Below are positions 1 to 60,194 of a stretch of DNA of 60,194 bases, piece by piece. Source of the DNA: a bacterium (GTDB lineage Bacteria; Actinomycetota; Acidimicrobiia; Spongiisociales; JAENVV01). The stretch is taken from contig JAHEFX010000004.1 of assembly GCA_024639975.1 (NCBI GenBank), positions 1 through 60,194 of the forward strand, written 5' to 3'. The stretch's first letter is position 1. Each line of letters starts with the position of its first letter. A model generated the notes under the pieces. It was not told where the DNA came from, did no database searches, and worked only from the letters and a program-made list of their open reading frames with translations. The position numbers and the translations under genes were made by a program.

Positions 1-540
1 ACCGCGACCGGCCTCTTTGAGAGCGGCCTTGACGACCCGGGTCGGCTTCGAGCCGCGGTCGCTGTAGACGGGGGTACCGACCCGCTCGCCCAGCTGGATC
101 AGCTGGTCGATGGCGGCCGGGCGCTGGAGGTCTGCTGCCACGAGGAGCGGGCGACGACCTTCATCCTTGAGAAACCTCGCAAGCTTCGCCGTCGTGGTCG
201 TCTTGCCAGAGCCCTGCAGGCCGGCCATGAGGATGACGAGCGGCGGGCTGGAGGGGGAGGCGAGTGGGACATGGTCCTTGCCGAGCGTCGTGACGAGCTC
301 CTCGTCCACGATCTTCACGACCTGTTGGCCCGGAGTCAGCGAATCGTGGACCTCGGCGCCGACGGCCCGCTCGCGGATGCGGCCCACGAGGTTGCGGACG
401 ACGCCGACGTTGACGTCGGCTTCGAGCAGCGCGAGACGCACTTCACGAAGTGCGGTGTCGACGTCGGCCTCGCTCAGCCGGCCCTTGCCGGTGAGATTGC
501 TGAAGACGGTCGAGAATCGGTCGGTGAGGGTGTCGAACAT
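1..540 (-). CDS. ffh: Signal recognition particle protein Ffh (N-terminal part; runs off window start)
   Basis: Reverse-strand translation from ATG at 540: MFDTLTDRFSTVFSNLTGKGRLSEADVDTALREVRLALLEADVN..., then AGLQGSGKTT P-loop and ADLQRPAAIDQL. Not in the ORF track because it is truncated. Confidence 0.95.
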   Translation of the reverse strand, partial: MFDTLTDRFSTVFSNLTGKGRLSEADVDTALREVRLALLEADVNVGVVRNLVGRIRERAVGAEVHDSLTPGQQVVKIVDEELVTTLGKDHVPLASPSSPPLVILMAGLQGSGKTTTTAKLARFLKDEGRRPLLVAADLQRPAAIDQLIQLGERVGTPVYSDRGSKPTRVVKAALKEAGRG

Positions 541-610
541 GCGGCGGGGAGAGAATAGGAGTCGGAGCGCGATAGCGGCCGACGGAATCTCCGGCGGGGT
601 CGTTCTGGTC

Positions 611-735
611 TAGGCGATCCGGACCTACCGGCGGGAGTCCCTGCGCCCCGACCTCGTGGCCGGACTCGTCCTCGCCACCATGCTCATCCCACAAGACATG
701 GCCCGCGCCGAGCTGACCGGTCTGCCGAGCAACCG
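611..735 (+). pseudogene. Remnant of the N-terminus of a SulP/SLC26 anion transporter
   Basis: Frame reads *AIRTYRRESLRPDLVAGLVLATMLIPQDMARAELTGLPS, matching the SulP N-terminal motif (Y...LR.DL.AGL......IPQ.MAYA.LAGLP). It is preceded by an in-frame TAG and similarity ends after about 40 codons. Confidence 0.6.
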
Positions 736-963
736 CGTACTGCGGGTCCTACGCACAGACTCGTTGCAGGAATCGGATCCACGGCCACGCGGTCTGCGGC
801 GGCGTCGTTGTGTCGGCCACCGTCACTACCGGCTGGAAGTCCCTCACATGAAGGCCCGGATGGCACGACGACTGGCGAACGCCTCCCGGACTGTGGTCGA
901 TCGAGTCCATTCGGCCACGCTACGCAGGCCCCAAACCGGTCCGACTCCTACACTGCACGGCGC

Positions 964-2802
964 ATGTCACTCCTCGAGCAGGTGGACGCCCCGTCCGACC
1001 TCCTTCGTCTCGACCAACACGAACTGGCCGAACTCGCCGAAGAGATCCGGGCCTTCCTCGTGCGCGCCATCGCCGACACCGGTGGGCACCTCTCGCCCAA
1101 CCTCGGGATCGTGGAGCTCACGTTGGCGCTACACCGGACCTTCGACTCACCCCACGACAAGCTCATCTGGGACGTCGGGCACCAGGCCTACGTCCACAAG
1201 TTGGTGACCGGCCGGCGCGACTTCACCTCGTTGCGGCAGGACGGCGGGATGTCGGGCTACCCGAGCCGAGCCGAGAGTGAGCACGACTTCGTCGAGAACT
1301 CGCATGCATCCACCTCCATCTCCTACGCCATGGGTCTCACGAAGGCGAAGGACGACGACTCACACGTGATCGCCGTCATCGGCGACGGCGCCCTCACCGG
1401 CGGTATGGCCTACGAAGCGCTCAACCACGTCGCCCAGGAGAAGCCGTCCGGGCTGATCATCGTGCTGAACGACAACGGCCGCTCCTACGCGCCGACGGTC
1501 GGTGGGCTGGCCGAACACCTGGCGAAGCTACGAGTCGACCGCCGCTACGAGGATGCCAAGCAGGCATTTGGGTCGGCGCTCCGCAAGCTGCCGCTCGTTG
1601 GTGACTTCGCCGAGGAGACCGCCGTCCGCATGAAGGAGAGCGTCAAGGAGATGCTCACCACCCTCACCTTCTTCGACATCCTCGGCCTCAAGTACACCGG
1701 GCCGATCGACGGGCACGACCTGGCCCTCCTGGAGGAGACCTTCGAGCGGGCAAAGGGCTTCGACGAGCCCGTCGTCATCCATGTCTTGACCGAGAAGGGG
1801 CGCGGCTACCAGCCGGCCATCGACGACGAGCAGGACAAACTCCACGGGGTGGGCAGGTTCGACCCCGCGACGGGCAAGCCGCTCGGCGGCGGCCTGTCGT
1901 GGACTGCCGGTTTCGGAGCGGCCCTCGCCCACGAAGTCGAGCACCGCCCCGACGTCGTGGCGATCACCGCCGCCATGGAGTCGTCGACCGGGCTCTCGAA
2001 GATCTCCGACGAGCACGCCGACCGCGTCATCGACGTCGGGATCTCCGAACAACACGCCGTCACCCTGGCTGCCGGCCTCGCCATGGGCGGCAAGCGACCG
2101 GTCGTGTCCATCTACTCCTCGTTCCTCCAACGGGCGATCGACCAGATCATCACCGACGTCGCGATGCACGAGCTCCCCGTCACGTTCGTCCTGGACCGGG
2201 CCGGGGTGACCGGACCCGATGGCCCCTCACACCACGGCGTGATGGACCTCTCCTACCTCCGGATGATCCCCGGCCTCGCCGTAGGCGCACCGGCAGACAC
2301 CCAGGAGCTGGCCGGGATGCTCTCCGCCGCCCTCGACCACGACGGCCCGGTGGCGATCCGCTATCCGCGAGGACCTGCTGCTGCGCTGCCCGACCTTCCC
2401 GCCCAGCCACTGGAGTTGGGCCGCTGGGAGCGGCTGACCGAGGGAGACGAGGTCCTCCTCCTCGCCACGGGCAAGATGGTCGAGGCCGCCCACAAGGCAG
2501 CCGGCCTGGCCGAGGACCGCTCGACGACCGTCGTGAACGCCCGTTGGGTGAAACCGATCGACCCTCGGCTCGCGGCTTGGGCGTCGGCACACGACCGGGT
2601 CGTCACCGTGGAGGACGGTGTCGTCGCCGGTGGGTTCGGAGCCGGCGTGGCCGAGCACCTCGCCGCCGCCGGGGTGACGAAGCCGATCACGATGCTCGGT
2701 ATCCCGGACCGGTTCCTGCGCTTCGGGGAGCAGGCCGGAATCCTCGCCGAGCTGGGTCTCGATGCGGCCGGCATCGCCGACACACTCGCCTCGCTCGACT
2801 GA
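964..2802 (+). CDS. dxs: 1-deoxy-D-xylulose-5-phosphate synthase
   Basis: GGHLSPNLG, DVGHQAYVHK, GDGALTGGMAYEALN, ISEQHAV, DRAGVTGPDGPSHHG, AIRYPRG motifs. Start set at ATG 964 (MSLLEQV). Confidence 0.97.
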   Translation: MSLLEQVDAPSDLLRLDQHELAELAEEIRAFLVRAIADTGGHLSPNLGIVELTLALHRTFDSPHDKLIWDVGHQAYVHKLVTGRRDFTSLRQDGGMSGYPSRAESEHDFVENSHASTSISYAMGLTKAKDDDSHVIAVIGDGALTGGMAYEALNHVAQEKPSGLIIVLNDNGRSYAPTVGGLAEHLAKLRVDRRYEDAKQAFGSALRKLPLVGDFAEETAVRMKESVKEMLTTLTFFDILGLKYTGPIDGHDLALLEETFERAKGFDEPVVIHVLTEKGRGYQPAIDDEQDKLHGVGRFDPATGKPLGGGLSWTAGFGAALAHEVEHRPDVVAITAAMESSTGLSKISDEHADRVIDVGISEQHAVTLAAGLAMGGKRPVVSIYSSFLQRAIDQIITDVAMHELPVTFVLDRAGVTGPDGPSHHGVMDLSYLRMIPGLAVGAPADTQELAGMLSAALDHDGPVAIRYPRGPAAALPDLPAQPLELGRWERLTEGDEVLLLATGKMVEAAHKAAGLAEDRSTTVVNARWVKPIDPRLAAWASAHDRVVTVEDGVVAGGFGAGVAEHLAAAGVTKPITMLGIPDRFLRFGEQAGILAELGLDAAGIADTLASLD

Positions 2803-2828
2803 TCGTCCCGGGACCTAACCTGCCAGCC

Positions 2829-3185
2829 ATGCGGTTCGTGATCCTCCTCACAATCATCCTGTCCGTTGCTGCATGCGGTGGAGGCGACGATGGCATGTCC
2901 TCCGCGGCGGTCGAAGGTTCCGAGATCGCCCGGGTGGCCGGATGCGCGGCTTGCCATGGCAGCTCCGGCGAGGGCGGCGTGGGACCTCCTTGGATCGGCT
3001 TGGTCGACTCGGAGATCGAGTTGGTCGACGGCACGACGATCATCGCCGACGAGGCATACCTCCGCGAGTCGATCATCGACCCGCAGGCGAAGGTCAGAGC
3101 CGGGTACGAGATCACCATGCCCGAGAACACTCTGACCGACAGCGAGGTCGACAAGGTCCTGGCGTACATCGAGGCCCTCGGGTGA
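2829..3185 (+). CDS. Lipoprotein cytochrome c (similar to the C-terminal cyt c domain of oxidase subunit II)
   Basis: Signal peptide with lipobox VAAC; heme motif CAACH; ADEAYLRESIIDP...MP with a distal Met ligand. Confidence 0.88.
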   Translation: MRFVILLTIILSVAACGGGDDGMSSAAVEGSEIARVAGCAACHGSSGEGGVGPPWIGLVDSEIELVDGTTIIADEAYLRESIIDPQAKVRAGYEITMPENTLTDSEVDKVLAYIEALG

Positions 3186-3769
3186 AACTGCTCAGGCCGC
3201 TCCTCGCGGTCGCCGTCCTCCTCGGTGCATGCGGACCGGCCATCCCCGACGAACCGGCCGGGATCGTCCGCGACCCGGCCCCGGAGGTCGGGTCCGTGTC
3301 GCTGCCCGACCTCGACGCCGACGGCCGGGCGTTCCCCTTCGTCGCCGGCGCCGGCGGTGTCCTCGTCGTGTACTTCGGCTACACGTCCTGTCCTGACGTC
3401 TGCCCGACGACATTGGCGGACCTGCGCCGGGCCATGGCGGACATGGACGAGGCCGAGAGCATCGCCGTCGCGATGGCAACCGTCGACCCCGACCGCGACA
3501 CACCGGAGGTCATCTCCGGCTACCTCCACAGCTTCTTCCCGGAGGGCCATCCCCTCCGAACCGAGGACGATGCCGAACTCAGGGCGGCGGCCGACGCGTT
3601 CGGCGCCGACTACGACGTGACGACGTCCGAGGAGGGCGACGTCGAGGTCGCCCACACGGGCTTCCTCTACGCCGTCGACGACCAGGGGCAACTGGCGCTG
3701 ACGTGGCCATTCGGCACAACATGGGAAGACATACAGGGCGACCTTCGATGGTTGCTGCACGGTGGTTGA
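3182..3769 (+). CDS. SCO1/SenC family copper chaperone (lipoprotein)
   Basis: Lipobox LGAC; FGYTSCPDVCP (CxxxC), TVDPDRDT and the conserved His in VAHTG. GTG start overlaps the upstream stop. Confidence 0.93.
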   Translation: MKLLRPLLAVAVLLGACGPAIPDEPAGIVRDPAPEVGSVSLPDLDADGRAFPFVAGAGGVLVVYFGYTSCPDVCPTTLADLRRAMADMDEAESIAVAMATVDPDRDTPEVISGYLHSFFPEGHPLRTEDDAELRAAADAFGADYDVTTSEEGDVEVAHTGFLYAVDDQGQLALTWPFGTTWEDIQGDLRWLLHGG

Positions 3770-3785
3770 CACGGAGGACACTCCA

Positions 3786-4277
3786 ATGAAGAAGATGGTG
3801 GTGATGCTCTCGGCACTGGCACTGTTCGCCACGGCTTGCTCGACGAGCGGGCCGATCTCCGCGGACGACGCCTGGGCGCGGGAGTCGGCGATGATGCAGT
3901 CGGCGGCTGCCGTCTACATGGACCTCACCGCTGACGAGGACGACGCCCTCGTCTCGGCTTCGGTCGAATCGTCGGTGGCACCGACGGTCGAGATCCATGA
4001 GACGACCGAGATGGGCCCCGACGACGAGATGTCCGGTGACGACGATGACATGGGCGAAGAAGGCGATATGTCCGGAGACGGCGGGATGATGCAGATGGTC
4101 CCCGTCGAACAGGTCGACCTCCCGGCGGGCGAGACGGTCTCGCTGGAGCCGGGCGGGCTGCACATCATGCTCCTGGACCTCACCGAGCCCCTGGAGATCG
4201 GCGACGAGTTCGATGTCGACCTCGAGTTCGAGTCGGGCGAGACGCTCAGCGTGACCGTCGAAGTGAGAGAAGGCTGA
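3786..4277 (+). CDS. PCu(A)C copper chaperone (lipoprotein)
   Basis: DAWARES, AAVYM, EIHET...MMQM...LEPGGLHIML motifs; lipobox ATAC. Confidence 0.93.
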   Translation: MKKMVVMLSALALFATACSTSGPISADDAWARESAMMQSAAAVYMDLTADEDDALVSASVESSVAPTVEIHETTEMGPDDEMSGDDDDMGEEGDMSGDGGMMQMVPVEQVDLPAGETVSLEPGGLHIMLLDLTEPLEIGDEFDVDLEFESGETLSVTVEVREG

Positions 4278-4636
4278 CCAAGCGAGCGGTATTCGCCATC
4301 ACCGCAACCGTCCTGCTCCTGGCCGGTTGCGGTGATGGCGCGCTCGAGATCGATGACGTCGCCGACGGACCGACGGACTACGAGTTCCTGATCCCCGCAG
4401 GTGCCGGCGAGGCACTCGACGCCGGAGAGCCCCTCGAGATCCTTCCCGCCGAGATGGAGGTGAGGGTCGGGGAGGTGATCCGGATCGAGAACGAGGACGA
4501 TCGGGGCCACCTGGTCGGCCCGTTCTTCATCGGCGCCAATGAGACCCTCACACAGCGGTTCTCCTCGGAGGGGACCTTCCAGGGCAGTTGCACGGTGCAT
4601 CCATCGGGACAGATCACGCTGACGGTGCTCCCGTGA
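4274..4636 (+). CDS. Cupredoxin-like lipoprotein (probable CTG start)
   Basis: Open frame from CTG 4274: LTKRAVFAITATVLLLAGC (lipobox)...IENEDDRGHLVGPF...GSCTVHPSG with His/Cys/His candidate Cu ligands. Confidence 0.65.
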   Translation: MTKRAVFAITATVLLLAGCGDGALEIDDVADGPTDYEFLIPAGAGEALDAGEPLEILPAEMEVRVGEVIRIENEDDRGHLVGPFFIGANETLTQRFSSEGTFQGSCTVHPSGQITLTVLP

Positions 4637-5610
4637 GGTGGGCGGCGGCCGTCGCCCTCATGGCGTTGGTCGTCTTGTCCCCGGCTGCCGCGCTCGCCGA
4701 CCCGGCCGGCCCGACCGACTACGAGACCACGATCGTGTCGATCGAGCCCGAGGTCGACGGACTCTCGGCCCGGATGCTCGGCGGCGACAGCTTCCTCGAA
4801 CTCACGACGGTTGGCCACGATGTGCTGATCACCGGGTACCGGGGCGAGCCCTACCTGCGATTCGACGCCGACGGGACGGTCTACGAGAACGCTCGCTCCG
4901 AGACGACCTACCTCAACCAGGACCGGTACGGCGAGACCGAGGTCCCTGCGACTGCCGACCCCGACGCCGACCCCGAATGGGTCGAGGTGGCCAGCGATGG
5001 CAGGTACGCATGGCACGACCACCGAACCCACTGGATGGTCGAGGAGCCGCCACCCGGCGCGGAGCCGGGTGACACCGTCCTGGAGGCCGTGGTACCGCTC
5101 GAGGTCGACGGAGAACCCGTACTCATCTCGGTCCGATCCCTCTACGTCGAGCCACCCGGGCCGTGGGCGTCGTCGGTCGGTGGGGCGATCGGCCTCGTGG
5201 TCTCCGCAACACTCGTCCGCCTGATGGGCCGTGCCTCCGGTGCCCGTGCCTCACTGCTGGGCCTCGGGACAGCTGCCCTGACCATGGGAATCTGGGAACG
5301 CCTGTCGATGCCCCCTGAGGCGGCCGCCTCTCCCCTCGTCTTCCTCCTTCCGGCAGGAACACTCCTCTTCGCGTGGATGGCGAAGCCATCCGCCCCCACG
5401 CAGGCCTATGCCGGTCTGCTGTCGGCGCTGTCGCTCGGGGTCTGGGTGTGGCTGCGCTGGGAGGTGCTCCTCCGGCCGATCCTCCCGACCGCCGCCCCCT
5501 GGCAGATGGATCGACTGGTGACGGCGGCGGCAGCGACCGGGACGGTCGTCGTGCTCTGGCACCTCCTCGCCGGGTTGCTCGGTGGCCGATCCGACCGGGC
5601 CGAGGCCTGA
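4633..5610 (+). CDS. Hypothetical membrane protein (signal peptide, extracellular domain, C-terminal TM helices)
   Basis: GTG overlapping the upstream TGA; signal peptide ending AALA-DP; WHDHRTHW motif; several hydrophobic C-terminal segments. Confidence 0.75.
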   Translation: MRWAAAVALMALVVLSPAAALADPAGPTDYETTIVSIEPEVDGLSARMLGGDSFLELTTVGHDVLITGYRGEPYLRFDADGTVYENARSETTYLNQDRYGETEVPATADPDADPEWVEVASDGRYAWHDHRTHWMVEEPPPGAEPGDTVLEAVVPLEVDGEPVLISVRSLYVEPPGPWASSVGGAIGLVVSATLVRLMGRASGARASLLGLGTAALTMGIWERLSMPPEAAASPLVFLLPAGTLLFAWMAKPSAPTQAYAGLLSALSLGVWVWLRWEVLLRPILPTAAPWQMDRLVTAAAATGTVVVLWHLLAGLLGGRSDRAEA

Positions 5611-5667
5611 ACCACCACCCAAGCGGTCTCGGACTCCGATCCCCGCGGACCCCTACCCTCCGTCCCC

Positions 5668-8394
5668 GTGAAGGACGACTCCACACTCCGTTCAGACATC
5701 CGCCGCCTGGGCAGCCAGCTGGGCGAGACTCTCGTGCGCGAGCAGGGCCAGGAGCTCCTGGACCTCGTGGAGGAGGTCCGCGAGACCACCAAGCGGCTCC
5801 GCGATGACGCCGACCCGACCACGGCCGAGGAGTTCTCCGCCGTCCTGTCGCGCCATGACACCGAGACGGCCATCCTCCTCGTGCGAGCGTTCACCACCTA
5901 CTTCCACTTGGCCAATGTCGCCGAGCAGACCCACCGGGTCGACGAGATGGCCGCACGCTCTCCCGGGGAGGCCGAGTGGTTGACGGCAACGATCGACCGG
6001 ATCGCCGACGCGGGCCTCGAGCGGGACCTGATAGAGGACGTCGTCGACCGCCTCGAGCTGCGCCCGGTCTTCACGGCCCACCCGACCGAGGCGGCCCGCC
6101 GGACGATCCTGGTGAAGCTCGACCAGATCGCCGAGCTGCTGGACCGCCGACTGGACCCCCGCGTCACCGAGACGGAGTCCGCCCGGATCGACCGGCGGAT
6201 CGGGGAGGTCATCGACCTCATCTGGCAGACCGACGAGCTCCGCCTCGACAAGCCGACGCCGCTCGAGGAGGCGAAGTTCACCTTCTTCTTCCTCGATCTG
6301 CTCTTCGAGGTCATGGCCGACCTCACCGACGACCTCACCCATGCCTTGGGCGAGCTGGGCGTGGCGAAGGGTGTCGACTGGCACCCGATCCGCTTCGGGA
6401 CCTGGGTGGGCGGCGACCGTGACGGCAACCCGTTCGTCACGCCCGAGCTCACGATGGAGATCCTCGAACTCCAACACGAGCACGGGCTGCGGAACCTCCG
6501 CCATGCCGTGGAGGACCTGTCGTACCAGCTGTCGTCATCGATTCGCATCGCCGGCGTCTCCGACGCGCTGGCCGTTTCCCTGGAGGACGACAAGCGACTG
6601 CTCCCGAATGCACTCGACGACTTCAACCGGCTCCGGATCGAGGAGCCCTACCGACTCAAGTGCAGCTTCATCTACGCCAAGCTGGCCAACACGATGTCCC
6701 GGATCAAGGCGAGGGCCCGGCACACACCGGGCGTCGACTACCGGGACCCAGCCGAGCTCATGGCAGACCTGGAGCTCATCTCCGACTCCCTCCGATCCCA
6801 CAACGGAACGCAGATCGCCGACGGTGTCGTGGCACGCCTCGCCAGGAGGGTCTCCTCGTTCGGCTTCCACCTTGCCGTCATGGACATCCGGGAGCACGCC
6901 GAGCGCCATCACGCCGCCCTCGAGGCGATCCACGAGGTTGCCGGTGCCGTCGACTACTCGAGCTTGACCGCCGGGGAGCGCACCCGGCTGCTCGCCGAGG
7001 AGCTCCGCTCGGCTCGCCCCCTCCTCTCCCCCGCCCAGGTCCTGCCCGAGCACGCGGACAAGACCCTCTCCATCATGTCCACGGTCCGCGAAGCGAAGGA
7101 CCGCTTCGGCGAAGGCGTCGTCGAGACGTACATCATCTCCATGACCCGCGACGTCGGGGACGTGCTGGCCGCCGTGGTCCTGGCCCGCGAAGGCGGCCTC
7201 GTCGACCTGCGCACCGACGTGGCCCGGATCGGTTTCGCCCCGCTCCTCGAGACGATCGACGAACTGCGGGCAGCGGGGTCGATCCTCGACGAACTGCTGT
7301 CCGATCCCTCCTACCGCCGGTTGGTCGAGCTGCGTGGGAACGTCCAAGAGGTGATGCTCGGCTACTCCGACTCCAACAAGGACGGCGGGATCACCACCTC
7401 CCAGTGGGAGATCTACAAGGCCCAGCGGAACCTCCGTGAGGTGGCGGCGCGGCACGGCGTGGTGCTCCGCCTCTTCCATGGTCGGGGCGGCACGGTCGGC
7501 CGCGGCGGCGGACCCACCCACGAGGCGATCATGGCCCAGCCCTGGGGCGTCGTCGACGGCCCGATGAAGCTCACCGAGCAGGGCGAGGTGATCTCCGACA
7601 AGTACGGGATCCCATCGCTCGCCAGGGCCAACCTCGAGCTCACCGTCTCGTCGGTCCTCGAGGCGTCCCTCCTCCATCGGACCTCCCGTCGCGAGCGGTC
7701 GGTGCTCGACCGGTGGGACGAGCTCATGGAGGTCATTTCGTCGGCCGCCTTCGAGCGCTACCGGGAGTTGGTCGACCACCCGTCGTTGGTCGACTACTTC
7801 CTCACCTCGACGCCCGTCGACCTCCTCGGTTCCATGAACATCGGCTCTCGGCCCGCCCGCCGCAAGGACGGGTCCCAGGCCGGGCTCGAGGACCTTCGGG
7901 CCATCCCGTGGGTCTTCGGCTGGACCCAGTCCCGCCAGATCGTTCCCGGCTGGTTCGGCGTCGGTACCGGACTCGCTGCGGCCAAGGAAGCAGGCGTCTG
8001 GGACACCGTCGTCGAGACGGCCGCCGAGTGGCCGTTCTTCGACACGTTCCTGTCGAACGTCGAGATGACCCTGGCCAAGACCGACCTCGGGATCGCGCGT
8101 CGCTACGTCGACGAGTTGGTCGCTCCCGCACACCGGGCCCCGTTCGACCTCATCCGAGAGGAACACGACCTCACCGTGCGCCTCATGCTCGAGGCGACCG
8201 GTGACGCCGCCGTGATGGTCACCAACCCCGTGTTGGCCCGGACCCTCGAGGTCCGCGACCGTTACCTCGACCCACTGAACTACCTGCAGGTGTCATTGAT
8301 CGCCAAGTCGCGCAAGCACGCCGACCCGCTGGTCGAACGAGCCCTGCTGCTGACGGTGAACGGGATCGCGACCGGGCTGCGGAACACGGGCTGA
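5668..8394 (+). CDS. ppc: Phosphoenolpyruvate carboxylase
   Basis: VFTAHPTE, WVGGDRDGNP, VMLGYSDSNKDGG, FHGRGGTVGRGG, LRAIPWVFGWTQ and C-terminal GLRNTG. Confidence 0.98.
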   Translation: MKDDSTLRSDIRRLGSQLGETLVREQGQELLDLVEEVRETTKRLRDDADPTTAEEFSAVLSRHDTETAILLVRAFTTYFHLANVAEQTHRVDEMAARSPGEAEWLTATIDRIADAGLERDLIEDVVDRLELRPVFTAHPTEAARRTILVKLDQIAELLDRRLDPRVTETESARIDRRIGEVIDLIWQTDELRLDKPTPLEEAKFTFFFLDLLFEVMADLTDDLTHALGELGVAKGVDWHPIRFGTWVGGDRDGNPFVTPELTMEILELQHEHGLRNLRHAVEDLSYQLSSSIRIAGVSDALAVSLEDDKRLLPNALDDFNRLRIEEPYRLKCSFIYAKLANTMSRIKARARHTPGVDYRDPAELMADLELISDSLRSHNGTQIADGVVARLARRVSSFGFHLAVMDIREHAERHHAALEAIHEVAGAVDYSSLTAGERTRLLAEELRSARPLLSPAQVLPEHADKTLSIMSTVREAKDRFGEGVVETYIISMTRDVGDVLAAVVLAREGGLVDLRTDVARIGFAPLLETIDELRAAGSILDELLSDPSYRRLVELRGNVQEVMLGYSDSNKDGGITTSQWEIYKAQRNLREVAARHGVVLRLFHGRGGTVGRGGGPTHEAIMAQPWGVVDGPMKLTEQGEVISDKYGIPSLARANLELTVSSVLEASLLHRTSRRERSVLDRWDELMEVISSAAFERYRELVDHPSLVDYFLTSTPVDLLGSMNIGSRPARRKDGSQAGLEDLRAIPWVFGWTQSRQIVPGWFGVGTGLAAAKEAGVWDTVVETAAEWPFFDTFLSNVEMTLAKTDLGIARRYVDELVAPAHRAPFDLIREEHDLTVRLMLEATGDAAVMVTNPVLARTLEVRDRYLDPLNYLQVSLIAKSRKHADPLVERALLLTVNGIATGLRNTG

Positions 8395-8428
8395 TCGGCC
8401 GTCGCCGGGCGGTTACTGTCGCGGCACC

Positions 8429-9547
8429 ATGGAATCCGTCCCGGTCGTCATCATCGGCGGTGGCCCCGCCGGCCTCGCCTCATCCGCCACGCTCCGCCGG
8501 CGCGGCGTCGACTCGATCGTCCTCGAGCGGGGCGACACGGTTGCCCCGGCCTGGCACCGTCACTACGAGCGGCTCCACCTGCACACCCAGAAGGGTGCCT
8601 CGGGCCTGCCGGGACAACCGATGCCCAAGAGCTATCCGCAGTTCCCCTCGAGGGACCAAGTGGCCGACTACCTCGCCGACTACGCCGATCGACAACAGGT
8701 CGATGTGCGACTCGGGACCGAGGTCGAGGCTGCCCGCCATGAGGAAGACGGGTGGGTCACTGCGACAACCGATGGTCGGCGTTTCCACTCCGAGCACGTC
8801 ATCGTGGCCACCGGGTTGTCCCACACGCCGCGCATCCCCGAGTGGCCGGGCATGGACGACTTCGACGGCGAGATCGTCCACTCCAACGAGTACCGAAACG
8901 GCGCGCCGTGGGCGGGCAGGGCGGGTCTCGTGGTCGGCTTCGGGAACTCCGCCGGCGAGATCGCGCTCGACCTCGCCGAGCACGGCGTCCGGTCCAACAT
9001 CAGCGTCCGGCACAGGTCGGTGGTCGTGCCGCGGGCCATCCTCGGCATCCCGATCCTGACGATCGCCCGTTGGCTGTCGATCTTCCCCCCGAAGGTCGCC
9101 GACTTCCTGTCCAAGCCCTTGCTCGCACTGTTGGTCGGTGACATCTCCAAGGTCGGCCTGCCTGCAGCCGAGTGGGGACCGCTGGAACAGATCGCCACGA
9201 CCGGCAAGGTCCCGCTGCTCGACGTCGGGACGATGAAGGCCCTCAAGGAGGGCCGTATCACCGCACACCCGGGTGTCGAGCGCTTCACCGCCGACGGGGT
9301 CGTCTTCACCGACGGGACCGAGCTCGCCTGTGACGTCGTGGTGCTCGGAACGGGTTACATCCCAGCCGTCGACCAGGTCATCGCCGAACCGGGACCGGCT
9401 GTCGACGAGAAGGGGCACCCCGTCGTCTCTGGGGCGAAGACACCGATCGACGGTCTGTGGTTCGTCGGCTTCCGCGAACCGCCCACCGGCCGCATTCGCG
9501 AGATCGGCATCGAAGCCGAGCGCGTGGCCGAAGCGATCTCGGGCTAG
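8429..9547 (+). CDS. Class B flavin-containing monooxygenase (FMO/YUCCA-like)
   Basis: FAD motif GGGPAG; W..HYERLHLHT; FxGxxxHxxxY (FDGEIVHSNEY); NADPH motif VVGFGNSAGEIA; GTGY. Confidence 0.88.
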   Translation: MESVPVVIIGGGPAGLASSATLRRRGVDSIVLERGDTVAPAWHRHYERLHLHTQKGASGLPGQPMPKSYPQFPSRDQVADYLADYADRQQVDVRLGTEVEAARHEEDGWVTATTDGRRFHSEHVIVATGLSHTPRIPEWPGMDDFDGEIVHSNEYRNGAPWAGRAGLVVGFGNSAGEIALDLAEHGVRSNISVRHRSVVVPRAILGIPILTIARWLSIFPPKVADFLSKPLLALLVGDISKVGLPAAEWGPLEQIATTGKVPLLDVGTMKALKEGRITAHPGVERFTADGVVFTDGTELACDVVVLGTGYIPAVDQVIAEPGPAVDEKGHPVVSGAKTPIDGLWFVGFREPPTGRIREIGIEAERVAEAISG

Positions 9548-9566
9548 ACGCGGCGGACGACCGGCG

Positions 9567-10196
9567 TCAGCCCGTGGTCCCGAACAGCCGGTCACCCATG
9601 TCGCCGAGTCCGGGTCGGATGTAGTACTTGTAGTCGAGCTCGCGGTCCACCGCTGCAGCGACGATCGGTACGTCGGGGTGGTCCTCGGCCATCCGCTCGA
9701 CACCGGCCGGCGCCGCGCAGACGACGAGCGCCGTCACATCGGTGGCACCCGCCTGCTTCACCTTGTCCACCGCCCAGGAGAGCGACCCACCGGTGGCGAG
9801 CATCGGCTCGAGCACCAGGACGTGGGTGTCGGCGAGGGGCGGGAGCTTGGTGTAGTACTCCTGCGGCTGGGCGGTCTCCTCGTCCCGGAACAGGCCGACG
9901 TAGCCGACCCTCAGGTCGGGGATCTGGCGGGTGAGCCCCTCGAGCAGGCCCAGGCCGGCACGGAGCACGGCAACGGCGACGATCCCCTTGGCGATGCGCT
10001 CACCCGTGGTGATCTCCATCGGTGTCTCGACCTGGAACTCCTCGACCTCCCAGTCGCGGGCCGCCTCGTAGGCCAGCGTCGTCGCGAGGCGACGAGTGGC
10101 GGTGCGGAACGCATCCGGCTCGGTGTCCTTCTTCCGCAGGATCGTCATGTGGTGACGCGAGAGCGGGTTGTCGAGGATCGTCAGCTTCGGGTGCAT
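9567..10196 (-). CDS. upp: Uracil phosphoribosyltransferase
   Basis: VLRAGLG, RDEET, PMLATGGS, YIRPGLGDMGDRLFGT. Confidence 0.97.
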   Translation of the reverse strand: MHPKLTILDNPLSRHHMTILRKKDTEPDAFRTATRRLATTLAYEAARDWEVEEFQVETPMEITTGERIAKGIVAVAVLRAGLGLLEGLTRQIPDLRVGYVGLFRDEETAQPQEYYTKLPPLADTHVLVLEPMLATGGSLSWAVDKVKQAGATDVTALVVCAAPAGVERMAEDHPDVPIVAAAVDRELDYKYYIRPGLGDMGDRLFGTTG

Positions 10197-10259
10197 GCTC
10201 CGTCCGGGTCGGGGTCCGGCGAGGGTACCGCCTCACGGCAGGCCGATAGCCTCTCGGCC

Positions 10260-10532
10260 GTGACCCCGTACCAACGCGCCGTCGTCGCCGTGGTCTCCGC
10301 CATCCCCAAGGGCGAGGTGATGACCTACGGGGAGGTCGCCACCGAGGCCGGCTTCCCCGGAGCGGGCCGGGCCGTCGGCGGCGTCCTGAAGGCGTTCGAC
10401 GACCTGCCCTGGTGGCGGGTCGTCGCCGCCAACGGCCGATTGGCGCCCGGGTTGGAGCGTCGTCACGCCGAGCTGCTGCGAAGTGAGGGCGTGCGGATCG
10501 ATGGCGGCAGGGTCGTAGGCTCGGCGACATGA
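10260..10532 (+). CDS. Alkyltransferase-like (ATL/MGMT family) DNA-binding protein
   Basis: IPKGEVMTYGEVA...RAVG...LPWWRVV: Trp replaces the catalytic Cys of PCHRV, as in ATL proteins. Confidence 0.9.
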   Translation: MTPYQRAVVAVVSAIPKGEVMTYGEVATEAGFPGAGRAVGGVLKAFDDLPWWRVVAANGRLAPGLERRHAELLRSEGVRIDGGRVVGSAT

Positions 10533-11998
10533 CTGGAGAGAGCTTCATCGACGGCGTCTGGGTGGATGGCGACGGCGCCGAGTTCGTAGCCGTTGACCCC
10601 GCGACCGCCGAGCAGACCTGGTCGGGGCGCGCCGCATCCAGGGCCCAGGTCGCGGATGCGGTCGAAGCCGCCCGGGATGCCTTCCCCACCTGGCGACGAA
10701 CCCCTCTCGGCGACCGGGTGGCCCTCGTCGAGGGCTTTGCCGAGCTCGTCCGGGATGCGACCGAGGAACTCGCATCGATCATCACCGGGGAGACCGGAAA
10801 GCCGCTTTGGGAGTCCCGGACCGAGCCGGGGGCCATGGCAGCGAAGGCCGCGATCTCGATCGAGGCACAGGCGAGTCGTGCGTCCACGACCGAACGGGAC
10901 CTCCCCGGCGGCGTTCGCTCGGTCACCCGTCATCGGCCGCACGGGGCGATGGCCGTTTTCGGTCCCTACAACTTCCCCGGGCACCTACCCAACGGTCACA
11001 TCATCCCGGCGCTCCTCGCCGGGGACACCGTCGTGTTCAAGCCATCGGAGCTCGCTCCCGGGACCGCCGAGGCGACGGTTCGACTATGGGAGCGCGCGGG
11101 CCTTCCCGACGGCGTGCTCAACCTGGTCCAAGGAGCCGTCGACACGGGCAAGGCCCTCGCCGGTCACCCCGAAGTCGATGGAATCCTCTTCACCGGTTCG
11201 GCAGCGACGGGCAGGCTCCTGCACGAGCAGGCGGCGGGTCGACCCGAGCTCCTGCTCGCGTTGGAGCTCGGGGGCAACAACCCACTCATCGTCACCGAGG
11301 GAGTGGACTTGGCGGCCGCCGTACTGGCGACCGTCCAGTCGGCCTACCTGTCCGCCGGACAACGGTGCTCCTGTGCCCGGCGCCTATTGGTCCCACGCGG
11401 CGAGTGGGGCAACGCCTTCCTGGATCGACTTGCCGACGTCGTCTCCACGATCGAGCCCGGCGACCCCCGCGCCGAGGACCAGCCATTTCTTGGTCCCGTC
11501 GTCAGTGCCCGTGCGGCCGATGGCCTAGCCGCTGCCTGGATGGACCTCGTAGACCTCGGCGGAACGCCCCTGGTGCCGCTCCTTCGCGGTGACGCCGCGA
11601 CGGGCTACGTGTCCCCGGGCCTCATCGACCTGACGGGGGTCGAGGGGGTCCCCGATGAGGAACACTTCGGTCCGCTTCTCCAGGTGTACCGCTACGCCGA
11701 CCTGGACGAGGCATTCACCATTGCCAATGACACGGCGTTCGGGCTCTCGGCGGGGATCCTGTCCAACGATCGGGCCGATTTCGATCGCCTCCTCGACGAG
11801 AGCAGGGCCGGAGTCGTGAATTGGAACCGGCCGCTGACCGGGGCCTCCTCCGCCGCCCCGTTCGGCGGTAGCGGTGCGTCCGGCAACCACCGGCCCAGCG
11901 CCTTCTACGCCGCCGACTATGTCGCCCATCCGGTCGCCAGCCTCGAGACCGAGGACCTGACCGTTCCCGACACGCTGCCCCACGGTCTCTCCCTGTGA
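10529..11998 (+). CDS. astD: Succinylglutamate-semialdehyde dehydrogenase
   Basis: FGPYNFPGHLPNGHIIPALLAG, LELGGNNP, SAGQRCSCARRL, ASGNHRPSAFYAADY, which are AstD-type ALDH signatures. Confidence 0.9.
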   Translation: MTGESFIDGVWVDGDGAEFVAVDPATAEQTWSGRAASRAQVADAVEAARDAFPTWRRTPLGDRVALVEGFAELVRDATEELASIITGETGKPLWESRTEPGAMAAKAAISIEAQASRASTTERDLPGGVRSVTRHRPHGAMAVFGPYNFPGHLPNGHIIPALLAGDTVVFKPSELAPGTAEATVRLWERAGLPDGVLNLVQGAVDTGKALAGHPEVDGILFTGSAATGRLLHEQAAGRPELLLALELGGNNPLIVTEGVDLAAAVLATVQSAYLSAGQRCSCARRLLVPRGEWGNAFLDRLADVVSTIEPGDPRAEDQPFLGPVVSARAADGLAAAWMDLVDLGGTPLVPLLRGDAATGYVSPGLIDLTGVEGVPDEEHFGPLLQVYRYADLDEAFTIANDTAFGLSAGILSNDRADFDRLLDESRAGVVNWNRPLTGASSAAPFGGSGASGNHRPSAFYAADYVAHPVASLETEDLTVPDTLPHGLSL

Positions 11999-12663
11999 GT
12001 GCGTTCTTCTGGCTCCTTGCAGCCGGACACATCGCCGTCCTCACCTGGGGCGCCCGTCGCCTCCGGGACTCATGGACCTCCTACGCGCTCTTCATCGTCG
12101 GTGTGACGGCCGCCTTGGCGTTCGACAACTTCGTCCTGGGACTCGGGGGGTTCTTGGAGGAGGGGCCGGTATTGGAGTTCCTCAACGGCGGCCGATTCTG
12201 GACCCACGCCCTCCTCACCCCGACGATGATGGTTGCCGCCCTCGGCATGCTGCGCATGACCGGTGTGGCTTTCGCCCGGACGCGTTCGGCCTTCGTCGTC
12301 GGTGGCCTCTTCTCCGGCTCCCTCGTGCTGCTCGGCACCTGGGTGGACATCGTGAACCTCGAGCTGGAGCCGGTCGCCGAGTACGGGATCACCCGCTACG
12401 TCAATGCCTTCGAACTGATGCCAGGACCGCCGATCCCGGCGCTCCTCACGATCATCGTGGTGATCGTCGCCGGGGTGATCCTCTGGCGCCGATCGGCGTT
12501 CGCCTGGCTGGCGCTTGGTGGACTCACCATGTTCGGGACCGCCGCTGCGGGCGGCCTGCTCGTCGGCAACACCGGCGAGGTCGTGTTCGCGGCGTCGCTG
12601 ATGGCCGGGATGGTGTTCGCCACCGGGCAAGCCGAGAAGCTCTCGGTGCTCGGGAGCCGCTGA
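11995..12663 (+). CDS. Hypothetical integral membrane protein
   Basis: 222 aa with about 7 hydrophobic segments; GTG overlaps the astD stop. Confidence 0.75.
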   Translation: MSAFFWLLAAGHIAVLTWGARRLRDSWTSYALFIVGVTAALAFDNFVLGLGGFLEEGPVLEFLNGGRFWTHALLTPTMMVAALGMLRMTGVAFARTRSAFVVGGLFSGSLVLLGTWVDIVNLELEPVAEYGITRYVNAFELMPGPPIPALLTIIVVIVAGVILWRRSAFAWLALGGLTMFGTAAAGGLLVGNTGEVVFAASLMAGMVFATGQAEKLSVLGSR

Positions 12664-12666
12664 CGG

Positions 12667-13752
12667 CTAGCGCCCCATCCCGCCGTGGACGTCGTAGCTC
12701 AGGTCGACGACCTCGGATACCGGATGTGACTGGCAGGTGAGGACCAAGCCCATCATCTCCTCTTCGTCGGTGAGGGCGTAGTTCTTCTCCATCTCGACTT
12801 CGCCGACCGTCACGAATGCCTTGCAGGTGGCACACATTCCGCCCTTGCAGGCGAACGGGACCTCGGGCCGAACCGTCCGGGCATAGTCGAGGATCGACGG
12901 ACCCTCTGGGTCGACGAGCACCGTCGAGGTCCGGCCGTTCATGGTGATTCGGACCTCGGCCATCCCCTCGGCGTCTTCGGCGGGGGCCGGCGGTGGTTCG
13001 AACCGCTCGTCGAAGAACAACTCGTCGTGCACGGTTGCTGCATCCACCCCACGGGCTTCCAGCACGGCCCGGGCGTCCTCCACGAGTCCCAGCGGCCCGC
13101 AGAGGAACCATCCGGTCACGCCCTCGACCGGGACGAGCGTGTCGATCAGTGACTCGAGCTTCTCGGCGTCGATCCGGCCTTCGAAGAGGGGCACGGCGTT
13201 GGGTTCGCGGCTGAGTACGTGGACCACCTGGAACCGGTCCGGGAAGCGATCTTTCAGCGCTTCGACGTCGTCGAGGAACATGATCGAGCGACTGGTCCGG
13301 TTGCCGTACAGCAATGCCACTCGGCTGTCGGGCTCGCCTTCGAGGGTCGAGGAGATGATCGACAGCACGGGTGTGATCCCCGAGCCGGCGGCGATGGCGA
13401 CGTAGCGCCCGGCCGACTCCGGATCGGGGTCGTGGGTGAACTCGCCCACCGGTGGTGCCACCTCGACCACGTCGCCCGCCCGCAGGCGTTCGGTCGCCCA
13501 ACTGCTGAACAACCCACCATCGATCCGCTTGATCCCGACGCGCAGCGGGCCGCCGAGGGGCGCAGCGATGGAGTACGAGCGGCGGACGTCCTCCTCGCCG
13601 ATCTCCGCTCGGAGCACGACGTGCTGGCCCGGCACCCACCGGAAGGCTTCGGCCAGTTCGGCTGGGACATCGAAGGTGACGGAGACCGAATCGTCGGTCT
13701 CTTCGCGCACCTCGGCGACCGGGATGGGGTGGAAGACGACCGGGTCGGCCAT
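12667..13752 (-). CDS. paaE: Phenylacetyl-CoA epoxidase reductase subunit (FAD/NADPH + 2Fe-2S)
   Basis: RRSYSI, AAGSGITP, FLCGP, and PFACKGGMCATC...LTCQ ferredoxin motif. Confidence 0.93.
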   Translation of the reverse strand: MADPVVFHPIPVAEVREETDDSVSVTFDVPAELAEAFRWVPGQHVVLRAEIGEEDVRRSYSIAAPLGGPLRVGIKRIDGGLFSSWATERLRAGDVVEVAPPVGEFTHDPDPESAGRYVAIAAGSGITPVLSIISSTLEGEPDSRVALLYGNRTSRSIMFLDDVEALKDRFPDRFQVVHVLSREPNAVPLFEGRIDAEKLESLIDTLVPVEGVTGWFLCGPLGLVEDARAVLEARGVDAATVHDELFFDERFEPPPAPAEDAEGMAEVRITMNGRTSTVLVDPEGPSILDYARTVRPEVPFACKGGMCATCKAFVTVGEVEMEKNYALTDEEEMMGLVLTCQSHPVSEVVDLSYDVHGGMGR

Positions 13753-14222
13753 CAGAGCACCTTGAAGTGGTCGAAGGGTTCCAGGCACGCGGTGCATCGC
13801 CGCAGCGCCTTGCAGGCGGTCGAACCGAAGGCGGAAACGACCTCGGTCTGGTTCGAGCCGCACTGAGGGCAGATGACGACCTCGACCTTGCCGACACGGC
13901 CGGGAGGTGCGATGCCGTACTCCTCCAGACGCCGTTTGGCATCGTCGGACATCCAGTCGGTGGTCCACGCCGGGCTGTGGACCAGCCGGACGGTCGCCGG
14001 GGCCAGGCCGAACCCGCCGAGGACCTCCTCGACCTGCTCGGTGATCATGTCCATGGCAGGACAGCCACTGTACGTGGGGGTGATCTCCACCACCACGGCG
14101 GCGTCGACCTCGGTCACCGTCCGCACGATGCCCAGGTCACCGATCGTCAGGACCGGGATCTCCGGATCCGGTATGGCCTCCACCGCTTCCCGAACGGCAG
14201 CGAGGTCGACGAGGGTCACCAT
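13752..14222 (-). CDS. paaD: Phenylacetyl-CoA epoxidase subunit D
   Basis: DPEIPVLTIGDLGIVR, TPTYSGCPAM, PAWTTDWM, CPQCGS...STACKA...C..CLEPFDHFK. Confidence 0.95.
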   Translation of the reverse strand: MVTLVDLAAVREAVEAIPDPEIPVLTIGDLGIVRTVTEVDAAVVVEITPTYSGCPAMDMITEQVEEVLGGFGLAPATVRLVHSPAWTTDWMSDDAKRRLEEYGIAPPGRVGKVEVVICPQCGSNQTEVVSAFGSTACKALRRCTACLEPFDHFKVL

Positions 14223-14983
14223 TCGGCGCCCACGTGTGTTCGGTGCAGGAGCTGCATCTCGGGGAGGATGTGACCCAGGTGCTCGGTGTGGAATCCCCGG
14301 CGCCCACCGACGCGGGTGCCGGTGCCCTCGGGGACGGGCAGGCCGGCCGCATCGAGCACCGGTCCGAGGTTCGCTTCCCAAGCCGGTCGCAAAGTCGTCG
14401 GGTCGACGCCGACGCCCGCTGCTGCCATCTCGCGGTCGAGGTCGTCGGACTCGAAGAGGTCATCGGTGAATCGCCACAGCACGTCGAGGGCCGATGCCAT
14501 GCGCTCGTGGCTCTCCTCGGTCCCGTCGCCGAGCCGCACCGCCCAACCGGATGAGTGGGAGAGGTGGTAGCGGGCTTCCTTGATCCCCTTCTGTGCGATC
14601 CCGGCGAGCACCAGGTCGATCGACCCGGAGAGCGCTTCGTAGAACGGGACCTGGAAGGCGTCGAAGAGCAGCTGGCGGCAGATGGTGTGGGCGAAGTCGA
14701 GGTCGGGTTGCTCGACCAGGAGCACATTCGCGAACTCGCGCTCGTCACGGGTCATGGCGAGGTCGTCCTCGGTTCGGCCCTCGCCGGCGAGGTTGCCGGC
14801 GTGGGTGTAGAACGCCCGTGCCTGTCCGATGAGGTCGATCGAGAGGTTCGCGATCGCGATGTCCTCCTCGAGGTCCGGCCCCCGGGAGACCTGTGCTCCG
14901 AGGCGCTGGCCGAGTATCAGGCAGTCGTCGGCCGGACGGAGCACCCATGCGGCCCGGCGGGCGTCGACGGCGGGCTCCGTCAC
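14216..14983 (-). CDS. paaC: Phenylacetyl-CoA epoxidase subunit C
   Basis: DDCLILGQRL, LEEDIAIAN, KEARYH, RLGDGTEESHERM, HTEHLGHILPEMQ. Confidence 0.95.
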   Translation of the reverse strand: MTEPAVDARRAAWVLRPADDCLILGQRLGAQVSRGPDLEEDIAIANLSIDLIGQARAFYTHAGNLAGEGRTEDDLAMTRDEREFANVLLVEQPDLDFAHTICRQLLFDAFQVPFYEALSGSIDLVLAGIAQKGIKEARYHLSHSSGWAVRLGDGTEESHERMASALDVLWRFTDDLFESDDLDREMAAAGVGVDPTTLRPAWEANLGPVLDAAGLPVPEGTGTRVGGRRGFHTEHLGHILPEMQLLHRTHVGAEW

Positions 14984-15309
14984 ATGTGCCCCACTTCTTC
15001 GGGGATCTCGTAGAACGTCGGGTGGCGATAGGGATGCTCGGACCCGAACCAGTCCGTGGCGTCGTGGGGGTCGGTCGCCGTGATCGCCGAGGACGGAACG
15101 ACCCAGATGCTCACACCTTCCTTGCGTCGGGTGTAGACGTCCCGGGCGTGGTGGAGCGCCGTGGCGGCGTCCGGGGCATGGAGCGATCCGACGTGCACGT
15201 GGTTGAGTCCTCGATCGGCGCGGATGAACACCTCCCAGAGCGGGCTGCCTTCCGTGCCGGCGAGCGTCGGGTCGACCTCGTCGTCGGTCCTTGGTACGTC
15301 GTAGCTCAT
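14980..15309 (-). CDS. paaB: Phenylacetyl-CoA epoxidase subunit B
   Basis: PLWEVFIR..GLNHVHVGSLHAPD..ARDVYTRRKEGVSIWVV..YRHPTFY. Confidence 0.95.
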   Translation of the reverse strand: MSYDVPRTDDEVDPTLAGTEGSPLWEVFIRADRGLNHVHVGSLHAPDAATALHHARDVYTRRKEGVSIWVVPSSAITATDPHDATDWFGSEHPYRHPTFYEIPEEVGHM

Positions 15310-15319
15310 CGGGTCCTCC

Positions 15320-16252
15320 TCATGCGCTGGCCGCCGCCGTGCGGGCCTTCGCTGCGTGGGCGGCCGCCGCCTCACGCACCCAGGCGTGCTCCTCCCACAC
15401 ACCGACCTTGTGTGCGCTGCGCTCCTTGTTGCAGGGGCCGTCGCCTTTCACGACCGACCAGAACTCGTCCCAATCGATCGGTCCGACGTCGTAGTGCCCG
15501 GTCTCGGTATTCCAGGCGAGGTCGGGGTCCGGCACCTTCAAGCCGAGGTACTCGGCTTGGGGGACCGTCGCATCGATGAACCGCTGGCGGAGCTGGTCAT
15601 TCGTCTCCAGCTTGATCTTCCAGGCCATGGACTGGACCGTGTGCGTCGACTCGGCATCGGGCGGGCCGAACATCATGAGCGACGGCCACCACCACCGGTC
15701 CAAAGCATCTTGCGCCATGGCCCTTTGGGCATCGGTCCCCTCCGACAGCACCCGCATGATCTCGTAGCCCTGCCGCTGGTGGAACGACTCCTCCTTGCAG
15801 ATGCGGATCATCGCCCGCGAGTAGGGCCCATAGGAGGTGCGGGTCAGCATCACCTGGTTGGTGATCGCCGCGCCATCCACCAACCAGCCGATCGCGCCGA
15901 TGTCGGCCCAGGTCAGGGTCGGGTAGTTGAAGATGGACGAGTATTTCTGGCGACCCTCGTGGAGCAGGTCGACAAGCTCGGCGCGGGACACGCCAAGCGT
16001 CTCGGCTGCCGAGTAGAGGTATAGGCCGTGTCCCGCCTCGTCCTGGACCTTGGCGATCAGGATCGCCTTGCGCTTGAGCGACGGGGCTCGCGTGATCCAG
16101 TTCCCTTCCGGCTGCATCCCGATGACCTCGGAGTGCGCATGCTGGGCGATCTGGCGGATCATCGTTGCCCGATAGGCGTCGGGCATGGGGTCGCGTGGTT
16201 CGATCTTCAGGTCCTCGCCGATCAGGGCGTCGAACCGTTCCTCTGGAGTCAT
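15320..16252 (-). CDS. paaA: Phenylacetyl-CoA epoxidase subunit A
   Basis: [59 protein letters not shown]. Confidence 0.97.
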
Positions 16253-16265
16253 GGTCGGACGTTAG

Positions 16266-16279
16266 CGAACGATCGTTCG
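16266..16279. promoter_or_regulatory. Probable PaaR (TetR family) operator at the paaA promoter
   Basis: Perfect palindrome CGAACGATCGTTCG fitting the CNAACGNNCGTTNG pattern recalled for Thermus PaaR. It abuts a minus-strand -10-like TAACGT located 6 nt before the paaA ATG. Confidence 0.7.
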
Positions 16280-16348
16280 TTTTGGGCCGGATTCCGATCG
16301 GGTCCGGCTGGCCGCTCCGTACCCTCTAGGAGCACTAGAAGGAGTCGC

Positions 16349-17293
16349 ATGGACATCGCCGTCACCGGTGCCTCCGGCACGATCGGGACCGCCCTCACCG
16401 AGGCCCTCGCTGCGCGGGGCGATCGAGTCCTCCGCGTCGTGCGACGGCCTCCTGGCACCGACGAGATCGCCTGGGATCCCGCCGAGGGGACGATCGACCG
16501 TGCCGGCCTCGAGGGACTTGATGCCGTCGTCCATCTCGGTGCTGCCGGAATCGGTTCCCAACGCTGGACCGACGCCTACAAGGCGGAGATTCGCGACAGC
16601 CGGGTCGAGGGGACGGCGCTGATGGCCCGGACACTCGCCGGGCTCCAATCCCCCCCTTCCGTCTTCGTCAGCCAGTCGGCCATCGCCGTATACGGCGACC
16701 AGGGCGACCAGCTGCTCACCGAGGATTCGCCCAATGGCTCGGGTTTCCTCGCCGACGTCGTGGTGGACTGGGAGAAGGCTGCCGAGCCGGCCCGTGAGGC
16801 CGGCCTTCGGGTGGTGCACCCCCGGACAGGCCAGGTCCTCTCCCCCGTGCCCGACCTCGGGCTCTCCAACATCTTCTTCGGAGAGGGCACCCTCCAGCGC
16901 CTCGTCCCGCTCGCCCGCCTCGGCCTCGCCGGGAAGTTCGGCGACGGCAAGCAGTGGTGGTCGTGGGTCTCACTCCCTGATCAGGTGGCGGCCACCCTGT
17001 TCGCCATCGATACCGATGGCCTCGAGGGTCCTGTGAACGTGGTGGCCCCCGAGCCCACTCGCAATGACGAGTTCATCGCAACGCTCGCGGCGATCCTCGG
17101 GAAGAGGACGTTCTTGCCGATACCGGCGTTCGGACCGAAGCTCGTGGTCGGCTCGGAGCTCGCCGAGACACTTGTCTTCGAGAGCCAGCGGATCACCCCA
17201 CCGAAACTGCTCGCCGCCGGCTACGAGTTCCTCCACCCCGATCTCGAATCGGCCTTGCGAGCCGTCCTGAAGATCGGACAGACCGACACCTAG
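16349..17293 (+). CDS. TIGR01777 family NAD-dependent epimerase/oxidoreductase
   Basis: MDIAVTGASGTIG, SQSAIAVYG, GFLADVVVDWE, GDGKQWWSWV, GPVNVVAP, SQRITP; RBS AAGGAG. Confidence 0.92.
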   Translation: MDIAVTGASGTIGTALTEALAARGDRVLRVVRRPPGTDEIAWDPAEGTIDRAGLEGLDAVVHLGAAGIGSQRWTDAYKAEIRDSRVEGTALMARTLAGLQSPPSVFVSQSAIAVYGDQGDQLLTEDSPNGSGFLADVVVDWEKAAEPAREAGLRVVHPRTGQVLSPVPDLGLSNIFFGEGTLQRLVPLARLGLAGKFGDGKQWWSWVSLPDQVAATLFAIDTDGLEGPVNVVAPEPTRNDEFIATLAAILGKRTFLPIPAFGPKLVVGSELAETLVFESQRITPPKLLAAGYEFLHPDLESALRAVLKIGQTDT

Positions 17294-17303
17294 GCTCGGT
17301 CGG

Positions 17304-18308
17304 ATGCCCGGACTTCGAGTCGTCACCACCGACCCACCGAACGCTGGCGTCGAGCTGTCCTCGCTGGCAGGCAACGTCTCCCAGGCGGGCGTCTTCGAGC
17401 GGAACAACTTCCCGATCCCGGAGACCCCTCCGGCGTCGTTCGGGATCCGAATCCCGGGCGCGGACGACCGGTCCGTCTCGCTCGCCGACCTGCAGGGCTT
17501 CCCCCAGGCCACCCACCGCTGGATGCTCGAGTGTGCCGGCAACGCCCGCACCGGCATGGATCCCCGACCCGTCGGCACGCCTTGGCCCCTCGCCGCCATG
17601 TCTCCGGTGACGGCGTCCGGCGCTCGGCTCGTCGACGTACTCGGCGACCTGTCCGACAACATCGTCGAGCTCGTGTTCACCGGTGCGGACCGGGGCAGGA
17701 TTCGTGACGAGGGCGTCATCCCGTACCAGTTCTCCCTGACCCGATCCGAGGCGCTCGACGCCCGAGCCCTGCTCGCCACGAGCCTCAACGGCGAGCCGTT
17801 GTCGGGCCGCCATGGCGGCCCGATCCGATTGATGGTCCCCGGGGCCTACGGCATGAAGTCGGTGAAATGGCTCGAGTCGATCCACGCCGTCGACACTCCG
17901 TTCGAAGGTCACTTCGTGCGGAAGTACCGCTATCGCGGTGATCGTCGCTTCGTCGACGAATCCCCGGTCGACCGCACGCTCGTCCGGGCCGTGATCACCA
18001 GCCACACCGACGGCGGCCGCGTCTCGGCCGGACCGACGCGGGTCACCGGCTCGGCCTGGAGTGGGCATGGGGATGTCACCTCCGTCCGCCTGTCCGCCGA
18101 TGACGGCGCCAGTTGGGTCGAGGCCGACCTGTCTCCCGACGGTGACATCGTCTGGTGGGAGGCCGAGGTCGACGTGGGTCCCGAACCCGTATTGGTGGCA
18201 CGAGCGACCGATTCGTCGGGAGCCACCCAGCCACTCGAGGCACCTTGGAACAGCGGCGGCTACGGCAACAACGCCGTCCATCGCGTCCTCCCCACCGCCA
18301 CGCCTTAG
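17304..18308 (+). CDS. Sulfite oxidase family molybdopterin oxidoreductase
   Basis: LECAGNAR (Mo-ligating Cys), LNGEPL..HGGPIRL.VPG.YGMKSVKWL, C-terminal ARATD..G.TQP...WN.GGYGNN. Confidence 0.9.
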   Translation: MPGLRVVTTDPPNAGVELSSLAGNVSQAGVFERNNFPIPETPPASFGIRIPGADDRSVSLADLQGFPQATHRWMLECAGNARTGMDPRPVGTPWPLAAMSPVTASGARLVDVLGDLSDNIVELVFTGADRGRIRDEGVIPYQFSLTRSEALDARALLATSLNGEPLSGRHGGPIRLMVPGAYGMKSVKWLESIHAVDTPFEGHFVRKYRYRGDRRFVDESPVDRTLVRAVITSHTDGGRVSAGPTRVTGSAWSGHGDVTSVRLSADDGASWVEADLSPDGDIVWWEAEVDVGPEPVLVARATDSSGATQPLEAPWNSGGYGNNAVHRVLPTATP

Positions 18309-18317
18309 CCTTGGGGC

Positions 18318-19619
18318 ATGAATGTCGTTGAACTGATCACGCGCAAACGCGATGGTGGCCGCCTCACCGCGCAGGAGATCCAGGAGCTCATCGTCGCCTA
18401 TACGGCCGACGAGATCCCCGACTACCAGATGTCGGCCTTCGCCATGGCAGTGGTCTTCAGCGGCATGGACAACGAAGAGCTGGCGAGCCTCACCGACGCC
18501 ATGCTCAACTCCGGCGATCGACTCGACCTGGGTTGGCTGGACGCTCCCAAGATCGACAAGCACTCCACCGGCGGCGTCGGCGACAAGGCCTCCCTCCCCC
18601 TGGCCCCGCTGGTTGCCGCTTGCGGGGTCGCCGTCCCCATGATGTCCGGGCGCGGCCTCGGCCATACCGGCGGCACCCTCGACAAGCTGGAGTCGATACC
18701 CGGCATGTCCGTCCGTCTCGACCCCAAGGAGTTCTACCGGGTACTGGAGCGCAACGGCATGGTGATGGCCGGGCAGTCGGAGACGTTGGTTCCAGCCGAT
18801 CGACGCCTCTACGCCCTGCGCGATTCAAGTGGCACCGTTGCCTCGATCCCCCTCATCGCCTCCTCCATCATGTCCAAGAAGCTCGCCGAGGACATCGACG
18901 GCCTGGTCCTCGACGTCAAGGTCGGAGGTGGTGCGACCATGAGGCGGGACGAAGACGCTTGGCAGTTGGCCAAGGCAATGATCGACATCGGCCAAGCCCA
19001 CGACACTCCCGTACGGGCGCTTCTGACCGACATGTCCCAGCCCCTCGGCCGTGAGGTCGGCAACTCCAACGAGATCGCCGAATCGGTGGCCGTCCTGAAG
19101 GGTGAGGGACCACCGGACGTGACCGAGGTGACGATGCTGCTCGGCGTGGAGATGCTCCTGCTCGCCGGGACCGCAACCACGCCCGACGACGCTCGCCGCC
19201 AATTGGAGGCAGCGGTTTCGAGCGGTAGCGGTATGGAAGTCTTTGCAGCAGTGGTTGCCGACCAGGGAGGAGACCCCGCCGCCCTCTACGACACGTCCCT
19301 CTTGCCGAGTGCCCCCAACACCCATGTGGTCGAAGCCAAGGAGAGCGGGGTCGTCACCACCTGCGATGCCGGATTGATCGGCGTCGCAGGCGTTCGGCTG
19401 GGCGGCGGACGTCTGGCCAAGGAAGACGAGATCGACCCCGGAGTCGGCATCACCGTCGACGCAAAGGTCGGCGAAGCGGTCGATGCCGGTGACCCGCTGT
19501 GCACGGTCGTCTGGCGGGATGAAGCCCGGCTGGCGTCGGCCCTGGAGATGCTGGGCGGCGCCTGGGAGTTCGGCGACGAGGCGACCATCCCCCCACTCCT
19601 CCACTACCGGGTCAGCTGA
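18318..19619 (+). CDS. deoA: Pyrimidine-nucleoside/thymidine phosphorylase
   Basis: DKHSTGGVGDK, MSGRGLGHTGGTLDKLESIPG, LIASSIMSKK, LDVKVG. Confidence 0.93.
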   Translation: MNVVELITRKRDGGRLTAQEIQELIVAYTADEIPDYQMSAFAMAVVFSGMDNEELASLTDAMLNSGDRLDLGWLDAPKIDKHSTGGVGDKASLPLAPLVAACGVAVPMMSGRGLGHTGGTLDKLESIPGMSVRLDPKEFYRVLERNGMVMAGQSETLVPADRRLYALRDSSGTVASIPLIASSIMSKKLAEDIDGLVLDVKVGGGATMRRDEDAWQLAKAMIDIGQAHDTPVRALLTDMSQPLGREVGNSNEIAESVAVLKGEGPPDVTEVTMLLGVEMLLLAGTATTPDDARRQLEAAVSSGSGMEVFAAVVADQGGDPAALYDTSLLPSAPNTHVVEAKESGVVTTCDAGLIGVAGVRLGGGRLAKEDEIDPGVGITVDAKVGEAVDAGDPLCTVVWRDEARLASALEMLGGAWEFGDEATIPPLLHYRVS

Positions 19620-19683
19620 GATCCCATCCGAGGTTCCCGACCCCGGTCTCATCGGCTCCTGGAAGCAGCGCTTCCGGACCAGG

Positions 19684-19697
19684 TGAGCGTTCGCTCA
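19684..19697. promoter_or_regulatory. Inverted repeat upstream of etfBA, candidate repressor operator
   Basis: TGAGCG-TT-CGCTCA, 16 nt upstream of a -10-like TACGCT (19714-19719). Confidence 0.45.
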
Positions 19698-19755
19698 AAG
19701 TTCGGGCCGGGTGTACGCTCGGCCACCGCATTCGACACGCCAATTAGGAGGACCG

Positions 19756-20514
19756 ATGAAGGTCGCCGTCTGCGTCAAGCAGATCCCCGATCCGGCGTCC
19801 GACTACTCGCTCGACCCGGCCACGCACAACCTCGTGCGGCCCGCCGAGCAGGTACTCGACGACACCGATCGCTACGGGGTCGAGATGGCACTCCAGATCG
19901 CCGAGCAGCACGAAGGATCCGTGACCCTGGTCTCCATGGGTCCGTCCGGGAACCTGCAGGGGATCCGCCAGGCGCTCGCCATGGGCGCCGACAAGGCCGT
20001 ACTCGTCGACGACGAGGAGCTCAAGGGCTCCGATTCGCTGACCACGGCGAAGGTGCTCGCCGCCGCCATCGCCCGCGAGGAGTACGACCTCGTGATCGCC
20101 GGCACCGAGTCCACCGACGGCTACTCGGGGATCGTGCCCCAGCAGGTCGCTGCGCTCCTCGGCATTCCTTCCCTCACCTACGCGACCCAGGTCGACACCG
20201 ACGGTTCGTCGGTGAGCATCCGTCGGCAGACGGCCGCCGGATACGACGAGGTGTCGGCTTCGACACCGGTGCTCGTTTCCGTCACGGCGGGTGTCGTCGA
20301 GCCCCGCTACCCGACGTTCAAGGGGATCATGCAGGCCAAGCAGAAGCCGGTCGACACGGTCACCGCCGGGGATCTCGGCGTCGAGGCCTCCCCCGGCCAG
20401 GCCATTCGGTCGGTGCAGCCCGCCCCCGCTCGGGAGGCCGGTGAGAAGGTCGTGGACGAGGGTGAGGCGCACCTGCAGGTGGTTGCAGCCCTCGAGCAGG
20501 CAAAGGTGGTGTGA
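19756..20514 (+). CDS. etfB: Electron transfer flavoprotein beta subunit
   Basis: MKVAVCVKQIPD, ALAMGAD, EPRYPTFKGIMQAKQKP; RBS AGGAGG. Confidence 0.96.
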   Translation: MKVAVCVKQIPDPASDYSLDPATHNLVRPAEQVLDDTDRYGVEMALQIAEQHEGSVTLVSMGPSGNLQGIRQALAMGADKAVLVDDEELKGSDSLTTAKVLAAAIAREEYDLVIAGTESTDGYSGIVPQQVAALLGIPSLTYATQVDTDGSSVSIRRQTAAGYDEVSASTPVLVSVTAGVVEPRYPTFKGIMQAKQKPVDTVTAGDLGVEASPGQAIRSVQPAPAREAGEKVVDEGEAHLQVVAALEQAKVV

Positions 20515-21461
20515 CCATGTCGATCCTCGTATTCATCGAAGAATCGAACGGCGGCCCCGTGCCTGTCGGCCTGGAGATCCTGACGAAAGTCCGCGCCCAG
20601 GGCGACGTCGCCGTCGCCTACGCGGGCACCGGCGGTGAGGCCGTATGGGCCGCGCTCGGCTCCCATGGCGCCACCAGTGTCCACCACATCCCAACCGACG
20701 CCGGCAAGCTCGCTCCTGGGGCCGTCGCCAAGGCGGTCGCCTCGATCATCGAGTCGACCTCCCCCGACGCCGTTCTCGTCGGCGGCACATACGACGGCCG
20801 AGATGTGGCCGGCTGGCTCTCCGCCCTCACCGGCATGAGCGTGCTCGCCAACGCCACAGGCCTCGCCTTTGATGGCGGACTCGTCGTCACCAACGAGGTG
20901 TTCGGCGGGACGCAGCTCGTCGAGAGCACCTTCGACGGCACCGGCATCGTGCTCGTCCGGCCCAAGGCATTCGCCGCCGAGGCCGGTGACGGGGGCGCTC
21001 CTGCCGTCTCCGTGGTCGACCTCCCCGACATCGGTCACGCCGGTTCGGCCGCCGTGACCGGTAGCCACGTCGAGGAGTCCGAAGGACCCAAACTCGAGGA
21101 GGCGAACGTCGTCGTGGCCGGTGGCCGCGGTATCGGCGAAGCCGAGAAGTTCGCTCTCGTCGAAGAGCTCGCCGGGCTGCTCGGCGGCGCAACCGGTGCC
21201 ACTCGCGCCATCGTGGACGCCGGCTGGGTCCCCTATGCCAAGCAGGTCGGCCAGACCGGCAAGACGGTCAAGCCCGATGTCTACATCGCCCTCGGGATCT
21301 CCGGAGCGATGCAGCACCTCGTCGGCATGAAGGACGCCGGCACGATCATTGCTGTCAACAAGGACGAGGAGGCACCGATCTTCTCGGTCGCCGACCTCGG
21401 CGTCGTCGGCGATGTCCACCAGGTCGTGCCGAAACTCATCGAGGCCCTCAAGGCCCGCTGA
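20511..21461 (+). CDS. etfA: Electron transfer flavoprotein alpha subunit
   Basis: VVVAGGRG, GATRAIVDAGW, QVGQTGKTV.P..YIALGISGAMQHLVGM. Confidence 0.96.
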   Translation: MTMSILVFIEESNGGPVPVGLEILTKVRAQGDVAVAYAGTGGEAVWAALGSHGATSVHHIPTDAGKLAPGAVAKAVASIIESTSPDAVLVGGTYDGRDVAGWLSALTGMSVLANATGLAFDGGLVVTNEVFGGTQLVESTFDGTGIVLVRPKAFAAEAGDGGAPAVSVVDLPDIGHAGSAAVTGSHVEESEGPKLEEANVVVAGGRGIGEAEKFALVEELAGLLGGATGATRAIVDAGWVPYAKQVGQTGKTVKPDVYIALGISGAMQHLVGMKDAGTIIAVNKDEEAPIFSVADLGVVGDVHQVVPKLIEALKAR

Positions 21462-21481
21462 GCAACCCCGACTCGATTGGA

Positions 21482-21507
21482 AGGGCCCGGCCGAATGGCC
21501 GGGCCCT
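21482..21507 (+). terminator. Hairpin terminator after etfA
   Basis: AGGGCCCGGCC-GAAT-GGCCGGGCCCT, an 11-bp perfect stem 20 nt after the stop. Confidence 0.75.
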
Positions 21508-21545
21508 CCTCTGTTGGCGTTGACCTCCCAAGCCTCCGGGAGGGT

Positions 21546-21565
21546 CCGGGATGCTGAGGCTCCAG
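21546..21565 (+). repeat. Direct repeat copy 1 (CCGGGATGCTGAGGCTCCAG)
   Basis: 19/20 identical to the copy at 21976-21995. Confidence 0.8.
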
Positions 21566-21610
21566 GGTCCTCCGTTTACGCTCCGTTTCGTGAACGAGTC
21601 GAGCACAGTG

Positions 21611-21919
21611 ATGGTGACACTCCAATACTTCGACGGCTGTCCGAATTGGAGGCAAACCCTGAGCGTTCTCCACTCGATCGCATCGGCCGATCCGGGCGTG
21701 GAGATCCAGACCGAACGGGTGGACACTCCGGAGAGCGCCGAGGAACGGTGTTTTCGCGGCTCGCCGACCGTCCTCATCAATCAGAACGATCCGTTCGCCG
21801 ACGAAGGCTTGCCAGTGGGCCTCACTTGTCGGCTCTATCCCACTCCAACCGGGATCGCTGGATCTCCGACGGCGGATCAGTTGCGACAAGCCATAGCCTC
21901 CGCTCGCCACCACGGCTGA
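21611..21919 (+). CDS. Thioredoxin-fold protein (DUF2703-like; often annotated alkylmercury-lyase-like)
   Basis: VTLQYFDGCPNW...FRGSPTVLINQ.DPF...GLTCRLY...GSP. Start uncertain (21590/21608/21611). Confidence 0.8.
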   Translation: MVTLQYFDGCPNWRQTLSVLHSIASADPGVEIQTERVDTPESAEERCFRGSPTVLINQNDPFADEGLPVGLTCRLYPTPTGIAGSPTADQLRQAIASARHHG

Positions 21920-21969
21920 TCCCCGAACTCCTACCCCAGCCGGCCAGCCGGTCGAACCAGCCGGGCAGG

Positions 21970-22170
21970 TATCGACCGGGGTGCTGAGGCTCCAGCGCCA
22001 GCGCATTCCCGCCGTCAATGGGGATCGAGACCTCGGCCTCGCAGCCGTCATCGGTGGCAGAGAGCCGTAGGAGTTCGAGGACGGCAGCCCGCTGGTCAGG
22101 TGTCGCTTCTCGGAGTGGCTCGGGCGCCCGACTGATCAGCGGCTGGAGGTCGAGGGCGTCCGACTGTGGC
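21970..22170 (-). pseudogene. Possible C-terminal remnant of a large serine recombinase
   Basis: Reads LREATPDQRAAVLELLRL...EAEVSIPI...LEPQHPG, reminiscent of LSR C-terminal tails. No catalytic domain is present, and the repeat lies at its end. Confidence 0.3.
21976..21995 (+). repeat. Direct repeat copy 2 (CCGGGGTGCTGAGGCTCCAG)
   Basis: Matches copies at 21546 and 23019; shares an upstream GTATC with copy 3. Confidence 0.8.
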
Positions 22171-22238
22171 CGAGGAAGGTCGCGGCTGGTTGGCGACCGG
22201 GGCACGTGCTATCAGGCTGAGGAGGTGAGCTGACTCCT

Positions 22239-22823
22239 TCAAGCACCGCGACCCCCCTGGGGAAGGCGGGACACTGGATCGACGCCTGGTCCCGTCGGCT
22301 GTTCGGTCCACCCCTCTCTCCAACGAGCGGCCACCACCGCGGCCGCCAGCCACGTCACCAGCATCAGCGGTCCACCGATCTTCACGAAGGCGAGTACCGC
22401 TCCCCCAGTTCCGAGCGGGATCAGCGCCAGCGCCCGCCGCCACGCATGGCCCTTCAGCGCAAGGATCGAGCCCAGCGCCACGAGGCTGATGAGTAGTCCG
22501 CCGGACCCGAGCGCGAAGAGCACGAACGCCCAGTCTTGGCCCAAGCCGTCCTCGATGACGTTGACCGCACTGTTCCATGCCGCGGTCGCTCCTGCAACCA
22601 GGGCCAGCCTCACGACCCACTTCCCACCGGCCATCCTCCCGAACGCCGGCATTGCGAACGCAAGGGTGAGGAGCATCCCGCTGAACCAGAGGACGTAGGG
22701 CCACTGAGTCTGGGTCGGGGACGCCTCTGCTGTCGGCCGGACCACAACCCAGTACACGAAGAAGCTGATGCCGGTGAGCAGGTTCACGCCCACCCAAGCA
22801 CTGCGTGAGTCGAGGAATGCCAA
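22239..22823 (-). CDS. Hypothetical integral membrane protein
   Basis: 194 aa with about 6 hydrophobic helices; GGAG upstream of the TTG start. Confidence 0.7.
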   Translation of the reverse strand: MAFLDSRSAWVGVNLLTGISFFVYWVVVRPTAEASPTQTQWPYVLWFSGMLLTLAFAMPAFGRMAGGKWVVRLALVAGATAAWNSAVNVIEDGLGQDWAFVLFALGSGGLLISLVALGSILALKGHAWRRALALIPLGTGGAVLAFVKIGGPLMLVTWLAAAVVAARWREGWTEQPTGPGVDPVSRLPQGGRGA

Positions 22824-23018
22824 CGCGTCTCCAAGGAGATCGGCGCGTCCCGGGTCGAACTACAAGCCCGGGCCACGTTCCAAACGAACGGTCGCGAGGC
22901 ACGGAGCCGCGTTTGCATGGGACAAAGCCACCTGACCGAGCCCCGCCTCTGGCGGGAAGCCTACATCGCTCCGCTAGCCCGATTCAGGACCCGAGATCAT
23001 CGCGGGAAGGAGTATCCG

Positions 23019-23035
23019 CCGGGGTGCTGAGGCTC
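23019..23035 (+). repeat. Direct repeat copy 3 (CCGGGGTGCTGAGGCTC)
   Basis: 17/17 identical to copy 2; intergenic. Confidence 0.8.
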
Positions 23036-23077
23036 AGTCCCCCAACTCCCGCTTCGAGAGCGAGTGACCGGCGGCGA

Positions 23078-23653
23078 CTAGTCCTCAACCCCGATGGTCT
23101 TCACCAGGCCCGACCAAGCGTGGTTGGCGACTCGGTACACGCCGTCCTCTTCGACGACGACGTACAGCGCGACGCCCACCTGCCGATCCGTGGGTTCCTC
23201 GTCACCTTCCCAGTACCTGATCCAGGTCTCGGGAAAGGACACGAACCACGGTCCGTCGCCGACGACGACGACATCATCGCCTCTCTCGGTCTCGAAGCGG
23301 TAGTTGGGGAACGAACCCGCAATGATGCTCTCGACATTCGTGTCGTCGACGTGGCCGAACCGCAGGGCCGAAGGGTCATCGGGATCCCAGCCCTGCTCGT
23401 AGAGAAACTCGTTCAGCATGAACGCGGCTGTGCCCTCAGCGGTCACAGCCCGAATGGCTTCGGCATCGCGGGCCTCCCATGCGGCCAAGTAGTCGTCGAT
23501 GGCCCGATCGACCCCGGCAGGGACGGATGACGTCGCCGCCAGGTCGAAGATGAACCAGCCCAATGCAGCAACGACGACGACACCGAGGATCCCCCACCAG
23601 ATCGGTGTGGGCGACCGATGCTTCGACACCTCTTTGACTTCTTTGTCCGACAC
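23078..23653 (-). CDS. Hypothetical membrane-anchored protein, NTF2/SnoaL-like extracellular domain
   Basis: N-terminal TM helix followed by AIDDYLAAWEARDAEAI, a typical NTF2-like start. Confidence 0.7.
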   Translation of the reverse strand: MSDKEVKEVSKHRSPTPIWWGILGVVVVAALGWFIFDLAATSSVPAGVDRAIDDYLAAWEARDAEAIRAVTAEGTAAFMLNEFLYEQGWDPDDPSALRFGHVDDTNVESIIAGSFPNYRFETERGDDVVVVGDGPWFVSFPETWIRYWEGDEEPTDRQVGVALYVVVEEDGVYRVANHAWSGLVKTIGVED

Positions 23654-23959
23654 CCCCTCACTCCCTTCTCTCCGGTTGGACGAACGCGGATCTTCTCAAC
23701 CGCTCATTATCGCGCCGAACCCGGTCGCTGTCACGGGGTCACACCGGACCCGGAGGCGCAGAATCACCGCACCAGTCAGATTCCGCGTCACCCGTCGCAA
23801 CGGCGGACGCCACCCGGAATTCGGCCCGGATCATTGCGGCTGCCAGCACCCCGGTGAGGTGAGCGCGGGCGTCGCAGGAGGAGGAACAGATCGAGCCGCA
23901 GGGCGGCGAGCAACGCGAACAGGGGCTCCGGCCCCTCGCTGCGGCGCCGGAGAGCTAGC

Positions 23960-24370
23960 TCACCCTTCGGGAAGCTCGAAAACGAGGACGAAGCGGTGTT
24001 CGCCGTCGTCCGTGATCTCGATGGTGCCGTCGCCGACGATGCCTTCGAGTTCACGGGACCCCGAGCCGGGCACGATCGGCCAAGTCGCCCACTGCTGCCC
24101 CATCCCGTCCATGGTCCCGGCATGCAGGACGGCGAACCCTCCTGAGCGACCGTTGAGCGTGCCTTCGATCCACTCGATCCCCACGTAGCCGCGTCCCTCC
24201 GGGGCGACGGCAGTGCTGAGCTCCACCACGCCCCGACCTTCGAGGTCCCCGGAGAAGGTCTTGTGGACCCGGGCACGGGAGACGTCGGTGTGCCCACGAC
24301 TGCCGATCGGCTCACCGTCGGTGATCTCATCCACGACGAAGGTGGATTCGGCAAACTGTCTGTCTCCCAT
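23960..24370 (-). CDS. DUF3224 domain protein
   Basis: KTFSGDLEG, GYVGIE..EGTLNGRSGGF.V.H, IVPGSGS.EL.GI.G; RBS GAGGAG. Confidence 0.88.
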   Translation of the reverse strand: MGDRQFAESTFVVDEITDGEPIGSRGHTDVSRARVHKTFSGDLEGRGVVELSTAVAPEGRGYVGIEWIEGTLNGRSGGFAVLHAGTMDGMGQQWATWPIVPGSGSRELEGIVGDGTIEITDDGEHRFVLVFELPEG

Positions 24371-24399
24371 GACTCGCTCCTCAGGTGCCGGAGGGGGCG

Positions 24400-24801
24400 T
24401 TACGAAGGTCGGGGATCGTCCGGGAGCTCGAAGCGGTGTGGCAGCAGGTCGTCGAGGGTGAACCGCCGGCTGTCGGTGCCATCGATCGTGATGGTGATGT
24501 GGGTCACGCCGAGCTCCGAGAACAGCTGCCGGCAGTTGCCGCACGGCGTTGCATCTCTCACGTGGGTGGCGTCGATACAGGCGACGAAGACCTCGATCGG
24601 ACCACGGTGGCCGCTGGCCATGGCGGACCCGAGCGCATTCGCTTCCGCACAGATCGTCGACCCGTAGGCCGCATTCTCGACGTTGCATCCCGACCAGGTA
24701 CGACCGTCCTCGGCAACGACCAGCGCCCCGACCCGGAACTTGCTGTACGGGGCGTAGGCCGCAAGCGCCGCCTCCGCTGCTTCTGCCGCGTGTTGGGTCA
24801 C
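24400..24801 (-). CDS. cdd: Cytidine deaminase
   Basis: AYAPYSKFRVGA, GCNVENAAYG.TICAE, PCGNCRQ, LLPHRF. Confidence 0.96.
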   Translation of the reverse strand: MTQHAAEAAEAALAAYAPYSKFRVGALVVAEDGRTWSGCNVENAAYGSTICAEANALGSAMASGHRGPIEVFVACIDATHVRDATPCGNCRQLFSELGVTHITITIDGTDSRRFTLDDLLPHRFELPDDPRPS

Positions 24802-25820
24802 CGTTCCCCCAGCAGCGCATCGACGTAGGCGTCGGGATCGAAGGCGATGAGGTCGTCGACACCCTCGCCGAGACCGATGAACTTCACCGGGACACCAAGC
24901 TGGTGCTCCACCGCGAACGCCACACCCCCGCGGGCCGAGCCATCCATCTTCGTGAGCACGACACCGCTGAGCTCCGAGACGTCGCCGAAGGCCTCGGCTT
25001 GGGCCAGACCGTTCTGTCCGGCCGTGCCGTCGAGGACGAGCAGCATCTCCGAGACGTTGCCTGCCTCCCGCTCGAGCACCCGGACGATCTTGCCCAGCTC
25101 TGCCATGAGGTTCTTCTTGTTCTGGAGGCGCCCGGCCGTGTCCACGATGACCGTGTCGGCCCCGGTCTCGCGGGCTCGTGAGACACCTTCGAACGCAACC
25201 GACGCAGGATCGCCGCCCGACTCCCCCCGCACGACCTCGACGCCGACACGGTCGGCCCAGGTCGCGAGCTGGGTGTCGGCGGCCGCCCGGAACGTGTCGG
25301 CAGCAGCAAGGATCGGCGTCGCCCCCGCTTCCCGCAGGCGGGCGGCGAGCTTGGCGATCGTCGTCGTCTTCCCGACGCCGTTGACACCGACCACGACCAC
25401 CACGGCCGGATCGCCGTCCAATGAGACCTCGCGGTCCTTGCCGGCGAGGGTCTCGTGCAGCCGACGCGACAGGAGCGTGCGCGCCTCCTCTGCCGTCTCC
25501 GGCTTGGCGGTCCGAACCTCGTCGACCAGTTCTGAGGCAAGGCGGACGCCGATGTCGGAGGCGATCAACACCTCCTCGAGCGCCTCCCAGGTGTCCTCGT
25601 CCATACCGGCACCGAGGAGCGACCGCAGTCGGTCGCCGAATCCGGACCGGGCCCGACCCAATCGATCGGCGACGTCCGGCGCACCGGCTTCGACCGCCCG
25701 GGATGGGGCCTCGGGCAGCTCGCCGCGTTGGGACCTGCGGCGCACGGCGACCAACACGCCTGCGGCGAGGAGAAGGACGGCGAGGGAGAACGCTACGACG
25801 AGCGCGGTATCGAAGCTCAT
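24798..25820 (-). CDS. ftsY: SRP receptor FtsY
   Basis: GVNGVGKTTTIAKLA, AADTFRAAA, DTAGRL, TKMDGSARGG; N-terminal TM helix. Confidence 0.97.
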   Translation of the reverse strand: MSFDTALVVAFSLAVLLLAAGVLVAVRRRSQRGELPEAPSRAVEAGAPDVADRLGRARSGFGDRLRSLLGAGMDEDTWEALEEVLIASDIGVRLASELVDEVRTAKPETAEEARTLLSRRLHETLAGKDREVSLDGDPAVVVVVGVNGVGKTTTIAKLAARLREAGATPILAAADTFRAAADTQLATWADRVGVEVVRGESGGDPASVAFEGVSRARETGADTVIVDTAGRLQNKKNLMAELGKIVRVLEREAGNVSEMLLVLDGTAGQNGLAQAEAFGDVSELSGVVLTKMDGSARGGVAFAVEHQLGVPVKFIGLGEGVDDLIAFDPDAYVDALLGER

Positions 25821-25851
25821 ATGGGTCGCAGGCTAGGGCGGCCGGACCCGG

Positions 25852-28800
25852 TCAGGAGACCGCGGGGAGGGCTTCTTGCACGTCCTGGAGCCGCTTGCTG
25901 AGAACCTTGGACGATCCGCCCGGCTCCATGGTCACGCCGTAGAGGATGTCAGCCGACTCCATCGTCTGCTGCTGGTGGGTGACGATGAGCAACTGCGAGG
26001 TGCCCCGGAAGGACTCGACCAACTGCAGGAACCGCCGAAGGTTGGCGTCGTCGAGCGCCGCCTCGACCTCGTCGAGGACGTAGAACGGGCTCGGACGGGC
26101 CCTGAAGATGGCGAACAGGAAGGCGAGGGCGGCCATCGACTTCTCGCCACCGGACAAGAGCGACAGTCGGCTGACCTTCTTGCCGAGGGGCTGGATCGTG
26201 ATGTCCACCCCCGAGCCGAGCAGGTCGTCGGGGTCGGTGAGTGTGATGCGGCCGCGCCCGCCGGGGAACAGAATGGCGACGTGGTCGGTGAATGCCTCGG
26301 CCACCTCGTCGTAGGCGGCCTGGAACAGCGAAACGATCTGCTCATCCAGGGCCTCGACGACCTTCCGAATATCCCGTCTGGACGACTCGAGGTCCTGCAG
26401 CTGTTCGGCGAGGAAGGCTCGCCGCTCCTCGAGCTCGGCGTATTCGTGGGCGGCGAGTGGATTGATGGGGCCCATCCGTCGGAGGTCCGCAGCCAAGGTA
26501 TCCACCCGGGCACCCGGGTCGGTCCCTTCGGGGATCGCCGGTCGCTCCTGGGCAAGGGCGGTTGCTTCGTCGCAGTCGGCGTCGCGTCGGAGCATCTCTG
26601 CCGTCGCCTCCCGGCGCACCCGCAGCTCGGCCAGCGCTATCCGGTCGGTCGAGAGGCGCTCACGACGGGCCTCGACGGTGCGACGCAGCTCGTCGACCCG
26701 CAGGCGGGCGTCGGTCAAGCGCTGGATCGCCTCCCCCGAACGGGATCGAAGCTCGGCCTGGCGAACACGAAGTGCCTCGATGTGCCCCCGAGTGATCTCG
26801 AGTGTCGCCCTCGCCTGATCCTCGATGGAGGTGAGCGCATCCAACGCCTCGGGATCGAACCGTGTCTGGGACAGGGTGGTGATCTCCCGTTCGACCTGCG
26901 CGAGGCGGCGTTCCATCGTCTGGCGCCGCTCACGGGTCGCCCCGGCGACCGAACGGGCTTGCTGGGCCTCGGCCCGAACCGTGTCGCGGCGCGCCGACAG
27001 CTCGGCCCGGCGGTTGGCAAGGGCCTCGTAGGCAGCCTGGCGCTCGGCCTCTTCGCCCTCCAGCGCCGCAAGGCGAGCCCGGAGTGCCTCGATTCGCTCG
27101 GCTCGACCGTCGTCGCCCGCCACCAAGGCCGTGCGTCGCTCGTCGAGTCGGCTGCGGTCCCCGTCGAGGGCCGCGACACGCTGACGGACGGTCTCCGTGC
27201 GCCGGGTCAGCTGGTCGAGGCGCCGCTCCGCCTCCCGAAGCTCGCGGAGGGCCGTCGTCACGGCCGTCCGGGAGGTCTCGGCGGCCGAACGGGCGGTCTG
27301 GGCCCCGGCCGATGCATCGGCGTGGGCGAGGGCCTCGGTCTCGGCTTGGCCACGGGCCACTTCGACCATGGCCGGTGTTGCACCGTCGGGGTCGGCGAGA
27401 CTCACGGCGGCGGCGGTGATGAGGTCGCCGTCGGGCGTGACGACTCGGACCTCGGGGTGCCGGGAGACGATCTCCCAGCCCGCCTGCCAGCCCTCGACGA
27501 GGACCACGTCGCCCAACAGGACGGCCGCCAGTCCGGCGTTCGTCGTCGGGCCGAGTCGATCGATGAGGGCATCCACGCCCCACGAGGCCGCGACCATGCG
27601 TGCGATCGCCGTCGGACCTCCATGGGCAGCAACCAGCGGGACGCCACCGAGCCCATCTCGCTTCAGGCCGTCGATGATCGGGGCGAGATCGGTGCCGTCG
27701 GCGAAGACGAGGGCGTCGGCGAACGGCCCGAGGGCCGTGTCGACGGCGTGGGCGAGTTCGTCGGGGACGTCGAGGACCTCGGCAATGGAACCGATTCGGG
27801 ATCCGAGCTCGCCGGCCTTGGCCGTGGCCACCGGGTGGGCGGCACCCGCGACCACGGCTTCCAGCGCATCGCGCCGGGACGTGGCTGCGGCGTGACGTCC
27901 TGCTGCTTCGCGGGCGACCTGGTCGGCGTCTTCCCAGGCACGGACAGCCGTCTCGACGGTGGCCTCGGCAGCGGCGAGGGCTTCGGAGCCCTCCTCGACG
28001 GCCCTCCTGGCCGGGTCGAGGGCTTCGGTGAGCTCGGTGAGTTCGGACCGACCGGCTTCGGCGTCCTTGGTGACCTCGGCGAGTCGCTGATCGACGCGGC
28101 TGAGCTCCCGTCCATCCCGCTCGGCTGCCGTCTCGAGACCACGCAGCTCCGATCTGACGACGACGAGGGCACCCTCGGCGGGCATCTGCTCCTGTTCGGC
28201 CAGCGTCTGGATCTCGTCCTCGAGGGCGCCCAGCAGCTCCTCGGCCCGCTCGGCGGCACCCACGGACGTCGTCTCCTCCTCGGACACGACGGAGAGCCCG
28301 GCGACCAGCTCGGTCTGTTCCTCCTCGAGGTCGGCCCGACGTTCATCGGCTCCTTCGAAGCGGGCGGAGAGGGTTCGGCGACGCTCACCGGCGACCGAGC
28401 CGACGCCCCGAAGCCGCTCGGCAAGGGTCTCCAGGCGGGCCGCCGCGGCCGTGTCCCGATCGAGTGCCCGGCCGACTTCGCCGGCTTGCTCCTCCAATGG
28501 CGCAAGCGCGGCCGACGCCTGCTCGAGCTCCTTGGATTCGGCATCCAATCGCACCTCGTCGGTGCTGGTGCGCGCTTCGAGGTCGACCAGGCGCCGGTCC
28601 GTGGACCGCAGCTCCTCACCACCGAGCCACCGGCGGATGGCGAGCAGTTCGCTGCGCACGTCGTCGTGGCGAGCGGCGTCGTCGGCTTGGCGCTTGAGCG
28701 GCCGGATCTGGCGCTTCAGCTCACGGAGGATGTCCTCGAGCCGGAGCACGTCGGCGTCGGTCCGCTCCAGGCGACGGATGGCCCGGTCCTTGCGGAGTCG

Positions 28801-29310
28801 ATGCTTCAGGATGCCGGCAGCTTCTTCGATCACCGCACGGTGGTCCTCGGGCTTGGCGTTGAGGATCGAGCTGATCTGGCCCTGGCCGACGATCACGTGC
28901 TGGTGACGACCGACGCCGGAGTCCGACAGGAGCTCCTGGATGTCGAGGAGGCGGCAGTCGGTCCCATTGATCTCGTAGTCGGAGGAACCGTCCCGGTAGA
29001 GACGGCGGGTGATGGCGACCTCGTCGAGATCGACCGGCAACGCCCTGCTGGCGTTGTCGAAGACCAGCGTCACCTCGGCCCGCCCGAGTTGGGGGCGGGT
29101 TGCGGTGCCGGCGAAGATGAGGTCCTCCATCTTCTGGGTCCGCAGCGAGCTCGGCGCCTGCGTACCCATCACCCAGGCAAGGGCATCCACCACGTTCGAC
29201 TTGCCGGAGCCATTCGGCCCGACGACGACGGTGACGCCTTGTTCGAGTTCGAGGCGCGTCCGATCGGCGAACGACTTGAACCCGGTGAGTTTGAGTGAGC
29301 GCAGGTACAT
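25852..29310 (-). CDS. smc: Chromosome segregation protein SMC
   Basis: GFKSFA, GPNGSGKSN, long coiled coils with a hinge, LSGGEK, LDEVEAALDD. Confidence 0.97.
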   Translation of the reverse strand: MYLRSLKLTGFKSFADRTRLELEQGVTVVVGPNGSGKSNVVDALAWVMGTQAPSSLRTQKMEDLIFAGTATRPQLGRAEVTLVFDNASRALPVDLDEVAITRRLYRDGSSDYEINGTDCRLLDIQELLSDSGVGRHQHVIVGQGQISSILNAKPEDHRAVIEEAAGILKHRLRKDRAIRRLERTDADVLRLEDILRELKRQIRPLKRQADDAARHDDVRSELLAIRRWLGGEELRSTDRRLVDLEARTSTDEVRLDAESKELEQASAALAPLEEQAGEVGRALDRDTAAAARLETLAERLRGVGSVAGERRRTLSARFEGADERRADLEEEQTELVAGLSVVSEEETTSVGAAERAEELLGALEDEIQTLAEQEQMPAEGALVVVRSELRGLETAAERDGRELSRVDQRLAEVTKDAEAGRSELTELTEALDPARRAVEEGSEALAAAEATVETAVRAWEDADQVAREAAGRHAAATSRRDALEAVVAGAAHPVATAKAGELGSRIGSIAEVLDVPDELAHAVDTALGPFADALVFADGTDLAPIIDGLKRDGLGGVPLVAAHGGPTAIARMVAASWGVDALIDRLGPTTNAGLAAVLLGDVVLVEGWQAGWEIVSRHPEVRVVTPDGDLITAAAVSLADPDGATPAMVEVARGQAETEALAHADASAGAQTARSAAETSRTAVTTALRELREAERRLDQLTRRTETVRQRVAALDGDRSRLDERRTALVAGDDGRAERIEALRARLAALEGEEAERQAAYEALANRRAELSARRDTVRAEAQQARSVAGATRERRQTMERRLAQVEREITTLSQTRFDPEALDALTSIEDQARATLEITRGHIEALRVRQAELRSRSGEAIQRLTDARLRVDELRRTVEARRERLSTDRIALAELRVRREATAEMLRRDADCDEATALAQERPAIPEGTDPGARVDTLAADLRRMGPINPLAAHEYAELEERRAFLAEQLQDLESSRRDIRKVVEALDEQIVSLFQAAYDEVAEAFTDHVAILFPGGRGRITLTDPDDLLGSGVDITIQPLGKKVSRLSLLSGGEKSMAALAFLFAIFRARPSPFYVLDEVEAALDDANLRRFLQLVESFRGTSQLLIVTHQQQTMESADILYGVTMEPGGSSKVLSKRLQDVQEALPAVS

Positions 29311-29378
29311 GAGTTACACGTGTGTAATTGGGACCGGAAAAGCGTACCAGTCCACCCAGCGTCCGCCCGACATCACCG

Positions 29379-30203
29379 TCAGTGCTGGCAGTCGGGGCAC
29401 CAGTGGGTGGAGCGCTGGGCCAGCACCGTCCTGACGATGGTCCCGCCGCAGCGCCGGCACGGCTCCCCCTCTCGGCCGTAGGCACCGAGCGTCGCCACGT
29501 ACTCACCGGCTCGCCCGTCCGGCAACAGGTAGGCCAGGTCGTCGAGGCTGGTGCCGCCGCCCCGGAGAGCCGCTTCGAGGATGCCGGGGATGGCACGGAG
29601 GACTGCCCCGAGCTCCCTCGCCTCGAGCGAGCCGGCCGGTCGCATCGGAGCGACTGCTGCTTCGTGCAGGACCTCGTCGACGTAGATGTTGCCGAGGCCG
29701 GCGACGATGCGCTGGTCGAGCAGTAGGGCCTTGATGGGAGCAGTCCGGCCGGCGAGTGTCGGGGCGATCTCACCCACCGTCGGGAGGTCGGTCAGGGCGT
29801 CACGACCGATGCCCGACAGGACGTCGTCCAACTCGCCATCGGTGAGGCAGGCAACGAACCCGAACGTCCTCGGGTCGACCAGCCGGACCTCCCGATCGCC
29901 CACTCGCCAACGGACATGGGCATGACGGGCAGGTACTTCGTCGAAGGGCACGACCTGCATCCGCCCCGACATGCCGAGGTGGACCACGATGGTCAGGTCC
30001 CCGTCGAGGTGCCACAACATGAACTTGCCCCTGCGGTCCGTCGAGACCACGGCACGGCCACGGGACCGATCGACGAAATCGGCCGGGCGTGGCTGGCGGC
30101 GCAGCATCCGCGGGTGCCCGACCTCGATGCGGTCGATGCGGTGGCCTTCGATCACGGGGGCGAGGTGTCGTCGGGTCGACTCGACCTCGGGGAGCTCGGG
30201 CAC
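29379..30203 (-). CDS. mutM: Formamidopyrimidine-DNA glycosylase
   Basis: N-terminal PELPEVE, HLGMSG, GLGNIYVDE, C-terminal CRRC...CPDCQ zinc finger. Confidence 0.96.
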   Translation of the reverse strand: MPELPEVESTRRHLAPVIEGHRIDRIEVGHPRMLRRQPRPADFVDRSRGRAVVSTDRRGKFMLWHLDGDLTIVVHLGMSGRMQVVPFDEVPARHAHVRWRVGDREVRLVDPRTFGFVACLTDGELDDVLSGIGRDALTDLPTVGEIAPTLAGRTAPIKALLLDQRIVAGLGNIYVDEVLHEAAVAPMRPAGSLEARELGAVLRAIPGILEAALRGGGTSLDDLAYLLPDGRAGEYVATLGAYGREGEPCRRCGGTIVRTVLAQRSTHWCPDCQH

Positions 30204-30204
30204 G

Positions 30205-30876
30205 TCAGGCCAGGCGCTGGAGGGCGCCGGCCGCCGCGCGCTGCTGAGCTTCCTTCTTCGAGGTGCCGGTCCCGGTCCCGAGCACCGATCCGTCGACGAG
30301 CACCGACGCCACGAATTGGCGGGCATGGTCGGGACCCGAGGACTCGATCAGGTACTGGGGCAGGGCGCCGTCCACGGCCAGCCGCTCCTGGAGGCGGGTC
30401 TTGAAGTCGCGGCTCCCGGGATCGGTGGCCATCTCCTCGGCGATCGAGCCGAAGTGGGCAAGGGTCACATCCCGGGCGGCCTCGTACCCGGCATCGAGGA
30501 AGACGGCACCGAGGATCGCCTCCATGGCGTCGGCGAGGATCGAGTCCTTCTCCCGGCCCCCTGAGGTGACCTCGCCCTTGCCGAGACGCAGCAGCGAGCC
30601 GACCTCGAGGGATTCGGCGACCTCGGCGAGGCGGGGGCGGTCGACGGTCGAAGCCCGGGCCTTGGCAAGCTGGCCCTCGGGTAGGTCCGGATAGCGGACG
30701 TAGAGGTCGCGGGTGACGGCGAGGCCGAGCACGGCATCACCGAGGAACTCCATGCGCTCGTTGTGTGGGCTACCCGATTGCTCGGCGGAGAACGAGCGAT
30801 GGGTGAGCGCCGTCTCGAGGTAGGAGACGTCCTCGAATCGGTGACCGAGCCGGTCCTGCAGCTCCTCGAGGCCCAT
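30205..30876 (-). CDS. rnc: Ribonuclease III
   Basis: ALTHRS, NERMEFLGDAVL, ADAMEAILGA, and a dsRBD (DFKTRLQE...GPDH...SKKEAQQ). Confidence 0.97.
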   Translation of the reverse strand: MGLEELQDRLGHRFEDVSYLETALTHRSFSAEQSGSPHNERMEFLGDAVLGLAVTRDLYVRYPDLPEGQLAKARASTVDRPRLAEVAESLEVGSLLRLGKGEVTSGGREKDSILADAMEAILGAVFLDAGYEAARDVTLAHFGSIAEEMATDPGSRDFKTRLQERLAVDGALPQYLIESSGPDHARQFVASVLVDGSVLGTGTGTSKKEAQQRAAAGALQRLA

Positions 30877-31874
30877 CAGGCGATCGAGTCGGCTGCGATG
30901 CGCTCGGTGACCCTGGACACGAGGTCTCGCTCGGCGCCCTCGGCCGCGATGGCGATGGCCCCGGAGATCGCCTTCGGACTGGACGATCCATGGCCGATGA
31001 CGACCACGCCCTTCGTACCGAGCAGGTGGGCACCACCGGTGTTGTCGGGGTCGAACCGGTCCCGGAGCGCCATCAGGATCGGCGCGGCGGCGAGCTGCTG
31101 CTCCTTGGGGAGGCCGTCCATTGCGGCCGCCGCCGCCTTGGCGGTGAGCCGCAGCGCACCTTCGGCCGTCTTGAGCACGAGGTTGCCTGCGTAGCCGTCG
31201 GTAACGATCACATCGGCATTCCCGCCGGCGACGTCTCGACCCTCGACGTTGCCGATGAACTCGACGTTGTCGTCTTCCTCACCGAGAAGGCTCAGCAACT
31301 CCCAGGTGCGCTTCTCGAGCTCCCGGCCCTTGCCGTGTTCCTCACCGATGTTGAGCAAGCCGACCTTGGTGAGGGACTTGCCGTGGTAGGTCTCTGACAT
31401 GACCGTGCCGAGCAACGCGAACTGGGCGAGGTGCTCTGGCTTGCAGTCGGGGTTGGCGCCCGAGTCCAGGAGGATGACGGGGTCTGGCACCGAGGGCAGC
31501 ACGGTGGCGATCGGCGGCCGGAGCACGCCGGGAACCCGACCGATGGTGAAGACGGCAGCGGCCATGGCTGCCCCCGTCGACCCGGCCGAGACGAGGGCTG
31601 CGGCTTCGCCGTCGGCGACGAGGCGCGCCGCGACGGCGATCGAGGAATCGGGCTTCTCGCGGAGGGCCCGGGTGGGGTGGTCCCCCATGCCGATGACGGA
31701 TGGGGCGTGGACGATCGGCAGGTCGGCATCCTGCTCGGCGAGCAGGGGGGCAAGTACCGCCTCGTCCCCGACGAGTACGACATCGTGGCCGGCCGCTGCG
31801 GCTCCGATGGCGCCGGCGACCGTCACTGTGGGGGCGTCATCGCCCCCCATCGCGTCGAGAGCGACGCGAGCCAG
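30876..31874 (-). CDS. plsX: Phosphate acyltransferase PlsX (probable CTG start)
   Basis: (L)ARVALDAMGGD, VSAGSTGA, LLNIGEE.GKG, FIGNVEG, HGSS motifs. The conserved RVALDAMGGD lies upstream of the first ATG. Confidence 0.93.
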   Translation of the reverse strand: MARVALDAMGGDDAPTVTVAGAIGAAAAGHDVVLVGDEAVLAPLLAEQDADLPIVHAPSVIGMGDHPTRALREKPDSSIAVAARLVADGEAAALVSAGSTGAAMAAAVFTIGRVPGVLRPPIATVLPSVPDPVILLDSGANPDCKPEHLAQFALLGTVMSETYHGKSLTKVGLLNIGEEHGKGRELEKRTWELLSLLGEEDDNVEFIGNVEGRDVAGGNADVIVTDGYAGNLVLKTAEGALRLTAKAAAAAMDGLPKEQQLAAAPILMALRDRFDPDNTGGAHLLGTKGVVVIGHGSSSPKAISGAIAIAAEGAERDLVSRVTERIAADSIA

Positions 31875-31877
31875 TGC

Positions 31878-32063
31878 CTACTCCTCGTTCACGACACCGG
31901 GGAACTCACGGCCCCGGTAGATGCCGCAGTTCGGGCAGGCACGGTGAGGACGCTTCGGCTCACCGCACTGGGCGCAGGCCACGGCGCTGGGACGATCCAG
32001 CTTCCAGTTGGCCTTGCGACGCCGGGTGCGCGACCGGCTCATCTTCTTCTTGGGTACGGCCAC
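31878..32063 (-). CDS. rpmF: 50S ribosomal protein L32
   Basis: VAVPKKKMSRSRTRRRKANW...CAQC..PHRACPNCG.Y. Confidence 0.97.
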   Translation of the reverse strand: MAVPKKKMSRSRTRRRKANWKLDRPSAVACAQCGEPKRPHRACPNCGIYRGREFPGVVNEE

Positions 32064-32077
32064 GATGGGCTCCTTGA

Positions 32078-32575
32078 CTACTGCTCGGGTGGGAAAAGAC
32101 CTTCGAGGGCGGCGAACGGGGAATCCGATGACTCGGCGTGCCCGTCGCACGGACTGACATTCAAGTCGGTTCCACACTCAGTGCAAAGCCCCAAGCAGCC
32201 CTCTTTGCACAAAGGAGCATGGGGCATGGCCATCGCAAGCTCCTCGTGGACGGCCATCGCCAGGTCGATCCGACCGTCGGCGGAGATGGGTCTCGAGTCC
32301 TCGTCCTCTTCGTCGCCGTAGGTCTCCACCAGCGCCGTCGACACGACGCCGTCGGCATCCCGGAGGCATCGGGCGCAGACGATGCGAGCCGCCACCTCGA
32401 CCTCGCCCCGGACGACGACGGCACCGATCGCCGCTTCGATACGGACGTCGCCCAGGGCCACGTCCTCGACCTTCACCGACTCCGACGAGAGTGAGATCGG
32501 GACCTCGAGGCGCTCGTCGCGGTGCGCGCCCGGGTGGGCGAGCAGGTCCGAGACGAGGTAGCGCGAGAAGTCCAT
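32078..32575 (-). CDS. YceD/DUF177 family protein
   Basis: CARCL, PLCKEGCLGLCTECG.DLN, PFAAL; directly upstream of rpmF. Confidence 0.92.
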   Translation of the reverse strand: MDFSRYLVSDLLAHPGAHRDERLEVPISLSSESVKVEDVALGDVRIEAAIGAVVVRGEVEVAARIVCARCLRDADGVVSTALVETYGDEEDEDSRPISADGRIDLAMAVHEELAMAMPHAPLCKEGCLGLCTECGTDLNVSPCDGHAESSDSPFAALEGLFPPEQ

Positions 32576-32613
32576 GCCGAGACGGTACCGCCGTGTGGGG
32601 TGTTCTTCCTTGG

Positions 32614-33186
32614 TCAGGTCCCCTGGACCTCGGGGCTCGGACCGCGGGCCTCGTGGAGCTCGCCGAGCTCCGCGCGGATCTCGCGGAGGGCAGAGGTGAG
32701 CAGGTGATCGACCCGGCCGAGTTGCTCGATCGCCGAGTCCTCTGAGCGGAGCCGAACAGCCGAGGCTTCGACCTCCGCGTTGCGCACCAGGACGTTCGCC
32801 TCCTGGACCGCTTCGGCGAGGATCGTGTGGTCCGACACGAGCTCCTTGGCCTTGGCCCTCGCCTGGTCGAGCACCTTGTGGGCCTGTCGACGGATCTCCT
32901 CGGCGTCCTCGTTCGTCCGGGCGATGAACGACTCGCGCTCGCGGATCATCCAGCGAGCGACCCGAAGCTCCTCGGGGAGTTGGTCCTTGACCTGTTCGAG
33001 GGCTGCCAGCACCTCCTGGCGCTCGAGACGGATGTGTCCGCCCATCGTGGTCTTGGCCTCGTGGACGGCGAGTATGAGCTGCTCGAGCAGGCCCTCCACC
33101 CGGCCGATCTCGTCGGGACCGAGCTCCTCGATCGGGGTCGGTTCGTCGATGTCTTCGAACTCCGAGAGCGGGTCGTGGGGATCCAT
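32614..33186 (-). CDS. Conserved coiled-coil protein (DivIVA/ATP synthase b-like) between coaD and yceD
   Basis: LPEELRVARWMIRERE...ELVSDHTI; typical position in this actinobacterial operon. Confidence 0.8.
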   Translation of the reverse strand: MDPHDPLSEFEDIDEPTPIEELGPDEIGRVEGLLEQLILAVHEAKTTMGGHIRLERQEVLAALEQVKDQLPEELRVARWMIRERESFIARTNEDAEEIRRQAHKVLDQARAKAKELVSDHTILAEAVQEANVLVRNAEVEASAVRLRSEDSAIEQLGRVDHLLTSALREIRAELGELHEARGPSPEVQGT

Positions 33187-33656
33187 CACGGCTCCTGTTT
33201 GGAAGCGAGCGCGGCCATGACCGGCTCGGGGACGAGGGCGGCGACATCGCCTCCGAGCCGCCACACCTCCTTGACGAGGGAAGAAGAGACGAATCGGTAC
33301 TCGGCGGCGGTCGGCAGGAAGACGGTCTCGATACCGGTGAGATGGCGATTCATGTGGGCCATGCCGATCTCGTACTCCCAGTCGGCGCTCTCGCGGAGGC
33401 CCTTCACGAGGGCAGTGGCGCCGAGCTCGGAGGCCAATTCGACGAGTAGCCCGTCGAAGCCCACGACTTCTATCTGCCCATCGAACAACTCATCGACGAG
33501 GGCGGCGCGCTCTTCGAGGGTGAACAGCGGTGCCTTCGAGGGGTTGGCAACCACGCCGACCACGACCTTGTCGAAGATGTGCAGGGCACGTCGGAGCACG
33601 TCGACGTGGCCGAGTGTCGGCGGATCGAAGCTCCCGGGGCAGAGTGCCGTAGTCAC
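33186..33656 (-). CDS. coaD: Phosphopantetheine adenylyltransferase
   Basis: CPGSFDPPTLGHVD, VKGLR, VSSSLVKEV. Confidence 0.97.
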   Translation of the reverse strand: MTTALCPGSFDPPTLGHVDVLRRALHIFDKVVVGVVANPSKAPLFTLEERAALVDELFDGQIEVVGFDGLLVELASELGATALVKGLRESADWEYEIGMAHMNRHLTGIETVFLPTAAEYRFVSSSLVKEVWRLGGDVAALVPEPVMAALASKQEP

Positions 33657-34195
33657 GGCGTCCTTTCGTCGCGGTACCACCAGAGCTGGGCCGAGCCGTA
33701 GGTCCGCTCGTCGACGAGCGGCCACGGCGCCTCGGGGACCGGCTCCCCCACCCGGCGATGCAACAGCACCGTGGCTCCGGGCGCGAGGTGCGGCGCTAGG
33801 GCGGAGAGCACCTCGACAACGGAGGATATGTCCATCGGGTAGGGCGGATCAACGAATGCCAGGTCGAAGGAGCCACTCGGCGGTCTCGCCAGCACCCGCT
33901 CGACCCGGTCGACGAGCACCTTCCCACCCAGCGAAACCGCTTCGACGTTGTGCTCGAGCACCCCGGCGGTCGAGCGGTCGGCCTCCACGAAGGTCGCCGA
34001 GGCGGCGCCCCGACTGAGGGCTTCGAGTCCCATGCTCCCGGTCCCCGCGTAGAGGTCGAGGACGACGGTGTCGACGATCTCGGGAGCGAGAATGTTGAAG
34101 ATGGCCTCTCTCGCCCGATCGGTCATGGGCCGTGTCGTCTGACCCTTGGGGCTCTGCAACCGCCTGCCCCGAGCCTCTCCACCGATGATCCGCAT
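33653..34195 (-). CDS. rsmD: 16S rRNA (guanine966-N2)-methyltransferase
   Basis: MRIIGGEARGRRL, TRPMTDRAREAIFN, LDLYAGTG, DPPY. Confidence 0.95.
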   Translation of the reverse strand: MRIIGGEARGRRLQSPKGQTTRPMTDRAREAIFNILAPEIVDTVVLDLYAGTGSMGLEALSRGAASATFVEADRSTAGVLEHNVEAVSLGGKVLVDRVERVLARPPSGSFDLAFVDPPYPMDISSVVEVLSALAPHLAPGATVLLHRRVGEPVPEAPWPLVDERTYGSAQLWWYRDERTP

Positions 34196-34351
34196 GATCG
34201 GGAGGCTACGCCCCGATCGAACGATCCCAGCGAGGGCCTCCCCCGGCGGCGACACCGCCGCAGACGATGCGTCGAGTCTCGTCGATAGGCTCGGCGCCGT
34301 GATCCCACGCGAAGCGATCGAACCCACCTCATCCGGCGCCCGGGAGACCTC

Positions 34352-35581
34352 GTGACCGAGCCCGGCCCAGTACGACTCGAGATCCCGTCACCCCCCGGCG
34401 GGCCCGGCCATCACGCCGAGTTCTCCCACGTCCGGCTGTCCGAACCCGGTGCCGCTCCCCGGCCCGAGATCGACGCCGAACCGGACACCATGACGGACCT
34501 CGCCTTCGATCTCATCCGGGTGCTCGACGACGACGGCATCGCCGTCGGTCCCTGGGACCCCGGCCTCACACGGGACGACCTGCTCCGAGGCCTGCGCGAC
34601 ATGCTGACGGTGCGCTCCTACGACCGGCGGATGTTGACCGCCCAGCGCCAGGGCAAGACCTCGTTCTACATGCGGTCGCTCGGCGAGGAAGCGGTGTCGT
34701 GTGCGCACCGAGCCGAGTTGGGTCCGGAGGACATGACCTTCCCCACCTACCGACAGCAGGGCCTCCTCATCGCATCGGGGTACCCGCTCGAACTGATGAT
34801 GAACCAGGTCTACTCCAACGTGGCCGACCCGCTGCACGGCCGCCAGCTCCCGGTCATGTACACCTCGCGATCGCACGGGTTCTTCTCGATCTCGGGCAAC
34901 CTCGCCACACAGTTCATCCAGGCCGTGGGATGGGCGATGGCATCGGCGATCAAGGGCTCGACCGCGATCGCGAGCGCCTGGATCGGCGATGGCTCCACGG
35001 CCGAATCCGACTTCCACTCCGGCATGCTCTTCGCCTCCACCTACCAGCCGCCGGTCCTGCTGAACATCGTGAACAACCAATGGGCGATCTCGACGTCCCA
35101 AGACGTCGCACGCGGCCACGCATCCACCTTCGCTGCACGCGGTCTGGGATTCGGCATCCCCTCGCTCAGGGTCGACGGAAACGACTTCCTCGCCGGCCGT
35201 TCGGTCACCCGCTGGGCCGCGGACCGGGCGCGGGCCGGCCTCGGACCGACGCTCATCGAGTGGGTGACCTACCGGGCAGGCGCCCATTCCACCTCCGACG
35301 ACCCGGACGGCTACCGACCCGTGGGGGAGGCGGCAGCCTGGCCCTTGGGCGATCCGGTGGAGCGACTGGAACGACACCTCCTCGCGACCGGGGCGGCCAC
35401 GCGTGCCGAGCTGGACTCCCTGGCCGAAGAAGTCGAAGCGACGGTGGCCGAGGCCCAGGCCGCCGCCCTCGCCCACGGGACACTGCACACCCATCCCGCG
35501 TCGGTGAAGGACATGTTCGAGGACGTGTACGCAGAGATCCCCCCGCACCTGCAGGCGCAGCGCGACGAGGCCGGGTCCTGA
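34352..35581 (+). CDS. bkdA1: Branched-chain 2-oxoacid (2-oxoisovalerate) dehydrogenase E1 alpha
   Basis: QRQGKTSFY, FPTYRQQ, GRQLPVMY, GDGSTAE, NNQWAIS, YRAGAHSTSDDP. Confidence 0.93.
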   Translation: MTEPGPVRLEIPSPPGGPGHHAEFSHVRLSEPGAAPRPEIDAEPDTMTDLAFDLIRVLDDDGIAVGPWDPGLTRDDLLRGLRDMLTVRSYDRRMLTAQRQGKTSFYMRSLGEEAVSCAHRAELGPEDMTFPTYRQQGLLIASGYPLELMMNQVYSNVADPLHGRQLPVMYTSRSHGFFSISGNLATQFIQAVGWAMASAIKGSTAIASAWIGDGSTAESDFHSGMLFASTYQPPVLLNIVNNQWAISTSQDVARGHASTFAARGLGFGIPSLRVDGNDFLAGRSVTRWAADRARAGLGPTLIEWVTYRAGAHSTSDDPDGYRPVGEAAAWPLGDPVERLERHLLATGAATRAELDSLAEEVEATVAEAQAAALAHGTLHTHPASVKDMFEDVYAEIPPHLQAQRDEAGS

Positions 35582-35582
35582 C

Positions 35583-36596
35583 ATGGCTTCCATGAGCATG
35601 GTCGAGGCAATCCGCGACGCCCACGGCGTCGCCATGGAGCGGGACGAGTCGGTCGTCGTGTTCGGTGAGGACGTCGGGTTCTTCGGCGGCGTGTTCCGAT
35701 GCACCCAGGGCCTGCAGGAGCGCTTCGGGTCCCATCGGTGCTTCGACACCCCGATCAGCGAATCAGGCATCGTGGGAGCCGCGATCGGGATGGCCGCCAA
35801 CGGTCTCCGGCCGTGTGTGGAGATCCAGTTCGCCGACTACATGTACCCGGCGTACGACCAGATCGTCTCGGAGGCCGCCCGGCTCCGCCATCGCTCGGCG
35901 GGCGACTTCACCGCCCCCATCACGATCCGCATGCCGACCGGGGGCGGCATCTTCGGGGGCCAGACCCACTCCCAGAGCCCCGAGGCCCTGTTCACCCATG
36001 TGGCCGGACTGACGACGATCGTCCCCTCGAATCCCTACGACGCCAAGGGGCTCCTCCTGTCGGCGATCGAGAGCCCCGATCCCGTTGTGTTCCTGGAACC
36101 CAAGCGTCTCTACCACGGCGCCTTCGCAGGCAGACCCGATGATCGTGTGATTCCTTGGAACGAGCACGAGCTCGGCGAGGTACCCGATGGGCACTACACC
36201 GTTCCCATCGGCAAGGCAGCCGTGCGCCGGGAGGGAGCCGATCTCACGGTCGTCACCTACGGGACGATGGTCCACGTGGCCGCGACGGCCATGGACGAGT
36301 CGGGGATCGACGGCGAGATCATCGATCTCCGCACGCTCGTGCCCTTCGACATCGACCTCGTCCTGGCGTCGGTCAGGAAGACGGGCCGATGCATCGTGCT
36401 CCACGAAGCCACCAAGACCTCGGGATTCGGAGCCGAGGTCGCAGCGCTCGTCCAGGCCAAGGCCTTCTTCTCGCTCGAGGCACCGGTGCGCCGGGTCACG
36501 GGGTGGGACACGCCCTACCCCCACGCCCAGGAGTGGGACTACTTCCCCGGCCCTGACCGGCTGGTCAGGGCGATGGCCGAGACACTGGCGATCTGA
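35583..36596 (+). CDS. bkdA2: Branched-chain 2-oxoacid dehydrogenase E1 beta
   Basis: GEDVGFFGGVFR, EIQFADY, GGQTHSQSPE, VTGWDTPYPHAQEWDYFPGP. Confidence 0.94.
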   Translation: MASMSMVEAIRDAHGVAMERDESVVVFGEDVGFFGGVFRCTQGLQERFGSHRCFDTPISESGIVGAAIGMAANGLRPCVEIQFADYMYPAYDQIVSEAARLRHRSAGDFTAPITIRMPTGGGIFGGQTHSQSPEALFTHVAGLTTIVPSNPYDAKGLLLSAIESPDPVVFLEPKRLYHGAFAGRPDDRVIPWNEHELGEVPDGHYTVPIGKAAVRREGADLTVVTYGTMVHVAATAMDESGIDGEIIDLRTLVPFDIDLVLASVRKTGRCIVLHEATKTSGFGAEVAALVQAKAFFSLEAPVRRVTGWDTPYPHAQEWDYFPGPDRLVRAMAETLAI

Positions 36597-36603
36597 GGCC
36601 CGC

Positions 36604-38778
36604 CTAGGACTTGAAGAGGTACTCGACGACCTCGGCGTCGGGGAAGAAGGCCGTCAACTCCTCGGCGAGTTCGGGATGCTCGGCTAGTTGTGGATCGACA
36701 TCGACGAGGGCGAAGGCGTCCTCGCGAGCACCGACCAGCAGGTCCGTGTCGCGCAGGATGTCGCCGAGGCGAAGATCGCCCCTCCCGGACTGGCGGTCGC
36801 CGAAGACCGAGCCCTGGCCTCGGATCTCGAGGTCTCGCTCGGCCAGGCGGAAGCCGTCCGTCGTCGCGACCATCGCCTCGATCCGCGCCTCGCCGTCCTC
36901 GGTGGTCGGGTCGGCGACCAGTACGCAATGACCGGGGTGGGCACCTCGTCCGACCCGGCCCCGGAGTTGGTGGAGCTGGGACAGCCCGAACCGGTCGGCG
37001 TCGAGGATCACCATCATCGTGGCGTTCGGGATGTCGATCCCGACCTCGATGACCGTCGTCGCCACGAGCAGGTCGACCGAGCCGGATCGCATCTGCTCCA
37101 TGGCTTCTGCCTTCTCCTCGGGTTTGAGCTGGCCGTGGAGGAGGCCGACGGCGAGGTCCGGGAAGAGGCCCGACAAGCGATCGTGCCATTCGGTCGCCGA
37201 AGCCGCCTCGACCTTCGAGGACTCCTCGACGAGGGGGCAGACAACGAACACCTGACGACCCGCCACCGCCTCCGAGCGCACCCGATCCCAGACCGGGTCG
37301 AGGTCGGTCGGGGTGACGGCCTCGGTGGTGGTGGGCGTGCGACCGGGGGGCATCTCGTCGAGGAGGCTGACGTCGAGGTCGCCGTAGAGCGTCATCGAGA
37401 GCGTTCTCGGGATCGGGGTCGCCGTCATGATCAGTTGGTCGGGCTCGATTGCGCCCGCCTGCTCCTTCAGGGCCACCCGCTGACCGACGCCGAACCGGTG
37501 CTGTTCATCGACCACGGCGGTGGACAACGCCGAGAAGGCAACTCCTTCCTGGATGAGCGCGTGGGTCCCGACCACGATGTCGACCCGACCATCGGCGATC
37601 ATCGAGACCAGCTCGGTTCGGTCGGCCCCCGGAGCAGCCGTGCAGAGCGCCTGGCTCCCGGTGAGCAGCGCGACCGAAACGGTTGGGCCCTCGGTGCCGG
37701 CCTCGAACAACGACCCGGTCCCCGATCCGTCGCTCTGGGCCGGCGCCAATCCGGCCCCCTCGAGCAGATCGGTGATCCCGAGGAAGTGCTGGGTCGCCAG
37801 GACCTCGGTCGGAGCCATCACGGCCCCTTGGTGGCCCGCTTCCACGGCGACCAACAGGGCTGCGACCGCAACGACCGTCTTGCCGGAGCCGACCTCGCCC
37901 TGCAGGAGCCGATGCATCGGGTGGGTGCTGGCCATGTCCTCGGTGATCTCGCCGATGACCCGACGCTGGGCATCGGTGAGCGGGAAGCCGAGGGCGCCCA
38001 CGAACGCCCCCACGAGTGACCCGTCTCCCCGATGGGCGACGCCGACCGCCGACTCGGCCTTCTGGCGCTTGGCGAGCGCCAGGGAGAGCTCGATCCGGAA
38101 GAACTCGTCGAAGACGAGTCGCTTTCGCGCCGTTCGGGCCTCACCGAGGTTCTCCGGGAAGTGGATGGCCTGCAGGGCGGCGGCTCGGTCGACGACCTCA
38201 CGGTGTCGTCGGATCCGGGCCGGGACCGGGTCGGCCACCGGCTGCGAGCGCCGAAGGGCGTTGTGGACCGCCTTGCGGAGGGTCGTGGGCCCGACATCGT
38301 TCACCGACCGGTGGATCGGGACCACCCGACCGGTGGTGAGCGATTCCCCGCCGGACAACACGTCGGCGACGGGGCTCTTCATCTGTAGTCGCCCCTTGAA
38401 GCGCTCGAGCTTGCCGGACAAGGCGACCTCGCGGTCCTTGAGCTGATTGACCCGGAACCCCTGGTTGAACCAGGTCACGGCAACCGTGCCCGACTCGTCG
38501 GCGACGACGGCGTTGACGAGGACGAGCCCTTTGCGGACCCGTCGACTCGAGATCGACGTGACGCGACCGATCACCGTCACCTCCTTGTCGACCGGCGCCT
38601 GGGCGAGGGGGACGACCGTCGAGCGGTCCAGGTATCGGCGGGGCGTGTGGAGGAGGAGGTCGGTCACCGACTCGACACCGCCGGCGCGCAACGCCCTGCC
38701 GCGCGCGCCGCCCAGCTCCTTGACCTCGGTCACGTCGACCGAGGTGAGGTAGGCGAGGCTGCGGCCACGGGTCGTCAT
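36604..38778 (-). CDS. recG: ATP-dependent DNA helicase RecG
   Basis: RLLQGEVGSGKT, DEQHRFG, MTATPIPRT, QLHQLRGRVGRG, DLEIRG. Confidence 0.97.
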   Translation of the reverse strand: MTTRGRSLAYLTSVDVTEVKELGGARGRALRAGGVESVTDLLLHTPRRYLDRSTVVPLAQAPVDKEVTVIGRVTSISSRRVRKGLVLVNAVVADESGTVAVTWFNQGFRVNQLKDREVALSGKLERFKGRLQMKSPVADVLSGGESLTTGRVVPIHRSVNDVGPTTLRKAVHNALRRSQPVADPVPARIRRHREVVDRAAALQAIHFPENLGEARTARKRLVFDEFFRIELSLALAKRQKAESAVGVAHRGDGSLVGAFVGALGFPLTDAQRRVIGEITEDMASTHPMHRLLQGEVGSGKTVVAVAALLVAVEAGHQGAVMAPTEVLATQHFLGITDLLEGAGLAPAQSDGSGTGSLFEAGTEGPTVSVALLTGSQALCTAAPGADRTELVSMIADGRVDIVVGTHALIQEGVAFSALSTAVVDEQHRFGVGQRVALKEQAGAIEPDQLIMTATPIPRTLSMTLYGDLDVSLLDEMPPGRTPTTTEAVTPTDLDPVWDRVRSEAVAGRQVFVVCPLVEESSKVEAASATEWHDRLSGLFPDLAVGLLHGQLKPEEKAEAMEQMRSGSVDLLVATTVIEVGIDIPNATMMVILDADRFGLSQLHQLRGRVGRGAHPGHCVLVADPTTEDGEARIEAMVATTDGFRLAERDLEIRGQGSVFGDRQSGRGDLRLGDILRDTDLLVGAREDAFALVDVDPQLAEHPELAEELTAFFPDAEVVEYLFKS

Positions 38779-38858
38779 CGACACCCATTGTCGTTGACGG
38801 GTGCGATACGAAGGTGCCTCCCGCAACGTAGGCTCATCGCACCCCCGGAGAGAGACCC

Positions 38859-39632
38859 ATGACCACTGACGAAACCACCCGACGAATCGGCCGCCTGCGC
38901 GGCTACAACCTCGGCATGGGCGTCCTGCACGCCGTGCAGGGCGTGGCCGTGGTGGCGCTCGCCAACGACTTCTCCCTCCCCGTCACCGCCGCGTTCCTCG
39001 CCGGTGCCCCCGGCCTTCCCGAGTCCTACACCGGCGTCGAGCAACTCTTCTCCATCAACCTCGCCTGGGGTGTGGCGGTGTTCCTCTTCCTGTCGGCACT
39101 GGCCCACTTCATCATCGCCTCCCCGGGTGTCTTCACCTGGTATGGCGACAACCTCCGGAAGAACCGGAACTACGCCCGATGGGTCGAGTACTCGATCTCC
39201 TCCTCGGTCATGGTGATCCTGATCGCCATGCTCACCGGTCTCAGCGACCTTGCGGCGCTGATCGCCATCTTCGGCGTCAACGCCTCCATGATCCTCTTCG
39301 GTTGGCTGGTCGAGCGTGACCACGAGCCCGGTCAGAAGGGGTGGGGACTGCCGTTCTTCTTCGGGTGCATCGCCGGCATCGTTCCCTGGATCGCCATCGG
39401 CATCTACCTCTGGAGCCCCACGGTCGAAGGCGGCCCTCCCAGCTTCGTGTACTGGATCTTCTTCTCGCTGTTCATCTTCTTCAACTCGTTCGCGTTGAAC
39501 CAGATCCTGCAGTACAAGCCCGTGGGCAAGTGGCGCGACTACCTGTTCGGCGAATCCGCCTACGTGGCGCTCAGCCTCGTGGCCAAGTCGTTGCTCGCCT
39601 GGCAGGTGTTCGCCGGGGCCCTCACCGTCTGA
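38859..39632 (+). CDS. heR: Heliorhodopsin (HeR)
   Basis: 7 hydrophobic helices; LHAVQ (TM1 His), LAHF (TM2 His), RWVEYSISSSVM (counterion Glu), GESAY..LSLVAKSLLAWQ (retinal-binding Lys). Confidence 0.95.
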   Translation: MTTDETTRRIGRLRGYNLGMGVLHAVQGVAVVALANDFSLPVTAAFLAGAPGLPESYTGVEQLFSINLAWGVAVFLFLSALAHFIIASPGVFTWYGDNLRKNRNYARWVEYSISSSVMVILIAMLTGLSDLAALIAIFGVNASMILFGWLVERDHEPGQKGWGLPFFFGCIAGIVPWIAIGIYLWSPTVEGGPPSFVYWIFFSLFIFFNSFALNQILQYKPVGKWRDYLFGESAYVALSLVAKSLLAWQVFAGALTV

Positions 39633-39711
39633 TCGGAGCCGGTTTCGGGTTTCCATTGACGGGACCCATTGCTACTCTGCGGCCGATCCCTCCTCTCCCC
39701 ACAGGTTTGTC

Positions 39712-39900
39712 ATGTCCTACCGCTGCGAGATCTGCCAGAAGGAACCGAGCTTCGGCAAGCAGGTCACCTTCTCCCACAAGCGCTCTTCGCGCCGCTGGAA
39801 CCCGAACATCCAGAAGGTGCGCGTCAAGCACGGCTCCAACACCCGCAAGGCCCGCGTCTGCACGTCATGCATTCGGGCCGGCAAGGTCGAGAAGGCCTAG
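39712..39900 (+). CDS. rpmB: 50S ribosomal protein L28
   Basis: MSYRCEIC.K.P.FG...SH..RRWNPNIQ...VCTSCIRAGKV. Confidence 0.97.
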   Translation: MSYRCEICQKEPSFGKQVTFSHKRSSRRWNPNIQKVRVKHGSNTRKARVCTSCIRAGKVEKA

Positions 39901-39904
39901 TCGG

Positions 39905-40117
39905 GTGCAAGGCGTCGTCAAGGTCTACGACACCGCCACGTCGACCGGCGTGGTCCTGCTCGATGCCGACCGGTCCGAGGTCTACCTCCGTCCCGGGTCG
40001 CTCGAGGGCTCCATCTTCCGGATGCTCCGCCAGGGCCAGCGCGTCGTCGTCGACGTCACCGAGGACGACGGCAAGCGCTTCGTCACCCGCGTCGGGTTGG
40101 GCACAGAAGGCGCCTGA
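39905..40117 (+). CDS. Small cold-shock-domain-like (OB-fold) protein
   Basis: VQGVVKVYD...GVVL.D...FRMLRQGQRV, resembling the actinobacterial CSD-like family. Confidence 0.75.
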   Translation: MQGVVKVYDTATSTGVVLLDADRSEVYLRPGSLEGSIFRMLRQGQRVVVDVTEDDGKRFVTRVGLGTEGA

Positions 40118-40138
40118 CCGGCAATCGCCAATGGATCT

Positions 40139-40163
40139 GAAGGCCGGGCATCGCCCGGCCTTC
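40139..40163 (+). terminator. Intrinsic terminator
   Basis: GAAGGCCGGGC-ATC-GCCCGGCCTTC followed by the pyrimidine-rich TCTCGTTT. Confidence 0.75.
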
Positions 40164-40187
40164 TCTCGTTTGGAGTACGCTCGCCCC

Positions 40188-40421
40188 ATGGTCAAGGCGT
40201 ACGTTCTCATCCAGACCGAAGTAGGCAAGGCGGCACCGGTGGCGGAGGCGGTCCGAGCCATCGATGGCGTGGAGGCCGCAGACGACGTCACCGGCCCCTA
40301 CGACGTCATCGTGAAGGCATCGGCGTCCAACGTCGACGACCTCGGACGCATGGTGGTTGCATCGATCCAACAGATCGACGGCATCACCCGCACCCTCACC
40401 TGCCCGGTCGTCCACCTGTAG
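40188..40421 (+). CDS. Lrp/AsnC ligand-binding domain protein
   Basis: MVKAYVLIQTEVGKA...VTGPYDVIV...GITRTLTCPVVHL. Confidence 0.92.
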   Translation: MVKAYVLIQTEVGKAAPVAEAVRAIDGVEAADDVTGPYDVIVKASASNVDDLGRMVVASIQQIDGITRTLTCPVVHL

Positions 40422-40470
40422 CCGGCCTCCGGCCGGCTGCACTCAGCCGGCTCGGTGGCTTCCGGCCCAG

Positions 40471-41565
40471 CTAGCCCAGCTTTGCGGCGATGCTGCCGGC
40501 GTCGCGGAGGGCCATGCCGTCGGCGCCCACCGCGGTCCATCCAGGACCCTTGCCCCGGTCAGCCTCTTCGAGCAGGTCCCGCACGAGCTGGGGCGTCGTC
40601 ACCCCACCGGCCGACCAGAGGTAGTGGCTGAGCGAGCCGGGCGGGTTGTTGATCTCATTCACGTAGAGGGCGTCGCCGTGATGGAGGAAGTCGAGCCGTG
40701 AGACACCGCGGACCCCGGTCAGACGGGCGACGGTCGCTGCGAGCGACCGGATCCGCTCCGCCAGCTCTTCGGGGATGTCGGCTGGGAGCTCACGTCGTGA
40801 TCCTTCGAGTCCACCACCACTCAAGTACTTCTCCTTGTAGTCGTACAAGGCGCCACCTCGCAGTGGTCGCTCGATGGGGCTGAGTTCGAGCTCCGGCCAG
40901 GTTCGGATGGAGATGTTCAGGTCGTCGGCACCCTCGAGGAACGGCTCGAGGACTCCGCCGGCGACGTAGTGCGGCGAGCTCTTGGTGAGAGCCAAGGCGG
41001 TGGCATGGTCCTCGACGACCTCGATGCCGATGGACGAGCCGCCGAAACGGGGTTTGGCGATGTACGGACCCTCGAAGTCGGGGATCACGGCCTCGTCGAT
41101 CGGGCGGCGAGGAAGGGTCGGGAGGCCGGCGGTCTCCATGACCGCACCGAAGGCGAGCTTGTCCATGGCGAGCGAGGCCGACCAGGTGGCCGGGCCCGAT
41201 GACCGGATACCGGCGATGTCCAATGCCGCCTGGAGGGCCCCGTCCTCTCCGGGACCACCGTGGCACGCATTGACGACGGCTTCGACACCGAGCGGCTTGG
41301 GCCGTCCCAACCGCCCTTCGGCGACCCAGCCTGCGCCGGGAGCGGCAACGAACCCGAGCTCCTCGGACCCCTTCGGCACCCCTTCGATGAAGTCCGCCGC
41401 CTCGGCGTTGACCGGCACCTCGTACCAGTCTCCCGTCTTGGTCCAGTACAGCGCCCGGACCTCGGTACCGGACTCGTGGAGGGTGCGTGCGGCCATGAGG
41501 CCGGTGAGGATGGAGATGTCGTGTTCTGGCGAGGGACCACCGAACACCACCGCATGACGACTCAT
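40471..41565 (-). CDS. ddl: D-alanine--D-alanine ligase family protein
   Basis: VFGGPSPEHDISI, HGGPGEDG, MDK, KPRFGGSSIG, YDYKEKY, RLDF, NEINNPPGS. Confidence 0.88.
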   Translation of the reverse strand: MSRHAVVFGGPSPEHDISILTGLMAARTLHESGTEVRALYWTKTGDWYEVPVNAEAADFIEGVPKGSEELGFVAAPGAGWVAEGRLGRPKPLGVEAVVNACHGGPGEDGALQAALDIAGIRSSGPATWSASLAMDKLAFGAVMETAGLPTLPRRPIDEAVIPDFEGPYIAKPRFGGSSIGIEVVEDHATALALTKSSPHYVAGGVLEPFLEGADDLNISIRTWPELELSPIERPLRGGALYDYKEKYLSGGGLEGSRRELPADIPEELAERIRSLAATVARLTGVRGVSRLDFLHHGDALYVNEINNPPGSLSHYLWSAGGVTTPQLVRDLLEEADRGKGPGWTAVGADGMALRDAGSIAAKLG

Positions 41566-41605
41566 GGGCGTGAGGCTAGGAGTCCTGCCGGGTTGCTCCT
41601 ACGAC

Positions 41606-43144
41606 CTACGGGTAGTGGTCGGGGAGGTCGTTCTCGTACAGCACCACGTCGCCCTGTCGGAGGGTGGCCCGCACCCACTCGATCGCCTCGTCGCGGCTCG
41701 GGGCGAAGCGCACGTCGGCTTGACCGGTGTTGGCCCCCTTGCGGAGGGCAACCCGATTGGTCCGCTTCACGATGACGACGTCATCGGCCACCTCCGCCGC
41801 CCGCTCGCCGAACGCCTCATTGGCCGACGCCTGCTCCCTGCCGAGCTCGACCATGCCGGGGGTCACCACGACTCGGCGCCCGGTCCCCGTCCCCGCGAGC
41901 AACTCCAGCGCTGCCTCCGCCCCGGCGGGGTTCGAGTTGAACGTGTCGTCGATGACCCAGAACCCGCCCTTGCCCAGGGTGACCGACTGACGATGGTCGG
42001 GGGTGTCCGAGTCCGCGAAGGCCTCTGCCATCCCGTCGAGGGCGACACCGGCCGCGACACCGATCCCCACGGCCAGGGCGAGGTTGGTCGGGAAGGGCAC
42101 CGCCGGCAGGCGGGCGACCTCGGCCCCGTCGACGACGACGGCCCACCCGTCCTCGGCAGGGGTGACGCGGACTGCGACCTCCTCTGACTCGACGCCGGTT
42201 CGGACGACCCGCTTCCCGGATGCCTCGAGCTCGTCGGCGAGGCCGGCCAGTCGCTCATCGTCGACGTTCAGCACGACGGTCCGAGCCCGCTCGGTGATCT
42301 CGGCCTTGGAACGAAGCGTGGTGTCGAGCGACCCGAACCGCTCCAGGTGCACCGGACCGATCGCCGTGATCGCCGCGATGTCGGGTGGGATCCACTCACA
42401 GAGCGATCCGATCTCCCCCGGTCCGTAGCTCCCCATTTCGGCGATGAACCACTCGGTCCCCGGCGACAGGTGCTCGTTCACCGTCCGGGCGAGCCCCATC
42501 GCGTTGTTGAACGAGGCCGGGCTGGCGACGGTCGGGGCCGACGCTGCCAGGACCCGCCGGACGTACTCCTTCGTGGTCGTCTTGCCGTAGGACCCGGTGA
42601 TGGCCACGACGCTCGGACCGACCATGCGCATGCCGGCACGGGCCTTGTCGATCCACTTGCGCTGCGACCGCTTCTCGATCGGTGCGAGCACCACGAGGGC
42701 GACGTCGACCAGGACGTCGATGGCGAACAGCCCGAAGATGAGACCGGCCGCGTAGTCGGAGCCGGGAATGAGCGAGACGACGGCCGTCACGAGGACGGCC
42801 AGGCCACCCGTCGTGAAAGCCACCTTCTTCAGTCGATCGGTCCAGGCGAGGGCGGATGTGGTCCCTCGCGCCGGGAGCCCGACCGGGAACACGGCACCCA
42901 GGGCCGCAGCGATGAGGACGAACCAGAGACCGAGATCGGTGAGGACGGCCCCCACGAGGGCGGCGACGGCCGCGAAACCAATGGTGACGTTGAGCGGCGT
43001 CGAGAGCCACCAGCGGACCAAGAAGCGTGTGACCGAGCCGGGCAGGTAGTGCTCTCGTTGGGCGACCCGGAGCCATCGCAGACCGAGCGGAACGGCCGCG
43101 GCAAGCGTCGCCGTCGTGGCGACCAGCGCCTCCCACCAGGTCAT
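41606..43144 (-). CDS. murF: MurF-like Mur ligase with N-terminal transmembrane domain
   Basis: About 5 N-terminal TM helices, then ITGSYGKTTTKE, EMG, HLERF, IDDTFNSNP, TPGMVELG, ENDLPD. Confidence 0.85.
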   Translation of the reverse strand: MTWWEALVATTATLAAAVPLGLRWLRVAQREHYLPGSVTRFLVRWWLSTPLNVTIGFAAVAALVGAVLTDLGLWFVLIAAALGAVFPVGLPARGTTSALAWTDRLKKVAFTTGGLAVLVTAVVSLIPGSDYAAGLIFGLFAIDVLVDVALVVLAPIEKRSQRKWIDKARAGMRMVGPSVVAITGSYGKTTTKEYVRRVLAASAPTVASPASFNNAMGLARTVNEHLSPGTEWFIAEMGSYGPGEIGSLCEWIPPDIAAITAIGPVHLERFGSLDTTLRSKAEITERARTVVLNVDDERLAGLADELEASGKRVVRTGVESEEVAVRVTPAEDGWAVVVDGAEVARLPAVPFPTNLALAVGIGVAAGVALDGMAEAFADSDTPDHRQSVTLGKGGFWVIDDTFNSNPAGAEAALELLAGTGTGRRVVVTPGMVELGREQASANEAFGERAAEVADDVVIVKRTNRVALRKGANTGQADVRFAPSRDEAIEWVRATLRQGDVVLYENDLPDHYP

Positions 43145-43860
43145 GCCAGATCCGCCACGGCCGCTTGGATCAGGTCTGGGCGGGAGCGATGGACGTCGTG
43201 GCCGACTCCCTCGACCACGTCGAGAACCGCATCGTCGACCAGCGCGACCGCCTCGCGGGCGATGTCGGGGTGGGCGGCGGTGTCCTCGCCACCCCAGACC
43301 ATCCGAACGGGGACGTCGAGCTCGGCCAGCTCGGCGGCGTAGGACTCGTTCACGGCACGTACGAGCACGTCACGCATGATCCCCGATGCCGCTCGGTAGT
43401 CGGCGGAGCCGTACTTCTGGCGGGCCGCCTCGAGGCGATCGTCCGAGACGAGACCGCGATCGTGGGCCCAGCGGACGAAGCGGTACCCGGTCGGCGACTT
43501 GCCGCTGCCGGCCCGGCGGAGCAGGGGGACGCCGGCGAGCACCAGACCCCTGACGGGCACGCCGTCGGCGGCGAGGCACACGGCGATCCGCCCCCCGAAC
43601 GAGTGGCCGACCACGACCGGTGGTTCGTCGAGCGCGGCGATGGCGGGCGCAAGTGCCGCTGCGTACTCGTGGGCCCCCCAAGCCTCCGGAGGGACAGGTG
43701 ATGCCCCGAATCCGGGCAGATCGACGGCGATACGGCCCGCGTCCGGCAGAACCCCGTCCCAATCGGAGCGGTTCCTTCCCCAGCCATGGAGGCAGACGAC
43801 CGTGTGGGGCTCGGGGCCGACGTCGGCGAACACCCCTTCGGCGATCGCGCGAAGAGCCAC
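43141..43860 (-). CDS. Alpha/beta hydrolase
   Basis: LHGWG, DLPGFG, GHSFGG nucleophile motif, C-terminal GH. Confidence 0.9.
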   Translation of the reverse strand: MALRAIAEGVFADVGPEPHTVVCLHGWGRNRSDWDGVLPDAGRIAVDLPGFGASPVPPEAWGAHEYAAALAPAIAALDEPPVVVGHSFGGRIAVCLAADGVPVRGLVLAGVPLLRRAGSGKSPTGYRFVRWAHDRGLVSDDRLEAARQKYGSADYRAASGIMRDVLVRAVNESYAAELAELDVPVRMVWGGEDTAAHPDIAREAVALVDDAVLDVVEGVGHDVHRSRPDLIQAAVADLA

Positions 43861-44639
43861 TACTCGCTCGGCGCGGCGATGGCATGGAAACCGCCATCGA
43901 CGTGGACGATCTCACCGGACGTCATGGGAGCCCAGTCGCTGAGCAGGACACACACCATCTTCGCCACGGGCTCCGGATCGTTCTGGTCCCAGCCGAGTGG
44001 GGCACGGTCGCCCCAGACGTCCTTGAACTGGGTGAAGCCCGGGATGGACTTCGCCGCGACGGTCGCCAGTGGCCCGGCCGAGACGGCGTTCACGCGGATG
44101 CCCGAGCCCCCGAGGTCACGGGCGAGGTAGCGCGTGGTTGCCTGCAGGGCGGCTTTGGCAACCCCCATCCAGTCGTAGCCGGGCCAGGCCTGTCGGTTGT
44201 CGAAGTCCATGGCGACGAGGGCACCGCCCCCCGCCTCCTCCATGAGCGGTCGGAGGCCCACGGCGAGCGTCTTGTAGGAGAAGGCCGAGACGCCGAATGC
44301 CGTCTGGGCACTCTCCACGGGTGTGTTCAGGAAATTGCCACCCAGGGCGTCTTCGGGCGCAAAGGCGATGGAATGGAGCGCCCCGTCCACCGATCCCCAG
44401 CGCTGCTTCAGCTCGGTAGCCAGGGCTTCCATGTGGGCGTCGTCCATGATGTCGAGCTCGAGGACGTCGGGCGGGTCGGGCAGTCGCTTCGCCGAGCGTT
44501 CGGTGAGGCGGATGGCCCGCCCGAAACCGGTCAACACGATCTCGGCACCCTGCTCCTGCGCGATGCGGGCAGCATGGAACGCAATCGAATCTGGGTTCAG
44601 GACCCCCGTGATCACCAGTCGCTTGCCGTCCAGCAGCAT
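43860..44639 (-). CDS. fabI: Enoyl-ACP reductase (FabI/InhA)
   Basis: ITGV...SIAF, HSIAFAP, YDWMGVAKAAL, IVHVDGG. Confidence 0.94.
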   Translation of the reverse strand: MLLDGKRLVITGVLNPDSIAFHAARIAQEQGAEIVLTGFGRAIRLTERSAKRLPDPPDVLELDIMDDAHMEALATELKQRWGSVDGALHSIAFAPEDALGGNFLNTPVESAQTAFGVSAFSYKTLAVGLRPLMEEAGGGALVAMDFDNRQAWPGYDWMGVAKAALQATTRYLARDLGGSGIRVNAVSAGPLATVAAKSIPGFTQFKDVWGDRAPLGWDQNDPEPVAKMVCVLLSDWAPMTSGEIVHVDGGFHAIAAPSE

Positions 44640-44685
44640 CCGCTCTCCTCGTTCGGTCGCCGGATGGTACCGGTGGGACCCGCCG

Positions 44686-45990
44686 CTACCCGGCCTTCGC
44701 CTCCTCGTGGTCGAAGACGTGGGCGTTGTGGGCGAACCGCTTCCAGTTGAAGGCGTGCATCGCCTCCTCGTGGCTCGGCGGGAAGACGAGGGCAGCGGCG
44801 ATCGCCCCGGCCACGCAAGCCACCCCACAGATACTGAACGCCAACGGGAAGTTCCCGAGGTCACCGAGGGCACCGCCGAGGATGGGGAACGCGATCCCGC
44901 CGAATCCGTAGGCGAGGAACACCCAGGGGTAATTGGCGCCAACGGTCGCGTTGCCGAACTCGTCGGCCGTGATGGCCGGGAACAGAGCGAAGTTGCCACC
45001 GAAGTTGAACCCGATCAACGCTGCTGCGAGGTAGAGCAAGTACTCCTGGCCGGCCATCGTGATGAACAGGAACATCAGCGCCCCCTGTGTCGACGCCATG
45101 ACGACCACGGAACGCTTCCTGCCGAACCGGTCACTCAGCACGCCCCAGGTCAGTCTGCCGATGCCGTTCGCGAGGCTGAAGAAGACCGCCATCGCCGTGC
45201 CGGCGATCGCACTCGCCTCGACCGGGGACATGCCGCCTCCCACCAGCACCTCGACCGGATACAGCTTCATCAGGCCGATCGCCATGAGACCGGCGCCGGC
45301 CGAGACCATGAACGTCAGGGAGATCAAGTGGAACTGGGGGGTGCGGAGCATCTCACGAGGGGTGAAGTCGACCGTACCGACTGCCTCCCCCTTCGGTGGT
45401 GTGAATCCCTCGGGGAGCCAGCCGTCGTCTGGGTATCGCATCCAGGTGGCACCGACGAGCACGAGCACCGCAAAAGCGATGCCATAGGTGATGAAGGTGC
45501 CGGAGAGACCGATCGACTCGATGAGCCCACCCCAGTCACCGGCGAGCTTGACCCAGCCCAGCGCACCGAAGCCGAAGCCTGCCACGGCAACGCCCGAGAT
45601 CATGCCCTTCCGATCGGGGAACCACCGCATGCCGACGGCGATCGGCACCACGTACCCGAGACCGATCCCGGAACCGCCGACGAGCCCGACCCCGAAGAGC
45701 ACCATCCAAAAGTCGGTGCCACCGGTGATGCCGGCGATGGCGTAGCCCGCCCCGAGCGTGACCGCACCGGCCACGGCGAGCGTCCTGGGGCCCCACGTGG
45801 CGAGCTTGCGGCCGGCGAACACCATGACGAATGCGAACGCCGCCAAGCCCACGGAGAAGACGATCGTCGTCTCGACATTGCTCCACCCGGCCTCGACGAG
45901 ACCGGGGGTGAACACCGGCCAGGCGTAGATCGCCCCCAGACAAACCTGCATGAGAACCGCGCCGAACACGACCGGCCACCGTCGAACCAC
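44686..45990 (-). CDS. MFS transporter, OFA (oxalate/formate antiporter)-like
   Basis: LGAIYAW, GIGLGY..P, WFPDRKG..SG...GFG, NGIGR..WG.LSDRFGR; about 12 TM helices. Confidence 0.9.
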   Translation of the reverse strand: MVRRWPVVFGAVLMQVCLGAIYAWPVFTPGLVEAGWSNVETTIVFSVGLAAFAFVMVFAGRKLATWGPRTLAVAGAVTLGAGYAIAGITGGTDFWMVLFGVGLVGGSGIGLGYVVPIAVGMRWFPDRKGMISGVAVAGFGFGALGWVKLAGDWGGLIESIGLSGTFITYGIAFAVLVLVGATWMRYPDDGWLPEGFTPPKGEAVGTVDFTPREMLRTPQFHLISLTFMVSAGAGLMAIGLMKLYPVEVLVGGGMSPVEASAIAGTAMAVFFSLANGIGRLTWGVLSDRFGRKRSVVVMASTQGALMFLFITMAGQEYLLYLAAALIGFNFGGNFALFPAITADEFGNATVGANYPWVFLAYGFGGIAFPILGGALGDLGNFPLAFSICGVACVAGAIAAALVFPPSHEEAMHAFNWKRFAHNAHVFDHEEAKAG

Positions 45991-46046
45991 CGCGAACTCC
46001 TCCGGGGACTGCCCCAAGGCTACCGAAGCCCCGGGACGGCTCGATC

Positions 46047-46412
46047 TCAGAGAGACGCGCCGAAGGTCATCCAGGCCCGGAGTCCGAGGCCGCTTACGAA
46101 GAGCAGCAACAGGCCCCATCGGAGTGCCGGGTTGGCGGCCAGCTGTGCTTTGTAGATGTAGGCGAAGGCGACGGCGAAGAGGACGACGATGCCATAGAAG
46201 AGATGGAACGAACCGGGATCCAGACCCTGCCAATAGAGGAGCAGCCCGAGGCCGGTCTGCACGACGGACATGAACAACCCCGCGATCGTGCCGAGAGCGA
46301 ACCACGGACCCGCTTCGGCCTTGGCGATCGCGGCACCAACCCCCCACAGGCCGACGAGGCCGGTGAAGACGATCGTGACCCAACCGGTCACTTCATGGAT
46401 GTCTCCGAGCAC
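46047..46412 (-). CDS. Hypothetical membrane protein (4 TM)
   Basis: 121 aa, hydrophobic, with an HLFYG motif. Confidence 0.75.
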   Translation of the reverse strand: MLGDIHEVTGWVTIVFTGLVGLWGVGAAIAKAEAGPWFALGTIAGLFMSVVQTGLGLLLYWQGLDPGSFHLFYGIVVLFAVAFAYIYKAQLAANPALRWGLLLLFVSGLGLRAWMTFGASL

Positions 46413-46432
46413 GGGGGGCAGTATGCCCCTCG

Positions 46433-47455
46433 TCAGGCGCCGAGCCGTTTGCGGGCCGACTCCAGGTCCCCCTGCCAGGTGTCCATCACGAGGATCGGAC
46501 TGAATCCCATGGTCAGGTTGATGTTGAGCATCGGCTCGTTCGAACCTGCGTTGAAGGTGTCGACGCGCTCCATCCCGGGAACTGCGTCGCGCACCCGAAG
46601 GACGTTGGTGGCTTTCATCCAGCGGCCCAGGCCCCGGTTGCGATGGTCAGGGTGGGTGACGGTCTCCCACTGCCACGCCTGGGCCGCCTGGAGGTCGTCG
46701 GTCATGATCGAGGACGAGCCCACCCAGAGTCCGGAGGGTCGGTGCACCGCGACCACCGAATACAGCTTGCGCTTGGCCTCGGCCGTCCTGGCCTGCAGGT
46801 CACGCCAGATCTCGGGCGTGAGGACCTCATCCTCCATCTCGAGGTCCTCGCGGGGCTCGGTGTTCATCAAGAACTGCAGCTGGCACCATGGCTCGATGTG
46901 CTCGTCGGCGAACGGGGTCTCGAGGAGGAGCAGTTGGTAATCCCCCGCCCGCTCGTCGGCCCGTTCGATCCACGACCGCATCAAGCCGACATCGAGCGTG
47001 CCCATCGAGAGGCGACTGCGCTTCTCGCGATAGGCCATCTTCCAACCGGCCCGTTGGCACAGCTCCGCTTCGCTGCGGCCATTGATGACGTAGGTGTCGA
47101 CCAACTTTCGCCCCTGCGTCTCGAGGTCGTCGAACGCCGGGCGGAGGAGCGCCCGACCGATGCCCTCGCCACGCCGAGTGGGGGTCGTGCTGACCCTGAC
47201 GTAGCCGGCGTTCAGGTTGTTCTCGAGGTTCGCCCAGGTCACGGCGGCGCCCACGATCTCGACCCCATCGAAGGCGACCCACCGCATGACGCGCTCGTCC
47301 CTGCGGGTGGAACGTCGATCGAGGAGCCACCGCTCGAACGGCACCGGGTCGTCCTCGGGGAGCTCCTCGCGGTCGAGGGGTTCGTAGTACGCGTGGAGTC
47401 GACGGAGCACCGACTCGTCCGACCTGCCCGTGTCGACAGGTTCGATCCGGATCAT
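46433..47455 (-). CDS. Tandem GNAT family N-acetyltransferase
   Basis: Two acetyl-CoA motifs (RRGEGIG; HRNRGLG) and TFNAGSNEPMLNIN..MGF. Confidence 0.88.
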   Translation of the reverse strand: MIRIEPVDTGRSDESVLRRLHAYYEPLDREELPEDDPVPFERWLLDRRSTRRDERVMRWVAFDGVEIVGAAVTWANLENNLNAGYVRVSTTPTRRGEGIGRALLRPAFDDLETQGRKLVDTYVINGRSEAELCQRAGWKMAYREKRSRLSMGTLDVGLMRSWIERADERAGDYQLLLLETPFADEHIEPWCQLQFLMNTEPREDLEMEDEVLTPEIWRDLQARTAEAKRKLYSVVAVHRPSGLWVGSSSIMTDDLQAAQAWQWETVTHPDHRNRGLGRWMKATNVLRVRDAVPGMERVDTFNAGSNEPMLNINLTMGFSPILVMDTWQGDLESARKRLGA

Positions 47456-47519
47456 GGGCGGACGGTACAAGGTCGAGGACCTCGTTGCGGCCCCAATACC
47501 ACGAGCGCCCGGGACTCGA

Positions 47520-47906
47520 TCAGGGCTTGATCGAGCGCGCCCCCAGGAACGCCATTGCGAAGCCGGCGTAGCCGATGACCGCCCCCACTACCTCGATCAC
47601 CGAGTCCAGCTGGCTGTCGGCGAATCGGAGGTCTTCGATGAGCGTCAACGCCCCCAGGATTCCCAGCAGGTACCCCAGGGCCCTGAGGATGCCTGCCTTG
47701 GATCCGACGCCGTCGAACCAGTCGACCCTCGACACCAGCACGGCCACGATCGCCAGCACCAGCGGGATCCAAGCGATCCAGTACTCGTTCATGAGTAGGC
47801 CGAACACCACGTACACACCGATCAGTACCAGCGACCCCAGTCCGATCAAACCGCCCGTGGAACTGCCTCCGTCGGCAGCTGCCGACACCGGTTCCGAATC
47901 CTCCAT
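47520..47906 (-). CDS. Hypothetical membrane protein (4 TM)
   Basis: Four hydrophobic segments; RBS GGGAGG before ATG 47906. Confidence 0.7.
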   Translation of the reverse strand: MEDSEPVSAAADGGSSTGGLIGLGSLVLIGVYVVFGLLMNEYWIAWIPLVLAIVAVLVSRVDWFDGVGSKAGILRALGYLLGILGALTLIEDLRFADSQLDSVIEVVGAVIGYAGFAMAFLGARSIKP

Positions 47907-48002
47907 CCGACCTCCCGTCATCGACGTCAACGGTACGGCGTCGAATCCATGCGCGTCGGACGGATCGGCCTTCTTCTCGCTGGGCCCGGCGGGCTCGGGC
48001 GG

Positions 48003-48698
48003 CTACTCCGCCGGACCGGCGCTCGGCTCGTCCCCGGACTCGTCCGAGACCTCGGCTTCCGCTGCCCCGGGTGCCGACCCGAGGAGCTTCGCCTTCTCGA
48101 CCTCGAACTCCTCCGGCGAGATGACCCCCTCGTCGCGGAGCTTGGCGAGGTCCGTCAGATCGTCGTACTTGCCGCGCGATGGCGCAGCCGCGGTCGATGG
48201 CGCCGATCCACCCGACAGGTGGAGCGTGCGCTCTTCGCGCGCGTCGTAGATGGCCTTCTGGACCTCGGTCGGCTCCGGCACGTTCTTGAAGACCTGCAAG
48301 GAGTTCGCACCTGCCGACTCGACCGCCATGTCCCCATAGCCGAGCATCCGCTCGATCGGGCCCTGGGTCACGGCGACCGAGTTGATCGCGTCGACCGGGA
48401 TCTCCTTGCCCGACTTGGTGAAGAAACCGGTCCGAACGATGAGTCGCTCGTTGGTCACCCAGTAGCGGGTGGTGAGCCACTCGGTGATCGAGGTGGTCGC
48501 CGCAACGGCGCTGACCGCCAGGCCGGCCACCAGACCGATCAGCCCGCCCCAGACGAACCCGTCACCGATCCACCAACCCAGCCAGAGGCCGCCGACCCCC
48601 AGCACGAGGGCGAGCGCCATCCCGACGATGCCCGATCGCCAGTGCGCCCGGAACGTCATTCGGACTGCTTCCCCCGAGGTCAGGAATTCCTCTGCCAT
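48003..48698 (-). CDS. Membrane protein with bacterial PH domain and SHOCT domain
   Basis: Two TM helices; Y.VTNERLIVRTG...ERMLGYG (bPH_2); LAKLRDEGVISPEEFEVEKAKLL (SHOCT). Confidence 0.87.
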   Translation of the reverse strand: MAEEFLTSGEAVRMTFRAHWRSGIVGMALALVLGVGGLWLGWWIGDGFVWGGLIGLVAGLAVSAVAATTSITEWLTTRYWVTNERLIVRTGFFTKSGKEIPVDAINSVAVTQGPIERMLGYGDMAVESAGANSLQVFKNVPEPTEVQKAIYDAREERTLHLSGGSAPSTAAAPSRGKYDDLTDLAKLRDEGVISPEEFEVEKAKLLGSAPGAAEAEVSDESGDEPSAGPAE

Positions 48699-48800
48699 CC
48701 ACTCTCCTTTGATTCGGCCCGAACCCTACCGACCTGCCCGCTCGCGGCATGGTCGATGCGTATCGTGCACGGAGGCCAACACGGAAATTGGAGGGTCCGC

Positions 48801-50078
48801 GTGCTCATCGAGACGCCGCCGACGTTCGAACTCGCCTCACCGATGTATCGGGAGGCGTTGATCCAGTACGACTCGGTCGCCGAGTACGTCGACCTGGACG
48901 ACAACATCCGCCAACGCCTTCGACACCCCCAGCGGTCGATGGTCGTCTCATTCCCCTTCCGGCGCGACGACTACTCCGAGGTCGACACGGTCTACGGCTA
49001 TCGGGTCCAGCACCTGCACACGATGGGACCGACCAAGGGCGGCATTCGCTACGCCCCCGACGTGAACATCGGGGAGGTTGCCGCCCTGGCCATGTTCATG
49101 ACCTGGAAGTGCGCCATCATCGGCCTCCCCTTCGGCGGCGCCAAGGGCGGGGTCCGGATCGACCCGACGACGCTCACCCGCCCCGAGAAGCAGCGGGTGA
49201 CCCGCCGCTACACGTCGGAGATCATCGACTTCATCGGCCCCCATCGCGACATCCCGGCTCCGGACATGGGCACCGATGCCCAGACGATGGCGTGGATCAT
49301 GGACACCTACTCCCAACAGAAGGGCTACTCGGTACCGGCCGTGGTGACTGGCAAGCCTCCCGAGCTGGGCGGATCCGTGGCCCGTCGCGAAGCGACCGGT
49401 CGGGGGGTCATGTCCCTGCTACCGGCGGCCATGGCCCATCTCGGTCTCCCCCTCAGGGACACCCGGGTGGTCATCCACGGCTTCGGCAACGTCGGCAGGT
49501 TCGCCGCCATCGCCGGGGTCGAGATGGGCTGTCGAGTGATCGCCGTCAGCGACGTCAGCGGCGGGATCCACGACCCTGCCGGCCTCGACATCGCGAAGGC
49601 AACGGCCTGGGTGGACGAGCATGGCACCCTCGCCGACTACCCGGACGCCGACCACATCACGAACGACGAGCTGTTCGCCCTCGATTGTGAAGTCCTGGTC
49701 CCAGCGGCGATCCAAGGAGTACTCACGGGCACGAACGCGCCGGACGTCAAAGCGAAGGTGATCCTCGAAGGAGCGAACAACCCGACCACCTCCGAAGCGG
49801 ACGCCGTGTTCAAGGAGAACGGGATCTTCATCGTGCCGGACGTCCTTGCCAATGCGGGTGGCGTCACGGTCTCCTACTTCGAGTGGGTGCAGGACCTCCA
49901 GAACTACTTCTGGTCGGAGAACGAAATCGTTGCCCGTCTTCGCGAGATCATGGGCCGGGCCTTCGACGAGGTGCTCGCCCTATCGATCCGGGAGGGATTC
50001 GACATGCGTACCGCGGCCCTCGTGAAGGGCATCCGACGGGTCGGCGCCGCCAAGGCCGTCCGGGGGATCTACCCCTAG
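48801..50078 (+). CDS. gdhA: Glu/Leu/Phe/Val dehydrogenase (glutamate dehydrogenase-like)
   Basis: GPTKGGIRY, LPFGGAKGG, DIPAPD, GFGNVG, NAGGVTVSYFEWVQ. Confidence 0.9.
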   Translation: MLIETPPTFELASPMYREALIQYDSVAEYVDLDDNIRQRLRHPQRSMVVSFPFRRDDYSEVDTVYGYRVQHLHTMGPTKGGIRYAPDVNIGEVAALAMFMTWKCAIIGLPFGGAKGGVRIDPTTLTRPEKQRVTRRYTSEIIDFIGPHRDIPAPDMGTDAQTMAWIMDTYSQQKGYSVPAVVTGKPPELGGSVARREATGRGVMSLLPAAMAHLGLPLRDTRVVIHGFGNVGRFAAIAGVEMGCRVIAVSDVSGGIHDPAGLDIAKATAWVDEHGTLADYPDADHITNDELFALDCEVLVPAAIQGVLTGTNAPDVKAKVILEGANNPTTSEADAVFKENGIFIVPDVLANAGGVTVSYFEWVQDLQNYFWSENEIVARLREIMGRAFDEVLALSIREGFDMRTAALVKGIRRVGAAKAVRGIYP

Positions 50079-50722
50079 AAGCCCCGCTGGGGCAACGGTT
50101 CCCCGGTCGTCCACTCCCCTATGGAGGGACCACCGAGGCGGGCCAGGCGCCAGATGCCGTAGAAGTAGGTGCCGGTCAGGAGCGCCACGGTTCCCGGCCA
50201 GCCCCAAAGGATCCCGACCACAGCTTGGACCCAGGCTGCCTCGTCGAGCAGGACGCCTTGGACGAGGGCCCTCGAACCGAAGTAGGCCGCCCAGACGAGC
50301 GTCGTCTCGACGTAGGCCGGTCGCACCTTCGGATGCCGGTACCAGTCGTTCGGCCAGCGACGAAAGATCCTCGAGGTCCAGGCGACCATGGGCAGGCCGA
50401 AGAGGACGCTCACGACGGCCACAAGGGCTATGGCTGCCGATCGCACCACGCCCGGGAGGAAGAAGCCGCCCGCTCGACCCATGAGGAGCGCCAGGCCCGC
50501 GGCCCCGACCACGCCCAGGAGCCCGCCGAGGGCCCAGCCGGCGCTGCGACCGGTGACCCGTCGCCAGACGGTGATGGCGAGCGCGAGGACGATGGCAGTG
50601 GTCGCAGCGATGGGGAGCGACCAACCGGCGAGGATCCCGAAGACCAACACCGGGACTGCTCCGTCGAGGATGGTCCGACCCGCCAGCAGCTCGCGAGCGT
50701 CGGCCCAGAGTTCTTGCACCAT
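50075..50722 (-). CDS. DUF3159 family membrane protein
   Basis: PVLVF...GFFLPG...SV...P.V...AY...T..W pattern; multiple TM helices. Confidence 0.8.
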   Translation of the reverse strand: MVQELWADARELLAGRTILDGAVPVLVFGILAGWSLPIAATTAIVLALAITVWRRVTGRSAGWALGGLLGVVGAAGLALLMGRAGGFFLPGVVRSAAIALVAVVSVLFGLPMVAWTSRIFRRWPNDWYRHPKVRPAYVETTLVWAAYFGSRALVQGVLLDEAAWVQAVVGILWGWPGTVALLTGTYFYGIWRLARLGGPSIGEWTTGEPLPQRGF

Positions 50723-50753
50723 GTCCGGGATACGGATCTGCGTGCGGCCCGGA

Positions 50754-51566
50754 TCAGTCGGCGAACGCCGGACAGATGTCTTGGAACGAGCACCAATCAC
50801 AGAGGACCGACGTGGACGGCTTCCACGTATCGGTCTCGATCGCGCGGACGATGGAGTCCCAGATCGCCCGCACCTGCTTCTGCACGCCGTCGAGTACTTC
50901 GTCGTTCACCGACATCGAGTACTGGGTGGGCCCGTTCAGGTAGATGAGCCGCAGCTCGACGGGGGTCCGACCCAACCGCTGGCGGATCAACATGGCGTAG
51001 ATCTTCATGGCGAAGAAGGCCGACGCCGCGTAGCGCTCGGGCGGCGCCTTGCCGGTCTTGTAGTCGAGAATCACGAGCTCGCCATCCGGACGCTCGTCGA
51101 TCCGGTCGAGGATGCCACGGATCACCATCCCGTCGAGCTCCTCGACCAGGTCGAGCTCCCGATCCATCGGCACCACCTGCTGGGGGTCCTCGATCCCGAA
51201 GTAGTTGGCGAGCAGCTCCATCGAGGCGACGCCCCAGGCCCGCTCGTCCTCGGCCGTCTCGAACAGGCCCTCGTATTCCTCGCTACCACGAAGCTCGGTC
51301 CACGCCTTGCGGAACAGGTCGTAGAGCACCTCCGGAGCCCGTTCATCGGCGGGCCGGTCATAGAACCACTCGAGGGCGAGGTGGGCGGTGGTCCCGCGGG
51401 CCTGGTGGACGGTGGTCGGCTCGGGCAGCTTGTCGATCGATCGGAACTTGTAGAGCTGCGGGCACTGCTTGAAGTCCGATGCCCGGCTCGGGCTCAGCGT
51501 TGCGAGCACGATGGGTTCGTCGGCGTTGGGGGAGGCGTCGGAGGCGGCTTGGGCGGGGCTGGTCAC
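50754..51566 (-). CDS. RecB-family PD-(D/E)XK nuclease with 4-Cys (Fe-S) staple
   Basis: LSPSRASDFKQCP, GT.AH, GILDRID...ILDYKTGK, C-terminal LCDWCSF..IC. Confidence 0.9.
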   Translation of the reverse strand: MTSPAQAASDASPNADEPIVLATLSPSRASDFKQCPQLYKFRSIDKLPEPTTVHQARGTTAHLALEWFYDRPADERAPEVLYDLFRKAWTELRGSEEYEGLFETAEDERAWGVASMELLANYFGIEDPQQVVPMDRELDLVEELDGMVIRGILDRIDERPDGELVILDYKTGKAPPERYAASAFFAMKIYAMLIRQRLGRTPVELRLIYLNGPTQYSMSVNDEVLDGVQKQVRAIWDSIVRAIETDTWKPSTSVLCDWCSFQDICPAFAD

Positions 51567-51706
51567 GCTCCTGATCGTAGGAGGGGGGTCGGACGGAAAC
51601 GCGTATCCATCCCCGGTCCATGCTCGTTTTCGACCAGAGCGCGAAATTCTCACCCGGTTCGCGAAAAGAACGGCCTGATTTCGGGTTCGGGACCCTCCGG
51701 ATGGCA

Positions 51707-51712
51707 TATAGT
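51707..51712 (+). promoter_or_regulatory. Sigma-A-like -10 element for the putative ncRNA
   Basis: TATAGT in the AT-rich patch ATATAGTTCCTATT, about 7-9 nt before the hairpin array begins. Confidence 0.6.
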
Positions 51713-51719
51713 TCCTATT

Positions 51720-52233
51720 GCACGAACCGGAGCGATCCGGGGAGTGCCGGGACCGGAGCGATCCGGGACCGGGCCGACGATCGGACCATGCGGAACGAGC
51801 GTCGGCGGACCCCCACAGGTCCGCCTCGGCCGGTGCAGCGCCTTCGGGTGGCGATCGGACGGGTGGGTCGGGGAGGCTCCCCCGGGGAGCGGCCTTCGGG
51901 CCGGGCCACGGGGACCGACGGACGGGAGACCGGACGGCGGAGTCGACACTTCGGTGTCGATGGCCACCCGGACTCGACAGTGAAGTGGACGAGAGTCCAC
52001 GGCCCTCGGACGGGGCCCGAAAGGAAGCCGACCGAAGGTTGCCGGAAGACCGGCGGAGCCGACCGCAAGGAAGGCGCCGAACGGAGCTGGCAGGCCGCAG
52101 ACGCAGGCATGGCTGCAGTGGCTGGTCGGAAGCGACCCAGGTCGCCGAAGACAGGCATCAGGCTCACGCTGGATGCCACGGGAGCCCCGAGGGGGCGGAA
52201 GCCGAAAGGCTGAAGCTTTCTCGGGGCTTTCCC
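51720..52233 (+). ncRNA. Large structured non-coding RNA (Ms1-like candidate or novel family)
   Basis: Gene-free interval with dense stems capped by stable tetraloops: CCGGA-GCGA-TCCGG twice, CGCC-TTCG-GGTG, CGGCC-TTCG-GGCCG, TCGACAC-TTCG-GTGTCGA, GTGGAC-GAGA-GTCCAC, CC-GAAA-GG, CC-GCAA-GG, AGCC-GAAA-GGCT; -10 upstream and a long closing stem at the 3' end. Confidence 0.75.
52180..52233 (+). terminator. 3' terminal stem of the putative ncRNA (also convergent with ybaK)
   Basis: GGGAGCCCCGAG...CTCGGGGCTTTCCC enclosing a GAAA-capped hairpin. Confidence 0.6.
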
Positions 52234-52243
52234 ATGTCCGGGG

Positions 52244-52714
52244 TCAGTTGGTGAGGTCTGCCACCGTTGCCGCCAGCACGCCCCGGAATGCGGCTGGATC
52301 CACGGAGACGAGGAGGCCGCGCCGACCGCCGTTGACCAGTACCTCGTCGAGGTCGGCAAGCCGTTCATCGCACAGGACCTGCACGCGACGCCGGGTACCG
52401 AACGGCGAGATGCCACCGATCCGGTATCCCGTGACCTTCTCGGCCTGTTCTTCGGTCGCCGGTGCCACCTTCTTGGCGCCGAGCAGGCGTCCGACCGAAC
52501 GCGTCGAGATCTCTCGGTCACCGGGAGCCACGACCAGTACGGGCTCGCCATCGGCTTCGAGCACGATGGTCTTGGCGACCAGTCGGAGCTCGACGCCGAG
52601 GGCTTCGGCTGCGCCGGCCGCCCCGCCGCCGGCGTATCGATACGGATGGGTCCCGAAATCGACGTCGTGACCCCGCAGTTGGCGCGTCGCCGCCGTCTGT
52701 CCGACGCCTGCCAT
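52244..52714 (-). CDS. ybaK: YbaK/EbsC aminoacyl-tRNA deacylase
   Basis: AAEALG...KTIV, A...TGY.IGGISPFG, VNGGRRG. Confidence 0.9.
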   Translation of the reverse strand: MAGVGQTAATRQLRGHDVDFGTHPYRYAGGGAAGAAEALGVELRLVAKTIVLEADGEPVLVVAPGDREISTRSVGRLLGAKKVAPATEEQAEKVTGYRIGGISPFGTRRRVQVLCDERLADLDEVLVNGGRRGLLVSVDPAAFRGVLAATVADLTN

Positions 52715-52715
52715 G

Positions 52716-53288
52716 TCAGTCCGGGGCACTGAAATGGGCGACGACGCGGTCAGCCGCTTCTGCCGCCCACTCGTGGGCGAGGGGCAAGGGCATCTCGGCA
52801 ACGGCCAACGAGTCCTCGACACGGGTCGTCGCCCCGAGCTGTCCGAAGACCTCGATCATCTTGCGATTCTCGGCCAGGACGATGCCGACGAACTCCTCGA
52901 CCCCGTTCTGCATGGCCGTGCGGGCCAGCACCGAAAGAAGGAAGGAGCCGATGCCGAGGCCTTGATAGTCGTCGACGACCGTGACCGCCGCTTCTGCCCT
53001 CGGCTCGCCCTCCAGCCGGACGTAGCGGGCGATGCCGGCCGGACGCAGCTCGCCGTCATCGTCGATCAGACATCCCCAGGCGGCATGGTCGTGCTGGTCG
53101 AGCTCTGTGAGGTAGACGAGCTCGTCCTCGGTCAGCTCACGGACGATCCGGTGGAACCGGAAGTAGTTACTCAGCTCGCTGAGCTGGCTCAGCGCCGTCT
53201 GGAGCATCTCCTTGTCCTCGGGCGCGATCTGGCGGACATGGACCACGACCCCACGCGGGAGCACGACGCGGAGCGGATCGGGCGACAT
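52716..53288 (-). CDS. GNAT family N-acetyltransferase
   Basis: LSELSNYFRFH, GIARY, AEAAVTVVDDYQGLGIG, VLAENRKM. Confidence 0.9.
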   Translation of the reverse strand: MSPDPLRVVLPRGVVVHVRQIAPEDKEMLQTALSQLSELSNYFRFHRIVRELTEDELVYLTELDQHDHAAWGCLIDDDGELRPAGIARYVRLEGEPRAEAAVTVVDDYQGLGIGSFLLSVLARTAMQNGVEEFVGIVLAENRKMIEVFGQLGATTRVEDSLAVAEMPLPLAHEWAAEAADRVVAHFSAPD

Positions 53289-53345
53289 GGGGGAATCGTA
53301 CGCACGGAGAAGAATCCGTCACACCCTCCCCGTACCGTTTGGTCC

Positions 53346-53465
53346 ATGAAAGAGATCGAAGACATCCTCGAAGAAGCAGGCCTCGAGTTCGAGGTCCTCC
53401 ATGTCGGGCCGGCAGCTCTCTGCACGGGCTGCCTCGACGGCGCAGACCTTCCATTGGCCGCCTAG
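53346..53465 (+). CDS. Small hypothetical protein (39 aa), CxxC and C-terminal LPLAA
   Basis: MKEIEDILEEAGLEFEVLHVGPAALCTGCLDGADLPLAA*; fills the intergenic gap; -10-like TACCGT 7 nt upstream. Confidence 0.55.
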   Translation: MKEIEDILEEAGLEFEVLHVGPAALCTGCLDGADLPLAA

Positions 53466-53503
53466 GCGCCACCGACAACACCTGCTATCACCGTCCCCGG
53501 GAC

Positions 53504-56479
53504 ATGACACGACACACCACAGGGGACGAGATCCGGCTGGGACCGGATGAGTGGGACGACGCCATCGCGGCCACCGGAGGGCCCCAGCTGGTCGTCGCCG
53601 GGCCCGGCGCCGGCAAGACCGAGTTCCTGGTCCGGAGGGCCGCACATCTCGTGGCCACGGGCGTCGACCCGAGAACGATCGTCGTCCTCACGTTCTCGCG
53701 GCGTGGTGCGGCCGAGCTGACGACGCGGATCCGACGATCCGTCGATCCGGAGACGCCGGCCCCGCGGGCCGTCACCTTCCACTCCCTTGCTGCCCGGATC
53801 GTCGAAGCGTTCGGCGAGGTGGTCGGCTGGTCCGAGCCGCCGGCGCTCCTCACCGGCCCCGAACAGGTCGACCTGGTCGCCCGCCTCCTCACCGAGCAGT
53901 CGGCGTCGAACTGGCCGGTCGGGTTCCAGCCCTTGCTCGAGTCGAGGTCCTTTGCCGAGGAGGTCACCGACTTCCTGCTCCGGGCCCGGGAGTACACCCT
54001 CGGCCAGGACGACCTGGTCGCGGCGACCGCCGGCAGGGCCGATTGGGTGGCACTCCCCCGGTTCGACCGCGAGTACGACCGGGCACTCGCCGACCAGCAC
54101 CGCCTCGACTACGCCTCCTTGATCCTGGCGGCCACCCGAATCGCCCAGAGCGAGGAGGTCGTCGACCAACTCGCCCGCGACATCAGTCATGTCCTCGTCG
54201 ACGAGTACCAGGACACCACCGCCGCCCAGGCCGACTTCCTCGGGGCCTTGACGGCGGGCTCGTCGAACCTGACCGTCGCTGCCGACCCGTATCAGTCCAT
54301 CTACTCGTTCCGCGGAGCCGCCCTCGAGAACGTCGACCGATTCCGAACCCAGTTCATGGCCCCCGACGGCTCGCCCGCCCGTCGAGTGGTATTGACGACG
54401 TCGTTCCGCGTTCCCGCCGGGATCCTGCGACCCGCCGAGCGGCTCACCGCAGGCGACCTGCCGGGAGCAGCCGGTCCGGTCTCGCCGGCGGGCGATGGCG
54501 GCCGTGTCGACGTTCGGGTGTTCGACCAGCGAACCCACGAAGCCGACTGGATCGCGTCCGAGCTACATCGGCTGCACCTCGTCGAGCAGATCCCTCTGCA
54601 GCGCATGGCGGTGGCCGTTCGGTCCACCCGCCGGCTGCTCCCCGACCTCTCGCGGGCCCTCGAGCGCCGTGGCCTTCCCCACGACCGGCCGGACAGCCGT
54701 CTGGTCGACCACCCCGCCGTCCGGGCGGTGGCCGACATCGTTTCGTTGGCCGCCGACGATGGCTCCCTCTCCGAGGCAGACCAGCGGCGTGCGGCGCGTC
54801 GCCTGCTCCTGGGCCCGCTCGTCGGCCTCCCCCTGGGTGCCGAGCGGGAGGCCCTCCGTGAGCGGGTGGGCTCTCGCGCCGACTGGGCCTCGGTGTTCCG
54901 AGGGATCGGCGAGGAGACCGCCGCGCTCGCCGACCTGATCGACGACGGGAACTGGGCGACCGACTCGGGAGCCGCCGACGGGTTCTGGCACCTCTGGTCC
55001 GGTCTCCCGTCGCTCACCGACCGCTGCCTAGCCGACGACGGTTGGCGAGCCGCCTGCACGTCGTTCTCCCAGACCCTCTCCCAGCTCGCCGAGCGCGACG
55101 CCGGCACCGACCTGGCCTCCTACCTGCGACTGGCCGAAGCCGACGACTTCGAGGCGACGCCGCTGCTCCGCCACGACCCGGCCAACGAGGACCGGCTCGT
55201 CGTCACCACCCTCCACCAACTCAAGGGTCTCCAGTTCGATGTCGTGGTGATCGCCGATGCGGTCGACGGCATTCTTCCCGACCTGCGGCGCTCGGTCTCG
55301 ATCCTCAACACCCACCTCCTCCCGGAGGCCCGCCGAGACCCGGTGGAGGCAGCTCGATTCCGGGTCCAGGAGGAGATGCGCCTCGCCTACACGGCGATGA
55401 CGAGGGCCTCCGAGCGAGTCATCTGGACCGCCACCGCCGAAGGCAAGGACGAGACCGAGGACCGCCCTTCGCGTTTCCTGACGGCGGTCACCGACCGGGA
55501 CCCGGCCCTCACCCAGACAAGCCCCCGACGACCGGTCACTCCCCTGGAGGCCGAAGCCGAGCTTCGACGGACCCTCGGTGACCCGGGGGCCCCGGCCGCC
55601 CAACGCCTTGCTGCAGCCGCCGTCATCACCGATTCCGAGATGCCTCACCTCCGCCCCATCGAGGCGCTGCCGGGCATCCGCGAGCCGGGGCCGACGGCCG
55701 GTCTGATACCCGAGTCAGCCGCCTTCTCGCCGAGCCAGGCCCAGGCCTTCGATGCCTGTCCCCGCTCCTACGCCCTCGGTCGGCATCTCGGGATCGGAGA
55801 CGAGCCCTCGCTCTACATGACGTTCGGAAGCCTGGTCCATGCGGTCGCCGAGCACGCCGACCGAGCAGCCTTGGAACGAGGAACACCCGCCACCGCAAGG
55901 GAGGCCCTTGCGGTTCTCGACGCCAAGTTCCACCCCGGCGACTTCGGGGGCCCGCCGTGGTCAGACCATTGGCACCGGCGCGCCGTCGAGGCCGTGGAGA
56001 ACCTCTACACGATGCCCCCGGGCGCCGGCTCCACGCCGGCCGTGGTCGAGCGACCCCTGGTGCTGGAGATCGATGGCGAGCACTGGCGGGGTCGCGCCGA
56101 CCGCATCGACGCCGACGACGGGTCATTGAAGGTCATCGACTACAAGACCGGCAAGAACCCCGCCAGCGCCAAGGACACGAAGGAGAGCCTCCAGCTCGGC
56201 TTCTACGCGTTGGCGGCCGCAGCCGATCCGGAGGTCGCCGGGCTCGGCACGGTCGACGGAGCCGAGCTGTGGTTCCCGCTGGCGGCACAGAAGCGCGGCT
56301 TCGCAACGCGTCCTTTCGACATGGCCAACCTTGAGGGTGTTCGGGAACGCCTGGCCGAGATCGCGACGTCCATACGCCGGGAGGAGTTCCCGCCGAACGT
56401 GGGAGCGGCATGCGACCGGTGCCCCGTCCGGATCCTCTGCGACGAATGGCCCGAGGGTCGGGAGGCGTTCGTCCCTTGA
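53504..56479 (+). CDS. adnA: UvrD-like helicase/RecB-like nuclease, AdnA-like
   Basis: AGPGAGKT, DEYQD, QSIYSFRGA, EEMRLAYTAMTRA; C-terminal GRADRID...IDYKTG with a C...CxxC...C staple. Confidence 0.85.
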   Translation: MTRHTTGDEIRLGPDEWDDAIAATGGPQLVVAGPGAGKTEFLVRRAAHLVATGVDPRTIVVLTFSRRGAAELTTRIRRSVDPETPAPRAVTFHSLAARIVEAFGEVVGWSEPPALLTGPEQVDLVARLLTEQSASNWPVGFQPLLESRSFAEEVTDFLLRAREYTLGQDDLVAATAGRADWVALPRFDREYDRALADQHRLDYASLILAATRIAQSEEVVDQLARDISHVLVDEYQDTTAAQADFLGALTAGSSNLTVAADPYQSIYSFRGAALENVDRFRTQFMAPDGSPARRVVLTTSFRVPAGILRPAERLTAGDLPGAAGPVSPAGDGGRVDVRVFDQRTHEADWIASELHRLHLVEQIPLQRMAVAVRSTRRLLPDLSRALERRGLPHDRPDSRLVDHPAVRAVADIVSLAADDGSLSEADQRRAARRLLLGPLVGLPLGAEREALRERVGSRADWASVFRGIGEETAALADLIDDGNWATDSGAADGFWHLWSGLPSLTDRCLADDGWRAACTSFSQTLSQLAERDAGTDLASYLRLAEADDFEATPLLRHDPANEDRLVVTTLHQLKGLQFDVVVIADAVDGILPDLRRSVSILNTHLLPEARRDPVEAARFRVQEEMRLAYTAMTRASERVIWTATAEGKDETEDRPSRFLTAVTDRDPALTQTSPRRPVTPLEAEAELRRTLGDPGAPAAQRLAAAAVITDSEMPHLRPIEALPGIREPGPTAGLIPESAAFSPSQAQAFDACPRSYALGRHLGIGDEPSLYMTFGSLVHAVAEHADRAALERGTPATAREALAVLDAKFHPGDFGGPPWSDHWHRRAVEAVENLYTMPPGAGSTPAVVERPLVLEIDGEHWRGRADRIDADDGSLKVIDYKTGKNPASAKDTKESLQLGFYALAAAADPEVAGLGTVDGAELWFPLAAQKRGFATRPFDMANLEGVRERLAEIATSIRREEFPPNVGAACDRCPVRILCDEWPEGREAFVP

Positions 56480-59400
56480 ACGAACCCACCCCCACGCCCG
56501 AGCAACAGGCGATCCTCGATGCCGGGCGCGGTCCGATGCGGATCGACGCCGGTGCCGGCACCGGCAAGACCTGGACCCTCGTCGCCAAGATCGCCTCGCT
56601 CGTGGAGCGAGGGGTGCCTCCGGAACGGATCCTCGGCATCACCTTCACCAACAAGGCCGCCGGTGAGCTGGCCGGCCGGGTACGGGGGGCGGTCGCCGAA
56701 CTGGTGGACATCGGGATCGAGGTCGACATCCACACCTACCACGGGTTCGCCGCCCGGGTCCTGCGGGAGTTCGGTCCCTTCGTGGGCGTGGAGCGCGACG
56801 CCAGGGTCATCACCCCCACGTTCTCCCGGCAGCTCCTGATCGAGTCCATCTCCGAGACACCGGACCTCGAACTGCTGAACCTCACCTACCTCCCAGCCGT
56901 GCTGGACCCGCTGGCGTCGCTGACCCAATCCATGTCAGACAACCTCGTCGACCCCGGAGTCCTGCTCTCGCCCGACCCCGATGACGACATCGAACGACGA
57001 CGGGCCCAACTCGCTTCCGTGGTGGTCGAGTACCGGAGCGAGAAGGCCCGTCTGGGGGTCCTCGACTACGGCGACCTCATCGCTCGGGCCCACGAGCTCG
57101 TCTCGACCCGGCCGGAGGTTCGCGACCGGATCGCCGATCGGTATGAAGTCATCCTGCTCGACGAGTACCAGGACACCGACCCCGCCCAGCGCCACCTACT
57201 GCAGCAGCTGTTCGGTGACGCCCGTACGGTGATCGCCGTCGGCGACCCCGACCAGACGATCTACGAATGGCGAGGGGCCTCCATCGAGAACTTCGAGGCC
57301 TTCCCGGAGCACTTCCCCACGGCTGACGGCAGCCCGGCCCCCACCCTGCCGCTCTCGCTGAACCGACGATCGGGCCAACTCATCCTCGACGTCGCCAACG
57401 CCGTGCGAGCCGAAGTGGGCGATGCGGCTCGGGCCCCGCTCCGCGCACCGGACGGCACGCCGGCCGGTTCCGTGACCGTCGGCTACCACCGCACCGCCGT
57501 CGATGAGGCGGCCGCCATCGCCGACCTGGTCCTCGAGCACCGCAACGAGGGCCTCGACTACCGCCAGATGGCCGTCCTCGTCCGATCGAGCTCCGCCATC
57601 TCCCCGGTTCGGGCAGCGTTGGCAGACGCAGACATCCCCGTGGAGGTGGCGAGTCTCGGGGGGTTGTTGGATGTGCCCGAGATCGTCGAGATACATGCAT
57701 GGTTGCGCCTCCTCCACGACGCCTCCGACTCGGTGGCCTTCGCCCGGTTGGCGATGGGCTCGCGGGGACGCCTCGGACCTGCCGAGCTGAAGCCACTCGC
57801 CGATTGGGTCCATGCCGGTCGCCATGGTGTCGCCCGGACACTCACCGAGGCGCTCGACCATCTCGACGAGCTCGACGTGTCACCGGAGGCGAACGCCGTC
57901 CTGGGTGGCCTCCGCGATCGCCTTCGACGTCTGCTTCCGGCCGCCCAGGGACTCAGCCTCTCCGAGCTGGTGCGGGAGGTCCTCGGCGAGATCGACGCGT
58001 GGCGGGACATCGAGTCGCTCCCTCCGGCCGCCGCCCTGTCCGGCCGCCTCAACCTCTACCGGTTCCTGGACCTCGCCGAGGAGTGGAGCCCATTGGAGGG
58101 CCGCCCGTCGCTCGAGGCGTTCCTCGAGCACCTGGCCCTGCTCGGCGAGGAACGGACCGAGGAGCCCGAGGCTGCCCGGCTCTCGGGCGAGGATGCCGTC
58201 ACCATCGTGACCGTCCACCGGGCGAAGGGCCTCGAGTGGGAGGTGGTGTTCCTCCCGTCGGTGGTCGACGCCCGCTTCCCCATCACCGGGCGCGCCTTCG
58301 ACGACCCGTTCTCCAAGCCGGCTTCCCTCCCCCACCGCCTTCGGCTGGACTCCAATGCCCTGCCGTGGCTCGACCCCGACGACAAGAAGCAGCGCGAGGA
58401 CGTGCTGCGCGAGCACGCCCTCGCAGCCGAGTGGCGCCTCGCCTACGTGGCCGTCACCCGGGCCCGCCAGTTCCTCCATGTCTCGGGGGCCCACTGGTAC
58501 GGCAGTCCACAGACCCTGAAGAACGCCAAACGGCCTTCGCCTCTCTACGAGGTCGTCGCCCGGGTCGACGGCGTGGACGACCTCGGAACGGCTGATCCCG
58601 GCGAGCGACCGGACACGCTCGTCCCGCCGACGCGGCACTCGGCTCCCGATCCCCTCTTCCGGGATGGCTGGGATGGCGCCCTTCGGTCGGCGGCGGAGCG
58701 TCCGGACTGGCCGGCGACACTCGCCGCCGAGCTGGGCATCACCGCGGCATACGATGAAGCGGTGGCCGACTTCCAGGACATGCTCTTCTCGCTTCCGGAG
58801 CCGCCGGCGTCGGAAACTGCCGAGGCGGCTCCGACGGTCTCGGTCTCGGGGCTCGTGACCTACGCCCGGTGTCCCAAGCAGTACTTCTGGAGCCATGTCG
58901 AGCCACTGCCGCGTCGCCCGAATCCGGCCGCGGCACGAGGGGTGGCCGTCCACCGCAAGATCGAGCTCCACAACCTGGGCCACCTCCCACTCGACGACGC
59001 CGGCGAGGCCGTGTACGACGTGACCGAGCCCGTATCACCCCCGGACGGTCGGGTCGGGGCGTGGGAGGCGTTCCAGGATTCCCGCTATGCGACCGAGCGG
59101 CCCCTCCTGGTCGAAGCGCCGTTCGAGACCGTCGCCCACGGCACCACCATCCGGGGACGGATCGATGCCATCTACGGCGACGACTCGGCCTGGGAGATCG
59201 TCGACTTCAAATCCGGCAGACCCACCGACGACCCGGCAGTCGGCATCCAACTCGACGCCTATGCCATCGCCGTCGCCGACGGCGCCGTCTCCCGGTCCCA
59301 GCCCGACGATCTGACGGTCTCTTTCGCCTATCTGGGAGACGGCCTCAGCGTTCGATCGAGGAAGCTGGACGCCGAGGAGCTGGCTTCTGCCCGGTCCAGG

Positions 59401-59514
59401 GTGGAGGCGGTCGTGTCGGGTCTGACCGCCGAGGACTTCGCACCAAGGCCGGGCGACCGCTGCCGGCGCTGCGACTTCGTCGACGTCTGCCCCGAGGGAC
59501 GGACCCAGCTCTAG
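56476..59514 (+). CDS. adnB: UvrD-like helicase/RecB-like nuclease, AdnB-like
   Basis: [43 protein letters not shown]; GRIDA...IVDFKSG; TTG overlaps the adnA stop. Confidence 0.87.
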
Positions 59515-59969
59515 ACGACCCGTCCGTCAGCGGTCTCGACCACCAAGGTCACCGGCCCGTCGTTGACCAGCGACACCTCCATCATCGCTCCGAACACGCC
59601 GGTCTCGACCGGGATGCCGAGACGGTCGACCGCCTGCACGAACGACTCGTAGAGCGGCTCCGCCACCTCCGGTCGGGCTGCTGCCGTGAACGACGGCCGT
59701 CGGCCCTTGCGAACGTCGGCATGGAGCGTGAACTGGGAGATCGCCAGGACCGACCCGCCCACATCGACCACCGACTTGTCGAAGCCCGACATCCCATCCC
59801 CTCTGAAGATCCGCATACCGACCAGCTTGGCCGCCAGGGAGTCGACATCGGACTGCCCGTCGCCGTCGGCCACGCCGAGCAGGACCACGAGGCCTTGCCC
59901 GATCTCGCCGACGACGTCACCGTCGACCCGGACCGAAGCCCCCAAGACCCGTTGCACCACTGCTCGCAT
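59511..59969 (-). CDS. dtd: D-aminoacyl-tRNA deacylase
   Basis: [25 protein letters not shown]...NDGPVT. Confidence 0.97.
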
Positions 59970-60064
59970 GGGCGGTCACCCTACGGCGCAGGCGGATGGA
60001 GCCCGGATTCCTGCCGGTGGATATGCCCCGACGCCCCCGGAACCCTGGCCCTACGCTTCGGGTC

Positions 60065-60194
60065 ATGCGAGAACGGAAGTCCCGACTCCACCTCGCGATC
60101 CTGCTCCCCCACCTCCGTGCCAGGTCCGGGATCGCCGCCGTCACCCTGACCCTCGTGGTCGGGACGGTCGCGCTCGACCTGACCGTGCCGGTGC
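60065..60194 (+). CDS. Partial ORF, probably the N-terminal TM domain of an ABC exporter (runs off window end)
   Basis: MRERKSRLHLAILLPHLRARSGIAAVTLTLVVGTVALDLTVPV... Confidence 0.45.
   Translation, partial: MRERKSRLHLAILLPHLRARSGIAAVTLTLVVGTVALDLTVPV

What the first reader, a model, noticed from the sequence alone, without database searches (positions are those of the whole stretch)
51700..52235. ~515-nt tetraloop-rich structured RNA, divergent from a RecB-family nuclease
Seen: the gap between the nuclease gene (starts 51566, minus strand) and ybaK (ends 52244) has no credible ORF. It has a TATAGT -10 at 51707-51712, then a run of hairpins: CCGGA-GCGA-TCCGG twice (51727-51740, 51753-51766), GGCGGACC/GGTCCGCC (51804-51825), three C(UUCG)G loops (51839-51850, 51890-51903, 51943-51960), GTGGAC-GAGA-GTCCAC (51985-52000), GCCGG-AAGA-CCGGC (52041-52054), GCC-GA-CC-GCAA-GG-AA-GGC (52058-52075), GGCATC/GATGCC (52154-52177) and a long terminal stem (52180-52233). 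The loops read as GNRA/UUCG on the plus strand, which sets the RNA orientation. Established: UUCG/GNRA loops mark stable functional RNAs; I see no RNase P, tmRNA or SRP signature sequences. Inference: either a much-expanded homologue of the actinobacterial RNA-polymerase-binding Ms1 RNA (about 300 nt in mycobacteria) or an undescribed large ncRNA class. This is the best candidate for a new system in the window.
Basis: partly seen in the sequence, partly recalled or inferred. Interest (0 to 1): 0.85.

Follow-up and report, generated by a model that had tools for sequence, protein, structure and literature searches.

The report
Abundant new modular RNA of Acidimicrobiia
The gap holds a real, highly expressed non-coding RNA of about 516 bases, a long form of an undescribed RNA family that is common in one order of Acidimicrobiia and has its own special promoter; what it does is not yet known.

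Summary
Window 51567-52243 is non-coding. It folds far better than shuffles on the + strand (z -7.5, against -3.5 on the - strand). It carries 7 UNCG/GNRA-capped hairpins on +, 0 on -, and 0.8 in shuffles. Metatranscriptome contigs cover only this RNA, not the flanking genes. It is not Ms1, 6S, SRP or RNase P RNA.

It is the expanded, single-copy member in this genus of an RNA family absent from Rfam 15. The terminal hairpin occurs in 139 of 151 genomes of the order, at 1-11 copies and often in tandem. The basic unit is about 150 nt with four hairpins; 35 of 52 pairs show compensatory changes. Each unit has a fixed promoter: two CGCGAAA boxes 20 nt apart, with the -10 at +68 to +70. The usual locus is a PD-(D/E)XK nuclease gene (divergent), then the RNA or RNAs, then a bPH_2-SHOCT gene. 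Long forms are a 5' extension plus a canonical 3' unit.

The function is inferred only. Most likely it is a trans-acting, protein-binding RNA switched on by a factor that binds the boxes.

The parts
51640..51646 (+). Promoter box 1 (CGCGAAA), at about -81 from the inferred start
   Evidence: Read. The pair of boxes with a 13-nt gap occurs only twice in the 2.35-Mb genome. It marks the promoters of this RNA family in relatives.
51660..51666 (+). Promoter box 2 (CGCGAAA), 20 nt after box 1, at about -61
51685..51690 (+). Position of the -35 hexamer (GTTCGG here, a weak match; relatives have TTGcca or TTGACG at this offset)
   Evidence: The offset of 45-50 from box 1 carries a conserved TTG in 82 aligned units. 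The simple consensus scan did not call it.
51707..51712 (+). -10 hexamer TATAGT
   Evidence: A TAnnnT hexamer lies at offset 67-69 from box 1 in 29 of the 30 complete promoter units (a 31st is cut by the end of its locus) in the family and G049. It lies at offset 68-70 in 180 of 193 units overall.
51720..52235 (+). The ncRNA, about 516 nt. The 5' end is inferred at the G eight bases after the -10. The 3' end is inferred after the terminal hairpin.
   Evidence: RNA-library contigs cover 51730-52167 collectively.
51717..51828 (+). 5' segment that resembles one degenerate family unit. It includes the two GCGA-capped hairpins at 51727-51740 and 51753-51766 and the hairpin at 51804-51825.
   Evidence: Model R2 scores 25.2 bits, E 3.2e-5.
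51829..52116 (+). Variable central expansion. It holds UUCG hairpins at 51839-51850, 51890-51903 and 51943-51960, a GAGA hairpin at 51985-52000, and hairpins at 52041-52054 and 52058-52075.
   Evidence: This part barely aligns even within the genus.
52117..52235 (+). Canonical 3' unit of the family. H1-H3 are degenerate here; it includes the hairpin at 52154-52177.
   Evidence: Model R2 scores 43.1 bits, E 7.9e-10. The same arrangement is seen in other long forms.
52174..52235 (+). Conserved terminal hairpin H4 (CCCCGAG..GGGyG, a small capped hairpin, then CTCGGGG plus a short T run). It is a presumed terminator or stabiliser.
   Evidence: Model R1 scores 64.9 bits, E 3.5e-15. Covariation is shown.
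51730..52101 (.). Stretch covered by metatranscriptome contigs of runs X3 and X4 (0 differences, k-mer depths 88 and 183). X6 reaches 52167.
50754..51566 (-). Divergent PD-(D/E)XK (RecB/Cas4-like) nuclease gene, the conserved neighbour of the RNA locus
   Evidence: Pfam PDDEXK_1, E 1.5e-35. It is the upstream neighbour in 36 of 52 loci. It is present in 22 of 22 family genomes.
52244..52822 (-). Convergent ybaK-type (tRNA_edit) gene. It is a neighbour only in this genus and a few others.

Best explanation
SHOWN. The interval encodes a + strand, stand-alone, highly expressed non-coding RNA of about 516 nt (about 51720-52235). It is the only copy in this genome of an RNA family found in about nine-tenths of sampled genomes of the same order of Acidimicrobiia.

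The family's basic unit is about 150 nt with four hairpins. H1 is GNRA-capped. H2 has a CGAGAGG loop. H3 is UUCG-capped with a conserved AGAC/GGAGU internal loop. H4 is a highly conserved terminal hairpin. Every unit has the same rigid promoter: two CGCGAAA boxes 20 nt apart, a TTG-type -35 at +45 and a TAnnnT -10 at +68. Units often stand in tandem arrays. Long forms such as the window's consist of a hairpin-rich, purine-rich 5' extension, with remnants of unit motifs, fused to a canonical 3' unit.

INFERRED (about one chance in three for the specific mechanism). The RNA acts in trans as a protein-binding RNA that titrates or scaffolds a partner. The partner would recognise the conserved internal loops and H4, not the tetraloops, which only cap the helices. 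Valency and dose are set by copy number and by fusion of units. Synthesis is switched by a dedicated DNA-binding factor at the two boxes. The logic resembles GacA-RsmX/Y/Z or 6S/Ms1, but the partner is unknown. H4 ends and stabilises the transcript.
For: Non-coding and structured.

Strand. UNCG/GNRA loops occur only on +. G.U pairs are near-invariant in H4: columns 137/159 are G.U in 33 of 35 sequences and 125/171 in 27 of 35. R2 scores 43.1 bits on + against 19 on -. The promoter and T-rich tail are on +.

Expression. RNA-library contigs from 4 runs of 3 studies cover 51730-52167 only, with k-mer depths of 88 and 183 in libraries of 88 and 129 million letters. Depth is zero over 1 kb of coding flank on each side.

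Family. R1 matched 139 of 151 genomes of the order, and 101 of 110 high-quality ones. R2 matched 35 of 37 genomes in the order against 4 of 114 in other orders of the class.

Structure. 88.0% of cells are paired, against 35-56% when partners are slid. 35 of 52 pairs show compensatory changes, against 24.1 +/- 2.3 in shuffles; 0 of 500 shuffles reach the observed value.

Promoter. The double box occurs 1-3 times per genome in 10 relatives, with 0 hits in backward controls, and almost always lies before a unit. 17 of 18 loci found by H4 alone carry it on the same strand.

Modularity. Unit lengths range from 108 to 1207 nt with a cluster at 141-157. The last ~150 nt of long forms score 36-80 bits on R2 (L027 35.7, L042 49.4, others 67-80).

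No conserved single-stranded seed. Conserved bases lie in internal loops and H4. Linkers are short and 47% A.

No 6S RNA was found in 0 of 22 family genomes.
Against: No partner protein has been identified, and no binding was tested. Sequence-specific binding to the boxes is inferred from conservation only.

The window's own -35 is poor. The simple consensus scan called neither a promoter nor a + strand terminator in 51400-52500.

The RNA contigs do not cover the last 68 nt (H4), and the contigs of X3 and X4 stop at 52093-52101. The 3' end is therefore not shown, and processing near 52100 is possible.

Adapter orientation in the contigs conflicts. The read-1 adapter abuts 51730 in X3 and X4, which in a dUTP library would mean a - strand RNA. 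X6 shows the opposite orientation. The RNA data therefore do not settle the strand.

CsrA is absent (0 of 22 genomes), so the best-known sponge system is not the model.

In the window, H1-H3 of the 3' unit are degenerate.
Confidence: 0.75

Rival explanations
1. It is a functional analogue of 6S/Ms1. An abundant RNA binds RNA polymerase, core or holoenzyme, and stores or sequesters it. This would fill the slot left empty by the missing 6S RNA in these genomes.
For: 6S (RF00013) was found in 0 of 22 family genomes, while the control found it in 5 of 14 model genomes. SRP and RNase P RNAs are found normally. The RNA is very abundant in metatranscriptomes. Ms1 has extra 5' and 3' hairpins (passage of PMC9130861), and this RNA also has local 5' and 3' hairpins. 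'Acidimicrob' occurs 0 times in the main text of that paper. Expanded forms in genus g3 fold into a large domain closed by a long-range helix.
Against: The conserved unit is four independent hairpins. It has no 5'-3' closing stem and no central bubble. No Rfam match appears even at E <= 10. Synteny differs from Ms1. Copy number of 1-11 and lengths of 108-1207 nt are unlike 6S or Ms1.
Confidence: 0.2
2. It is a base-pairing regulatory sRNA family whose members act on mRNAs in trans.
For: It is a stand-alone gene with its own promoter and terminator-like hairpin. Multi-copy sRNA families of this kind exist.
Against: No conserved single-stranded seed is present. The loops are generic UNCG/GNRA caps. 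Conservation sits in paired or internal-loop positions. Lengths of up to 600 nt are unusual for such sRNAs.
Confidence: 0.1
3. It is a structural or self-assembling RNA. GNRA loops and A-rich linkers would mediate tertiary or intermolecular contacts, so that the RNA forms a compact particle or multimer whose function follows from its architecture.
For: Nearly all hairpins are GNRA- or UNCG-capped. Linkers are 47% A. Internal loops are conserved. The RNA is highly abundant.
Against: The size and number of helices vary greatly between genera and even within a genus. This is hard to reconcile with one defined 3D architecture. No tetraloop receptor was identified.
Confidence: 0.1
4. It is a cis-acting element. 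It could be a long leader of the downstream bPH_2-SHOCT gene in relatives, or - strand operon spacer/UTR RNA between ybaK and the nuclease gene in the window.
For: The downstream gene is co-oriented in 35 of 45 loci and is bPH_2 in 26 of 45. ybaK and the nuclease gene are both on the - strand. The read-1 adapter orientation in X3 and X4 would fit a - strand RNA if those libraries were dUTP-stranded.
Against: In the window, the next gene on + is absent and ybaK is convergent. In relatives, the bPH_2 gene has its own -10 six to seven bases before its start codon, right after H4 (sequence read). RNA contigs do not extend into either flanking gene. G.U pairs, tetraloops, the promoter and the CM scores all point to +. 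Tandem units each have a promoter and H4.
Confidence: 0.03
5. It is an RNA partner, guide or regulator of the adjacent PD-(D/E)XK nuclease.
For: The nuclease gene is the divergent upstream neighbour in 36 of 52 loci.
Against: Five of 5 complete genomes that lack the RNA still have the nuclease, with no RNA beside it. Family genomes G017, G011 and G015 (loci L029, L034, L044) have coding sequence, not the RNA, directly beside the nuclease gene, yet each still has an H4 match elsewhere. No variable guide-like segment is evident.
Confidence: 0.03

Closest known systems
Ms1 RNA (RNAP-core-binding RNA of Mycobacterium and Streptomyces)
   Same: Both occur in Actinomycetota. Both are abundant stand-alone ncRNAs in genomes without a detectable 6S RNA. 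Both have local hairpins at each end and conserved synteny in their own lineage.
   Different: No CM match. Different flanking genes. No rod with a central bubble in the conserved unit. This family is multi-copy and of very variable length. RNAP binding was not tested.
Rsm/Csr sponge RNAs with their GacA-dependent promoters (RsmX/Y/Z, CsrB). This comparison is recalled from general knowledge, not taken from a call.
   Same: Both are multi-copy with variable length through repetition of hairpin modules. Both have a strong terminal hairpin. Both have a conserved upstream promoter element found almost only at these RNA genes.
   Different: No CsrA gene was found (0 of 22 genomes). The loops are UNCG/GNRA, not GGA. 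The box sequence differs and its binder is unknown. The phylum differs.
6S RNA (RF00013)
   Same: Both are abundant housekeeping-type ncRNAs. The basic unit here (about 150 nt) is close to 6S in size.
   Different: No CM match in the window or in 22 family genomes. The fold is four hairpins rather than a closed rod with a bubble.
Orphan structured ncRNAs found by comparative genomics (for example raiA and the IMES RNAs of metatranscriptomes). This comparison is recalled; they are represented in Rfam.
   Same: All are known only from covariation, with high abundance in environmental RNA data and no assigned function.
   Different: No Rfam family matches. This family is restricted to one order of Acidimicrobiia and has a modular, expandable build.

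Membership tests
Ms1 RNA | Match to the curated covariance model (Rfam) | tested here: not met
   There were 0 matches at gathering score in the whole window. Among the 5 noise-level rows at E <= 10 in 51500-52350, none was Ms1. Six homologous loci gave 0 matches at E <= 0.1. Caveat from PMC9130861 (passage): the Rfam model finds only close relatives of mycobacteria.
Ms1 RNA | Conserved flanking genes (HAD-IB hydrolase / oxidoreductase) | tested here: not met
   The flanks here are PDDEXK_1 and tRNA_edit. Across the order they are PDDEXK_1 and bPH_2-SHOCT. The Ms1 synteny phrases come from passages of PMC9130861. Its supplementary figures could not be seen.
Ms1 RNA | About 300 nt, a rod with a central bubble plus short 5' and 3' hairpins | tested here: inconclusive
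   The conserved unit is four local hairpins with no rod or bubble. Long forms have a large domain closed by a long-range helix in MFE and alifold predictions, but no bubble was demonstrated.
Ms1 RNA | Binds RNA polymerase core | not testable with these tools
   This needs RIP or gradient experiments.
6S RNA | Covariance-model match; closed rod with a central bubble | tested here: not met
   (0 of 22 genomes); structure.
SRP RNA / RNase P RNA | Being the genome's copy of these universal RNAs | tested here: not met
   Both lie elsewhere in the same genome: RF00169 at C154:29933-30031 (65.2 bits) and RF00010 at C16:9466-9810 (290.4 bits).
Csr/Rsm-type sponge | CsrA-family protein encoded; repeated GGA motifs in loops | tested here: not met
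   PF02599 was found in 0 of 22 family genomes. The loops are UUCG and GNRA. GGA is only 1.5-fold enriched.
New family defined here (models R1, R2) | Terminal hairpin H4 | tested here: met
   Window 52174-52235 scores 64.9 bits on R1, E 3.5e-15. The window sequence was one of the 18 used to build R1, so its match is partly by construction. The independent support is the hits in 139 of 151 genomes.
New family defined here (models R1, R2) | Double CGCGAAA box at fixed distance from a TAnnnT -10 | tested here: met
   Boxes lie at 51640 and 51660, and the -10 is at offset 67.
New family defined here (models R1, R2) | Full four-hairpin unit (H1-H4) | tested here: inconclusive
   R2 was built without the window sequence. 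It gives 43.1 bits at 52117-52235, mostly from H4, with many non-canonical pairs in H1-H3, and 25.2 bits at 51717-51828.

The most novel reading that the evidence does not exclude
This is a previously unrecognised regulatory circuit of Acidimicrobiales. A dedicated factor that binds the two CGCGAAA boxes drives massive synthesis of a modular RNA. The RNA grows by tandem duplication and fusion of 150-nt units. It captures a global protein, either RNA polymerase or sigma (the missing 6S/Ms1 function) or an RNA-binding protein not yet known in Actinomycetota. This would make it a third, independent invention of the 'abundant decoy RNA' principle.
Probability: 0.3. Interest if true: 0.85.

Novelty: categorically new. 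Interest (0 to 1): 0.75.

Why it matters
Acidimicrobiia are common in sediments, soils, oceans and wastewater, but are almost unstudied at the molecular level. Here is an RNA that is among their most abundant transcripts in environmental RNA data. It is present in most genomes of a whole order and is absent from Rfam. It has strong covariation and a promoter signature so specific that it finds the genes by itself.

It gives a concrete handle on how these bacteria run global regulation without a recognisable 6S RNA. It also offers a ready annotation model for hundreds of MAGs and a natural example of an RNA that enlarges by fusing copies of itself.

Tried and rejected
Rfam. The whole window was scanned at gathering score, the region at E <= 10 and six homologous loci at E <= 0.1. 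Only noise came back.

Coding reading. I rejected it because of the flat codon-position G+C and the lack of Pfam hits for the overlapping ORFs.

Strict terminal-hairpin pattern. It found only 4 of 401 genomes. It was too strict, so I replaced it with covariance model R1.

Plain BLAST of the RNA against 60 relatives gave only fragments outside the genus.

ybaK synteny holds only in this genus, G005 and genus g7, so it does not define the family.

Double box upstream of dnaA in the own genome. It has the same 13-nt gap, but it was not found in the two congeners. I left it as an oddity and did not use it as evidence for a regulon.

CsrA: 0 of 22 genomes.

Nuclease partnership. I rejected it as an obligate link.

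Strand from RNA contigs. The adapter orientations conflict between studies, so I did not use them. No RNA contig covers 52168-52235.

Literature. Five searches found no description of this RNA or of the box motif. I saw search listings and abstracts only. For PMC9130861 I saw passages. Supplements are closed, so its supplementary lists of Ms1 loci and genera could not be checked.

Labels. A few records labelled Acidobacteriota, Gemmatimonadales or Pyrinomonadaceae matched the hairpin pattern. Three of them (L131, L140, L145) carry full units with the double box. I did not resolve whether the labels are wrong.

Full report
OBSERVATION. I read the sequence at 51400-52500.

The gap between the PD-(D/E)XK nuclease gene (50754-51566, - strand; Pfam PDDEXK_1, E 1.5e-35) and the YbaK-type gene (52244-52822, - strand; tRNA_edit, E 6.4e-29) is about 677 nt. 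G+C at the three codon positions is flat over 51550-52300 (0.65-0.75), while the flanking genes show the usual pattern of about 0.9/0.4/0.7. The three long ORFs that overlap the gap have no Pfam match.

As RNA, the + strand folds to -305.3 kcal/mol (z -7.51, 0 of 100 shuffles as good). The - strand folds to -266.9 (z -3.50). I counted hairpins with stems of 4 bp or more closed on UNCG or GNRA loops. There are 7 on +, 0 on -, and 0.82 +/- 0.88 in 1000 dinucleotide shuffles, with a maximum of 4.

NOT A KNOWN FAMILY. Rfam 15 (4227 models) gives no match at gathering score in the whole 60-kb window. It gives only five noise-level rows at E <= 10 in 51500-52350. It gives nothing at E <= 0.1 in six homologous loci.

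The genome's SRP RNA and RNase P RNA lie on other contigs. 6S RNA was not found in any of 22 genomes of the family, although the control search found it in 5 of 14 model genomes.

It is described there as a roughly 300-nt rod with a central bubble plus two end hairpins. Neither the flanks nor the conserved fold fit here.

RELATIVES. The RNA is single-copy in its own genome, a MAG of 2.35 Mb that is 84% complete. The two congeners have a syntenic RNA whose 5' third and 3' end align while the middle barely does.

The nuclease gene is present in 22 of 22 family genomes. Reading upstream of it showed a recurring gene unit. Two CGCGAAA boxes stand 20 nt apart. A TTG-type -35 and a TAnnnT -10 follow. 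Then comes a purine-rich RNA full of UUCG and GNRA hairpins that ends in a conserved hairpin.

The -10 lies 67-69 nt after the first box in 29 of the 30 complete promoter units (a 31st is cut by the end of its locus). Over all loci collected later it lies at 68-70 nt in 180 of 193 units. The TTG and TA..TT positions are conserved independently of the boxes used to find the units.

The exact double-box pattern occurs 1-3 times per genome in ten relatives, with no hit in the backward control. Nearly every hit precedes such an RNA.

By these offsets the window RNA should start at about G51720 and end at about 52235, giving 516 nt.

THE FAMILY. A covariance model of the terminal hairpin (R1, from 18 sequences) matched 139 of 151 sampled genomes of the order. 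Among genomes at least 90% complete it matched 101 of 110. Copy number was 1-11 per genome, often in tandem 260-1000 nt apart. These tallies include two unpublished genomes, G025 and G036. Of 18 loci found by R1 alone, 17 carry the double box on the same strand.

A pattern scan of one genome per species found at least 119 stretches. Nearly all were in MAGs labelled Acidimicrobiia, Acidimicrobiaceae or Actinomycetota. A few carry other labels, which I did not resolve.

The 159 units with both ends found (of 193 collected) range from 108 to 1207 nt, with a tight cluster at 141-157 nt. I aligned 35 of these short forms (A2). They fold into four hairpins. RNAalifold finds 38 pairs, 25 of them with compensatory changes.

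On a 52-pair structure, 88.0% of cells are standard pairs, against 35-56% when the 3' partners are slid by 1-3 columns. Also, 35 pairs have changes on both sides, against 24.1 +/- 2.3 in 500 shuffles, none of which reached the observed value. The shuffle control ignores relatedness. The slid control does not, and it agrees.

Conserved, non-covarying sequence sits in the H2 loop (CGAGAGG, 22.6-fold enriched), in the H3 internal loop (AGAC/GGAGU) and in H4. Several G.U pairs are near-invariant, which fixes the strand as +.

Model R2, built without the window sequence, matched 35 of 37 genomes of the order but only 4 of 114 genomes of other orders of the class, and those weakly.

WHERE THE WINDOW RNA FITS. 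R2 matches the window at 52117-52235 (43.1 bits, mostly H4, with H1-H3 degenerate). It also matches at 51717-51828 (25.2 bits). The - strand gives only 19 bits over H4.

In other long forms, the last ~150 nt are a full canonical unit (36-80 bits: 35.7 in the congener G001, 49.4 in L042, otherwise 67-80). The 5' end is weakly unit-like (12-20 bits). Long forms are therefore a 5' extension fused to a canonical 3' unit. A plausible origin is the loss of a terminator and a promoter between tandem units; this step is inference.

In genus g3 the extension is structurally constrained. Of 148 predicted pairs, few are broken and 8 show double changes among seven close sequences. A long-range helix closes a multi-helix domain. 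The MFE fold of the window RNA has a similar closed central domain.

In this genus the long RNA is the only family member, so it presumably carries the family's function.

EXPRESSION. Two metatranscriptome runs come from the study that probably yielded the DNA. Each holds one contig that matches 51730-52101 (X3, depth 88) or 51731-52093 (X4, depth 183) without a difference. These libraries hold only 88 and 129 million letters. Runs of two other studies hold contigs over 51952-52167 (X6, 4 differences) and 51783-52013 (X7).

No RNA contig touches the 1 kb of nuclease gene or the 0.75 kb of ybaK laid alongside, so carried-over DNA does not explain the signal.

There are limits. These are contigs, so level, ends and strand are not shown. 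H4 (52174-52235) is not covered in any run. Adapter orientation is contradictory: the read-1 adapter lies at the low end in X3 and X4 and at the high end in X6. The start of cover at 51730/51731 in two runs is compatible with a 5' end at or shortly upstream, but does not prove one.

CONTEXT. In 82 of the 119 pattern-found loci, a double box and a terminal hairpin lie within 1300 nt of each other. The gene on the promoter side is divergent in 46 of 52 cases and a PDDEXK_1 nuclease in 36 of 52. The gene after the last unit is co-oriented in 35 of 45 cases and carries bPH_2 (26 of 45) and SHOCT (24 of 45).

In the relatives I read, that gene has its own -10 six to seven bases before its start codon, directly after H4. 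The RNA is therefore not its leader.

Five complete genomes without the RNA still have the nuclease, with no RNA beside it. The link to the nuclease is thus synteny, not dependence.

MECHANISM. What is shown is a stand-alone, abundant, structured RNA gene with a dedicated promoter architecture, modular growth and order-wide conservation. What is inferred is the rest.

There is no conserved single-stranded seed, and the tetraloops are generic caps. Conservation sits in internal loops and H4, and copy number and valency vary. The best reading is therefore a protein-binding RNA, acting as decoy or scaffold, made on command of a box-binding factor.

The resemblance to GacA-Rsm RNAs and to 6S/Ms1 is one of logic only. 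CsrA is absent (0 of 22 genomes) and the 6S/Ms1 fold is not met. I put about 0.3-0.35 on this mechanism and 0.2 on the specific RNAP-binding version. The other rivals get less. I put about 0.95 on the statement that this is a genuine, expressed member of a new RNA family.

NOVELTY. No Rfam family matches. Five literature searches found no description (listings and abstracts only). I rate the family as new. The general kind, an abundant bacterial ncRNA of unknown function, is familiar.

Noticed in passing
L032, L040, L030, L039 and L047 (loci of genera g2, g3, g5, g6), just upstream of the nuclease start; also L220-L224: The nuclease gene of relatives has TGTCAC-like and TATAGT elements, with the -10 only 6-7 bases before the ATG, so the mRNA is leaderless. 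This resembles the actinobacterial RecA-independent (PafBC-type) DNA-damage promoter; that consensus is recalled, not taken from a call. The window's own nuclease gene has a different upstream region with an AGGAG before a GTG.
   Followed up: partly
Own genome contig C134, - strand, about 24894 (outside the window): This is the second and only other occurrence of the double CGCGAAA box in the genome, with the same 13-nt gap. It lies in the rpmH-dnaA intergenic region, upstream of DnaA-box-like repeats. It was not found in the two congeners.
   Followed up: partly
window 53339-56479 and 56410-59514 (+): Two long overlapping ORFs. The first carries UvrD-helicase plus a C-terminal PDDEXK_1 domain, which is an AdnA/AdnB-like helicase-nuclease arrangement. 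It lies close to the single-domain nuclease.
   Followed up: no
window 47949-50078 (+): A Glu/Leu/Phe/Val dehydrogenase ORF of 709 aa. The N-terminal extension of about 320 residues has no Pfam match, so the start codon may be wrong or there may be an extra domain.
   Followed up: no
L045 and L046 (genus g7); G045:C1:21637-22236: In some genomes, two RNA units are arranged divergently from a central pair of box regions instead of in tandem.
   Followed up: no
L131, L140 and L145 (records labelled Acidobacteria/Acidobacteriota); L090, L114: Records labelled as other phyla match the terminal-hairpin pattern. Three of them carry complete units with the double box. This could be mislabelled bins or real spread outside Acidimicrobiia.
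   Followed up: partly
whole window 1-60194: No Rfam family reaches gathering score anywhere in the 60 kb, so there is not even a tRNA or riboswitch in the window.
   Followed up: no
G405:C77:46807-46977 (another order of the class): A full-length R2 match of 39.8 bits lies outside the order. It may be a distant member and would extend the family's range.
   Followed up: no
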